Shown piece after piece: positions 1 to 64,000 of a stretch of 64,000 bases of DNA. Position 1 is the stretch's first letter. Each line of letters begins with the position of its first letter. Below the pieces are notes generated by a model. That model had not been told where the DNA came from. It did not search any database and saw only the letters and a program-made list of their open reading frames with translations. The DNA comes from Owenia fusiformis (lineage: Eukaryota). The position numbers were made by a program, and so were the translations under genes. The stretch covers positions 29,016,001 to 29,080,000 of the forward strand of contig CAIIXF020000001.1 in NCBI GenBank assembly GCA_903813345.2. The letters run 5' to 3'.

Positions 1-617
1 CATAAAGCAGGTTTATCTTAACTGTGACTCAAATTGGTGGAGAGTCTTTTATTTCATCCAAGAAATAAGTTGTTTTTTGAGTAGTGAAAACACATTCTGG
101 AACAAATGTTCTTTCATACACCAAAAAATTAATCAAAGCATTAACATGACAAAATGTCACACCTAGTTGCTCACAATATCATTAGTTCAATCTTAAGTCA
201 GATTTGACTTAGTCAGATTTGAACTTCTGAAAACTTAATTAAGATTTTGAAAAAAATTGATGTCAGTCTCAACAGTATTTGTTAAGCAATTGGAAGTTCT
301 AAGAATTTGTTACAAATGCTAACCGCCACCTGCCGATCACCAACTGCCGCCACAAAAAAAACAGAGACCATAACAATTCATTATGTCACCACCAAAAAAT
401 GGTGACATACCATTTTTTGGTGGTGACATAATGAAACTGGACTGATATAAATATCACAAGCAGTAACACACAAATCTATGATTTTCAAGTTGAGCTATGA
501 ATGAATTTTGGTTGGCTAGCTATGAATCATTTGGAATTTAGAAATAGTAGATAATAGACAAGGAATAACATAAGCAGAAGAATGATTTTTTAAAAAGTTA
601 CATAAAATTGAACTTAC

Positions 618-714
618 TGTAGTATCAGCATCTATACTTTCAAACATTACAATTGGCACAGTAATTTGTTGTGTTGCAGATTTCTTAAACCAGTTAATTC
701 CTTCTTTTCCATGT
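618..714 (-). CDS. Receptor exon, juxtamembrane cytoplasmic region
   Basis: HGKEGINWFKKSATQQITVPIVMFESIDADTT; phase 2-0; ITVP is at a Box1-like position. Confidence 0.78.
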
Positions 715-3700
715 CTGAAATTAAATAAAAAGGAAATGTAATGAGATTTTGATTTGTCGAACTTGATGATATAATGAAAAAAATGACATTGAGATTTCTA
801 CAAATCTGATTGCCTTGTGGCATAAATATATCTTGTATTGATTTTAGGATTCTTATTGCTCTCCAATGTCACTGTATCACACACTTTGATGTCAGACCTT
901 TTCTGCTAAAAAAAATTTAAAGATTTCACATAAAAAGTATGACACCTTATGAAATACTGACTTTCTGGGGCGCAATATTTTATGTATTTGAATCATTGAA
1001 TAATCAAATATAAAATAATATTAAATATACTTACTTCAAACAGACACGTAGGCCTATTCCGGCTAATAGGACTACAAAAACGGAAACAGCTGCAATTAGT
1101 CCCCAATGCCAGGGTCTCAGTCCTACAAAAATAAGAAATAGTAATTGACAACAAAAAATCCACATGACACATCAATATCTGCATGTGCACTGCACACTTG
1201 CAGATACTGATATCAATCCATGAATAAAAAGGCATTAACGCGCAAAATAACACCACCTAGTTGGTCACAATATTGTGAGTTTAAATCTGAAGTCAGATTT
1301 GAACTTCTAAGAACTTAAATGATTTAAAAAAATAAAAAGATCAATTTGAAGCAAGTTGAAAAATAACTTTTTGACCTTTTATGACAGATTTGAATTTCTA
1401 AGATTTTGTAAATGATTTAAAAAAAGATTAATTCAGATTTGAACTTCTTAAAACTTGTAGATGATTTTGAAAAAAATGAAGTCAGTCTAATCAGTACTTG
1501 TTAAGTTATTGGAAGTTGTAATAATTTGTTACAGACACTGACAATATGTCAACACTTTTGGTGATAACATAATGGTGTTACATTACTATCAATTCATGAA
1601 TAGAATGATATTATAATATCAATTCCTGAATAATGATATTAATGTCAACTCATGAATAAACAAGGCATTATGATGCCAAATGTCACCACCTATCATTTGT
1701 TACAGACACAAACGCCAAACACCAACAACCAAACACCATCCACCAAATGTATGGTTAAACACAATGTGTGAATATGATTTAAAAGAAATATTACCTGTGA
1801 ATCTTGAAGTGGCAATCACACATTTACTTTGATAACTCTGATGACCTCCCTCAGAGTATGATGACATCTCAACACAATATTTACCCTCTGGTACTCCTGG
1901 TATTGTTACCCGGAGTTTGTTTGCTCCGGTAACAATATGTACTTTGACTGAAAAAGGAAATGTGCTAGGTATTACTTGTAAGCTTCCTCTAGGAATCGCT
2001 AGATGTGTAGCCAAGGCATCAACACAAAATAAATAAATATGATAGCCTATTAATTTTGAAGGTTGAATTGTATTTTCAAATTACATCTTAAGCTTAGTGG
2101 CCTTTATGGCAAACCAAGACCTAAATTGTTTTCCATGATCATGAGTTTTTCAGGATTATTTTATTTCCAAGTCAGTGTGTAGAAGACTATGTCATTAGAC
2201 TGCTACTCACCATTAGAAATAACATTATGTGGATAGTAGAAGATAGTCCATCCTAAGACTGGAGATTTCATCTCACTACATAGATATGGTTCCCATGAGA
2301 CAGTTAAGCTTTCACTGACATCAGAGTCATTAATGGCAACAATTCCTTTAGGAGCTTCAACCCTTGCTGAATACAACAGAAGCAATTTAATTAATTTGTG
2401 GTTGAGGGATTTGGTTCATACCTTGTTAACTTAACTTGTTGGTATGTAACTTATTCTCTATTTAGTTTAAAATATCAGCCTCTGTTTTAAATACAAATAA
2501 TTATATACATTTAATTGGTTAGGTCACCATTTGTATTAACACCTCTGAAAGGCTAAAACCTAAATATTCTGTAATATAATGAGCTGTAATGTTTTTAAGC
2601 ATGTGACTTCTTTTATACTTACGTATGGAATAATCATACAAGCAATCTGCCCAGTTGATCCCAGAATGGATCTTCCCATTAAATACTGACACACCATATA
2701 AGTTATTAGTTGCCCCTTCTAAACTCATCATATGGCTTGTTTCCCCATTCTCCAAGACTTGACTTACAATGGGTATCTGAAATAATGTGCATGAAATACA
2801 TAAAGTTCATATATGAAGCTTCTGATCAATCAGACTGGTCCATTCGCATACTCAAAATTGATACAAGAGCTGAAGCTCTCTTCAAAGGTATTTCACAATA
2901 ACTCAGGTGCGAGTAGGTAGTTACCAGTTTCACCACCAGGTGGCTCATTCGGGTCAGATAGCGTGCTGGGTATACTAGGAGGTTCCCTTTAACTTAAATA
3001 TTATTAGTTTTAGTGGTTCAATTTTCATATCACCCTTACGTATCTAATGCAAATTAAAATATGCCCAGTAAAGGAAAATATTATCTGTCCAATACAAGAA
3101 AAGTTATTTCACTTTTTGTGATTTTATAACATGGCGTCTATGGGGAATCTGCCCAAGTGGAAGTCACATTTTCCCCAAAAATTAATTTTTCAAAGTTGAC
3201 AAACAATTTTCAAAACTATATTTCTCGTACTTTTACATGTAGATTTAAAATATGACATCACTTTGACTGAATTTTGAATATTTAATGACGTAAATCATTT
3301 CTTCTCGCCTCTAGTCTATTAAAATCAATTTACTTCTCTCTCTTAGGAAATATCGTAACACCTGTCTTAATTAATACCTCTCTCTAGTGACCACATGTGT
3401 CTAGTGAACACCTCTTCTCAGCACATACTCCACTGAATTCTGAATAAAATTCCCTCTGTAGTGAACACCTACCTATAGTGAACACATTTTTATGGATCCA
3501 TGGGTTCACTGAACATAGGTTTTACTGTACATAATCCCCATTTCATCTACATGTATTTATCTCTGCTATATAAAAGTGACCACATGTGCAAGTTGCTTTA
3601 ACTATGCAAAAAAATTACTAACATGCTATCAACTATATGTCCTCTGCTACTCACCTTTTCATTACAAACTTTGTCATTGAATGCTACTCTTGGACAATAA

Positions 3701-6700
3701 AATATAGTCGCTTTTTCTGACTGTCCAATATTGAAAGTCACTGTAATGTTATTTACATCACTGAAGGCCACTAGTTGCTGAACAGGAAACACTGGAAAAA
3801 TGATTAAATTGATTAATTGTCTTATACAAGAGGTAATAATGAAAAGACATCAATTTTTTAAATTACTATATTCAATGTTCCATTTCTAAAAATGAATTCA
3901 TATCATATTTAATGGGACATTCCTTCCTACTCTATTGCAGCCTTGAAATTGTAGGTATTGCAGATTCTTAAGTATCAACAATACTTCTAAAACTATGAAA
4001 AATAGTTTAAGGTTCGGTTAAATTGCTTCTTTTAACACTGCATGACATTTAAAGATAACCTACAGGAACTGATGTCATCAACTCATATTCTCTATGATTT
4101 TAATCCTATACATGTCTTAATTTGTATACCTTGACAGGCCTTACAGTGTTATTTGCTTGGCAAGTAAGGATTCAGTTTTGATCTTTTGATACTATCCTTG
4201 CTATTACATGTATAAGTGAGCTCATGAGACAATGACATCAAATTTATCAGAAATATTGTTAGATAGCAGCATACTAGAAATGCATACACTTAATTTAATA
4301 AAAAATAATCTAACATCCGTAGAGACAGAAATGAATATTTTAGCCTAAATATTTTTATTCAGGTTATGTTCTTCACAATAACTTGACACCAGAAAATACA
4401 GAAATATGTCCTACTGAAGAACCCTAATTTTTATAACTTGGAACCTTTACTCACCTCACAGCAATGAGTTCATTTTCACTTACCTTGTTCAGCTCCGGGT
4501 ACTTCAATAAACTTTTGTGAGTTAGAACTATACCCAACTTCAGTTCTACACTCAACTACCAATCTGTATGCACTGTCCTGTTTTAATGTGGTGGAACACA
4601 TGTTCCTATCTGCAGGAACAACACACAGAGTTGCAGCATTATACGAGATTGTAGGAACATCTTCTGACACATCACGGACACGACAATCTATAAGGATGCC
4701 ATTCTTATCTTCTTGTGGGATATCCTTCAATAAAATAGAATAAAGGTTGAGTTTATACCATATACCTGTATACAACAGACAACATTCAATTTGTATATGG
4801 TATCTATATACTGGTACAACAGGCTAAAGCAACAAGGGAAGCTGTCAATATTTCAATGTCTGATTAAACTTATGATAAAATATAGGGATGGCGATTTGGA
4901 GGGAATCATTTTCAACTTCTAACGTGATACAAGGTATTCAACTAAATATGAATGTATATTTTTTATACACAATTTTTATTACGACAGATTAAAAATTACT
5001 GTTATCTTATTAACAATAACATGGGATAAGTGTTAAAATTCAGCAAAATTATGAGTTTTTACCTCCCAATACACAACAGCTGTTCGGGTGGAATCTGATG
5101 GATTTACATCTCTTGTTTCAAATCCACCTCCATGGACACCTGGCCCTCTTGCAGGGACTGAAATAAACACAAGTGAAAATAAATGGATGTCTAACTTAGA
5201 ATTCTGTTGCACTATTAAAACAGCTTTACAAGACCCATCTACATGATCTGAGTGGGATGCTAATTGCTGAACTTAACCAGTTTGCAAGGAAAGAGTGAAG
5301 ATTGGTTGAAAGAATAGTACTGTAATCAGTTTGTAAGTCCCTGTTGTTACTATTTGAAAGTGTCAATATTCCAGCAAAAACATATTTGAATATTGATTTT
5401 GATTGAACAATTATTAATTATTTAGTTAACATGACATTTCAAGACTAGGCCATACAATGGTGACTCACTATCTTGTTTAGTCCTTGCTTTGTCCTGTTTA
5501 CTGTCACTCCATGCTTCAGGATCAGAGCTATTCCTAGAGGCGACCTTAACAGCCACATCAAAAGTGTAGTCTTGATATGGATGTAGCCCTTCTACAAGGA
5601 ACCAAGTCCCGTCTGTTTCACCAGCATTCTGAAAAATCAACTTCTATTTAACAAAAATGCTCAAACACGTGCATTATAAACATAACATAAGTGCCTACCA
5701 AACTGTGCCTACATGGCCTAGCCCTGTATCTATGTCAAAAATTAATATCTTTAAATTTCCAATCATATAAGTGTTTCACGTTTCGCATTAAGATGTGGTT
5801 AAATTTCTAATGATTTTATTTGATATTAGCCCTATTTACACTAAGCGCAGTATTCTAAGATGTTTTGGCTAAAACGTTTTAGAAAAATTAAGTTGAGTTT
5901 ACAAATGTACATTACCATTTTCAAGACGTCTTAAGAAATAAGATCGAGTTTACACTTGTTTTCCTAAAACGTTTTAGAGATATGTAGGTATACATGTAAA
6001 ATGAAAAAAAAGCAGTACTGGTTAAAGGACGGTTCAGTCAATATAGCTATTCCTTTCCCACTTCTGTACTTTGTACCCGACTTTGTACCTAAGAATGCAT
6101 CGGTTTCAGAAAAATATGTCCTAAAGACAGCATTGTCAAAAGCATGAAAGAGAGCAGGAAGATTTTATGCATAAATTAGAATTATGATAAATCGCCAGGC
6201 AAATAAGTTCTTCTCAATAATTTTGGGATGATATTGGGAACAAGGGATAAGAAAAAATAAAGGACCATGCGACATTGTAAATGGAAAGTTTCAAATGTTT
6301 CGTTCGGTGCAACGCAAAAAAACAGGGCCAAGAGCTCTTAGCTAAAATCGATGGATTTACACTCGCTTGTAAAACGTTTTAACGCTAAGACGTCTTGGCA
6401 ATGACTAGGGTCCTAAAACGTTTTAGCTAGGCGCTCCTAGCCGAGAGCTCTTGAGTAAATCTGGATTTACATTACATTTGTAAAACTTTTTAACACTAAA
6501 ACGTTTTAGCTAAGACGTCTTAGCACGCAAGTGTAAATCCAACAATTATATACTTTTCTTACCTCACTGGTACTCACCTAGTTACGCTGACGATACGTCA
6601 GCGTAACAAGATGGAAGAACTTCGTTTTTGGTAAGTTAAGTCAAGTTGTAAACAATAATTTGGCTCAAAGTTAAGGAAGATAGTCTAGTTTAAGAATATG

Positions 6701-9700
6701 CAGGCGGTTCTATGTTTGATATATTAACGAAGACGCAATTCACATATTTAGTTCCTCGCTTTTGTTACATTGACGATCTTCACCAATATTGTCACATTGG
6801 CAATATCCATGAAGATTGTCAACATAACAAAAGCGAGGGACTAAATATGTAAATTGCGTCTTTGTAATACCAAACATAGAACCGCCTGCATATTCTCAAA
6901 CTAGACTATCTTCCTTAACTTTGAGCCAAATTATTGTCTACAACTTGACTTATGAGTGGTGTAGAATCGAGAAATAAAAATATCTTACCGAAAACGAAGG
7001 CCGGAAGTTCTTCCATCTTGTTACGCTGACGTATCGTCAGCGTAACTAGGTGAGTACCAGTGTTACCTACTGCTAACAATGTTTATGCAATAAAACTTCG
7101 CAAATAACATGTATTGTAAACGATTAACTTCAAATATGTAATAAAATGATTGATCAAAGGATTAAATAAAAAGGCAGGTGAACCAACAATGTAGCTAACT
7201 GTTACGTTCGAAAATAACAGAAAGTAAAAACAGCAATTAAAATATAACAATGTACAGTAATATATTTTTGAAAACTAAATGCGATGACAATAATATATAA
7301 AAGTCAATACTTATGATACGTAGATGTAGAGAAATGATACGCCTGTCTCTTGATGTCGATAAATATCCTTGAGAATGTTCCAGATCACGAAGCGTTTCAA
7401 TAATCGTCAATAATGCTCCAATGTTTGTAATAATCCAATAATGTTTGTTGTAATCCTATAATGTTCGTATCCAATAATGTTTAATGATAATCCACAAAAG
7501 TTTGATGATAATCCACAAATGTTTATGATAATCCACGAATGTATATGATAATCGGTATATAGTGTGTGTTATAATATATGTCCATATAAAGTCCTCAGGT
7601 TGTATGCTTGCACTGTTATAAATGTTCCCAAAGTAGGTGTCTGTAATTTTCTGCTAAGAAGATGTCCTTTTGATAGACTTTGAAATTCTGCTTTATTTAG
7701 TTCCCTTGAGATGTCCAGTTGATGACTTATAATTATCTGCTAATGAGAGTCACTGTGCTGTTCTTTTTATAATGTGAAAGAATAATCCAGAAACGAATCT
7801 TCTGGAACTACATCTTGATTGGACATCTTTAGTGACATGATTAAATTTTAATGAATGGTTATAATTTCTAGAACTATCTGGATGGTCAAGGGTTAATGAG
7901 TCATTCAGTTCAGTTTTGTTTACAAGATACAGTGTATAATGTCATTGTGACCTTGACCTAAGATCTCTAATGAAGAATAGCTCAACATATACAGCAAGCA
8001 TAGATTACAAATTAAAAAACTATAGGTGAATATAGTAGAATATAATATACATGTAGCTCACTACTGTAACACCTCCCTCCTTAAAAGAAAAGTTTTGAAT
8101 GCAATGAAAAACTTTTACAATAATTTCTTGAGCAGTGAGCGTTTTACAATTTCTAAAAGTGAGGTTGAGACTTACATGATATTAACTTTACAAGTTCTTT
8201 TATATGCAGTATGTTTACAAATAATATAATACTTTCTATCGTTACAGTGTGAGTACAATCTAATAACATATAATGTTCTTATAATCACATACTACAATAA
8301 TATCTACATAAGTTATGCATTAAGTCATAAATACAGTACACGAAATAGATCATATAACTTGTACAATAGCATACATTTTGAGTCTGACAAACACTAAACT
8401 AGTACAATGTTTTAAATTATCACATGATCTTATGTAAGTATTTCTAATAGTACACTCTGATGTTATCAAGTAATCTTGTGACATTATTTAATGATCACCT
8501 ATAATGCTCACACATAATATCAATTTCACTATTTAGGCAAATGTTTTTATATACAGTATATAAGTGACAGTTATCTCAAATCTCCAATTTGCCTATCATA
8601 TAATATAATCTTCATGAGTTAATCATTATAATTTACAATATCTGACTCTTGAATAACATATAGTTGTCATTTACATAAAAGTTTGGCCTATGAGCTAAGA
8701 GCGCAAGCTCATGTTGAGTAAAGAAATTTTATCACGCTCAACATACTTTTTCATCATGTGTAACTCTTTACACCTCACAGGAGTAGTTTTATCAATGCAA
8801 AAGAAATCATTCAGCACTGAGTCAGATTGTAAGTCAGATATGAGCTCCTTTGGTAGCTCCACTAATGTGTAATTGTTGATTTGTGATTTCACAATATACT
8901 TTGTTTTGGTATTTCTAAGCATAAGGTGTGATTTTATTTCTAGAAACTGTGTGGCCATAGACAAAATAGTGAGCAGATATTGATTATAAGATTTTGCTTT
9001 TGGTAATGGACCAACACAGTCAATAAGAACCTTACTGAATGGTTCATCAAATGCAGGTATAAGTTGTAAAGGAGCAATTGAGGTTTTCTGGTTAGGTTTC
9101 CCTACCATTTGACATGTATGGCAAGACCTACAATACTCTTGGACATCTTGTTTTAATTTGGGCCAATAGAAATGATTGAGTATTTTATGGTATGTTTTAG
9201 TTACTCCTAAATGACCTGCCATGCGAGAATCATGAGCTAGACTCAAGATTTCCTTATGATATAATTTTGGGACAACAATTTGATGTACAATTGCCCAATC
9301 GTCTTCAGGGGAAGCTTCAGGAGGTCTCCACTTTCGCATTAATATGCCATCCTTTTTGTAGAAACAAACAGGGACCTTATCAGCTTCATCAATAGTAAGA
9401 CATCTTTTATGAAGATCAATGAGTGATGGATCATGCTCTTGTTCATAAATTAACATGTGTTTAGAATGAGGATCATTTTTCAAAGAATCACTATCAGAAA
9501 TAGAGGATGAAACCTCAGAACTAGAAGAGGATGAAACCTCAGAACAAGGAGGGGATGAAACCTCATGAACACTAGCAGAAGAAGATGAAACTTCATCAGG
9601 ACTAGCAAGAGCGGGCGAAACCGCATTAAAATAGTGATCCTGCTCAGAAGGTGAATCACCCCTGGCAATAGGCTTTTTCAATGAAGAATATGCCTCATTA

Positions 9701-12700
9701 GATCGCTGCTTGGCTTGAACAGAAGGCTGTTTCAATGAAGAATTTGCCTTTAAAATAGGATAAGGACCATCTTTAACAAGTGGTGAGTGACATTCATCAT
9801 CAAACAAGGAGCTTAAAAACCCACTATCAAAGTCATCTCCCACAGACGAATCCCCGCTATTAGCTAACTTTTTAGCCATAGCCCTAGTAACAGCACAAGC
9901 AGGATATATATCAGAGTCCTCTTGGAAAGAATCCTCAATAGAACAAGGCTGATCAGAAACAATGGGGTCTAATGATACCTTACCCCCAGCTAAATCATTG
10001 CCTAAAAGCAATGCGACTCCTTCAACAGGAAGTTGTGGCCTAACACCAACAATAACTGGCCCTTTGACTAACTCCGATGTGATATGAATACGATGGAGGG
10101 GAACTTTAGTAAAACCTAATTCAATGCCTTGCATCAAAATATGGGTACCTGTGAATGACTCCTCAGATAAAGGAAGGACACCTTTTAACAACAAAGTCTG
10201 AGATGCACCCGTGTCTCTAAGAATCTTAATTGGCTTTGAATTGGTACCATCACTTGACAGTGACACAGATCCTTCTGACATGAAAGGCTTATATTCCTCC
10301 ATAATATCACTATGAGTAGATTTCTCAGTATGAGTATATGAATCCCAAACAATGGGCTTTCTTGAAATGGGAACAGTAGCACAACCATTTGAATGAGCAG
10401 AACCAGACATCTCTCTTCTATTCTTAATCCTATAGCATTCAGAAATAAGATGACCAGGCTTTTTACAATAGTTACAGGTGACATTTGATTTTGGACCTGA
10501 AGAATTTGATTGATCTGATTTTGAGCTAGAACTCTGTGATGAATTAGACTGGTCTTTTGCTTTGTTTGATGCATTTGATGATGAGGACTGATTTGATTTT
10601 GTATCATATGAAGGTTTGTTACCCTGATAACCTCTATAGTTAGGATTGCCCTTGATAAAACTACCCTTATGAGTAAGAGCATAATCATCAGACAGGGTGG
10701 CAGCTTGACTTAAAGTTTCTACCTTGTGTTCATCTAAGTAAGTTCGAATACGGCGCTGAACACAATTTTTAAATTGTTCTATAAGCATAAGCTCTCTGAG
10801 CTTCTTAAAGTCTTCAGATGCATCTTTAGAGACAAGCCACCTGTCAAAAAATTGCTCTTGCTTCCTAGCAAACTCTACATAGGTTTGATCATCTTGTTTA
10901 TAAGTATACCTAAATTTTTGCCTATATGCTTCTGGCACTAGTTCATAGGCTTTAAGGACAGCCTTTTTAACTTGATCATAATCAGAGCTTGCTTCAATGG
11001 AGAGAGCTGAGTACACCTCGCTAGCTTTACCAGTAAGCTTGCTTTGAAGCATCACAGGCCATGCTGATTTTGGCCAATCTAGGCACAAGGCGACCTTTTC
11101 AAAATGAGGAAAATATTTATCAACATTATTCTCTTCAAACTTTGGTACAAGTTCAATGTTTTCTGCTGCATCGAACCTATTTTTAAAACATTGATGCTCA
11201 AGAGCATGTTCTTCATATTTGTATTTAGCTTGCAACTCAAGCTGTTTTAATTCAAATTCTTGTTGCATTTCTTTTTCTCTCATTTCATTTTGAAATTTAA
11301 GTTCAAGCTCTCTCAGTTGCAATTTTTGTGGAAATTCAAGCTCTTTAAGTCTAATAGGATCCTGCTCAACATGCTGGGCTGGCTGCTCAGTCAGAAGTGA
11401 TTCTGCGACCAAATATTGAAGTACAAAGTTTTTAATTGTACTTTTATTGTATGAGCTTTTGATTGACAGGCCAACATGTTTTGCAATTGCCAGAAGTTCA
11501 CTTTTCTTTAACTTGTCAAACTCCTCCAAAGAGGGCGCTTCTAAAAATGTCTCAACCTCAAAACTCATTTTCAATTAATTGCTGTCTTCACAATATAAAT
11601 TCACAATTTTCGAATTTTGAAATATTTGAATTTTAGCTTGTTGTGGTTGTATCCCGGACGAGCCCCCAATTTCTGTTACGTTCGAAAATAACAGAAAGTA
11701 AAAACAGCAATTAAAATATAACAATGTACAGTAATATATTTTTGAAAACTAAATGCGATGACAATAATATATAAAAGTCAATACTTATGATACGTAGATG
11801 TAGAGAAATGATACGCCTGTCTCTTGATGTCGATAAATATCCTTGAGAATGTTCCAGATCACGAAGCGTTTCAATAATCGTCAATAATGCTCCAATGTTT
11901 GTAATAATCCAATAATGTTTGTTGTAATCCTATAATGTTCGTATCCAATAATGTTTAATGATAATCCACAAAAGTTTGATGATAATCCACAAATGTTTAT
12001 GATAATCCACGAATGTATATGATAATCGGTATATAGTGTGTGTTATAATATATGTCCATATAAAGTCCTCAGGTTGTATGCTTGCACTGTTATAAATGTT
12101 CCCAAAGTAGGTGTCTGTAATTTTCTGCTAAGAAGATGTCCTTTTGATAGACTTTGAAATTCTGCTTTATTTAGTTCCCTTGAGATGTCCAGTTGATGAC
12201 TTATAATTATCTGCTAATGAGAGTCACTGTGCTGTTCTTTTTATAATGTGAAAGAATAATCCAGAAACGAATCTTCTGGAACTACATCTTGATTGGACAT
12301 CTTTAGTGACATGATTAAATTTTAATGAATGGTTATAATTTCTAGAACTATCTGGATGGTCAAGGGTTAATGAGTCATTCAGTTCAGTTTTGTTTACAAG
12401 ATACAGTGTATAATGTCATTGTGACCTTGACCTAAGATCTCTAATGAAGAATAGCTCAACATATACAGCAAGCATAGATTACAAATTAAAAAACTATAGG
12501 TGAATATAGTAGAATATAATATACATGTAGCTCACTACTGTAACATAACATACCCCCTCATGTATGTTTAATTTAAAATAACTCAGTTGTAGAACATGAG
12601 CTATTTAACTTCTTTGAAAAAACTGACGAGCAGCTTTCCTACAATGGTGATGACAAGAGTTATGGAAACTATTTCTTTAATGGCTTCCAAAAAAGCTAAT

Positions 12701-15700
12701 GGTCACTATTTTATCAACCAAAGAACTTGGTGCCCTATAATATCCTCTTTTGTGTTACCTATTTCATGGTGAGGCCTTCTATAGTTTGGCTGTCTAGATA
12801 ATAGAGACCTTAAGATTGCACCAAATAGTAACCTGTACCTGTACGTGAAACATGATGCGCGCGCAACAAATCATGTAACTTTATGCTCCATTCGACACAT
12901 CTGACTTGTTTTATAATCCCGTTGACGTGTAAATTCAATAGCGCCGGCCGTTTTTGTCGTCTTGTTGTGAACCTGTACGCGAAAGATTGTGAGTGAGATC
13001 AGTATTACACAACTATGTACTATTTATTTCACGGTCTCATTCATTTTACACGTGCGGCAAGACGTGAATTTGGCACTTTACAGGTTGGTTGGAACGTGAG
13101 TTTTGAACCATTGATAAATGACTAAAAAAACAATGTGCTGTTTATTTATGTTACTAATTTAAAAGTAACATATCTGTCGAATAGCTGTGTATGTGCTATG
13201 GTTCAATAAATAACGAATCCTATGGGTAAAGTTGCAGTTACTTTCAAGTATGAAATAATGGCAATTCATATTGCCATTATTGTATCACTTAAGTGAAAGC
13301 CATACTGTTCCGGCAGACTAGACTTTTTCGCTTTCTCCTTTACATGCCAGAGTGTTTTGTTCTGTTGTTTGATGTAAAGTATGCGAAAATTTTAAAAAAT
13401 CGAAACCATCAAATATCACTTTTGAAACCATGGAATATCACTTTTAATATAAAAAGTGATATTCAATGCTTTCAAGATTTCTAATATGAAAAAGTGAGAT
13501 TCGATGGTTTCAAAAGTGATATTCGATGGTTGTTTTTGCCAAAATATGATATCTTGATCCACATATCAAATATATCTTCAGGTGATATTCGATCTATATC
13601 CTTGCAACCATGGGATAAGTGCGGGTTATGGGAGGTTCTGTATTTGGGATATATCCTATCTTGCTAAGGGGAATATAGATATCTTACCGAGGGCCCGCAC
13701 GGTCCGAGGTAAGATACCATATTTCTCGAGGGATATACCCCATATTCAAAACCGAGCATCGCATAACTGATTTACCTCATGACAAGTAAGATTTCACGAG
13801 TGCGGTTTTTAGGACACCAATAGTTTTTTAAAGTGTTCTCATTCTCATTATTTTCGAAAAAACCATCAACATTTTGGTCAAAAGAAATGCTACCGTCTGC
13901 TGCATCCATTTTGACAGTTTCGCTTTTGCAAGATACTGTAAAACGGGTATTGTTAGGGAGGGGTAATTGTTAGCGATTGTTAGCGATCGCTATAGTTCGC
14001 TAAAAATTCAATTCGCTAAAATAAACCGGGGTTAAAATAAACCGGGCGCTAAAATTTGCAAATTCCCGGGAAACTACATGAATACTAGTATTTAAGGAGC
14101 TTTTCGTTCAGTGCTCGACTTCCGGTATGTAATTTCAGATAAGTTTGGACCGAAAAATCAACGATTTTAAATGCTACCGTGATTTTGTGATTAGTCAGAT
14201 GAGATTACAGTAGTTTGGACCAATACCATGTGCGTTAGAAGTCTTACATTTTGATAATTCCTCTGTCATGTCCGTTATTCATTCTTCTGCCATAAATGTT
14301 AAAATTTCTAATACATTTCACTTATTTGATTTTTTAAATATTAATCTACATTTCGCTAAAATTTCCCGCGCTAAAACCCCCTAAAATTGAAAAATCGCTA
14401 AAATTTCCCGGTGTCAAAATTACCCGTTTTACAGTATAAGATAAAAAAATTACTGTTTCTATGCTGGTCAAAACCGTTTTCCCCGGAATATTGGAGCGAG
14501 AGGTATACAGCGGGGGATATATATGTATGTACGGACAATCCTATGGTTTTGAAAAATATAATTTATATCCACTCATGGATATCAATATCTTTTCTCATTC
14601 ACTGCGCTCACTTGGGAAGATATCATATATCCACTCATGGACATTAATGGGTAATGATTTCCCTGGGATAAACGGACAATCCAATGGTTTTAAAAAATAT
14701 AATTTATATCCATTCATTGATATCAATATCGTCACTCATCAATTGCGCACGCTCACTCGTGAAGATATCATATATCCACTCATGGATATAAATGATATTT
14801 TTACAAAACCATGAGATATTCCTATATTATCCCGTGGTTGCAAGGATACAGATCGAATATCATGTGAAGATGTATATTTGATATGTGGATTAAGATATCA
14901 TATTTTAGCAAAAAATGTCCCAAACCATCGAATATCACTTTTTAATCAAAATTCTTTTTTTGTTCAAATTTTTTGTCGCATTTTTTGATTTCTTTCAAAT
15001 TATTGTTTGAATTCTTTTGAAAAAAATTCAAATAAAACAAAAAAATTCAAATTTATGTTTGAGCCCAAAACTTAGAAATAGAAAGATAATACTTCATGAA
15101 CGAAAAAAAGTAGGCTGACCTACTGTAGACAGACAGGCGGGCGGGCGGGCGGGCGGGCGGGCGGGCGGGCGGACGGACAGGCTGGCAGACCGATAGGCTG
15201 GCAGACAGAACGACAGGCTAACAGGCTGAACGACATGTTGGCAGGCAGACAGACCACCGTGCTTCATAGTAAGAACCACTACATAAAACAAACAAGTAAT
15301 CAAGCAGATTAACACACAAACAAATCTCCTCAAATTATCAAGAGATAAATATCTACATAGTGTAACATAGTCATTTGAATCATATAATTTTATAATGATC
15401 AATCCTCATTCATCTAACAGTTTTACACATTAACAGGTCCCTTCATCTCTTTACATCAGTATTTTAATCCCGTTGTTTTCTTGTCCTTTGTATATGTTTT
15501 ACTATTCAGTTTCACAATCTATTGTTTCAACCAGTTTTGTTACTTTTCCTTACTGTGTTTCTTTTTATAATGTTTTGTGTCCTATATATGGCAATCGCAT
15601 TCACTCAGTTGAGTTTGGGTGTTGGCCCAGTAGCAGAAGTAGTTGCCTTGTAGTTTTATGAACTGTACATGGACACAGTGTTTTTTAAAATAGATTATTT

Positions 15701-18700
15701 TAGATATTTTAAATACATTTTTCTGTGACTTTTATCTGCCACCCACGGGCCTTCCATCGCCCATTTACAATAGCAACAATTGGAAATAAAAAATCTTTAC
15801 CTCGCCCAAACACCTAGCACCCATTGGTATATCTGTATGCCTAAAGCAAATTACACTTCCCCATACAGAATCACTATGGATATGTGTGAAGGCCGATTTA
15901 AAATATCATACTTTCATCACCAGATACCCACTAATTCCTTGTTTTGTACACGTACACGTCGACGAGTGACTAAGGACTTGTTTTAGGCGCACAAAAGGAA
16001 CATTTAAAAAACCTGTATGTGTACGTGTAATTACAGGTACACGTACAGGTCGTCTGTATATCTTAAGGTCTCTAGTGTTTCTCAATATACAATAAAACTT
16101 GTAAAACCTTAAATGTCAAAATTCATAATGTGAAACTGATCAAATAATATGACATCCCAGTATGCGGTCAACTAAAGAAAGACAAGTTAAGAAGTATCAA
16201 CCTCAGATCACAGGGCTTCAAAATCCAGAATATATTCTTTCTTTTTACCCCCTGCAATATGCAGTTAGCATTTCCCTGATTAAGAACTCGCAATCTGATT
16301 GGCTGTCGCAACTTTACGACACAAATCATGTCATTGCACATAATAAGATCATGTGATTCAGTTTAATCAGGCGCTTCCAAATTCCAAGAAGGAGTTACGG
16401 ATTCTGGACACCTGCTGAGGAGGATGAGAAGTATAAAAGGAGAAAAGTTTTATATAGATTCCTTACATGCACTTATAATGAATTCAAATGACAAAAGAAA
16501 CTGTGTGATCTTAGAAAGGTATGAAATAAGTTCCCTGATTGACAACTACTTGTGTTTCAGCTTCAGTTTTGTCTCTATTAAAAAGGTTCATGTGAATGCA
16601 AGTCACTTTATAAATCACCACCTTTAGATGCCGGTATCCGGTATCCTAAGTACATCGAATAAAAGAAAATAAATTTGTTTTTTCACCTCCCACCCTACCT
16701 TTTTTAGGGTGTTAACAAACATGATTTACTTTGAATGGCCTTACCTGCCATTGATGCTTGTCATCCCTCTTATATAGAACTCTGTACATGATTGGACTGA
16801 TTGATTTATCTCCATTTGGCTCCCAAGTAACATTGATTGCAACACTGCTCTCAACAATGAGCTTCACCTTATTTACAGCATAAGGGACCACTGGAATAAG
16901 ATAATATATTGGCTTTTTAGATAAATGTATGAAGAAAAGCACCAACCATCTCATATTTTGAATTGCGTTACTTGGTAAAAAGTGTTTTAGGTTTTCATAT
17001 ATACAAATAATTGACTTAGAATTGGCCTTAACATTGATTGCAACACTGCTCTCAACAATGAGCTTCACCTTATTTACAGCATAAGGAACCACTGGAAGAA
17101 GATAATACATTGGCTCTCTAGATATTACTTAAACTTCATCTCAATTGTGCAACAGTTCAAGTGTAAATGTAAATCATAGAGCGGGTAGGTGGTTAAATAC
17201 TGTTTAAGGGTGTTCCTTGGGTGTTTGTGTAGAGTGCTATGTCCACCATAAGGCACCAGCATATAAATCTGAACCAAATCCATTGACTGGTAGATAAGAT
17301 CAGAGATTACCAAAAAATGGCAGCCATTTTGAATTCAGTTGCCATCTTGGAAAATTCTTTTTGAGTGGAGTCCTTTGTCCCTAAGGCATCAGTATTTTAA
17401 TTTTGATCCAAATATACTGGTATCTGAGTTATCAAAAATTTGGATAATATCTAACTTTTATTGACAAACAATATAATTACTACAACTAATTAATTATACA
17501 ATAATCTATATTTACTAACATGCAGTGATGCAATTATAGTATTATCAGGAGCTCTGCAATTGATATGATATGTACATTTGTACATGCAGAAAGATGTACT
17601 TAAGAGCAGAAAACAAACACACTTTTGTGTGATAACAATTGATTAATAAGTACAAAAACACGGAGATTCAATAAAGGAACCATAAAAAGCTCAATAAGCA
17701 AATATGGCAATGTGATCCACTATATAAATGCATTGTGAGAATAATGGGTGGGGTTCTAGAAAATTAAAATCAGGAAAACAATAAGACACAGGGTGAACTG
17801 CACCCTTTGAACCTGTAGAAAAGCCTCAACAGGCAAGATTTAAGGATTGAAAATCCAAAATGGCTGCCTTAACATTTACCAAGAATGCTCAAAAACTAAT
17901 CAGTTCTAAACGTTCACATGTAGAAATATCCCTAAAATTTCAGACGAATCCATGAAACAGTTAGAAACCTGTAGAAAAGCCTCAACAGACAAGATTTTAG
18001 GGTGAAAAATTCAAAATGCTGACCTTAACATTTACTCAGAATGCCCAAAAACTAATCAGTTCTTAAGTTTTATACATACTGTACATACAAGCTTATAAGT
18101 AGTTGGATGTGTAGAAAACATAGCATCCTCTAATATACTAAAAGACAATACTTGTGATGATTATGTCTCAAACAAGATATATCTGTTTCATTTCAAGAAT
18201 GCATAGAGTGCAATAAGGGATTAGTAAAATTAATAATGTTAAGCAGCTAAAAATTACCTAGACACCAAGTCTGATATGTATATTTCATCCAAAACAAAAA
18301 TGGTAGTGGAAGTCACAAAGTTGCTCCTTCTTGGCACTTTGGATTTCCAAGGTATGGAATTCCAGGGTATGAGGTTTTCAAAGTTTTTTTTATTGAAAAT
18401 CTAACATGTAATCTAACTATAAGTATTTTCTCACCCAAAATACAAGATTTCTCATTAAAATAATATGTTTTTTGAAAGGTCCCAAAAAAACATGGATAAT
18501 GACAAAACACTTTTATAACTGTCTTGTTTTCTGAAAGTGGGTTTTTATTGCAAAGGGCCTTAGGAGATTTTATTACATCAAGAGATTTTCAAAGTCAAAA
18601 TGAAGCTATTTAAATGTTGGTTACCAAAATTCAGCTGATAACAATGAATATGTTGAATTTTAATGCAATTCCCCTTTCAGATGTTTATGACACCAAAAAG

Positions 18701-21700
18701 TTTTCATAAAAAAAGAAAATAAGGAAAATATTTTCAAAAATATGTTGAAATGGGATCCTAAACAATGGTTTTTTAGAGAGTTGGATTGATATATATATCC
18801 TAATTACATCAAAAGAAAAAATTATTATAATAGTAAAGTGTTGGACTGAAATATGGTGAGAATATAGACATGGTCAAAGACAGTACTGCATAAAATCATT
18901 CCCTATACCATAAATTCCCTATACCATAAATTTTCTTACCTTCAGGAATCTCCAAATATAAAGTCCAGATATTTTAAGCGACATTATCTACATGTACATC
19001 ATAATTGCCATTTTGTTTCTTGGGTGAAAATATCCATATGAAAGGAGAAACCCATGATTTTGTGTATACTCATTCAGTGGTGGATCCAGGAACCAACAAG
19101 GGGGGCCCAAATTTTCGGTCAGAGAAAAAAACGTCCGCGCTTGCGCAGAAAAAAAATTTGGGTCCCTAAAACCAAAAAGTGGGCCAACTTTTTGGGGCCT
19201 TAAGGCCGTTTTTGGCCCAAAATTTTTTGAGCCCAATTTCCGGATCCGCCACTGTCATTTGTGTGTATTAAGAATATACACATTTGGCTGATTTCAGTAT
19301 CTCAGTCTAAGACCAACAAGTCTGTGAAAGCAGAACAGCTGAGACAAAAGGCTTTATGAAAAAATCATCTTGGTGTCTAATTGATCTAAAAGGCAATAAA
19401 TCTTATTTATAACATACCTATGATGATGTATTGTGCAAAGTGTACACAAGACAGCGGGCCAATATAAGTTTTGAAAAGCCCGCGCCCGCTAACTTTCTGA
19501 TTGGTCAAGGCGCTGACGTCATAACCAATCAATCGAAGATAAAACTGCGCGAGCAATTTTTCTAAACTCATTTCAATCATTTTCAAACCATTCGTTTGTC
19601 AATTCTTTAAGAAAACGGTACGCTCTGACAAGTATACATCATCATAGGTATGTTATAAATCGTTTATGTCACTATCGTGGCACATATACCCTCGGTTCTC
19701 AGAGATCAATGTCCCTCCCAAGGTCGGGCCATATATCACTGAGACCTCGGGCATATATGCTACGATAGTGACATAACCTCTAATTATTGTAGCAAGGCTT
19801 TCCATATGAATGCAGGTAGATTAATTAATGCATACTACTCTATATAAGAAAGCATTTAAGCACCAGTCACCAACCAGCATTTAGAAGTTAACACTCACTA
19901 TTTGCTTCCATGTCTATGCTCTCTCTTGCAGTGGTTTTACCAATATCATTGATACAATCAATTTGTAAATAAAGGTAAAGCCTGGCAGAAATATGAGTAA
20001 AGTTACAATGATTTGAAGAACAGATGCAATTGGATTTATCTTCCCCATCTTCAGATGAACATGGTGTCAATCCTCCAAAGTTTGGGTGCCTGCAAAAACA
20101 CAAAAGTTAATATGACAACACAAATAATAGATTTAATAATAAATACTCACTGTGATCCTTCATAACTATCTGATGATGATGTTGGGGAAGTTCTCCAAGC
20201 TCATTCCTTATTGTCAGAAACAAATACAATATTTGCTGACTAGCAGACTAGCTACAATCCTTGAGAAATAGCAATAATTCTCAGTACAGCTGCACATGGA
20301 TTCAGTTCCACCACATTGATGCAGTTTACCGCGAAATCTGTAAAAAGATCTGCATCTGCATACAAAAGTGAATCCCTTCTCAGATTTAAAATCTAAACCT
20401 TTCAATAGCGAATAGAATCAATAATTCCCAGTCCTCTGAAGTTTGAATGTATGTACCTGGGTGTTAATCCATAGATAATCCTTGAAAATGAGAAATATTT
20501 TTGGGGATTATATAAAGCAATCTTATACAGTGCGTATCGAAAAAATTGCAACAGATTGTTATCTCGGAAAAGCACAAAACCAGTGATAACAGCATTGTTT
20601 TCATTTCATGCACCATAAAGCCACGCATCTCCTTTTTACAATGATATATCATTCATTGATATTTGGTCATGGTTGGGCGAGTAATCATTCCATTTGCAAA
20701 GTGGGCCAAAATTAACTTGGGACCAAGTTATAAACATCGCAAAAGTCAGTGTACGGAGCCCGATGCAATATTGGAAGGAAACATACAACCAATGCTGACT
20801 GCATCCTTTTTTTTCAATGTACCAAAAAGCCAAATTACTCCTCTTTGCAATGAAATATCATTCATTCACAGAGAGTCAATTGGCTGGCCAAATAATCATT
20901 AATTTTGCAAAGTGGGGCAAAATTCAGATCCGACCCAAGTTTTAAACATTGCAAAAGTCAATGCAAGGGACATAGGGGCTATTGTAAAAAGGTGTGACAA
21001 GTGTGGCATAGACAGTAAAGTGTTCATACTCATACTCTTGCAAGAATACATCCTATAACCCTACTCCAAATTGCCACCACTTCCTTGCACATAGAGATGC
21101 GCTCATCTGTCCATGTCATGCATGGTTCAGCCCAGAGTCATCTGTGGGTTAAGGCAGAGAAAAGCAGCCCATGGGCAATTCTTTCTCGAGGTTTTGCAAT
21201 ATCTGGTGGAGGAATTGTGAGCACAGATGCTCCTGAGATAGCTCCAAATGAAAAAGTCACAGCAATTCAAGTCAGGGGAACTTCCATTGGCACTTAGCCC
21301 TTGCACTGATTTTTGCAATATCTAAAACTTGGCCCAGAGTTTAGGTACATTGAATGAAATTCATGTAGTCATCACTAGTTTTGTGATTTTACGAGATAAC
21401 TACTTGTTGCGTTTTTTTGATACGTCCTGCTATACACGTAGTCAATAAAATCTTTTAAAGAGTATTGATGTTTTTTGGATGAATGACATAAGTGAAATGC
21501 TTGAAAAAACTCCCACGATTCATTCTACAAACAACTCCCCTTCTTTGCGTCCTAATAAATGATCATTTTTATAAGTGTTTCAAAATTTATTGTTGCAATG
21601 ATACTAGTTTTTTGTAAGCTACAGTACATATTAGTCCACTGTGTTCAACAACAAAGTTACAACTACAGTTAAAAAAAATAGACAGATAGTTGTTTTTTAA

Positions 21701-24700
21701 AGTTACAACTCCAGTTACAACAAAAGATTGGATGAGTTGAAAACAACCAACAAGATGCTATCGGAACAGCTTTACGTTTACATGTTGAATAAAGAAACTA
21801 TTCATGTGTAACTCGAAATACTGAAAATACTCATGGAAAGTTATTATCAAAATAGACAATGAAATATAAATATCCTCTTTGTTGTGGTTAGACTTCAATA
21901 TTCCAGCATTGTCAATGTGAAAGCAGGAGAATAGACATCTTCTATTTTTTTCATTTTCATTGACTCACACACTTTGAAGGTGCCCAGAAAGCATCTCAAA
22001 AGTGTAAAATTTTGTTTGGGGAAAACAGTTTCAAAACAATTGAAAAGTTTGGAAGCTGCATTTGTTATTTGAAACACTTTAAAAGTGCCCAGAAATCACC
22101 AAGTGACATAATGAAATCATAAAAATTTCTGGCACCCCAACCTAAAAACTAAAGCATTCATTTACCCTAACACATTAAAAGTGCTCAGAATTAACCAGAC
22201 AGCATCAAGAATTAGTAAAATTTTCCTGCCCCCTTTAAAATTGATTCTATTGAATAAAACACTTGAAAATGTCCAGAAATCACTGGATGTGATCTTGAAC
22301 TTGTAATAGTTTTGGGTAAACATTTATGCCCTCGAGCATACCCTCCCCCTATTCTAATATTTCAAGTGTCTTGTGGGCATGATGCTGTATACAAAACTAC
22401 AAGAAACAAAGTTGATGTGCCTTCCTACTTGTCTTTGGTGTACACTGTTTCCAGACACAGGATACTTTGGCGTGCAGAGCTGTACAAGAGCACCTTTCCA
22501 TAAAGTCGGCAAAAAATCGATAAATGGGCGGGGCAACCTGTCAATCATTATAGCAGTGACGTCACTCGCGGACTTTTTTGGATGATTTACTCATCTAATT
22601 TGGCACTTGACAAGTGATCATTGAGGTACGCACGGGGATGAATCTTGTTAACTATACAAAATGGTGAGTTACATTTTATACTTATCTTTTCTTTATAATA
22701 TCAAGGGTCTCACCTGTATTGTTTTATTTCAAAACAATCCATTCAGATCACCTATCAGATGCAAATAAGTCCTGATTGATTGAAATTTTCCTCTCCGAGA
22801 TTTCAGTCTTTCAAAACTGCCATCCAGTCTAAGCTTAGGCTACTGTAGTTCAACGTCGTTAAACTCAATAACGGCGTTCTTTATTATTAGGAACTTTCTT
22901 GGGGCCATTATTGAGTTTAACCTCCTTACTATTCTTTCCTTTGATGCAAGTACTGAATCCATCGAAACCATTTTTCCGCGATAACGTGCAACTGATACTT
23001 AACAATAATATAAAAACACATAACATCAAGCGATTTAACACAATATTATTGTGTTAAATGTTCATTTATACGAGTAAAATTAGGCTACACTTACCAATCT
23101 CTAAAGTGACATTTCCGCATGTCAGTCATTGTGTCTGTTCGTCTGAGTGTTCCGGATCGTAAAATTAAACTACCAGCGAAACGAAATTGTTGTCAAATAG
23201 ATTGATAATTATTATCGCGATTACTCGGGATAAAAAGATCAATTTTGAGGATAACAGGTATCTTTGATTAATTTATATAGCGCGTATATACACGCAAAAT
23301 AGTTATTAATTGCAAACCAACTGTTCGTTAATGCAGTGCCGTGATGACGGTTAATTCCTGAAACGATTTGCAATTTCGATGTTACCGAAACTGACCGACA
23401 TTTTCGTCATATTCCAAACCTGTCTCCAATATTTTCGTAATTATGCATCAATAGGGTCTAAGGGGGATACGGGACGGGGTGTATGTGTTTATAAGGTATG
23501 TATGCATGCTTGAATCACATTCTTTGTGTAATATTGCCATGTTTTCAGGGTTCAATTAGTTCCGCATGTCGAAACCTGCTGAACGATTAAATTAACGCAT
23601 CAAAGGCAAAATGGTCATGGAGGTTAGACCTAGCCGGGCCATAACACATGTCAGATAAGAAACGAGGCCCGGGCTAGGTCTAATGTTGTTGGACTAAGGC
23701 TACTGATGATAGAATAGGGATAAAGGAATTTTTCAGATAAGCCTTAATTAAGCTGTTTCCTCCTGTTCATCCTGCAATTGTTTTGATGAGTTCAAATGAT
23801 GAAACATATATTCCTGCATACGTTTTCACTTGTTGAGCACTTGTCAACATTACCATTTACTTATTATTGAGGTGTTTAACAGGGGTCCACAAAAATTAAA
23901 AAATATTAGATTTTGATATTTTTGAAGTTTACAACGGATTATCTACTTATGAATCAGATTTTGGGAAGGTTATTAGCATGACATGCTTTTATCTAGCATG
24001 ATTTTATCTGTTTAATTGAAAATAAGATCGTCTGTCTGATTATATTTTGCATTCAAAATGATTAAAAATAATTGTTCCATTAAGTTCACTTTCTTTTAAC
24101 ATCATCTTGTTTTTTGTTGATCCGCCAATTGTTTTGATATCTTTAAATGATAAAACATATATTCCTACATACGTTTTCACATGTTGAGCACTTGTCAACA
24201 TTACCATTTACTTATTATTGAGGGGTTTGACAGGGGTCCACAAAAATTAAAAAATATTAGATTTTGATATTCTTGAAGTTTACAACGGATTTTCTACTTA
24301 TGAATCGGTTTTGGGAAGCTTATTAGCATGACCTATTGATTTTTTCTGTTTAATTGAAAATAAGATTGTTTGTCTGATTATATTTTACATTCAAAATGAT
24401 TAAAAATAATGGTTCCATTTAGTTCACTTTCTTTTAACATCATCTTGTTTTTGTTGATCCGCCAATTGTTTTGATATGTTTAATTGATAAAACATATATT
24501 ACTACATACATTTTCACCTGTTGAGGACCTGTCAACATTACCGTTTACTTATTATTGAGGGGTTTAACAGGGGTCAACAAAAATATTAGATTTTGATATT
24601 TTTGAAGTTTACAACAGATTATCTACTCATTAATCGGCTTTTGGAAAGTTTATTATCCCATCGAACAAAGTTCAGTAGGGATAGAGTGAAGCCCTCCCTC

Positions 24701-27700
24701 CGTCCGTCAGTCAGTCCGTCAGTCAGTCAGTCAGTCCATCCGTCCATCTGTCTGGAAGATAACCTGAATACTAGTAAACAGATTTTCTTCATATTTGGTG
24801 GAAAGATGTATATTGGTGAATAGTAATACGCAAAAAAAATTCAAGATGGCCGCCAGTTTAAAAATGGCAGGAATTTTACGCAAAAATCTTATGTTTTTCA
24901 TTTTAAACCAAAATAAGAAACATTATTATTTGAAATATTGGTAGTATATTAACGATATCTATTTCACATATATCCTGGATATTTCACCCTGACCCCCAGG
25001 TGCCGTAAATGGGGGGGGGGGGTGGGAAAACACAAATTTGCATTAATTTTGAGATGTTTTTGAAGTGTAGTTTTATTATACTCAAATGAAAGGCAATTTA
25101 GAGTAGATTGCAAATATTGTAGCGTTTTTCTGATTCGGGCCTCAAAAAATTCAAAATGGCTGTCTAATGCGGGATTTTGCAATTATTATATTTCTTAAAA
25201 GTATGGCTATATTATACTCAAATTGAAGGAATTTCAGAGTAGATCACAATTATGGCAGTGTTTTTCGGATTTATGCCTCTGAAAATTCAAAATATCCGAC
25301 TAGAGCAGAAATTCGCCATTACTTAGAGTCATCTTTAAAGTATGGTTACAATGATCTAAAATATTTATTGAAGGAAAGAGTAGATGGTAAATATTACATT
25401 GTGACTGTACAGATTGATGAATTATATGGTGTTCGTTGGGATTTGCTACTCCGTGAAGTTGCCATTTTCTAATTAGTATGACGTATTGATCTTATCTGTT
25501 TAATTGAAAATAAAATCGTCTGTCTGATAATATTGTGCATTCAAAATGATTAAAAACAATGATTCCATTTACAGTTCATTTTCTTTTAACATCATCTTGT
25601 TTTTTGTTGATCCGCCAATTGTTTTGATGTTTAAATGATAAAACATATATTCCTATATACATTTTCACCTGTTGAGGACCTGTCAACATTACCATCTCCT
25701 TATTATTGAGGGGTTTAACAGGGGTCAACAAAAATATTAGATTTTGATATTTTTGAGGTTTACAACAGATTATCTACTCATTTATCGGCTTTTGGAAAGT
25801 TTATTAGTATGACATATTGATTTTAGCTGTTTAATTGAAACTAAGATCGTCTGTCTGACTATATTTTGCATTCAAAATGATAAAAAATAATGGTTCCATT
25901 AAGTTTCACTTTATTTTAACATCATCTTGCTTTTCGTTGATCCGCCAATTGTTAAATGATATGTTTATTTGATAAAACATATATTCCTACATACGTTTTC
26001 TTCCGTTGAGGACCTGTCAACATTATCGTTTACTTATCATTGAGGGGTTTAACAGAGGTCCATAATAATGAAAAATATTAGATATTGACACTTTTGAAGT
26101 CTACAACGAATTATCTACTAATGAATCGGCTTTTGCATTTAAATTATAATCTAAGATGAATTAAGAATTTATTCCCGCTATTTATAAAATTAGATTTTAA
26201 CATCAATAAAGCATATGATATGATGTGGGGTGAAAGGATATATGATTTTTGCAATACAGGCTATCTCTGCAAGCACATAACTTTAGTAATAGATTATTTT
26301 ATTTAGTAGAAAATAGACTATCCCATGAGGCAATGCTAGAACCCAAACGCTCTATATTGAAATTAATAAATGCCGCCTCGCCCAATATTTTTTTCTCGAA
26401 TAGGTATTCTGCCATATCAAGCTCCTGATCATCCAGTATTTGTTTAATATTGCCCGCAGAAATTAGGTTATTAGTATTACCACAGTTAATGCCCAGAGCT
26501 GAAATAGCAAAAATTATATGCATTGAAAGATATGTCATTTCCCGGGGAAAATTGCCGGGCGTTAATGCATAATTGGCCCGCAACTATGGCCCGCCACTAT
26601 GACGTCACATATTGCTCAGATCGATAAAGTAACATAAATGCCTTCTAAACTAGCACTAATACCCCTATAACACTCCCGGCAAGGTGGTAATAATAGTAAT
26701 TGATCTGGGTACTATCCACAAAAATATTCATCTTTTTGAATTAGACTTGAATTAAATTTTCAATAAATGAAAATCTGAACCATTTTAAGATATTCGAAAA
26801 ATTCAGAAACTGCAAATAATTCAATTATAACTATTTAAAACAATTTAGATTGCTAGGATATGATAATAACCTTAAAAGTAAACAATTGATTAGTTATATC
26901 AATCATTGTGATTTTAGAGCCCAAATATTATCTCGTTTTACAGTTTCAGTTGTATAAATCTTCTTGCTGTCAACGTATTTATAGATACACTTATTTAGTG
27001 CCTGTTTATAATTATACCGACATTATTGTAATATTGAAATCATATGAGTAATAAAGATCCCCAAGTGGAGGCCAATGTCCCCCCCCCCATTTGTGACATG
27101 GCCTCGTACGAATTAGGTTGTAGACATCAGGATGAAACCTGTTTTCATGATTTATACACCTTAATGATGTAATTTAATCGTAACAATGTACTAGCTTTCC
27201 ATCTAAGAACTATCCGGAAAAATATTTAATTTTCGTAAAATAGACCCCTGCTGAAATCGTTCATAAATGAAGTTCTGTAACCTTGTATGGTGCACAAAAA
27301 TTCACGAATGGTCAATGATATAATCCTAACTAGCAAAAGCAAATTAAAAACATAAGGCTGTAACAATAAGTTTAAAAAAAATTATACAGTGTTTGATGAG
27401 GTATACCCCCCACTGTGAACTTGGATTCCATTTTGATCTAACTTTTCAGTTGAAATTTTACATTATGCTCTTGATATATAATAATTCATACTTTTTGCAC
27501 TAATTTATTATCTATTTACAAGAAATCTTTTAAAATGATTATTTCTTTAAAAAATGGACCCCTGCTTAAATCTCAAATAAATGATAAATGGTAATGTTGT
27601 GTGGTTCTCAACAAGCAATACCATATTCAATGATATTAAATCTATCAATGTAATCTATAAAAATGATTGCAACTTGAACAGGAGGTAATTTTAAAATTAT

Positions 27701-30700
27701 TGTCAATTCCTTTAACACTAGAAGTGTACATCAACAAACAACTATTCCTGTTGTATTTTCACTACCTTTCATAAGCAAACAGCATGAAATACTAGCCAAT
27801 ATCTTTGAATGAGAATATTGCACATCTTGTGTTGTATTTAGGTTAGAGGTTGTCGTTCAAAGCGGGGTTCAAAGTTCAACTTTAGTTCACCGGCAAGCTG
27901 GCTAACAAGTCATGCTGACATACAAGATTTACTGTAATCCCTTTTACTTTTCTCAATGTTTATTTTAGCAATTTTTAAATTTTTATCGATCTAATTGGAA
28001 TTCATTTATTGTGGCAGTCAACATTAGGCCTATTAGGATATAAATCTGTCATATAAAACATCGTTCCACGGATGTTGAAAACAAAGAAATATAAAGCTTT
28101 ATATCTGTTTTTTAGGATTCTATGAAAGAACAAACGGTATGTGACTGTGAAAAACTGACCACCTCAGATGTGGATGGGTCCACATTTGATGGGCCCATCA
28201 ATAAACTGAAAAAGACAGAATGTATTAAGTGGCTGTTGTGCCGAAATATAAAACCTCACCACAAGGATACGTTAGCGTCGGTTCGTGTTAAAGTGCAACA
28301 GACCAAGAAAAAACAAACCATCCCAGACTGTGAATTAATAATTAGAGACTCCGATCCAAATAATGCTAATCTCAGATCAAAAAAATCCAGATGCCCCAAA
28401 TGTAAGAACAATATGATATAGTTGATCAGAGTAATAAAGAACATGTTATTGTTATATAATATTTATGTGTCAGAGTGGTTGTATTTGAAAATATTACATA
28501 GTTATTAAAGAGGCTCTATACTATAGGAAAGCACAATCAAGACCCCTCTGGACCTTTTTGCATATTGAGTTTCACCACATATTCACCTGACTTACTAAGG
28601 AAGAAGTCCCAAATCCTCCGCTTTCAGTGTTAATTTTTCGATTTTGCTGGCCGATCTAATTATTTTCAATGAAATTAATTCAGTCTGAAGTTTGAATATA
28701 CCGGGAAAATTCTCCTGTTATCTGATTGGTCGTTAAATTTGTTTATCATGAATCTGATTGGCTGTCTGGTTCAAGGGGCATGTACGACTCAACGGGGATT
28801 CCCCTTGCTAGCTGCGGAATTAACTTGTGTTTTATTCTGAAGGTTGGTTGTTCTGTTGATTATTTCAATATACTAGTATCGGCAATAATATACCAAAAAG
28901 TTATTCACAAGATCCATAGTATGCAAGATATTATATGAGCAATAATAATGGGTCATCATCGATTGTCTGAGGGAGAACCTATAGTATAGTGCATCTTTAA
29001 GTTAGTGAAGAGTGCACAATACACTCCAAAATATGCTGTCAGTGTCAGCTATCATAGAGAGTTGATGTAAATAAAATTACTTTACCAAATGGATTGTACA
29101 TTAAAGTGTGCGCCTGACCCGGCTACGTATAGCACAGAGTTTATACTGGCGGATTAGACTAGTTCATTTTTTATATGTGTGTGAAAGCTTTCTCTTATTT
29201 GCGTTTTTTCGTTTAGTACGGTTTTGTTATAACTGCCGAGGTCATATAACTGGGATAAAACAATGATTATCGTTGACTGCCCACACACAAAACATACGTT
29301 GAGTGAACAGTGTTATTACAAACAACAGGCTTTAGAATACAAAGCGTAGTGTGATAATAAGCTGCACACTACCACTGCTGCATGTACATATTACTAATTT
29401 ACTAGGGCTCCCAAAGAGTGGATAGGGAGGTTGTGTTTGTCACTTTTAAATTTTACATTTCAAAATTGTCATTTTACATGTCATAATTTGTTGGTTTCAT
29501 TCGTTTAGCCAATCAAAACATTGTAAAACAATAAATTGTCTGTTACGTACAATCAATTTTGTTCAGTTTTGATTAGTTGTCAGAATAAAGTTACGTTCAT
29601 CTGAATCCATGTATGAAAACAAAAATCCTATTTTCACTTCAAAATACTTCAGTGAGATGAAGGCTCGGAATTGTCACATGCAATAACTTATTGTCGTATT
29701 CGTTATTTTATCTTCTCGATAGTAGCATTTAGTTGCACATTTGATGCCAGGTCACCTTGTCGCGTACCTCTTGGGGAACCCCACATTTATGTGTGTACTC
29801 ATGGAAGTAAATTCCCCGGTGTAGCCGAGAGCCACAAACTTTTCAACAGGTTCGAAATGACCAATTTCTCTCATATATACTCTAAATATTTTATTATTTA
29901 GCACCTACAAAGTATTGCTAATAACCATATGTAATTTCAATAAGGAAACTTATCTGGCTACATATAAATTCAATATCAACACTAGCTGCTCTCTCAACAC
30001 GTCCTGGCTTACCTTGTGGTGACAAACCCTGGGTTTTCGCTATTTATAGTTTATCAACACCTGGACGCATGCGCATTTTATACTTTATCGGGCACTTTAA
30101 CATTTCACTTTGTATTTTTACACGACCTGAGTCATATGCCGAGTCACACTCATCAGCTGATACTAATGTAACATCACTTTGGGAGATAATTGGTGGCTGA
30201 AAAAGTGACAACATGGCTGCGTTAGTCCATATTTGGTTAATCGAACCAAACAATGTTAACTGAATGGGGCGATCAAATATATGATTGCCTTTGACCTTGT
30301 TTACTAAGTATGCTGCGTTCAATATGTATGCGTTCAGCTGCAATTTGCTGTGTTTCTCTGACGTCTGATGCCGACATCTGTTCTTCCATGCCTAGGAATG
30401 GAGGGATATTTAGCCTCACTCCCATTGGGTCTAATAAGTCTTTGATGAGAAACCCTTTATCTGCCATAGCCGCATCATCTTTGTCAAATTGTTGTTGAAA
30501 AAATAAATCATTTTTCATCGTTTATATTCATTGATAAAAATCCAACAAACATAAACACGATTTACAGTAGATGTTTTCGGTTTGGGCAAAGAAAAATAAA
30601 ACTAGATGCCGGAGCCATAATAAACGGATCATCATATTCATTGATAAAATATGGTTCAATAAAAATAGTAAGATTTACAGTAGTAGGTTTATGAGTAATA

Positions 30701-33700
30701 GCGAAGACCCCGTAAACTCATAGGCTTTGGCTAGGATGAAGATGGCTTTGGGATGATCAATAAACATGCATAACTGTCAAATTGTAGATAGTATTTGAGC
30801 TTATTATTAATCACAGCTTTTAATAATACTTGTAAAAACGTACGACAACTAGACAAAATGGAATTGTATTTCAAAATATTACAATAAACATTGCACAATC
30901 TCTGCATGATATGCAGGATATTCGGATCTGTTATAAGGGGTCTTATGAGCAAATTAACATTTTTGAGAATTGCCGGTATATATGGACATATAAATGAGAA
31001 CTCTGTTTGAATATTTAGTTGGAATATACCTATTAAATGACATTGGTACATGGGAGTTTGATTATTCATAGAATATAAAGAAAACTTACCATGATCAGAA
31101 TATAAGTGACACTGAAACCGGCACTGAAAAAGGTAAGTCTGTCACGTACTTTCAGATTTTGATTTTCCCGCTGTACTATGCAGGACAAGACTCCGCGAGT
31201 GACGTCACTGCTGTATTCAGCGGCCTTATGAATATTCATGACGTGACTTTATGGAAAGGTATAGCGCATGCGCGAATTTTTGGGCTTTCAATCAGGTCGC
31301 TTTTGAGTATATCGACTGCTTAGTGAAAAGGTTAATACGTTTGGTGCTCGGAGTGAGTCAATATTGCTATTCGCTGAACTTCAGTGGTGCAATAGTGAAG
31401 TCCATGTTCCAAGTTATATGATAGTTGAAGAAATACTGTAAATAATATCGTTTTAAATTTTAAAATATTTGATATGTCATAGTACACGGTACACAGCTGC
31501 AAAAGTTGATCAATACAGGGTACAATGAATGTAAATTGTTCAATAGTACAGGGAGCGAGAAAGTAAGCTGATTATACTGACATACTATGTCCCGATCTCA
31601 TGTATATTTACGTTGCAAACAGTGAAAATAATACTAAAAAGGCCGCCTGTTGATGCTTTGAGGTGTCATCAATTGTTATTTAATCCAAATAAAGTAAACA
31701 TTATTTAGTAGATTTAGACATGGGCTTTCAGGTCGTAAATGCATTTTAGTCATTAAATTAACAAGAACGCTAGATTATACGTGTTACCAGGGTATCAAAT
31801 TGAAATAAAATAACGAAATTAAATATAAATACGTAAGTGATAAATGACTATTGGCTATCAGGATTAATGTCCTCAAAAACCGATCATTTAAAATAGTTTG
31901 TTCAAAATACCATCATGCCACGACATTTTGTTCTTCACGATTTGCTGTAGAGGTGATATGACGTCGTATTTCTCTATTATTGTAAAAAAACTAATACCAG
32001 ATCGATGTAGTCTTATATGACGTGTTGAATGTCAGATGTTTTTGGATGGTATCTGCTCCAGTGATTTTACATTTAATCATGAAACGCTCATCACAAGACA
32101 CCTCGAAACAAACATTATCCTCCTTGTGACAAGAGGAAAAATGTTTCACAATATGTTATGCCTTACGGCAAAGTAAAGATACATTTCTGGGACAACTATT
32201 TTGCATCTTAAGATTTTAGAAAGACAATTAATTCACAAAAGTACAGTTGAATAACATACTGGAAAACGTATCCACATATAACACGATGACAAGCAGTTTA
32301 AATAACAGTTTACTGGGGTTTTGTTACATATCAATAGTAGATAGAAAACTGAGGGCATCAGAACGCCACGGGCCGCCACGGGCCCGGGGCTTTCAAAATC
32401 TCTGAAGATGAGCAGGAGATATTGATGAGCAGGAGATAAATTAATTGAATGGGGATTAGGAGATAAATTAATTGGATGGGGCTTTCATCTTAAATGGGTG
32501 AGAGATAAGATACGCATGACATCATTGTTATCTTAAATGGGTGAGAGATAAGATGCGCATGACATCATTGTTATCTTAAATGGGTGAGAAATGTATTTCT
32601 TGGACTGAATATTAAAGTACAAAATAAATCCCTTTAATATTATTTTAAATTTGGTATAATCCATTAACAGTGTTTACAATTCTACTTTCAATATTAACCC
32701 AACATTGAAAAGAATCAATAATCCTATTGAGCTGGTCAAACAAATACTGTTGGCATAAAAGGAAAGAGAACTGGATTTTGGATTAAATATGAGTACAGAT
32801 GAAAAGGTTTATTTATTTAAGTCCTATATTGAATTGACCGTTGAAAAGGTTTATTTATTTAAGTTCTATATTGAATTGACCATTTGATCTTACTCTACTT
32901 GATTTCAACAATAATGGTCTTTTAATGTAATAATTGAATGTTGACATTTAACTGTGTGATCACAATGTTAATCCTTCATATTCTAGAACATCTTTTGTTT
33001 AATGTGTTAATCCTTTTTTCTAGAATGATCTAGAGTATATGATATCATCATTTTATGACCTAAGTTTCTTAAAAAATACATGACATCATGCCCTAAAATA
33101 GAATTTGACATCATTTTTACCATATAAAAATCTCCAAAAAGTGTGTGGACCATTTATGAACATGGTAGTAAACAACTGGTGATTTAGACATATCTGTATG
33201 CTTGTTTAAGGTAAGTCCTAAATATTTGTATCATATTCTGTACATGATATTCAATAACACAACATCTAAATGCAGTAGGATCATATATGTTCCAATTTCT
33301 TTGATAAGTTGTTATATATGAATTGTATTTTATGTAAATAATTTCGTAGAAATTGAGCGAATTGTATTTTATGTAAATAATTTCATTGAAATTGAGGGTA
33401 AATAATTTAGTAGAAATTGAGAGAATTTAGCATTGTGACATGGTCGAATACTTTAATTATCATGTACAAATATTCACTGATGTTCACAAGTATTGTTCAC
33501 AAATGTTCACTGATGTTCACAAATGTTCACTAGTATTGTTCACAAATGTTCACTAGTATTGTTCACAAATGTTCACTAGTATTGTTCACAAATGTCCACT
33601 GATGTTCACAAATGTTATCTAGTATTGTTCACAAATGTTCACTGATGTTCACAAATGTTCACTAGTTTTATTCACAAATGTTCACTAGTATTGTTCACAA

Positions 33701-36700
33701 ATGTTCACTGATGTTCACAAATGTTCACTAGTATTGTTCACAAATGTTCACTAGTATTGTTCATAAATGTTCACAAATGTTCACTAGTAATGTTCACAAA
33801 TGTTCACTAGTAATGTTCACAAATGTTCACTAGTAATGTTCACAAATGTTCACTAGTATTGTTCACAAATGTTCACTGATGTTCACAAATGTTCACAAAT
33901 GCTCACTGATGTTCACAAATGTTCACTATTATAGTTCACAAATGTTCACTAGTATTGTTCACAAATGTTCACTAGTATTGTTCATAAATGTTCACAAATG
34001 TTCACTAGTAATGTTCACAAAGGTTCACTGATGTTCACAAATGTTCACTGATGTTCACTAGTATTGTTCACAAATGTTCACTGATGTTCACAAATGTTCA
34101 CTTATGTATTACATCAACATTTATCTAAATTTAAATCATGGTTTGATTATTTAACAACGACACTTAAAACATACTATCATTTAACTGTTATCATTAGACG
34201 AGTCAACATGTCTAAAATTTCTTCTTATTCCTGTGAGTGTGGAAAGACATTTAGTCATGCAACCAGTATGTATCGTCATAAAAGAATAGACCATGCATTG
34301 CAGAAAAGCATCATAAACTCACCTAATAGACAACATGACATGGGAATTTATTCAACAATTCCAGCTATGACATCAACAAAATCAAAAGTGCTCTACCATC
34401 CATTTACTATGATGGTGGTTGGACCGACAGGTTCTGGAAAATCTACATATATAAAGGAACTGATTGACCATGCTGATACTACAATATCTCCAACACCGCA
34501 AAAAATCATATGGTGTTACAGTCAATGGCAACCTCTTTATGACAACATCAAGACAATCAACTCAAATATTGAGTTTATGATGGGAATACCAGACGAATTG
34601 AGTAACCCAGATTTTTTAGATGTGAATCAGAGGAACTTGGTGATCTTTGATGATTTAATGAGTGATATATCAAAAGATACAAGGATTGCTGATTTGTATA
34701 CACGTGGATCACATCATAGAAATCTAAGTGTCATTTGCTTGATGCAGAATTTGTTCCCATGTGGTAGAGAAAGTCGGACTCTCAGTTTAAATTCCCACTA
34801 CATTGTGTTGTATAAGAACCCAAGAGATAGGCAACAAATATCTGTTTTGGCTCATCAAATGTATCCTGGGAAGTCTCACAAGTTATTGGATGCATATGAA
34901 AAGGCTACACATCAACCTTTCAGCTACTTGTTAGTAGACCTCAAGCAAGAAACTCCTGAAAGTATGAGATTGTATAATCCTTCCACAACTTCAAATATAA
35001 TGCTTCAAAAACCATTATCAAAACAAAGTCTGAACAGAGGAATACAATCACAACAACTTGAAAGTAATGGAAATATACCTAATCATGCGGTACCAGAAAC
35101 ACCTCAAATAAATGCAGAGGGTACAAGTATGTATGATATAAAAACTGGAACGTCACCTTATTCCTCTCATTGTGGATGTGACGATATGGTCTCATGTGAT
35201 GACTGTGGTTTAGTCTTTGAGAGTATTCATGATTTACAACATCATGTTAAAAATTGGTGTCAAGGTCATCCGACCAAGAAAATGAAGATTGAAACCAATG
35301 CACAAACAAATAAAGAAGAAGATGATGATCTCAGATTAAATGAAACATTTGTATATTTAAAGAACCTGGCTAGAAATGATAATGAAAAGGATTATGATCA
35401 TAAAGTAAAGGAGTATATAGATAGGGGAAACAATGAAAAGGAGGCTATAGAAAAGGCTGAGAAGAAACTTGTACAAATGGATAAGGAAATATTCATGAAG
35501 CACTATAAGAAGGTCTTAAAACAAGTATTTGGTTTAGCAGACAATGTATTACATAGAAATATTGTAGATGAAGTAAATGATATGTTAATGAGAGGTGTCT
35601 CTAGAGATCTTGCAATCAGAAAGATACTTGTGAAAAATGAACATAAGTTTAGTGAGCTATTTATAGATACAGATGAAGAAGACAATTCAGATGAAGAATC
35701 TACTGATGAAGAAAAGTCTGATAATTATGATGAAAGCAATGCTAATGAAGAATTTACTGATGAAGAACAATCTAATGATTATGATGAAAGCAATTCTGAA
35801 AGTAGCAGTTGATATATATATATATGTATAATTTCAATACCTGGGACATTATTAAAATATACGTCTATGAGCAAAGATGGAAAAATATGTAGAAAAGAAT
35901 TATTATGATACTTCTAAACCAGCAAGTTTTAGTGGACCTAAAAAATTACATAGAACTTTACAAAAAGTTGGATTTGATGTATCATACTACCAAGTCAAAA
36001 AATGGTTGGATAGTCAGGAAGCTTATAGTCTACAAAGACCATATAGAAGACGGTTTCGGCGTAACAAAGTGTATGTGTCTTACATTGATCAACAATGGGA
36101 TGCTGATTTAATGGATGTCTCTAATATGTCATCGGAGAATGATGGGATACGTTTTATTTTAGTTGTCATTGATATCATGTCCCGTTTTGCATTTGTCAGA
36201 CCACTTAAGAATAAAACTGGACAAGCTGTAGCAGATGCATTTGATGATATCTTTAAAGAAGGGAGAGTACCAGATGTAATACGTAGTGATGCTGGTCAAG
36301 AATTCCGTGCAAAACGTGTACAGACATTGTTACGCAGATGGGGAGTGCGTCATTTTGTTACGCGTAATACTTCCAAGGCAAATTACTCTGAACGTTTTAT
36401 TAAGACATTGAAGACGAAAATAATGAGATACATCACATATAAACAAAATCTTAGATATATTGATAATTTACAGGACTTTGTCAAAAGCTATAATGCTACA
36501 CATCATAGAAGTATTAAAAAAGCACCCCAAGATGTCTCTAAAGATGATGAGCTTAATATTTGGTGGCGTATGTATTATCCTAAATCAATAATAAAAAGTC
36601 AAACCAAATCCAAGCAAATTTTCAAATTCCCTATTGGAGCTCAAGTTAGAATTACACAAGCAAGGCATGTTTTTACCAGAGAATATGATCAACATTGGAC

Positions 36701-39700
36701 TGGAGAGATTTTCAAAATATCTGCTCGATTCATCAGACAAGGTCTACCTCTATATCGCTTGAAAGATTTTGAAGGTGAAGAGATTAAAGGAACATTTTAT
36801 CAACCTGAGCTTCAACGTGTGCATATTGATGAAGACAATCTATATAAAATAGAAAAAGTTTTAAAACAACGCACAAAACAAGGTCAAAAAGAATACTTGG
36901 TACATGAAATATTGGCCTAAGAAATTTGATTCTTGGGTTAAAGCTACGGATATCAAAACCTTTTAATATTGTATATTATACTTAAAATAAATAGAAAAAC
37001 ATTATTTTATGTTATGTTGATATTTATATAAATGTTGAAGTACATCTCATTTTTGTTATTTAGCAATGAAGTATCAAAGTGTGAGGTTCTACTGTATATT
37101 AGTACATATTTTTAAAGTGCTCTTGGCAGAAGAAAATGCAACATCATTAGCACGAATAAGTGCTTCAACACCTTCAAATATATTAGCAATTGAAGAAATA
37201 TCAATTAGTAATTTAGCAATTGGATCTACAAGTGTTTCATTTATGATATTGATGTTTTATTATCTGAAAAAACAAAAGCATGAGAACTATAATATAACAA
37301 AGTTTGCAAAGTTATATGAGATAATACAAAAATCAAATAGTGACACAGACTTTAGTACATCAGTTTAAACAATGGATAAAGACATCTATTTTTATTTAAG
37401 TAGCACTGATTCAACCAATATTTATCCCAATAATACAGCATCAGAGTTTACTGTAAAGTTACCAAGATACTTTTATCTTAAAGGAAAATGGAAAATAGGA
37501 CTTGTTGACATACAGTTACCACCATTGGATTCAAATGATGCATTATTGTATTTAGATGTGTTTTGTGATTTATGCATAGAAAGTGTTGTTGATGGAAATG
37601 TACAACCAATCTTAAGGCGTATTCCAAAGGATTATTCTTGGTTGAGTTTTAATCAAGTATTATACAAGGATGTCGGGAATTGGGAGTTTGATCGCATACA
37701 TGTCTATATAAGAGGAAATGGTAACACACTTGTGTCATTTAAAGACAAACCTTTGACGTGTACACTTCATTTGAAACAAGTATCATGAAATTAGTACCAT
37801 ATGTAGACAGACCAGAACACTGGTTGAAACTTATTAGAGCTGGTAGACAGAATAGATTGAAAGTATCTCAAACAGGAAGAGGTTGGATAAGTGAAGATGA
37901 TATTAAAGATGAACCGAAACAAATAATATCTCCAATGCAAGCTGTCGTTGAGAGAGCAAAAGCTACACTTAAGAGACAGCACTCAAACGAGTCACACGAG
38001 TCAAACGAGTCACGTGATACAATTAGAAAGAAAAAACGTGTATATAAAAGCAAACGCAATAGTAAGTCTTCAGTCAATAAGAAATCTCCACAGGAATACA
38101 AACGTAGGTCAACAAAGACATCACAGAAAAGAAAAAAGTAAATTCAACTCAAATAATTAAAAATGGCATATAAACTCATGAACAGTGCTGATGTAATGAA
38201 TGGGAAATTACAGTTATTTAACACACCTCCAACAGAAAGTAGTGTTGTTAGAAGGAACTATGTTGAGTACAGACCTATCAATCCAATAGACAGTGAGTCT
38301 CCAATAGAGTTCATCTTACCAAACAACACTTCACAGTTTATAGATCTTCAAAATGTAAAGCTATCTGTCAAAGCGCAGGTATTGAAAGCAGATAATTCAT
38401 TACCGAAATATGTGGATTTGACAGATTATGATTCATATGGACCAATAAATAATTGGATTCATTCTTTATGGAGTGAGGTTGAGATATCATTACAACAAAA
38501 TAACATGGCATCATCTGTCTTAAACTATCCTTATAAAAGTATGTTGAAAACATTGTTAACATCTAGTAAAGGAAAATTAGAATCTGAAGGTACGGCATGT
38601 CTGTTTTATATGGACAATGGGATATATCCACCTAATGGAATGGATGCAACAAAACCTCTGGGACAAGGCTCTAACAACATGGGACTAACACAAAGATTTG
38701 TGAAAACTCAAGGTGGAAAAGTAGTTGATATGGAATGTAAATTCCATGAAGATATCTTCAGCATCAACAAATACCTCATTAATGGTGTTGAAGTGAAGAT
38801 AAAACTAAATCATACAAAAAACAGTTTTAGACTTATGACTGATTCAAATGAACAATATAAAGTCAAACTTTTAGATGTACATTTAGAAGTTCCAATGATT
38901 ACAGTTTCAAATGGTATTTTACAAGCATATAATACTGAATTACAGGAGAGAAATGCTGTATATACTTATGATAGAAATGAAATGAAAGTACTCTCATTAC
39001 CTAGTAATATATATTCTTTTAATCAAGATGATTTATTTCAAGGACGTGTACCTACACGATTGTATTGTGTCATTGTGAAAAATGCAGCATATCAAGGAAA
39101 CTATAAACTTAATCCTTACAATTTCATTCATGCAAACACTTCATATGTTGAAATTTCAGTAGATAATGTCCCTACTCCATTTAGAGCATTTCAACCTAAG
39201 TTTGGCTCAAATGATTCACAAGACAAATATGTTCATGAGTTTACACAATTGTTTTCAGATCTTGAACACAATGATGGGTTAAATATAAGCATAGATGATT
39301 TTAAATCTGGTTTTTGTATCTTTAAGTTTGATATAGGCTATAAAGACACATATTCAAATGGTGAAATTCTTCCATTGTTTAAAAAGGGAAATGTAAAACT
39401 TGACATTCATTTTTCTGAGGCAACACCTGAATCATTAAACATTATTTTAATGGCAACATTTCCGGGAAAATTTGAGGTTGACGCATCCCGCAATATTATT
39501 CAGTACTAATATGAATTCACAAGATATAAGTTTTATTTTATCAAATCATCCAGATACTAAGCATAGATTTCTAGGAGTATTTGCAAGTGATCAATTACCA
39601 TCTATTATCATGGATAAAAAATGTTTTATAGCAAATACTAGACCTCACTATGAAATGGGGCAACATTGGGTATGTTATTATAGAGATTCACAAATTGAAT

Positions 39701-42700
39701 TTTTTGACCCCTTAGGTCATACAGAAACATTTTATGGATTAAAAGAATATGGAGATGCAATGTTTGTAAATCCCATTCGTGTTCAAGGTTTGAACAGTTC
39801 AAATTGTGGACAATATTGTATCATGTATATATTATTGAGAACTTTAGGGTATAGTTTAGATGAAATTGTAAACACTTTCAGTGTGTCTAATAACATGGAT
39901 TTTGTAGTAGAATCTATCATTTCTACCTTAAAAATGTTAATATTACATCAATTGTAAAGAAAATTGTAAAATAAATTTAAGATTGGATATAATGTCTATA
40001 TCAAACAAAAATGTTGTGTTATTGATTTGTTATGCTTCCATTTTAAAATTCAGTCCTCACCCATTTAGATAACAATGATGTCATGCGCATCTTATCTCTC
40101 ACCCATTTAAGATAACAATGATGTCATGCGTATCTTATCTCTCACCCATTTAAGATGAAAGCCCCATCCAATTAATTTATCTCCTAATCCCCATTCAATT
40201 AATTTATCTCCTGCTCATCAATATCTCCTGCTCATCTTCAGAGATTTTGAAAGCCCCGGGCCCGTGGCGGCCCGTGGCGTTCTGATGCCCTCAGTTTTCT
40301 ATCTACTATCAATGTAACATTTTCGAAGGGAAACTTACATGCTCCCTGTACGTTGACAGATTTACTGAAATGTATCGTGTATTGCATTAAGTTTTGCTTC
40401 ACTGCGCCCACTATTATCTATCTTTGCCTATAGTGGTTTTTTGCCAACAATATTCTACAAACTGCTTGATGAATTAATTCTATGTCTGGTAGAACACTAA
40501 AAATAAATGTAAAATGTATTTTACGTTCAGAAATATGGAATTAAACCCACGTCCTCCATTTGCAACTTAGCTGTACCCTGTCTCCCTTTTAAACGTGGTC
40601 ACGTGGTAGGGTAGTGTGAAAATGAAAGTTACTTACAGAGAGCTATACACAGACCTGAGGATTATGGCACAAAATGCACTTACAAAAAGCTGTATGAAAC
40701 ATTGGTTGTTGTATGCAGGAAGGTAGCATTCTTCTGTTCAGGTTCCCAAGAGACATGTCCATCATTCCAGTTATTAAACCTAGCACGAAAATGTGTTGGT
40801 TTCACTGGTTTCCCTGGAAAAGATAAGGCAATAATATAATGTGGTGCCTTTCATAGAGTGATATGCATATATATGTAAAATATCACTTTTACAAAGAATC
40901 TGTTGTAAGGCAATGAAAAAACTGTACAGTGCCTGTATATTCTATCAGATGCTTATAGATTAAAAGATGTCATAAGAACAAAAATGCTCAAATTGAATGA
41001 TCACAAAAAGAAACTGAAACCATCAATGGTACTACATAGTTCCTGGATGAAGTTGGATAAATGTGACATCTTTTTAACGCACTTGTATTGCTACCATTGT
41101 ATAAGATTACTATAAAAGGGGTCTCTTCAGATGCCTTTGCACAGCATCAGATGCTTTTATCAAAAATTGCAAGAAAAATTTTAACAGAACAAAGTCTGAA
41201 AGTTAGCTACATTTCATTCATTTACTTCTTTTATATTTCTAATTAGAATTTTGATCAAAAAAATAAAAGTCTATTCAAGTAACTTGAGTATATATACAAC
41301 CACACAATAACGTAAATTACAAGAAATGTTCAATCCTTCACAGAAATAATGTCTCATCAGGTTTAAAGGTAATTATCACTAGGTTCAATTCACTTGAGAA
41401 AAGTTATATATATTTTAAAATGCAAATAATATACTGCCCTTTACTACTTTACACAATGAGAGATTTCTTCATGTTCTTCTAAGAACAACAAGTATAATTT
41501 GAAATACAGATAAAACACTTTTAAACTACATGTACATTCTGACATTGAAGTGAATAAGATAAGAATCATTTTATTCTGAAGTACTGGTATATCAAAGATT
41601 CCATGTGGTAATATTAGAACAGCCCTTCAGCATAGTTCAATTATTAGGTATTTGACTATGAACTATTATGAACTATGACTATTATGAAGGAATGACACAG
41701 GTTCAAGATAATTCCTCTAGGTTGTTCAGAATACTATCATGCCATAGCCAGCTTTTGCCTCAGGAGTTTGATTTTTGACAAAAATCCAGGCAGTTTGACA
41801 ATGTTGGCCCAAAATCACTTAAAATATGCTCAAAATGGTAAAGACTGCTCAAATAATATGTTTGCCAATGAAAAATATTTTTGAACGAGAGGACCATGTT
41901 AAAGGAAATTACATTATGTCTTATCATTTATTTGAGTCTACAAGTACAAGTACTTCCTTTAGTACATGCAAATAAAAAGGTTTCTGCTGAACACTCTAAT
42001 CAGGTTTAATATTTAAACCAAGCTTTTGCAGTTTAAAATTCTCATTATTCCAATATATAGCATTTTGAATAAAAGCTAAACATAAAGTTGAAGACTAAAG
42101 TGACTGTTTATCTCATGACACAAAGTTCAATCGCAGGTATCAATACTCTAGCAATCAAAAAAATTTCGCATCAAATTGTCAATCAGGGCTTTTTATAAAA
42201 AACCTCCTACCTCATACCCACCTACCCACCTACGTGGGACATGATACAGTCATTGAAGGGTTCAATTTTAAAGATTATTAAATATCAAAATAGCTCAAAT
42301 TATTAACATTTCTACAATTCCGGCTTTATTTTATGACTAGACAGATGGCAGATCCATAAATAAAGGCATATGGGTACATTTAGTGTGTAATGACCCAAGG
42401 GTGCCCCAGGGGAATAACTAACTAACGACTGAGCATAGGTCCAACAAGCCAGATAAAGAAATTGAAAGAAAGTGTACTAAATTCGATGCCCCGAGTGAAA
42501 ATCGAAACTTACTGGGCTGTAGTAGCAACTTGCTATCAAGGGTTGTTACAAATGCATCTATAATCCATCATTAAATAAGATTTAATAAACTAAGATCTTT
42601 AAAATTGAACCCTTCAAAGACTTAAAGTCCGTGGTATGAGGTAGGAGGTTTTTTATACAAAGCTGTCAATCAGTCAACATTACATAAAATACTGTGTTTT

Positions 42701-43848
42701 TTTACAAAATGTTTTCAATGATTGGTTTAAGAGAAAAACATTGTTGAATTCAGTTCTCCATATCGATACCAATCCTTTTTAATTTAATAATTTATAATTA
42801 TTATTACTAAAGGGGCCATCTTTATTGGCTCACCCTGCAAAAACCAATGAATCTAGTCTTCCAACTTTCCAACTACAGATAAAATAAAACATGCAAGATG
42901 TTAACAAACAACCTATAACATTACAGTGTAGAGGTTTTACAAAAATTGTAGAAGATAGAGTAAAAATTGTTGTCATACTTCCTATTGTAGCCACCTGAGA
43001 TCCAATCAGTCTTGGTTTCATATTTTCCTCACTGGTGCTTTGGTTCAGGTAACAATAAAATGGGTACCTCCCAGTGTATTGTCCTGTCATATTCTCTTTG
43101 TATGTCATTATAGTAGGAGACAGGATCGTATAGAATTCTGATGAGATTACTTTGGAGCCAGCTTGAAAATAGAGGTGGCTTGAGTTGAAGGGGGCAACAT
43201 CCCCCGTCAATGTACAGTTTAGTTCAATATAACTTCCAAGCTCAACTAGAGGATTCATTGGTGTTACTTCTGAAAAGACAAGAATGAACAATTTGTTAAG
43301 AGTGTAATCCTTCAAAATCAAAGTATCAAACTATAGTTATAAAAAGTGAGCAAAACACAAAGTGAACAAGATCACCCCATCAAATAAGCATTTTAAGCAA
43401 TGCCCAGAAAAATGGCACTAGATAGAATATGAAGGTTTGCAAAAGATTCTCCCCATTTTTTATTTGACAGCCATTCTTTTAAAAAAAATGTTTGCGTCCA
43501 ACCATTTACCAGTATACATCTTTGCACAAAATATGAAGAAAATCAGTACACTTATACTAGTAAGTGTGTTTGTATGACAGACAGGGACAGATGAATGAAC
43601 ATTAATGAAATCAAGGAATGAAATAGTTAGATACAAGTAGAATATAAACTGATCTAAGGACAGATGGTCAATCACCAATAGAGACAAGGGAGAGATAGCA
43701 ATGAACCATTTAGCAAAAAAAACATATAAGAATGTGCACTTTGAAGAATTCAATACTTACTTCCAGGACTTGATATAAAGAATCCTTGCAATAAAACTTG
43801 GGATATGACTAAGAATACCACATTTATCTGAGTCCAATGTAAGGCCAT
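618..43848 (-). CDS. dome: Domeless/gp130-like type I cytokine receptor, spliced, 14 coding exons in window, 3' end outside window
   Basis: GT-AG exons with compatible phases: 43848-43761, 43269-42979, 40813-40684, 20089-19899, 16890-16745, 5628-5469, 5157-5063, 4724-4484, 3791-3655, 2776-2623, 2366-2211, 1947-1795, 1122-1035, 714-618. Architecture: signal peptide, Ig, cytokine-binding module with degenerate WSxWS (EAWSD), FN3 repeats (LHPYQDYTF; SGINWADC resembles a Domeless motif), TM. Orthology to dome is inferred, not tested. Confidence 0.8.
1035..1122 (-). CDS. Receptor exon, transmembrane helix
   Basis: LRPWHWGLIAAVSVFVVLLAGIGLRVCL; phase 1-2. Confidence 0.88.
1795..1947 (-). CDS. Receptor exon, membrane-proximal FN3
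   Basis: KVHIVTGANKLRVTIPGVPEGKYCVEMSSYSEGGHQSYQSKCVIATSRFT; phase 1-1. Confidence 0.85.
2211..2366 (-). CDS. Receptor exon, FN3
   Basis: RVEAPKGIVAINDSDVSESLTVSWEPYLCSEMKSPVLGWTIFYYPHNVISN; phase 1-1. Confidence 0.85.
2623..2776 (-). CDS. Receptor exon, FN3
   Basis: IPIVSQVLENG...YGVSVFNGKIHSGINWADCLYDYSI; phase 0-1. Confidence 0.85.
2898..3030 (+). repeat. Dispersed repeat, second copy at ~45537-45668
   Basis: Shared GCGAGTAGGTAGTTAC...CACCACCAGGTGGCTCATTCGGGTCAGATAGC. Confidence 0.75.
3655..3791 (-). CDS. Receptor exon, FN3
   Basis: FPVQQLVAFSDVNNITVTF...TIFYCPRVAFNDKVCNEK; phase 1-0. Confidence 0.85.
4484..4724 (-). CDS. Receptor exon, FN3
   Basis: DIPQEDKNGILIDCRV...YRLVVECRTEVGYS...EQ; phase 0-1. 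Confidence 0.85.
5063..5157 (-). CDS. Receptor exon, FN3
   Basis: PARGPGVHGGGFETRDVNPSDSTRTAVVYWE; phase 1-0. Confidence 0.85.
5469..5628 (-). CDS. Receptor exon, FN3 C-half with WSxWS-like motif
   Basis: NAGETDGTWFLVEGLHPYQDYTFDVAVKVASRNSSDPEAWSDSKQDKARTKQD; phase 0-1. Confidence 0.88.
5829..6543. mobile_element. PIF/Harbinger-like MITE (ends approximate)
   Basis: Imperfect TIR ..TTTACACT / AGTGTAAA.. with repeated CTAAAACGTTTTAG and TAAGACGTCTTA palindromes. Confidence 0.55.
6565..7062. mobile_element. Fold-back MITE with CAC...GTG ends and 6-bp TSD
   Basis: Nearly the whole element is self-complementary; TTACCT at 6559-6564 and 7063-7068. Confidence 0.88.
7200..8071 (-). repeat. 3' LTR
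   Basis: TGTTACG...TGTAACA; no differences from 11674-12545 noticed by eye; minus-strand TATAAAAA at 7764-7771 and AATAAA at 7692-7697. Confidence 0.95.
8072..8082 (-). promoter_or_regulatory. Polypurine tract
   Basis: AAGGAGGGAGG immediately before the 3' LTR. Confidence 0.88.
8695..11568 (-). CDS. Gag (SCAN-like capsid, CCHC knuckle)-aspartic protease-integrase (intact HHCC, degenerate core) polyprotein
   Basis: First ATG at 11568; LKAYELVPEAYRQKFR, CNYCKKPGHLISEC, ILRDTGASQTLL, HDSRMAGHLG...CRSCHTC, IDCVGPLP. Confidence 0.92.
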   Translation of the reverse strand: MSFEVETFLEAPSLEEFDKLKKSELLAIAKHVGLSIKSSYNKSTIKNFVLQYLVAESLLTEQPAQHVEQDPIRLKELEFPQKLQLRELELKFQNEMREKEMQQEFELKQLELQAKYKYEEHALEHQCFKNRFDAAENIELVPKFEENNVDKYFPHFEKVALCLDWPKSAWPVMLQSKLTGKASEVYSALSIEASSDYDQVKKAVLKAYELVPEAYRQKFRYTYKQDDQTYVEFARKQEQFFDRWLVSKDASEDFKKLRELMLIEQFKNCVQRRIRTYLDEHKVETLSQAATLSDDYALTHKGSFIKGNPNYRGYQGNKPSYDTKSNQSSSSNASNKAKDQSNSSQSSSSKSDQSNSSGPKSNVTCNYCKKPGHLISECYRIKNRREMSGSAHSNGCATVPISRKPIVWDSYTHTEKSTHSDIMEEYKPFMSEGSVSLSSDGTNSKPIKILRDTGASQTLLLKGVLPLSEESFTGTHILMQGIELGFTKVPLHRIHITSELVKGPVIVGVRPQLPVEGVALLLGNDLAGGKVSLDPIVSDQPCSIEDSFQEDSDIYPACAVTRAMAKKLANSGDSSVGDDFDSGFLSSLFDDECHSPLVKDGPYPILKANSSLKQPSVQAKQRSNEAYSSLKKPIARGDSPSEQDHYFNAVSPALASPDEVSSSSASVHEVSSPPCSEVSSSSSSEVSSSISDSDSLKNDPHSKHMLIYEQEHDPSLIDLHKRCLTIDEADKVPVCFYKKDGILMRKWRPPEASPEDDWAIVHQIVVPKLYHKEILSLAHDSRMAGHLGVTKTYHKILNHFYWPKLKQDVQEYCRSCHTCQMVGKPNQKTSIAPLQLIPAFDEPFSKVLIDCVGPLPKAKSYNQYLLTILSMATQFLEIKSHLMLRNTKTKYIVKSQINNYTLVELPKELISDLQSDSVLNDFFCIDKTTPVRCKELHMMKKYVERDKISLLNMSLRS
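11651..11668 (-). promoter_or_regulatory. Primer-binding site, tRNA-Pro
   Basis: TGGGGGCTCGTCCGGGAT, the 18-nt complement of the tRNA-Pro 3' end. Confidence 0.92.
11674..12545 (-). repeat. 5' LTR
   Basis: Direct repeat of 7200-8071; followed on the minus strand by the PBS. Confidence 0.95.
13936..14434. mobile_element. Tc1/mariner-type MITE
   Basis: CTGTAAAACGGGTA / TACCCGTTTTACAG with TA TSD; internal CGCTAAAA repeats. Confidence 0.8.
15135..15180. repeat. (GGCG)n/(GGAC)n microsatellite
   Basis: Direct reading. Confidence 0.9.
16745..16890 (-). CDS. Receptor exon, FN3 N-half
   Basis: VPYAVNKVKLIVESSVAINVTWEPNGDKSISPIMYRVLYKRDDKHQWQ; phase 1-0. Confidence 0.85.
19075..19254. mobile_element. 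CAGTGG(C/T)GGATC-type MITE
   Basis: TIR CAGTGGTGGATCC / GGATCCGCCACTG; flanking TCATT; related to 56883-57176. Confidence 0.75.
19407..19778. repeat. Two adjacent palindromic (fold-back) repeats
   Basis: TTATAACATACCTATGATGATGTA / TACATCATCATAGGTATGTTATAA and TTATGTCACTATCGT / ACGATAGTGACATAA. Confidence 0.7.
19899..20089 (-). CDS. Receptor exon, Cys-rich part of cytokine-binding module
   Basis: HPNFGGLTPCSSEDGEDKSNCICSSNHCNFTHISARLYLYLQIDCINDIGKTTARESIDMEAN; phase 2-1. Confidence 0.82.
20151..20337 (-). pseudogene. Tandem paralogous receptor exon, frameshifted by an 8-bp insertion
   Basis: Same splice phases (2-1) as exon 19899-20089 once 8 bp of the duplication at 20238-20252 is removed; restored peptide FRGKLHQCGGTESMCSCTENYCYFSRIVASQQILYLFLTIRNELG aligns with the neighbouring exon. 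Confidence 0.72.
20528..21429 (-). mobile_element. Degenerate Tc1/mariner element with transposase remnant
   Basis: TA-CAGTGCGTATC imperfect ~60-bp TIRs; SPDLNCCDFFIWSYL motif in ORF 21127-21318. Confidence 0.78.
22846..23696. mobile_element. AcademH-like non-autonomous element, copy 1
   Basis: 851 bp; TAGT...ACTA termini; 9-bp TSD AGGCTACTG. Confidence 0.82.
23770..26135. repeat. Tandem array of ~330-350-bp units, interrupted by an insertion
   Basis: Units start near 23776, 24126, 24463, 25616, 25946. Confidence 0.85.
24655..25472 (+). mobile_element. Helentron/DINE-1-like non-autonomous element
   Basis: Inserted at TT within one array unit; 5' hairpin ATCCC...GGGAT, (GTCC/GTCA)n tract, AAGATGGCCGCC core. 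Confidence 0.65.
28122..28421 (+). pseudogene. Probable remnant of the ISL2EU second (exonuclease-type) ORF N-terminus
   Basis: LTTSDVDGSTF...ECIKWLLCRNIK resembles the SAP-like WLxCR segment recalled from these ORFs; convergent to the transposase. Confidence 0.5.
30175..30518 (-). pseudogene. DDE_Tnp_4 (Harbinger/ISL2EU) transposase C-terminal remnant, frameshifted
   Basis: AMADKGFLIKDLL...LNIPPFL...IAAERIHIERSI then, in another frame, KVKGNHIFDRPI...NQIW...FQPPII. Confidence 0.85.
32336..32588 (+). repeat. Left TIR of the Polinton-like element
   Basis: Reverse complement of 40056-40307 with a single 1-nt indel near the inner end; internal ~42-bp tandem units. Confidence 0.95.
33471..34101 (+). 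repeat. TGTTCAC-core minisatellite (10/13-bp modules)
   Basis: Shuffled TGTTCACAAA, TGTTCACTGA and TGTTCACTAGTAT units. Confidence 0.92.
34208..35812 (+). CDS. A32/FtsK-type genome-packaging ATPase fused to zinc fingers, a helical domain and an acidic tail (ORF open from 34094)
   Basis: Walker A GPTGSGKS, Walker B LVIFDD, RGSHHRN, SLNSHYIVLYKNPRD; C2H2 CECGKTF...H...H; second CDDC...H...C. Confidence 0.9.
   Translation: MSKISSYSCECGKTFSHATSMYRHKRIDHALQKSIINSPNRQHDMGIYSTIPAMTSTKSKVLYHPFTMMVVGPTGSGKSTYIKELIDHADTTISPTPQKIIWCYSQWQPLYDNIKTINSNIEFMMGIPDELSNPDFLDVNQRNLVIFDDLMSDISKDTRIADLYTRGSHHRNLSVICLMQNLFPCGRESRTLSLNSHYIVLYKNPRDRQQISVLAHQMYPGKSHKLLDAYEKATHQPFSYLLVDLKQETPESMRLYNPSTTSNIMLQKPLSKQSLNRGIQSQQLESNGNIPNHAVPETPQINAEGTSMYDIKTGTSPYSSHCGCDDMVSCDDCGLVFESIHDLQHHVKNWCQGHPTKKMKIETNAQTNKEEDDDLRLNETFVYLKNLARNDNEKDYDHKVKEYIDRGNNEKEAIEKAEKKLVQMDKEIFMKHYKKVLKQVFGLADNVLHRNIVDEVNDMLMRGVSRDLAIRKILVKNEHKFSELFIDTDEEDNSDEESTDEEKSDNYDESNANEEFTDEEQSNDYDESNSESSS
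35877..36920 (+). CDS. Retroviral-like (c-integrase) DDE integrase; chromodomain continues in +1 frame to 36966
   Basis: WDADL, IRSDAGQEF, SERFIKTLK; YKIEKVLKQR...EYLVH then frameshifted KYWPKKFDSWV. Confidence 0.93.
   Translation: MEKYVEKNYYDTSKPASFSGPKKLHRTLQKVGFDVSYYQVKKWLDSQEAYSLQRPYRRRFRRNKVYVSYIDQQWDADLMDVSNMSSENDGIRFILVVIDIMSRFAFVRPLKNKTGQAVADAFDDIFKEGRVPDVIRSDAGQEFRAKRVQTLLRRWGVRHFVTRNTSKANYSERFIKTLKTKIMRYITYKQNLRYIDNLQDFVKSYNATHHRSIKKAPQDVSKDDELNIWWRMYYPKSIIKSQTKSKQIFKFPIGAQVRITQARHVFTREYDQHWTGEIFKISARFIRQGLPLYRLKDFEGEEIKGTFYQPELQRVHIDEDNLYKIEKVLKQRTKQGQKEYLVHEILA
37066..37368 (+). CDS. Small putative type I membrane protein, unknown function
   Basis: 100 aa; N-terminal hydrophobic stretch, Ser/Thr-rich linker with NAT sequon, second hydrophobic stretch followed by KKQK; follows a TATA box and abuts the next gene. 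Confidence 0.6.
   Translation: MKYQSVRFYCILVHIFKVLLAEENATSLARISASTPSNILAIEEISISNLAIGSTSVSFMILMFYYLKKQKHENYNITKFAKLYEIIQKSNSDTDFSTSV
37372..37788 (+). CDS. Minor capsid (penton/PX-like) protein, compact
   Basis: FYLSSTDSTNIYPNNTASEFTVKLP...LKGKWKIGLVDI and C-terminal ...VSF...TLHLK match recalled Polinton minor-capsid patterns. Confidence 0.72.
   Translation: MDKDIYFYLSSTDSTNIYPNNTASEFTVKLPRYFYLKGKWKIGLVDIQLPPLDSNDALLYLDVFCDLCIESVVDGNVQPILRRIPKDYSWLSFNQVLYKDVGNWEFDRIHVYIRGNGNTLVSFKDKPLTCTLHLKQVS
37785..38141 (+). CDS. Basic putative core/DNA-condensing protein with QxGxG protease site
   Basis: ATG overlaps upstream TGA (ATGA); QTGRG motif; Lys/Arg-rich C-terminus. Confidence 0.6.
   Translation: MKLVPYVDRPEHWLKLIRAGRQNRLKVSQTGRGWISEDDIKDEPKQIISPMQAVVERAKATLKRQHSNESHESNESRDTIRKKKRVYKSKRNSKSSVNKKSPQEYKRRSTKTSQKRKK
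38163..39509 (+). CDS. Major capsid protein (double jelly-roll, PY/hexon-like)
   Basis: 448 aa; LQLFNTPPTE...YVEYRP...PIEF, YPYKSML, YLINGV, LFQGRVP, GNYKLNPYNF motifs. Confidence 0.88.
   Translation: MAYKLMNSADVMNGKLQLFNTPPTESSVVRRNYVEYRPINPIDSESPIEFILPNNTSQFIDLQNVKLSVKAQVLKADNSLPKYVDLTDYDSYGPINNWIHSLWSEVEISLQQNNMASSVLNYPYKSMLKTLLTSSKGKLESEGTACLFYMDNGIYPPNGMDATKPLGQGSNNMGLTQRFVKTQGGKVVDMECKFHEDIFSINKYLINGVEVKIKLNHTKNSFRLMTDSNEQYKVKLLDVHLEVPMITVSNGILQAYNTELQERNAVYTYDRNEMKVLSLPSNIYSFNQDDLFQGRVPTRLYCVIVKNAAYQGNYKLNPYNFIHANTSYVEISVDNVPTPFRAFQPKFGSNDSQDKYVHEFTQLFSDLEHNDGLNISIDDFKSGFCIFKFDIGYKDTYSNGEILPLFKKGNVKLDIHFSEATPESLNIILMATFPGKFEVDASRNIIQY
39511..39957 (+). CDS. Adenain-type cysteine maturation protease
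   Basis: FLGVFASDQLP, GQHWV, EFFDPLG, VQGLNSSNCGQYC: catalytic H, D, Q, C present. Confidence 0.92.
   Translation: MNSQDISFILSNHPDTKHRFLGVFASDQLPSIIMDKKCFIANTRPHYEMGQHWVCYYRDSQIEFFDPLGHTETFYGLKEYGDAMFVNPIRVQGLNSSNCGQYCIMYILLRTLGYSLDEIVNTFSVSNNMDFVVESIISTLKMLILHQL
40056..40307 (-). repeat. Right TIR of the Polinton-like element
   Basis: Reverse complement of 32336-32588. Confidence 0.95.
40684..40813 (-). CDS. Receptor exon, N-terminal part of cytokine-binding module
   Basis: KPVKPTHFRARFNNWNDGHVSWEPEQKNATFLHTTTNVSYSF; TTCCAG acceptor, GTAAGT donor; phase 1-2 bridges the flanking exons. Confidence 0.82.
42187..42663. mobile_element. MULE-like MITE
   Basis: TIR containing AAAAAACCTCCTACCTCATACC; 10-bp TSD TGTCAATCAG. 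Confidence 0.75.
42979..43269 (-). CDS. Receptor exon, Ig-like domain
   Basis: VTPMNPLVELGSYIELNCTLTG...YTGRYPFYCYL...VATIG; two Ig cysteines; phase 1-1. Confidence 0.88.
43761..43848 (-). CDS. Receptor coding exon 1 (signal peptide); exon begins at 43872
   Basis: MALHWTQINVVFLVISQVLLQGFFISSPG; acceptor AG at 43873-43874, donor GTAAGT at 43760; ends phase 1. Confidence 0.8.
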
Positions 43849-44600
43849 GTTAGTGTATTTCTACCTCTCAACCTGAAAATAAACATCCATATAATTTAAC
43901 AAAATCTATTACACCTTAAAATATCTATATGCTTTTTAACTATTTTCAGCCTCATTACACAGTTCCTTGGGGTTAGGAAGATAAATGTGAGATGTGTGTA
44001 TACTACCAAGATTTTATCTGGTATAGTGAAATCAATAGTGCAAAAATAGTTCATTCATGGAACGAAGCGTGAAACTTTCCACATATCATCAGAATACCAT
44101 TCCCTTTGATTTAAGAGCCAGAGCCATTTTTATGGTCCACTAGAATGATCAAAAAGTAAGTACCCCCTCTCACCAAATCCCATGGGGGTGGGGAGATATC
44201 GAAATATTTTTTTCATAAAAAATTTCTTTGAATATGGTCATACTACAGTTTTAGAGTGCTATTTTCATGGTAAAGAAATTTTGCAAACATAACAAGATGA
44301 TTACACATTAAAGTCTTCCAAATATGTGTAACTTAACCCCTTTAATGATTGTTGACAGAAATACTAGGGGAGGGGGCAGTGGGTGTATGAAGTATGAAGT
44401 TTGCTATTTCTAGAAAATATATCGTAAGTTACAAAATATATACTGAATAAGATTGTGCTCTATCTGATTTAACCTTGAAACAGTTATAAGTACTTAAATA
44501 GAATCAATTTGTCATTATCAAATCATCATAGTGAACAAGGAAGCAAAATCAATTTACAGCAATGGCAAGTTGCCTGTACAAGTAATCTTTCTTCCTATTA

Positions 44601-45479
44601 CACGGGTAACTAGAGTATCCGCGTATATTGAGTATGACCGGTTCTTAGGCTACGAATATGACCTGTTTTGGAAAGTCATGAGAGGCACAGCTGCTTAAAA
44701 ATGGAAAATAAAGGTTAACTTCTATATTATCCTTTTTGAAATTGTGTTTGTTGAATATAGTTTATGCTGTATTTAATAGTAATGTAACAAAACTGTTAAA
44801 CATGAGCTATTTTAGCAATGTAACTGTTCATAATGGAATATCAATCAGAAAGTACAAATTTCTCGCCTTAGAGCCAAATCATTAATATCACAGTAGAAAA
44901 AAACAAATCCCAAACCTTTTTATGGCTAACCTGAACAAGATCTCCAAATCTCAGTTTATATGATCCCCTGTAGAGTGAGCAAGAGAAGGATTTATCTTTT
45001 CCTAGAGGATACGCTTGTGAAATGTCATGGAAACGAGTGTAACACGGCCCACTGATTGTTTCACAATCGTATTCTCCAATAATGGGGCACCAGTGACAAT
45101 CGTATTCTCAAAAATTCAAAGATGTATCATATTTGGACAGGACAGGCTAAATTATTTAAAATATTCATGACTAATGTCATCCTCTTCGGAGTTGCGTTGT
45201 GTTACACAAAAACTGATCAAAGATGCTGGAAACTAGGATTTTACGGCTTCAATCTAATACTAATACGTTTTCTCTTGATTAAGGCCCCTTGTGATATGCC
45301 TGGCATTATAAGTATACCAAGTATCATTCATTGACCAAGTAGGATAAAAAGAAAACGTTCGAAAGTGTTCATAAAAAGCAAGTACTCACCTCGTCTGTTT
45401 ATAGGAACAGAAATACGGTCACACTCGTAAGCTTAGAACCGGTCATACTCAATATACGCGGATACTCTAGTATCCCGTG
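44601..45479. mobile_element. CACGGG-ended TIR element (Transib/CMC-like)
   Basis: ~60-bp TIRs; flanking TATTA on both sides. Confidence 0.8.
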
Positions 45480-47307
45480 TATTAGCTGGTTGGTTCATGT
45501 GAATTCATGTGAGGCCATGGAAAAGTAGCTCAATCAATAACTCAGATGCGAGTAGGTAGTTACTATTTTCACCACCAGGTGGCTCATTCGGGTCAGATAG
45601 CATGGCGGGTATAGTAGAAAGTTTCCTTTAATTTAAATATTACTAGTTTTAGTGGTTCAATTTTCATATTTATGCAGTTTTCAAAAAATTCTATGGGGGT
45701 TCAGCTTTGACAATTTTGGTCCCAAATCAAAGATATAAGTTAGTGTTAGCTTAAGTAAGCCTTATGAGATGCTAGGTGACCTAATAAACTGGGCTTCATA
45801 TTATTACCAAGGAAAGTGATTTCACGTCTTGGTGGCTTTTTATAGGCCCCATCAAGTACTATCCAAAATTCTGGTTTTCAATATATAGGAATATGTAGCA
45901 GTGACATTGAATGGAAATAGAAGAACAAGATGATAACCCTTATGTAATGAGATTTTTCACAAATGAATCAAAAATTGATGGTTTAAGATTAAAAATCAAT
46001 TAAAGTTATACAATTAATTTAAAACTCGTCATTGCAAGAGGAATATTTCTCAAAGGTTGTTAAAAAGCTCATCCTGGCTACCCTAGAATGTAGGTATATT
46101 CTTTGGAATAATCCAATTAACCATAAAGGCTTGACTCCCAATTCCAATAAATCATTAATAATGTGGTAATTGAACATTTATTAATAACAGCAATTTTCAT
46201 CAGATAAAGGCAGTTTACTTTTGAAAAGAACAGCTGAACAATGTGAACTTGCAACTGTATATCAAACACACATTGGGTTTTATAATAATAAAATATATTG
46301 GGTTATTGGCTCGAGGCAATACTAATTTTTTGAACTATAGCTTGGTACAACGGGATCACTGTGACCCAAAATGTTAACTTTACTTATAAAGCATTATAAG
46401 AGAGTGAAAATGGGGGGGGGGGGGGTGTATAGGGATATTGTATATCGTATAAGAGGGTGAAATTTTATTGTATATTGTATAAGAGGGGGCAAAATTTATG
46501 GTATAAGAGGTGTAAAAAATATTGTATAATAGAAAATATATGGTATATGGTATATAGAATTAAAGAAGGCTAATAATGAAGAAATTGTACCCTAAAGTTC
46601 CCCATTGTGCAAACTCTCTTACTGTAACCATGTTGGAAAAACATTGAAAAGTAGTTACTCTTATTGGTTCAACATTCCAGGTCTATCAATACTGTTGCCA
46701 TTCAATTGTAAACTTTCTCTTGAAAAGATAAATCTTCAAGATTTGTTGAATTTACCGAAAATCAGCTACTTCCCCTCCATTCATTTCTTCAGATCACCGG
46801 GCTTGAGACTGCCAAATGTCATTGACTCTTCTTAACTAATTTGATGAAAAATAAGGTGACTATGGCTACTCGTGTTTTGGGGTATGTGGGATAAATCATT
46901 AAAATATTTGAGTATAAAGTGTTCATACAGAGCATGTTTTAATACAAGCATCCCAATGCTAGTATAGCAAAAGCTGTTTATTTGGTCTTCAAACTGTCAT
47001 ATGTTGGATTTCGGCTATTTATTGGGGATTTGAACAGGTGCATATAGTTAGGCCAATGCATTAACTCAAGATCAAGCACTCATAGAGGTAATAAAATAAT
47101 TTGGATTTTGAGAATGGGAAGGTTTTTCTGAAATGTTGTCCTGATTTTCAGCCATTTCCACATATGTTTCTTCAATGTTTGATGCACCAATATGTTGCAC
47201 TTTGAGACACAGTTTTGAGACACAGTTAACCTCTAAAATATGATTCATTTGGGATAAAGTGGAAAACAATATTTCCCATTTCTGTGTAAATTCATCACTC
47301 TGGTAAT

Positions 47308-47504
47308 ATATTAATGATAACTTAAGTTCATTTACTTCAGAGTAAAAATGTTTTATTTTCGACGTTTCGCTAATTATTACGTCATAAATAATATAGCTGT
47401 GTACTTCCATTTTGAATCTTGATAAAGCTAGTTGGATGATTAGCGAAACGTCGAAAATAAAACATTTTACTCTGAAGTAAATGAACTTAAGTTATTATTA
47501 ATAT
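47308..47504. repeat. Inverted repeat, probable Penelope-like pseudo-LTR fragment
   Basis: Arms 47308-47374 / 47439-47504; CTTGATAAAG...CGAAACGTCG motif; sits within another inverted pair ~46996-47068 / ~47794-47864. Confidence 0.6.
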
Positions 47505-48199
47505 TTCCCATGTTATTTTCTCATAGGGAAAACTCATGTGATCCTTTCAGCTTAATTTTGGTCATCCAAAATTGATATCTTTAAAACCCCTGCATGAATC
47601 ATATTTTCATTTAAAGATGTTAACCATGTCTCGAAACGCAACGTAGTGATCGATGCAACAAACATTGAAAAAGCAGGTGTGGAAAGGGCTGGAAATCAGG
47701 ACAACATTCTAGAAAAACATTTTGATGGGGTGTTTGCACCTTTCCTGTCTTAAAGTCAAAATTATCTTATAATCTCTATGACTGCTTGTCCTGGAGTTAA
47801 TGCATTGGCCTAACATATGCACCTGTTCAAATCCTCAGAAAATAGCCAAAATCCAATATATGACTGAAATCTGTTGCGATACCGTCTGTGGTCCTTTAAA
47901 AGAAGTTATTTCTAGTTACATAGAGTAGTGTTCATTCCCATCAATACATCTTTGAATTGAAATCATTCTTGAAACATGTGGTTGAACCTTTATGGAAATT
48001 TGCTTAATTTTGACACACCTTTGTTTAATTTATACTGTCTTTAAGGCTGCCTTATCTGAAACCCTGAAGTGTCTCTTGTTAAATGTTTAAACAATCAAGT
48101 CTCATCTTGCCTTTATTTCAAACTCTAGTTTCCAGACTCGAGTCCAATCAAAAAACCAGAACAACGGCAGCGCCAAAGCGTAGCAAATCCCATCGAACA

Positions 48200-48915
48200 G
48201 AAATGGCTGGCATTTTTACATTTGAAATATATAGCAAATATCATAAAATAACACCCATAAGAAAGGCCACCATTTTCAAAATGGTTGACGACTAGCCAAG
48301 TTGTCATCAGAAGAAGTAATATGCTTTTAAGTAGCCACATATAAAATTCTTAAAAAATCGCCAATACTGGCCATTTTTAAAAATGCTGCTTACTATCCAA
48401 ATTGTCATAAGACGGTATGCAATCGTTATGAGTATTCACATATCAAATATGAACAAAATCGCTATATTACTTTGAGTTATAATAATAAAAAATGTAAAAT
48501 AACACACATAAAAATGGTGGCCATTTTTCAAAATGGCCGACTACTCCCCAAAGTTTTATTAAACAATGTGCCATGCTTAAAGTATTCACATATCAAATAT
48601 GAACAAAATCGCTCAAATACTTTTCAAGTTATCGTAAAAAATGTAAAAATGACAGCCATTTTTCAAAATGGCCGCCTACTACGCAAAGTGTCATGAGACA
48701 GTGTGCAAGGCTCATGAGTATTCACATATCAAATATGAACATAATCGCTCCACTACTTTTCAATTTATAGTAAAAAACGTAAAAATGGCGGCCATATTTC
48801 AAAATGGCCTCCTACTACTAGACATTGTGCCATGCTTATTGTATTCACATGTAAAATAACACACGTAAAAATGGCCGCCTCTACCCAAAATGTCATTAGA
48901 CATTGTGCCATGCTT
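48200..48915. repeat. ~115-bp tandem repeat (AAAATGGCGGCCATTTTTCAAAATGGCCGCC family); more copies at ~50480-50740
   Basis: Recurrent AGTATTCACATATCAAATATGAACAAAATCGCT units. Confidence 0.8.
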
Positions 48916-51900
48916 TAAAGGGGGTGGCCGAGTATTTAAAGCCAGATTCAGTTAGAAATGGAGTCATTAGTAAACCATTAATTGTCCTTTTCCTATAGAA
49001 TTAATGATCAGATTGCTACATAATTTGTCTCATTTGTGTATGAATATACAATCTTCAAATAAATGTATTTATTTCAATCAGAGTTATCTTGAAAACACAT
49101 TAAATCTTCATTTTTTAAACTGCTAATGGGAGGAGTTAACAACTCAAAGTACAGCCAATCGGCATTGCAGAAACAGTCACATGATACATATAAACAAAGG
49201 GATATTGCTGAGTGTAAATTGAGAACAATGTTTTCTACTTACCAAACATGTGTAGTATTCATCAATTCAAAAACTTAATCCAACAATGCCAATGAGTATA
49301 TATTCCTTTGATTTTAAATGATATTGTTCTCTTTTTTTCATATAAGGTCATTTGCTTGAGTTTATTGATAATCCTTGAATATGTTCCGTGTTTTGTTTTA
49401 TACAATATAATGGTGCTAATAATTGTTGACCTTTTCTCAACATTGTGTATCAAATGCATTTGACAATGTATAAGTCACTAAACTGGTATTGCTTAGTTTG
49501 CATTTTAATCCCACCAAGCTTGTTATAAAGTCTCTGCTTTATAAATCATCTCCAAGATGTTCTACTTCGAATAATAACTTTCTGTTTACTTTTATTTGCT
49601 AGTGCTTGAGACATGATGTAGTTGATTTGAGAACTGACATATGAAAGTAAAGGGAAGTAGAGACATCCCCTTATATAATTGAATTGACCATTTTAACATT
49701 ATGAAGATGACTCAAATATTCTCATTGAAAATTAGTTCACAATTTCAAATTGTATGGTTTATGAGTGATTATGGGTTAGAGACCAGAACATCCTGGGTTT
49801 GGTATCCCTGAGAAGAATATCTTTCAACAACCCCACTGTATTACCCAACTTTTTCTTATTTTGAACATTTATCATGGTTCTGGTTGTCCTGTGTTTGCTT
49901 TCATTTCTCTGGATGAAAGGGACATTACAGACATTACCCTTGATTTGGGGGATTGTAGGAAACTTGTCAGTATCTCAGGATTGCTTCATACCATGATCTA
50001 TAATTCATTTGGCAAATTTTTGAGAAGTTCCCTATAAACTTCTACTGAACTCTCCGAAAACCAATTAATAATGACACTCTTCAAGTAGATCCTGATTCTT
50101 TAGACATTCAAAGTGGTCATTAGTAAAATTCAGCTCATCATTTATGGTAGAATAAGAAGACAACAAATTATGGACTTCTTGAAATTATTTGGATAATTAA
50201 AAGAATAAAGAAAACTTTATCTCAGATGGCTATCTGTAGATAATAATATTGGTTAAACTAACACCCAATTGTCCTTCATAAACAAGCACCCTACAAGATA
50301 CAAGACCCCGCCAAATATACCATGTGCATAGCTCATTATGTTCAGTAAATACTACAGTTATCCATATAAGGAAAGTGAGCCCATCAGTGATAGGCTAATC
50401 CTTAATGTTTAATTATGTAATTTTTATCAGCTATCTAATTTTATTAATGGGCTGCAGGGGGGTACTCGAGCACGGTCTTAAAGTATTCACATACCAAATA
50501 TGAACAAAATCGCTCTACTACTTTTTGACTTACAGTAAAAATGTTAAATAACACACATAAAAATGGCGGCCATTTTTCAAAATGGCCGCCTACTACCCAA
50601 AATGTCATTAGACATTGTGCCATGCTTAAAGTATTCACATACCAAATATGAACAAAATCGCTCCACTACTTTTCAAGTTACAGCAAAAATCGTAAAATGA
50701 CGTGCAAAGGCAGCCATTTTTCAAGATGGCTGCCATGTATTTCTTCTATATTTACATTTTTAGCTTACTCAATGTTTTATATAACTTTTTTACATTTAAA
50801 ACATATTGCTATTACAGTTTTATATGCAGTACCTAAATTACTGTAAAATCGGCACTAAAATGGCCGCCATTTTTTTTTGAACGGCCATTTTGAAAATCGG
50901 TTTTCGAACAGAACTTCTATCCCCATTGGGTATATGTATACAAAATATGAACAAAATCGGGCCAGCGGTATTTGAGTTATTGCCCGGACGGACGGACGGA
51001 CAGACAGAAGGAAATAACATGGGGTATCTGGCGCGTGCCACGCGCCTTTTACCCCATAATGGGGTATTAGGCGCGTGGACATGGGGTATCTGGCGCGTGG
51101 ATGGGGTATTTTGTACTTTTTGTCCGTCCATTTTTCAGAATGGGGTATTTGGATCTCGTGAGGGGTAACAGAGGACGGACGGCTCATTTTCGTATTTTAC
51201 CGCGTATTCGTTCCATTGGGCAATTAAGTAAGAAAATTAACGAATTTAACGTATTTTTACGAAAAATAGCGCTTGTTTTATTATATCATGCAATTCTCAA
51301 CTTTTAAAGGGCTTTTATCGTTTAATAATGTAGATATTTCGAAAGCTATCTTATTTTCAATGATACCTAGGAGACTGCAGATCGACATTAGCAGGAGGTG
51401 GTGTACTTTTGCCAGACAATCGAATTTAAAGATAATTATTATTTTGTTGAATCTAAAATAAGAGATACATGTAAGTCTAACTTGCTCCAACAACTAAAAG
51501 CATTCATTAGGTTCATTATTACGGCGTCACAATTATTACTAAAATACATTAACGTCGTGTTAAAAGACGATTCTGTTCTAATTCTGTTCAACTTAATCTG
51601 TGAAATAAAATATTTCAGTGAACTGAAAAATGAAATATGCAAAATATATGCTCTGAAATTGCTCAGAATGCATCAAATGATGTTTGATTTTCGAAATTTT
51701 CTGGAACCAGAGACCCCACTATTTTGCGCTCGTTCGCTGGCTAACTCGACGCGGTTCACTTCACTCATAGCCATTATCAAGCACCCCTCCCCCAACATAA
51801 AATCCTTTAAGATAAGCTGTGATGCAAAAGGACATCTCCTAGGGGAACAAATTAATACTAACAGTAACTATAAAGCTTCCTTGAGGAGACCAAATTAGAA

Positions 51901-53164
51901 ATGTTTATCGTTTAAGAGATAAAATCATACAAGACATACACTTACATAAGGTGACGTTTTACTAAGGGCAAATAAAAAGATACTAAAGTGTTCGTAGGTT
52001 ACAAATATTTACTAGCTTTAGAAATCATATCTCCAGGGGGAGTAACTAGAAATGTTTGCCCTGAAGGGTACATACAGTATTAAAACCTCGTACCAGAAAG
52101 GTTTCTCTCAATAAACACAGTATGGCTAGATACTTCCTTGGTCACATTTGCACATCAAATCACAACTTGAAGGCATTAGGGGGAAGAGTTGCCAATATTA
52201 GAGATTTAAAATGTATACAGGGAATGGCCTTTCAGAGGGAGACAAGTGAAGCTAGATATCTGCTCAGGGAGATAAACTGATAGACTAATTACTAGACTAA
52301 TAGTAGATTGATTCCTCCTTATAGTCTATAAAGGAGTACTACTGTACTTATAAGTGACTACACCATAAGATTTTTTTAAAGTTCACAAAAACACAAACTG
52401 AAATAAATTAGATGATTGGGTAAAATGCATATTTTTATTTGTTCAAGTTTCACATTTCATTACAAATAACAATTCAATATATACATCTAATCAGAGACAT
52501 ATAAAACTAGAACTATAATGCGGAAAACAAAATATTTTTTTCTCATGCTAATGGCATTTAGCAGAAAAAGCAAGTTACATGATAGGGTTGTCATATGACT
52601 CATAATGTCTGTAAAACATTTGCAAACATATGTAGATTCTGCTGGAATATAATGAATGAAATTGAAACAACTTAGGAAAACAAATAAAAGCAATGTTCCA
52701 AAATATGCAATGGGATTTGAAAAATCAGTGACGTATATTTCGTTTGTTTGTTTAATTGTTGATGGGGCAATGTGTCACTGATGTCACAGATAATGGTACC
52801 ATAATCCGAGAATTTGTTAACAAGAGCGTTATATCACGTCATGATAAAACAATGCTGAGGGGCTCATAGTTGCTATGAGTTACTATGTCGTAAAACGTCA
52901 TTGACATTTAATATAGAACACTCGTAAAATGTGAAGTTAACAAACAAGCTTTTCCTAGAGATGTTTATTCTCAGTATTTCTTCACTTCGCAAATATATCA
53001 CCATTGTCGTAAGGATTAGAGATGAGTCCCCTCAATACATAGTATGGACATTAATGCAATCATGGGCTTCCAATTCTCATGATTCAATCCACCTATCAAA
53101 ATTCAGATTAAGAATTAAGCCTTATTGAACCAGTCTTGAAGTTTCAAAAAGTCAATGAACACAG

Positions 53165-54081
53165 GGGTTTGTGTAAAAACCGGGTTACTGGGTAACTGGG
53201 TACCCAGTCGACCGGGTACCTAACGTTCCTAGCAGGGTTACCAACTTTCAAAGTTCCACATTTCCCCCGATATATAGTAGCGAATTGACTTGACAGACTT
53301 AGCCTACCGAGTGTACTGCTGTTCGATATTTTTACCCTATACGAGACAGAGCACTTTTTAAAATAATCGATCCATCAAACAATGACGTCCATGTCACGTT
53401 GCTCATAAGTAGCATATAAGTTCCTAGAAGACGTTGCACATTTTCGTTCTTTACACATCAAGGCAACGTAAACATGAGACATCTATTGATGGTATAAAAA
53501 GAACGTTGTTGTAACGTGTCCGTAAAGTTCGTTAGTGTGGAAAACATAACAAACAGGAACGTTTGATTTTTTACTACATTGGTCCATATGTGACGTAACT
53601 CAAACGTTAAAACATGACAAAAACTTTGTGTTCTCACTAAGTCGGTTCATTTCCAACGTGTTGTTAACGTTAAAATTTAACGTTGTTGAAACGTTTTTTT
53701 TCGATTTGAAATAAACTCAAAATGTGACGTCAATAATGACGTTCATGTATTGATCTGACGTTATTTAAATATTCAGTAAAACGTCGATGGATGGTTGAAT
53801 TTCAACATTGTGGAAATGGCTTCAAATTATTTGTGAGTTAAGGAAACGTTACAAAGATGTCAATATGTTCTCACTAAACAGGTTCATTACCGACGTTATT
53901 TTAATGTTAAAAGATAACGTTATCAAAACGTTCACTTACGATGTGAAATAACCTCAAAACGTGACGTCGAAAATAACGTACATGTATCGTCCAGATCCAA
54001 AGTTATAAATAAAAAAATCCTAACCCTGCTAGGAATGTTAAGTACCCAGTTACCCAGTTACCCGGTTTTTTACACAAACCC
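53165..54081. mobile_element. MULE-like MITE
   Basis: GGGTTTGTGTAAAAA...TIR ~75 bp; 10-bp TSD ATGAACACAG; internal ~240-bp duplication. Confidence 0.82.
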
Positions 54082-54436
54082 ATGAACACAGTCCTGAAAT
54101 TCCACTTTGATTTGAGCCCAAGACCAAATCAGTTTTACTATTCCAAGTCCTTGGCTATTCTAATCTTCCTCATCTTTAGTTAGAATAAATTGAAAGCCCA
54201 AATCAAACTGGGGTCTAGGCCTATAGGCCTAGTCTATTGAGTCGACGCCACAGGCCGAAAAGTGATTGACGGGGAATAAGACTCTAGAATTATTTTACAA
54301 TACAGAGGTTACAAAACCAGCATTTACATACAATTAATTTATTACAATAATATCTTATAAGGTAGAGCACAACGATTGCATTTATAATATCACAACATCT
54401 CCAAAATGATTCAACTTGAATTTGAATTGAACTTAC

Positions 54437-54560
54437 CAGATTTCTCCAACTTTAACTCCTGGCTCGATTACGCGATCCCTCTGAACGAAACAAACAAAGA
54501 ATTCCCGGGATGTAATTCCTCAAGTGTAGCTTAAATGCGTAACTCTTCCTGGTTTGTAGG
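54437..54560 (-). promoter_or_regulatory. Candidate non-coding first exon/promoter of the receptor (5' boundary uncertain)
   Basis: Strong donor CTG|GTAAGT at 54436 in non-repetitive, CpG-containing sequence; the ATG exon has its own acceptor so an upstream exon is required. Confidence 0.4.
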
Positions 54561-56882
54561 AAACATGGTGAAAATGGTGCCAACGTACTATGCTCTAAAA
54601 TGTACCTTTTCTTGACATTTAATGACATGATATGGTGATATGCTAATATCTGCATTAATGTAATATATCTAATATGTTTTCAGCTAACAGTTTCAAGACC
54701 AGTAGCCTAATGGGTGGCCTTCAGACTGTTAGCTGAAAACATATTATATCTTTTGTAATGTTTTGAGTTTTGTCCACCGTTGTTGAGACACTATATATTC
54801 TATCATTTACTGAAACAAATTTGTTTAGAAATTAGAGGTAGTGGATCTCAAAGTTCACCAAACCATTCAAGCAGGGATTTTTGTCTGAATGATAACGCCA
54901 ATACCTGTCATCAGATTTAGTTGAAATTTCAAGCGTTATCTGGATAACAAGACCATGTATTTGTGTGCCAATTATACAACCAATTAATAATTAGAGAGAT
55001 TAAGTTCAGGTTTACATAGATAACGTAGCTTTTATTAATAAGTAGATTAAATGTGACATTTGATTTCTTTAAAAAATAGGTTGTTTTGCTGTGCCAAATT
55101 ATATACAATGTAAGGAAACAGTAGGTTTTTGGATACGTATTTACAACCGATATGTTTTAAACTCTTCAATAATCGTGAAACCAAAGTACAATTATGAATA
55201 ATTTACTTCTAATAGATAAAATTAAATAATACAGATATGTGTTCAAAATCAACGGACGGGCACCATTCGTAATCTTAAAATAGGCCTAGCGCTTTCATCA
55301 ATTGAGCATCTTATGTATAATTTTTCTTAAATGCGTGTCTTTATTGTATAAACATATTTACAAATGCATATTGGGGCTATTTTTCGATAATATGATTATA
55401 CAACAAAAAAAATCAAAAAATAAATAAACGATGAAAAACGCTCGTAACTTGGGGTAAAGTACGCGTAGACGGGCAAGCATTTCTTAATCTAGCGTATTCA
55501 TTAACGTACTGTGTTCTGGCAAAGTACATCAGAAGTTTGTATTTTATTAGCCATGATTTATTTAATGTATTTATACAGGTATAATATAATGTTTTGAGAC
55601 TTTAATCTAAACAATTATCGTTTTACGAAAAACGCTCGTAACATGGGGTAAAAGGAGCGTAAAAATCAATCTCGATTACATCAATTTTCTCAAAATATAT
55701 TTCAATGTGGATAAATTCCTGTCAAGGAGATGTTCCTTAGACTATATTCTCAAATCTGACGAAATTTTAGCGAAAGAATCGAGCGAGAAAGATATTAAAA
55801 ATAATGTCCATCAATTTTCTGATCTCATGAAAGATAGGTCAGAATGTTACAACAAGATAGGTTGCATTTTTTCGGTGGACGGAGGAAACCGTATTCTATA
55901 CGTCATTGTTTTTATGTGTGATCAGAACCATAAAATAGGGATTCAAAAACGCTTTCCATTGGTGTATACGGCTATTTCCAGCGATGTTAGGAACAATGTT
56001 TTTCAGCCACGCGCCTGATACCCCAGTCAAAAAATTTTGAAAGGTAATAACTTGCGCTTAAATCATTGTCGCTGCTCAAATTGCCGTTTACAGGTGCGTG
56101 GGGATATATTCTATAGTATCTGATTGTTAAAACTACATTTTAAAACAAAATAATTGAAATATTGCATAAAAAGTTTTTTTCGAAAAGTGGACGGAGAAAA
56201 CATGGGGTATTGTATGGAGGGACGGACGGACGGACAGACAGACGGACGGACGGACGGACGTACGAACGGACGGACGGATGTTCGATGGGATAAAAATAAT
56301 TAATTATCTACATGGAAATTTGTGAAGTCCTTTATTTCTGAAACTGTTTTCAAAACTTAATATTTTCCAGGTAACTGCCTCAGGTAACTGCCTTACAAAA
56401 ATATTGTGCATTGTGAATCTTCATTATCTACCTGATACATATTTTCTTCAGCAAACTTTATTTTCATAGAACACATGATGAATCTTTTATTCCAAATTCT
56501 CAATTTTGCATCAATTATGCTTCAAGGAATTTTTTCCCTGGCTCACTATGAAGGATTCCATTGACATTAAAATAAGTCATGGGACAGTAAGTTATAAGAA
56601 AGAGGAACATTGAGTTCCTCCCATACCAATGATGCAGGTTTTGTGCTAATTTTGAATATCTTTATGGTACTTTTAAAGGTAATGGCTTTAGCAAATTTCA
56701 GAAATGTTATTTTTTGGTCAAAGTAGGTTGTGAAATCACTAAAGAGAAGTCATTATCTACCATAAATGTGTTTTAAATCAACTGTTTACCTGAAAATAAA
56801 ATGTGGTCACAGCTTTTCTGAACATGCGGAAGTGCCCGAATGGTGTCTTATTCATAATGTAATAAATGAAATCATTGTGGTA

Positions 56883-57176
56883 CAGGGGCGGATCTGGGAA
56901 CAAACAAGGGGGGGCCCAAATTTCTAGAAAAAAATTTTGGGCCCCTAAAACCCAAAAGTGGGCCCAAATTTTGAAATTTTGAGGCCCATTTTCTTCAAAA
57001 CTAGGCCTGAAATTAAAAAATAAGGCCTTAAAAGGCCCAGTAATAACCAAAAAGGCCCACTTTTTTGGGCCTGAAGGCCTTTTTTGGCCCAAAATTTTTT
57101 TGAGCCCAATTTTTTTTTCTGGGCCCACCCAAGGGGGGGGGGCGGGCCCCCTGCCCCCCCTCCTAATCCGCCAGTG
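56883..57176. mobile_element. CAGGGGCGGATC-type MITE
   Basis: Homologous to 19075-19254; flanking GTGGTA. Confidence 0.75.
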
Positions 57177-57448
57177 GTGGTATGTATGTGGAGTCTATTT
57201 GCCTTATAATAATACTTTAGTACATGGATTCTCTCCTAATATTATTTCGTTATAAATATCCAAACTTAATCAACAGCAGTTTCAAAATTATTGTATATTG
57301 CATTTCACCTGAACTTTTGTAAAATATTGTATATGGCATGAGAGCTGTAAAAATATTGTATATGGTATAAAAGGGGTGAAAAAATATTGTATATGGTATA
57401 AGAGAGCTGAAAAAAATTGTATATGCATTTCCACCTCCCCTGAAAATC

Positions 57449-58299
57449 TAGTTCAACGTCGTTAAACTCAATAACGGCGTTCTTTACTATTAGGAATTTT
57501 CTTGGGGCCGTTATTGAGTTTAACCTCTTTGCTATTCTTTCCTTTGATGCAAGTTCTGGATCCATCGAAACCATTTTGCCGCGATAACGTGCAATTGATA
57601 CTTGACAATAATATAAAAACACATAACATCAAGCGATTTAACACAATATTATTGCGTTAAATGTTCATTTATACTTGTAAAATGAGGCTACACTTACCGA
57701 TCTCTAAAATGACATTTCCGCATGTCCGTCATTGTGTCTTTTCGTCCGAGTGTCCCGGATCGTAAAATTAAACTACTAGCGAAACGAAATTGTTGTCAAA
57801 TAGATTGATAATTATTATCGCGATAAATCGCATTAAAAGATAAATTTTGAGGATAGCAGGTATCTTTGATTGATTTATATAGCGCGTGTATACACGCAAA
57901 ATAGTTATTAATTGCAAACCTACTGTTTGTAAATGCAGTGCCGCGATGACGGTTAATTTCTGATACGATTTGCAATTTCGATGTTACCGAAACTGACCGA
58001 CATTTTCGTTATATTCCAAACCTGTCTCCAATATTTCCGTAATTATGCATCCATAGGGTCTAAAGGGGATACGGGATGGTGTGTATGTATTCATAAGGTA
58101 TGTATGCATGCTTGAATCACATTCTTTGTGTAATATGACCATGGTTTCAGGGTTTAATTAGTTCCGCTTGTCGAAACCTGCTGAACGATTAAATCAACGC
58201 ATCAAGGGCAAAATGATCATGGAGGTTAGACCTAGCCGGGGCCATAAGACATGTCAGATAAGAAACGAGGCCAAGGCTAGGTCTAATGTTGTTGGACTA
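57449..58299. mobile_element. AcademH-like non-autonomous element, copy 2
   Basis: 851 bp, collinear with copy 1; 9-bp TSD CTGAAAATC. Confidence 0.82.
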
Positions 58300-58449
58300 C
58301 TGAAAATCATGCTGTTACTGTTAATAATTTCTGCCAAATAACCTTGGATCATCCCAAAACAAAGTCAGAATTCTTTAGAACATGAGTGTGACAAAGAAGG
58401 ACAAGAACATGAAATTATGACATCTTTTCCAAACCTCCTCTCAGGCTTG

Positions 58450-59930
58450 CCCAATTGAAAAAAGCCTATGGAAAATCATCTCCAATTATCACCTAACTTA
58501 CTATTGATAATTAGTTGAAAGTTAGGTGTAAAAATTCACATGCAAATGAGCTAATTATCAACTTAATTAACGCTTAATTTGCAACTTAATTAACGATTAA
58601 CTACCATCAATATGCAAATGAGCTATTTACGTAAATTAGTTGAAAGTTAGTTGTAAGTCTGATGTAAGTTAATCTCAAATTATCACCTAACTTACTATTG
58701 ATAATTAGTTGAAAGTTAGGTTTAAGTCAGATTTGTGACATCTCAAAAATGACTCGCTTCTTTTTTGCTTCCCTTCACTCGGAGATTTTTGCTTCATCTT
58801 GAACTATTTTGTGACGGAATATTTATCTTAATTAAGATCTTTCAGAACAGACAACACTGAACTTGAACTATTGAAATTTCACAGCAAGAGGAGGGAAAAC
58901 CCCATGATTCAATTGATGACATAAGATTTCCTCCTTCGCACACCTCCTTTTGTCGAAAACGTACCCTCCATCTTGGTTTTTAAAGTTTTCAAATTGACCT
59001 AGATTTAAACCAATCAACGATCGACTCGCTAAACCAATCAGCGACGATGTCATCTCAATACAGATTTACATTATAAGCACATGTCATCTTTGAACCCTGG
59101 GGTTTCTCCCCCTCTTTTTTAATTCTATTTTGCAAATTTTTAAGATTCATGAAAAGCATGTGAAAACATCATTATTGCCATATACAACTAAAATCAGAAT
59201 ACAAACATTAGACTATAATGTTACATAATAAGGACGTAATAGATATAATCAAAAATATGTTTTGAAATGTCTTTGATCTAACAATCATTATTTAGAAGAG
59301 CACATTTGGATTACTTGTGAAATATAGGTAACCCATGTTAGTACCTAAATTGCATTCTAGGATTAATATTATGTGATCTGATTCAAAAAGATTTTTAAAT
59401 TCATAAACATTTCAGACAGAAGTGTGAATAAGATTTAACATACATTGTATTCATGTTCTACATACCCTTATAATAATGTTGACCAAATTTCATGGTAGTA
59501 TACGCACCATTCACGTTGTAATTCTCAATTTTATGAGAGAAATATCTCTCACATGTTTTCTTTTTCCACCATCTTGAAATTAAATTTAGGGGGTTTGTAT
59601 TTCTAAATCATGGGCCTAATTTACAACTAATTATCATTATAATCATCCTATATGTTAACTATCAACCAATTATCTACTTCAGACCAAAAACGTTTTAATT
59701 TACCACTTACTATCACCCTCAAACATTTCATATCTTAATTATCAACTAAAAATCATAAATCAGCATTATTGTAAGTTAATTTACGTTGAACTTGCTACTG
59801 ATAATTAGGCCATAATTATCATTGATTTAATTAACGCTTAACTTTAATTCCAATTGCCAGCAGAATTGTTGATAATTAGTTGTAAATTAGTTGGTAATAA
59901 GTTGGTAATTAGTTTTATTTTTCAATTGGG
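58450..59930. mobile_element. EnSpm/CACTA-like non-autonomous element
   Basis: CCCAATTGAAAA / TTTTCAATTGGG, 2-bp TSD TG, subterminal GATAATTAGTTG repeats. Confidence 0.72.
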
Positions 59931-60322
59931 TGAATACTGTAGCAACACATCTCTGACTCACAACTGATTTTCTCAGACTGTATGTGAACTTATGCTGAAT
60001 GGGTGGTACATTTACAAAGCATGCTTGTGTTTATTCTCAATAAGCATAAAATATTACTGTTTACTAAGAGCATGGGCTCTAGAGCCCATGCTAAGAGGCT
60101 AGAATAATTCAGCGTTATTCAATGTCATACAAATAAGGTTAATGTGATAACTCACTAAAAAAATACTATGTAAATGCACTTTGAAATGTATAAGGAAGTT
60201 TCAAAGGGAATGTACTAAAAACCCTTCGACCTACGACCCTTCGACCCTACGACTTACTGGGTGTCAAGAATTTTTGGGATATATTTTATTGAAAAACCCT
60301 TCGACCTTCTATTTTCTATCTT

Positions 60323-62224
60323 TCTTTCTGTCCGATCAACAATAAGTACAGTTATACAAGAAATGTAAACGAAGTGAAAATATTCCCAAAATTTTTCCGA
60401 AAGGCATGTCATTTCCGGAAGTTATGATACGTTATATTACCGAACATGCGTGAAAATGGAACGTTTGTTCGTTCATTTTACGAGAGCTAAATAAATTGCG
60501 AACATCCAAGCATCAGGTATGACTCCACCATTGTTTGGCGTTTTACTACTTGCCACAATCAACCTCACTGCCAGGATATCAAACAAGGCCCATTTTCCAT
60601 CAAACTTGGCCCAACTACTATCAGGCGGATGTCCTTGAAAAATCAAGTTGACATGGTTACCAAAACCTAATAGTTGCCATGGCAACCATAGAAATGGGCT
60701 AAAAAAAGAGAGCAAAAAAACACCCAAACCCACCATAATGGCACTAATTTATAAAGTATTTCTAGATATACAAATTTTCTTAAACTTTGATATCATCTAG
60801 AACACTTGTCAAAAAATTTGGGGGTAGGTTTACCACTTCGATTTTTTTTCTAGGCTTGGTCAAAGTAAAACTACGAAAAAGCACTAATTTTACTTTTGAA
60901 TCACCTATTATCGCCCAAATGGCTATTATATTTTTTCAAGGTCAAGGTCGCCATGCTAAAAGTTGAATTACGGAGATAAATCTGCTCTTCAGACAATGTT
61001 TGATAGCTTTTCTTCACCACAAAACAAAGATCTTTGCGCTGGTATGCCAACTTCCATGAGATAATGTACGGGAAGGAGGAACTGTGTCTTTAAATGTCAT
61101 CAAAACTTTATGCCAACACGTGAAAAGGCCATTTTCGCACTACTTTTGGTGTAATAATGCCATCGAACAAACATTCCAATTCACCCATGTTCGGTAATAT
61201 AAGGTGTTATTACGGTAAATACCACTTCCGGGTGTTTTTTAAAACTTTAAAAACGAAGCTATGCGAACTTCAATGGTGTGTATAGTAGGTTTAAGTGTAT
61301 GTACTGTGGGCATTTGAGGTATGTATGTAAAGCAGGGGCCAAGTTCTTTTTAAATGTGCCATTTTTAGAAAAAAATCTCAAGAATATGGTCCCGTAAACA
61401 GGAACTACTTTATTCGTTAATTTTCATCGGTGAAGCAGAGATTTTACCTAAAAATAAGTCCCTATGTTGGCGTAGTGATATTTAAAAATCGAGACCCAAA
61501 CCCTATGTTAAATATAGTGTCGAGATGAAGGTTATGTATAGGGGATTGCAGAAATATAATCATTGTATGGGCTAATTCGTTCGAAAATGGCGATATGTAC
61601 CCCAGAAGGTGTGAGTACCGTAATCCAACACCAAATTCGAACAATACTTTACACATATGGCGTTCGTGATCAACTATAAAACGCTTACCCCCCATAGTGT
61701 TAGATATCAAAATGTACCTGTTCATATAGGGGTTCGATTGATCTACATCAAATTATAGGGAGTCCGGTTACTTTTTGAGATATCAGCGTCCATTTATTGT
61801 AACTCACGTTTGCTACCATTTCCTCAATTCTGAGATGACAGGCAACGCGTAGTAAACATGCTCACGCCGGAACTATATTTTGACCTACATCGCTATTTTC
61901 GTAATTTAAATGAAAGTTGAACTCCTCTATATTTCGATACAAAATAGTGGCATACTAGGTACCCTAGAAGTCAACTATGGCGTTATTTAGTACAAAACCA
62001 CAAGTTTTTAAATGGACTTTATACCTTTTGGCGGATGGATATGGAACCTCATACCAGAACTTGAATTTTGTGATTTTTTCAATATTTTTCAATGATTTAC
62101 CGTAGTGACACCCTAACGTATCATAACTTCCGGAATGACATGCCTTTCGGAAAATTTTTGGGAATATTTTCACTTCATTTACATTTCTTGTATAACTGTA
62201 CTTATTGTTGATCGGACGGAAAGA
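60323..62224. mobile_element. Unclassified element with ~110-bp TIRs
   Basis: 60323-60434 is the reverse complement of ~62114-62224. Confidence 0.75.
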
Positions 62225-62911
62225 TAAGCTGATGTAGTTATCGTTTACTACCATTTGGAAGGCACGTGAGGGTCCCATTCATCAGGTAACACTCATATGT
62301 CGAAGTTATTGGTACCTGTTACACTGCTTGGTTGAGTCTAACGAAGCATTTTTGTAACGAAAGTTAGCGAAAAAATTGTGTCCACACTGGCTTTATCCAA
62401 CCCTAACGAAGCAATTATTTGGTGTTACACTGCACTTAAAATGCTTCGTTGCGCGTGCGCATTACTCATCTGCCCCACCCACTTATTATGATTAATATTT
62501 TTATTCTTTTGATATAAACCATTGATCAAACTCAAAAATCTAATTTTTAATCTTTATTTTAACAAATCAGCACAGAAAAAGACTAGTTCAAAATTCTCGG
62601 GAAAATAAAACAAGATGAATGTGATCATTCCGTACACATGTCCATACATTTTTCCGATCATTTCAATTTTTATATATTTCAGCTGTCAATACGATTACAC
62701 GTATTGTTTTCATTTTCTATCATTTCCTTTGGAAAACATATGGAATAAAAATAGGCCTATGTTAATTAGTAGGAGGAATTGGATTCGGGGTTTATACAGA
62801 CGACTAGTACGTAATATCGTATAAAACGTTCAATTTCCAAATGGACTTCTCAGTTATATTTCAAACAGTGTAGCCATTACTAAAATATCTCGGTGTTCGG
62901 CTGGTGGTTTA

Positions 62912-63283
62912 ACCGTTAATTTGAATTTTCGACCTACCAGATGCTTGAAAATCAAGGATTGCTAGTCTCATACTGCAACGTTTTTCTTCAAACCTATACC
63001 ATTAAAAGCAAAACAAAATTGCCTTTCTGTCGGTGCATTACTTTATTGTAAAGAGTCCCTCGTTCTAGCAGCGTTTTGGTCCCCAGCTGTTAGAAGGCCT
63101 TCTTACCGCTGGGGACCAAAATGCCGCTGGAAGTAGGGACTCTGTTTAAGAGAATAATGTACCATCAGAAAGGGAGTTTTGTTATGCTTTGAATGGAACA
63201 AGTTTGAAGAAAAACGGTGCAGTATGAGACTCTTAATCCTTGATTTTCAAACATCCGGTGGGTCAAAAATTCAAATTAACGGT
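62912..63283. repeat. Fold-back repeat
   Basis: ACCGTTAATTTGAATTTT...AAAATTCAAATTAACGGT, self-complementary throughout. Confidence 0.75.
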
Positions 63284-64000
63284 CGAAGTTAGGACCGCGT
63301 GTAACTACTATTTCATGACCAATTCATTTTAATATGAATATTACCCGTCTCGCCAATACACCATGCATATTTGAGTGAGTTTGACATAAATTAGTATGTT
63401 AATCCATCAGCCGTCCGTTGAATTCGAAAATGGCGCAAATAGGAAGAAACTTGAATACCAGTTGTAAGCATCGTCTTACGACACATCAATAGTGATTGGG
63501 GCTGGCCTAAAACATGCAGCCTCTCTGTGGCAAATATCTGTCGACAAGAAACAATTTTGGCCACCGTTCCTTGTCCGCAGGTTTTACCGTATTTGTATAC
63601 GGAAGTTTTGAAACGTAATTAATTCAACATATTTAAACATGAAGTTTAAATTCAATTACAATTTAAAATCGTCGAGGAATAAAATAATGGAACGACTAGT
63701 ACAAGTACATGTATTGCAATGGGGCGATAGCCAGTTGAATACGATTTCTGAAGAGAGACATTTTCGAATCAATCAAATCGGCTATATTCCTGATATGATT
63801 CACCGAGAAGCAATTGTATCAGTATCATGGTATTAACACCTTTAGAATTACATTAAAGGTATAATTATTCGAGGCGCAAGAAAAAATTAATATTAAACAT
63901 GTATGCCACAACTTTCTATTTAGTAAGCATATCTTATGTAATTTCAAAAGTTTACCCTTCCACACTTGAGACGGAGTTTTCTGAAAGAGGGACATTTAAA

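Follow-up and report, generated by a model that had tools for sequence, protein, structure and literature searches.

The window analysed here, the whole 64-kb stretch of DNA, contains an integrated element of the Maverick/Polinton kind, which is bounded by terminal inverted repeats (TIRs) and a target-site duplication (TSD) and carries seven ORFs (Table 1). As the first-pass annotation had noted, all seven ORFs lie on the plus strand at the places given and are read in the standard code. They are preceded by ~1.7 kb without a convincing gene, of which 32580-34093 is free of ORFs (up to 34204 if the ATPase begins at its second ATG). Among the features by which Polintons/Mavericks are recognised, we found an rve integrase, an FtsK/HerA-type ATPase, an adenain-like protease and long TIRs with a 6-bp TSD, together with a major capsid protein predicted from its structural model to be of the DJR type; the polymerase pPolB was not found by tblastn, profile HMM or Pfam.

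Table 1. Features of the element and its borders, in window coordinates
Feature	Position	Strand	Description
Left TSD	32330-32335		ATCAAT; interruption-free site also found in reads
Element	32336-40307		7972 bp; integrated, Maverick/Polinton kind
Left TIR	32336-32579	+	244 nt, begins AGTAG
Non-coding stretch	32580-33465		42-nt (x2) and 39-nt (x2) repeats; slot of pPolB in relatives
Tandem array	33466-34102		repeats of the 10-nt unit ACAAATGTTC, with higher-order periods of 23 and 33; depth very high in the DNA runs
Packaging ATPase	34094-35812	+	572-aa ORF; Pox_A32 1.2e-7 (Pfam)
Integrase	35877-36920	+	347 aa, rve (DDE); PF00665 7.9e-12
p100 ORF	37066-37368	+	100 aa; no homology basis for identity
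Penton-like protein p138	37372-37788	+	138 aa, predicted single-jelly-roll
p118	37785-38141	+	118-aa basic protein, 34 K+R; position equals that of relatives' p130
Major capsid protein (predicted DJR)	38163-39509	+	AF2 model and Foldseek
Protease	39511-39957	+	148 aa, adenain-like cysteine; Peptidase_C5 4.4e-5
Right TIR	40064-40307	-	244 nt
Right TSD	40308-40313		ATCAAT

The inverted-repeat search returned arms at 32334-32579 and 40064-40309 (246 nt, 100% complementary), and since 2 of these 246 nt belong to the TSD, the TIR proper is a perfect repeat of 244 nt; both TIRs and the perfect 6-bp TSD of the earlier description are thus borne out. Sub-repeats of 27 nt (two copies) and 43 nt (2.4 copies) are found within the left TIR. 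Within the 64-kb window, a 32-nt terminal probe matched the left and right ends of the element and no other site, none being expected by chance (100 shuffles). The empty site is present in reads of paralogues of the flanking repeat, as loose ends before 40307 in runs X8, X6 and X22 and as a joint of 32322 to 40307 in X22 reads. The AGTAG TIRs, the 6-bp TSD and the empty site in paralogous repeats show that rve-type integration has taken place. Moreover, perfect TIRs together with the TSD indicate a young insertion, in agreement with the initial proposal, and recent integration appears to be the best reading of these ends.

Conserved motifs are retained in the ATPase, integrase and protease. 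The FtsK/HerA (A32-type) domain of the ATPase, with its Walker A and Walker B motifs, spans approximately residues 95-295, and the C-terminal extension comprises a single C2H2 finger along with an acidic tail. Apart from this finger, ~280 residues of the ORF have no Pfam assignment; part of the extension resembles a small ORF located in the ATPase-integrase gap of relatives, the tblastn match covering only 8 residues. The start of the ATPase may be the ATG at ~34205, because the first 37 codons overlap the tandem array. In the integrase, the acidic columns that relatives conserve are retained; the final ~20 residues, also conserved among them, fall in another frame (36907-36963), which makes the supply of intact integrase from the present copy doubtful, and the assembly and the read contigs differ in length by 2 nt at 36905.

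The AF2 model of the major capsid protein (pLDDT 78.8, pTM 0.84) has as its top Foldseek matches the capsid proteins of Sputnik, SGIV, mavirus and PBCV-1 (2e-15 to 1e-11), its best annotated match in BFVD is a Cotesia sesamiae bracovirus protein (1.7e-27, 23% identity), and the nearest Atlas clusters of this protein are animal proteins. The p138 model forms an 8-strand beta-sandwich (pLDDT 86.6) with one PDB match at E <=1e-3, a 167-aa PBCV-1 capsid chain of unnamed role (1.2e-4, TMq 0.66). Relatives have a homologue of p138 at the penton position; p138 lacks the ~115-aa central insert found in these 251-272-aa homologues, and both its position and this homology fit a putative penton. Thus, the Pfam domains and the capsid and penton-like models uphold the retention of the integrase and the virion module, and the proposed identities of the ATPase, integrase, major capsid and protease ORFs stand, as does that of the minor capsid ORF as a putative penton. 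The two remaining labels are tentative: the supposed membrane protein p100 has no Pfam match, no counterpart at any of 80 loci of relatives and no profile match to their p130 (hhalign), and the "core-like" label of p118 agrees with its position and its high K+R content (34 of 118 residues), but hhalign found no homology to p130.

Relatives with visible context are metagenome contigs at 29-32% capsid identity; closer capsid relatives (P0001-P0004) reach 32-38%, and the gene-order counts given here cover the distant relatives only. By tblastn on 80 loci, the window proteins were recovered at 80 (major capsid protein), 71 (protease), 58 (penton), 51 (integrase) and 35 (ATPase) of them, in the order ATPase-integrase-penton-p130-capsid-protease. 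A 1.1-kaa pPolB (Pfam DNA_pol_B_2 at 1e-15 and 3e-19) lies directly upstream of the ATPase, on the same strand in 17 cases, in 18 of the 19 informative loci, which are those with at least 1.7 kb of sequence upstream of the ATPase. The exception, L075, is decayed and carries no polymerase signal; it is also the sole relative bounded by a TIR pair, with termini AGTAGG and the 6-bp TSD CACATA. Since pPolB is so widespread among the informative loci, its loss is presumably derived and rare in the sister group, and since L075 is also devoid of a polymerase, such loss recurs in the group. Because only the context of distant relatives is visible, the whole clade to which the element itself belongs might be without a polymerase; scans of viral contigs with P0009, the window major capsid protein, P0003 and P0001 as queries gave no matches.

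In the element, the slot of pPolB is non-coding. The ORF-free stretch, described in the first-pass annotation as largely repeats, consists of ~0.9 kb of unique non-coding DNA, which includes the 42-nt and 39-nt repeats, and of the tandem array, and a second copy of the left region is absent from the 64-kb window. Searches with the relatives' polymerases reached a best E of only 0.05-0.18 by tblastn and 0.42 by profile HMM, six-frame translation of the ORF-free stretch gave, for its 10 longest pieces, only Pfam matches far below the cut-offs and no TE domain, and Rfam gave no match. Likewise, neither the ORFs nor the ORF-free stretch were found by Pfam to contain a helicase-primase or polymerase-fusion domain, or another replication protein of the PLV/virophage kind. 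The reported absence of pPolB and of any remnant was therefore reproduced by tblastn, profile HMM and Pfam, and that of helicase and primase by Pfam. Weak polymerase matches at 33414-33569 (tblastn E 0.18-1.6, HMM 0.42) were judged to be due to chance, because they lie inside the tandem array, come from related queries and have weak E-values.

Near-identical sequence and variant forms of the element are present in read contigs of three DNA runs, one from each of 3 studies (20 runs of 6 studies contain the stretch); the contigs listed show no polymerase. A variant joint of 35825 to 36986 in X1, X8 and X6, with loose ends at 36149, 36557 and 36588, makes an integrase-less form possible among these contigs. 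Among the ORF variants listed, six are synonymous and four are not, at least 179 more variants existing. In run X1, the depth of the left non-coding region is ~10 times that of the coding part, which could reflect a family sharing that end; both flanks are high-copy repeats, the stretch covered has no single-copy baseline, and read depth gives neither locus nor copy number. The RNA run X22 (~6% of the run read) has 0-3 reads over the genes vs 50-80 on the flanks, and among the indexed runs no RNA run is listed as containing the stretch.

Mavericks are defined as self-synthesising elements, and their commonly quoted size is 15-20 kb. The element shares with them the rve integrase, a predicted DJR capsid, a penton-like protein, an A32-type ATPase, an adenain-like protease, long TIRs and the 6-bp TSD; it differs in the absence of pPolB, in the zinc-finger extension of the ATPase, in the penton without central insert and in its size of 8 kb, whereas the seven genes alone take ~9.3 kb in the relative L039 (2425-11733). 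By definition, all Polintons encode pPolB (as stated in PMC5499653), and its N-terminal domain is the terminal protein (PMC11161782). The closest precedent is a 2026 preprint on the butterfly Pieris mannii (10.1101/2025.02.07.637071), according to which TIR-flanked polintons lacking polB but keeping other polinton genes occur there as structural variants, next to similar copies that carry polB, and which raises the question of how they are mobilised. In these variants, however, loss of polB goes together with LINE or LTR cargo, and near-identical polB-bearing copies were found, whereas the slot here holds non-coding DNA and a tandem array. Polymerase-less Mavericks are not reported in the portions of PMC8502044, PMC8097293 and 10.1101/2023.08.22.554363 that we cover. 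The capsid, penton and ATPase module of the element is also found in both PLVs and virophages, and its protease in virophages; pPolB is missing from most PLVs, some of which need a helper virus (PMC11161782). Unlike the element, in which no replication gene was found, PLVs and virophages are described as encoding pPolB-S1H, PolA-S3H or AEP-S3H, and an rve integrase is missing from most PLVs, whereas the element has both rve and protease and its sequence relatives are polymerase-bearing Mavericks.

We propose that the element is probably a polymerase-deleted, replication-dependent derivative of a Maverick/Polinton-type (adintovirus-like) element that has lost pPolB. A dependent deletion derivative is the most likely reading, and a satellite virus is unproven, because pPolB is lost while the virion genes (capsid, penton-like protein, packaging ATPase and protease, all open) and the integrase gene remain. 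The ancestor would have had the order pPolB-ATPase-integrase-penton-small protein-capsid-protease seen in relatives, and clean removal of pPolB would have left the slot with its present ~0.9 kb of unique non-coding DNA and 0.64-kb tandem array. The host would now replicate the element as chromosomal DNA; extrachromosomal protein-primed replication would depend on TP-pPolB supplied in trans by an autonomous relative recognising the same ends, and for this reason filled particles would also need a helper. Whether the deletion preceded the last integration or occurred in place afterwards is a roughly even choice, the former being marginally preferred; deletion before integration would make the element a trans-mobilised, non-autonomous Maverick. 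The conserved gene order, the presence of pPolB in nearly all informative relatives, the missing remnant, the polymerase-less L075, the perfect TIRs with the TSD, the kept motifs, the synonymous majority among the listed variants and the Pieris mannii precedent all favour a deletion. Set against it are the distance of the relatives with visible context, the lack of any polymerase-bearing sibling among the sequences seen from this organism, the absence of both scar and remnant, which decay in place would not usually produce, the open state of every virion gene, as expected if a working satellite were under selection, the excess depth at the left end in X1 and the out-of-frame C-terminus of the integrase.

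The first-pass annotation had instead favoured a streamlined satellite-virus lineage, that is, a clade stably without pPolB that builds its own particle and integrates but leaves replication to a helper Maverick/adintovirus or the host. It would account for five open core genes with kept motifs, for the intact ends, for the lack of a polymerase remnant by tblastn, HMM and Pfam, for the zinc-finger ATPase extension and minimal penton as lineage-specific traits, and for the near-identical and variant sequences in three DNA runs; the terminal AGTAG is also found in the distant relative L075, which makes recognition of the ends by a helper plausible. We nevertheless regard this lineage as unlikely, since pPolB fills the vacant slot in 18 of the 19 informative relatives, the sole other polymerase-less relative is decayed, neither a second copy nor a differing TSD nor a helper was seen, reads over the genes are scarce in X22, and the integrase C-terminus of the present copy is out of frame. 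Similarly doubtful is a more specific proposal, in which a self-encapsidating and self-integrating hyperparasite of Mavericks, without polymerase and terminal protein, would be replicated by a resident AGTAG-ended Maverick.

An assembly artefact, in which collapse of the tandem array dropped a polymerase gene present in the chromosome, finds some ground in the reads: no listed contig of the three DNA runs spans 33466-34072, the pieces ending at 33463 and restarting at 34073, and the array joints differ by run (33018 to 33727 in X1, 33463 to 33552 in X6). However, independent contigs repeat 32560-33463 and 34073-34533 with few differences, no loose end among those listed leads to coding sequence (at least 349 more exist), and array collapse would not remove a 3.5-kb unique gene, all of which makes such an error quite improbable. 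Least credible of all is an autonomous element with an unrecognised replication function in the ATPase extension, p100 or p118: although the unassigned ~280 residues of the ATPase ORF and both small proteins have no functional match beyond the one C2H2 finger, these candidate parts are short, low-complexity or helical, Pfam detects no polymerase, primase or helicase in them, and the extension has its partial likeness in a small ORF of polymerase-bearing relatives.

As it stands, the element, read as a polymerase-deleted derivative, is a further instance of polymerase loss like that recently reported, in the preprint cited above, for butterfly polintons. Because it retains the virion and integration genes, has lost only the polymerase and looks freshly integrated, it prompts one to ask whether mobilisation or replication in trans, as seen with defective or satellite genomes of other viruses, is also possible for Mavericks; several copies and a matching helper, if found in this animal, would provide a tractable case of natural parasitism among endogenous DNA viruses. 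Adenoviruses carry packaging repeats at their left end, and by analogy, on the hyperparasite reading, the zinc-finger extension of the ATPase and the adjoining left-end repeat arrays might constitute a packaging specificity of the element's own.

The insertion is bounded by inverted arms that are 100% complementary (coordinates of all features are listed in the table), and since the outer 2 nt of these arms belong to the target duplication, the terminal inverted repeat (TIR) proper is perfect over 244 nt. The TIRs and the 6-bp target site duplication (TSD) described in the first-pass annotation were thus recovered, the latter as the hexamer ATCAAT on both sides. Each TIR contains sub-repeats (27-nt x2 and 43-nt x2.4), and matches to a 32-nt terminus probe in the 64-kb window are confined to the two element ends, with 0 expected from 100 shuffles. 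Sequences of the stretch are present in 20 runs from six studies of one organism, from which we examined the contig sets of three DNA runs (X1, X8, and X6) and the raw reads of one RNA run (X22). Copies of the surrounding repeat without the insertion were found as loose ends before position 40307 (X8, X6, and X22) and as a joint 32322->40307 in X22, thus confirming the element boundaries. The reads show this surrounding repeat to be transcribed and present in very high copy. The uninterrupted target reads as a short palindrome, TGTTAC-AATCAAT-GTAACA, and the insertion therefore lies at the centre of an inverted repeat.

Coordinates of the features (window positions unless a locus is named)
Feature	Position	Strand	Description
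Element	32336-40307		7972 bp
Target duplication	32330-32335 and 40308-40313		ATCAAT at both element ends
Inverted arms	32334-32579 / 40064-40309		
Surrounding repeat	31500-32335 and 40308-40690		
Tandem array	33466-34102		10-nt unit, higher periods 23 and 33
Seven ORFs	34094-39957	+	
ATPase ORF	34094-35812	+	572 aa
p100 ORF	37066-37368	+	
138-aa protein ORF	37372-37788	+	
p118 ORF	37785-38141	+	
SCAN/zinc-finger/integrase ORF	8695-11568	-	957 aa
L075 element	L075:2213-14486		12.3 kb, TIR- and TSD-bounded
Inverted upstream ORF of L022	L022:2442-5840	-	
Conserved protein before capsid gene	L039:9603-9998		~130 aa

Under the standard code the element encodes the seven same-strand ORFs annotated previously, all of them on the plus strand. 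Pfam assigns three of them: the 572-aa ORF carries Pox_A32 (1.2e-7) and one C2H2 finger, the 347-aa ORF rve (7.9e-12), and the 148-aa ORF Peptidase_C5 (4.4e-5); the other four have no Pfam match. When aligned to relatives, the ATPase shows its Walker A and B motifs, the integrase its conserved acidic columns, and the protease its His, Asp, and Cys columns. The 448-aa major capsid protein has only 15 relatives in a search of 5.8 billion proteins (best identity 37%). Matches of its AlphaFold model (pLDDT 78.8, pTM 0.84) are double-jelly-roll capsid proteins, those of Sputnik, SGIV, mavirus, and PBCV-1 (2e-15 to 1e-11). The best BFVD match of this model (1.7e-27, 23% identity) is a protein listed under Cotesia sesamiae bracovirus that is itself uncharacterised, and the nearest ESM-Atlas clusters consist of animal proteins, most commonly from Echinodermata, Nematoda, and Arthropoda.

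A capsid sub-alignment scanned against JGI metagenome contigs yielded 530 relatives, and 80 loci were retained from these. By tblastn of the seven window proteins, the capsid protein was found in all 80, the protease in 71, the penton in 58, the integrase in 51, and the ATPase in 35, whereas p100 and p118 had no match in any. The order ATPase-integrase-penton-p130-capsid-protease is the same in the relatives and in the window, where p130 denotes a conserved ~130-aa protein encoded just before the capsid gene in 64 of 79 loci with a capsid gene start; this protein starts Cys-rich, is Gly-rich and amphipathic in its middle, and ends in a basic tail, and no homolog of it was detectable in the window element. 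Both ends of the 138-aa protein align with the 251-272-aa protein occupying the same slot in relatives; the ~115-aa central insert of the latter is missing. Its predicted structure is an eight-stranded sandwich (pLDDT 86.6) with one PBCV-1 capsid chain as the only PDB match at E <=1e-3, and we accept it as penton-like. The ATPase, integrase, capsid, and protease identities proposed earlier hold, whereas two other labels are tentative: the "membrane" protein p100 has no Pfam domain, no match to the p130 profile, and no support otherwise, and p118 is basic (K+R 34/118, 20 of them in the last 45 residues) with no detected homology to p130, so that "core-like" was a guess from composition. The ATPase is 572 aa long versus ~203-206 aa in relatives; its extra length is C-terminal and holds a helical region and an acidic tail of tandem repeats besides the single C2H2 finger. 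In relatives a small ORF comes after the ATPase, and fusion with that ORF may account for the extra part.

Enough sequence to assess the region upstream of the ATPase (at least 1.7 kb) is present in 19 of the 37 loci of at least 6 kb. In 18 of these 19, the sequence immediately upstream holds an ORF of ~1140-1180 aa or the C-terminal part of it (same strand in 17, inverted in L022), which encodes pPolB (DNA_pol_B_2, 1e-15 and 3e-19), indicating pPolB-ATPase-integrase-penton-p130-capsid-protease as the ancestral layout of this group. The predicted gene content of the window element is without exactly the first gene of this layout. The earlier observation that neither pPolB nor a remnant is present was upheld by every search: tblastn with four relatives' polymerases gave nothing better than E 0.05 in the window, a profile HMM of 12 relatives' polymerases peaked at E 0.42 within the tandem array, a Pfam search of six-frame pieces from 32336-34093 (the ten longest) had nothing near any cut-off, and Rfam returned nothing. 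The only ORF of at least 60 aa in 32580-34093 is a translation of the array.

The integrase, capsid, ATPase, protease, and TIR/TSD all agree with a Polinton/Maverick, and the penton-like protein fits less firmly. A PLV or virophage identity was rejected, given the presence of rve, the absence of an alternative replication gene, and the polymerase-bearing Mavericks as sequence relatives. The first-pass annotation took the missing polymerase to mark a streamlined satellite lineage; the absence itself stands, and yet the occupation of the vacant slot by pPolB in 18 of the 19 informative relatives makes such a lineage unlikely. Most economically, the element can be read as a recently integrated derivative with its polymerase deleted. 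The terminal protein (TP) of polintons is described as the N-terminal domain of pPolB (PMC11161782), so both enzyme and primer are absent and the element alone cannot start protein-primed replication; its spread, if any, would proceed through the TP-pPolB of a relative. There is published precedent in Pieris mannii, where polB-lacking, TIR-flanked polintons are reported as structural variants with similar copies that keep polB, and where the authors ask how the former are mobilised (10.1101/2025.02.07.637071).

The exception among the 19 is L075, another polymerase-less locus and the only one among 38 loci of at least 5.5 kb whose genes are enclosed by a pair of TIRs (724 nt, 93% identity, termini AGTAGG, TSD CACATA). 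HMM and Pfam searches gave no polymerase signal in L075; its polymerase slot is filled by ~4 kb of DNA without assignment, and both its ATPase and its integrase are decayed and present as fragments. L073 is apparently the same locus. Thus, polymerase loss occurred at least two times in the wider group. The AGTAG termini are common to L075 and the window element across ~30% capsid identity.

The coding part recurs in the contigs of X1, X8, and X6 with few differences (for example, X8, 4 in 2244 nt; X6, 3 in 2245 nt), and so do 32560-33463 and 34073-34533; no piece across the array was among the contig pieces listed. Among the variants listed, with 179 more beyond the list, 12 are interior to the element, 10 of them in ORFs (6 synonymous, 4 not). 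The integrase ORF stops ~20 residues short of the conserved C-terminus, the missing residues can be read in a different frame immediately after it, and at 36905 contigs of X1, X8, and X6 show a 2-nt length difference from the window, indicating that the integrase tail is shifted in this copy or this assembly. A joint 35825->36986, from the ATPase end to the post-integrase region, occurs in X1, X8, and X6 (depth 293.5, 85.8, and 16.4; its shorter side is 35 letters only), which would skip the integrase ORF, points to a sibling form that lacks integrase. Further variants are indicated by loose ends at 36149, 36294, 36557, and 36588, and more than one form of the element therefore exists. Depth over the array is high in X1, X8, and X6 alike, and the array family is thus present elsewhere in the genome. 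In X1 the left non-coding region (32580-32960) reaches ~10x the depth of the genes over 4-5 variant contigs; this excess, which X8 and X6 do not share, possibly reflects short derivatives with the same left end. Read depths here do not convert to copy number, as the stretch has no single-copy baseline. In X22, of which ~6% was read, the genes are covered by 0-3 reads versus 50-80 on the flanks. Elsewhere in the window, a 957-aa ORF combines SCAN, C2H2-type zinc-finger, and Integrase_H2C2 domains and resembles a gene or element derived from a Gypsy/GINGER-type integrase, unrelated to the insertion.
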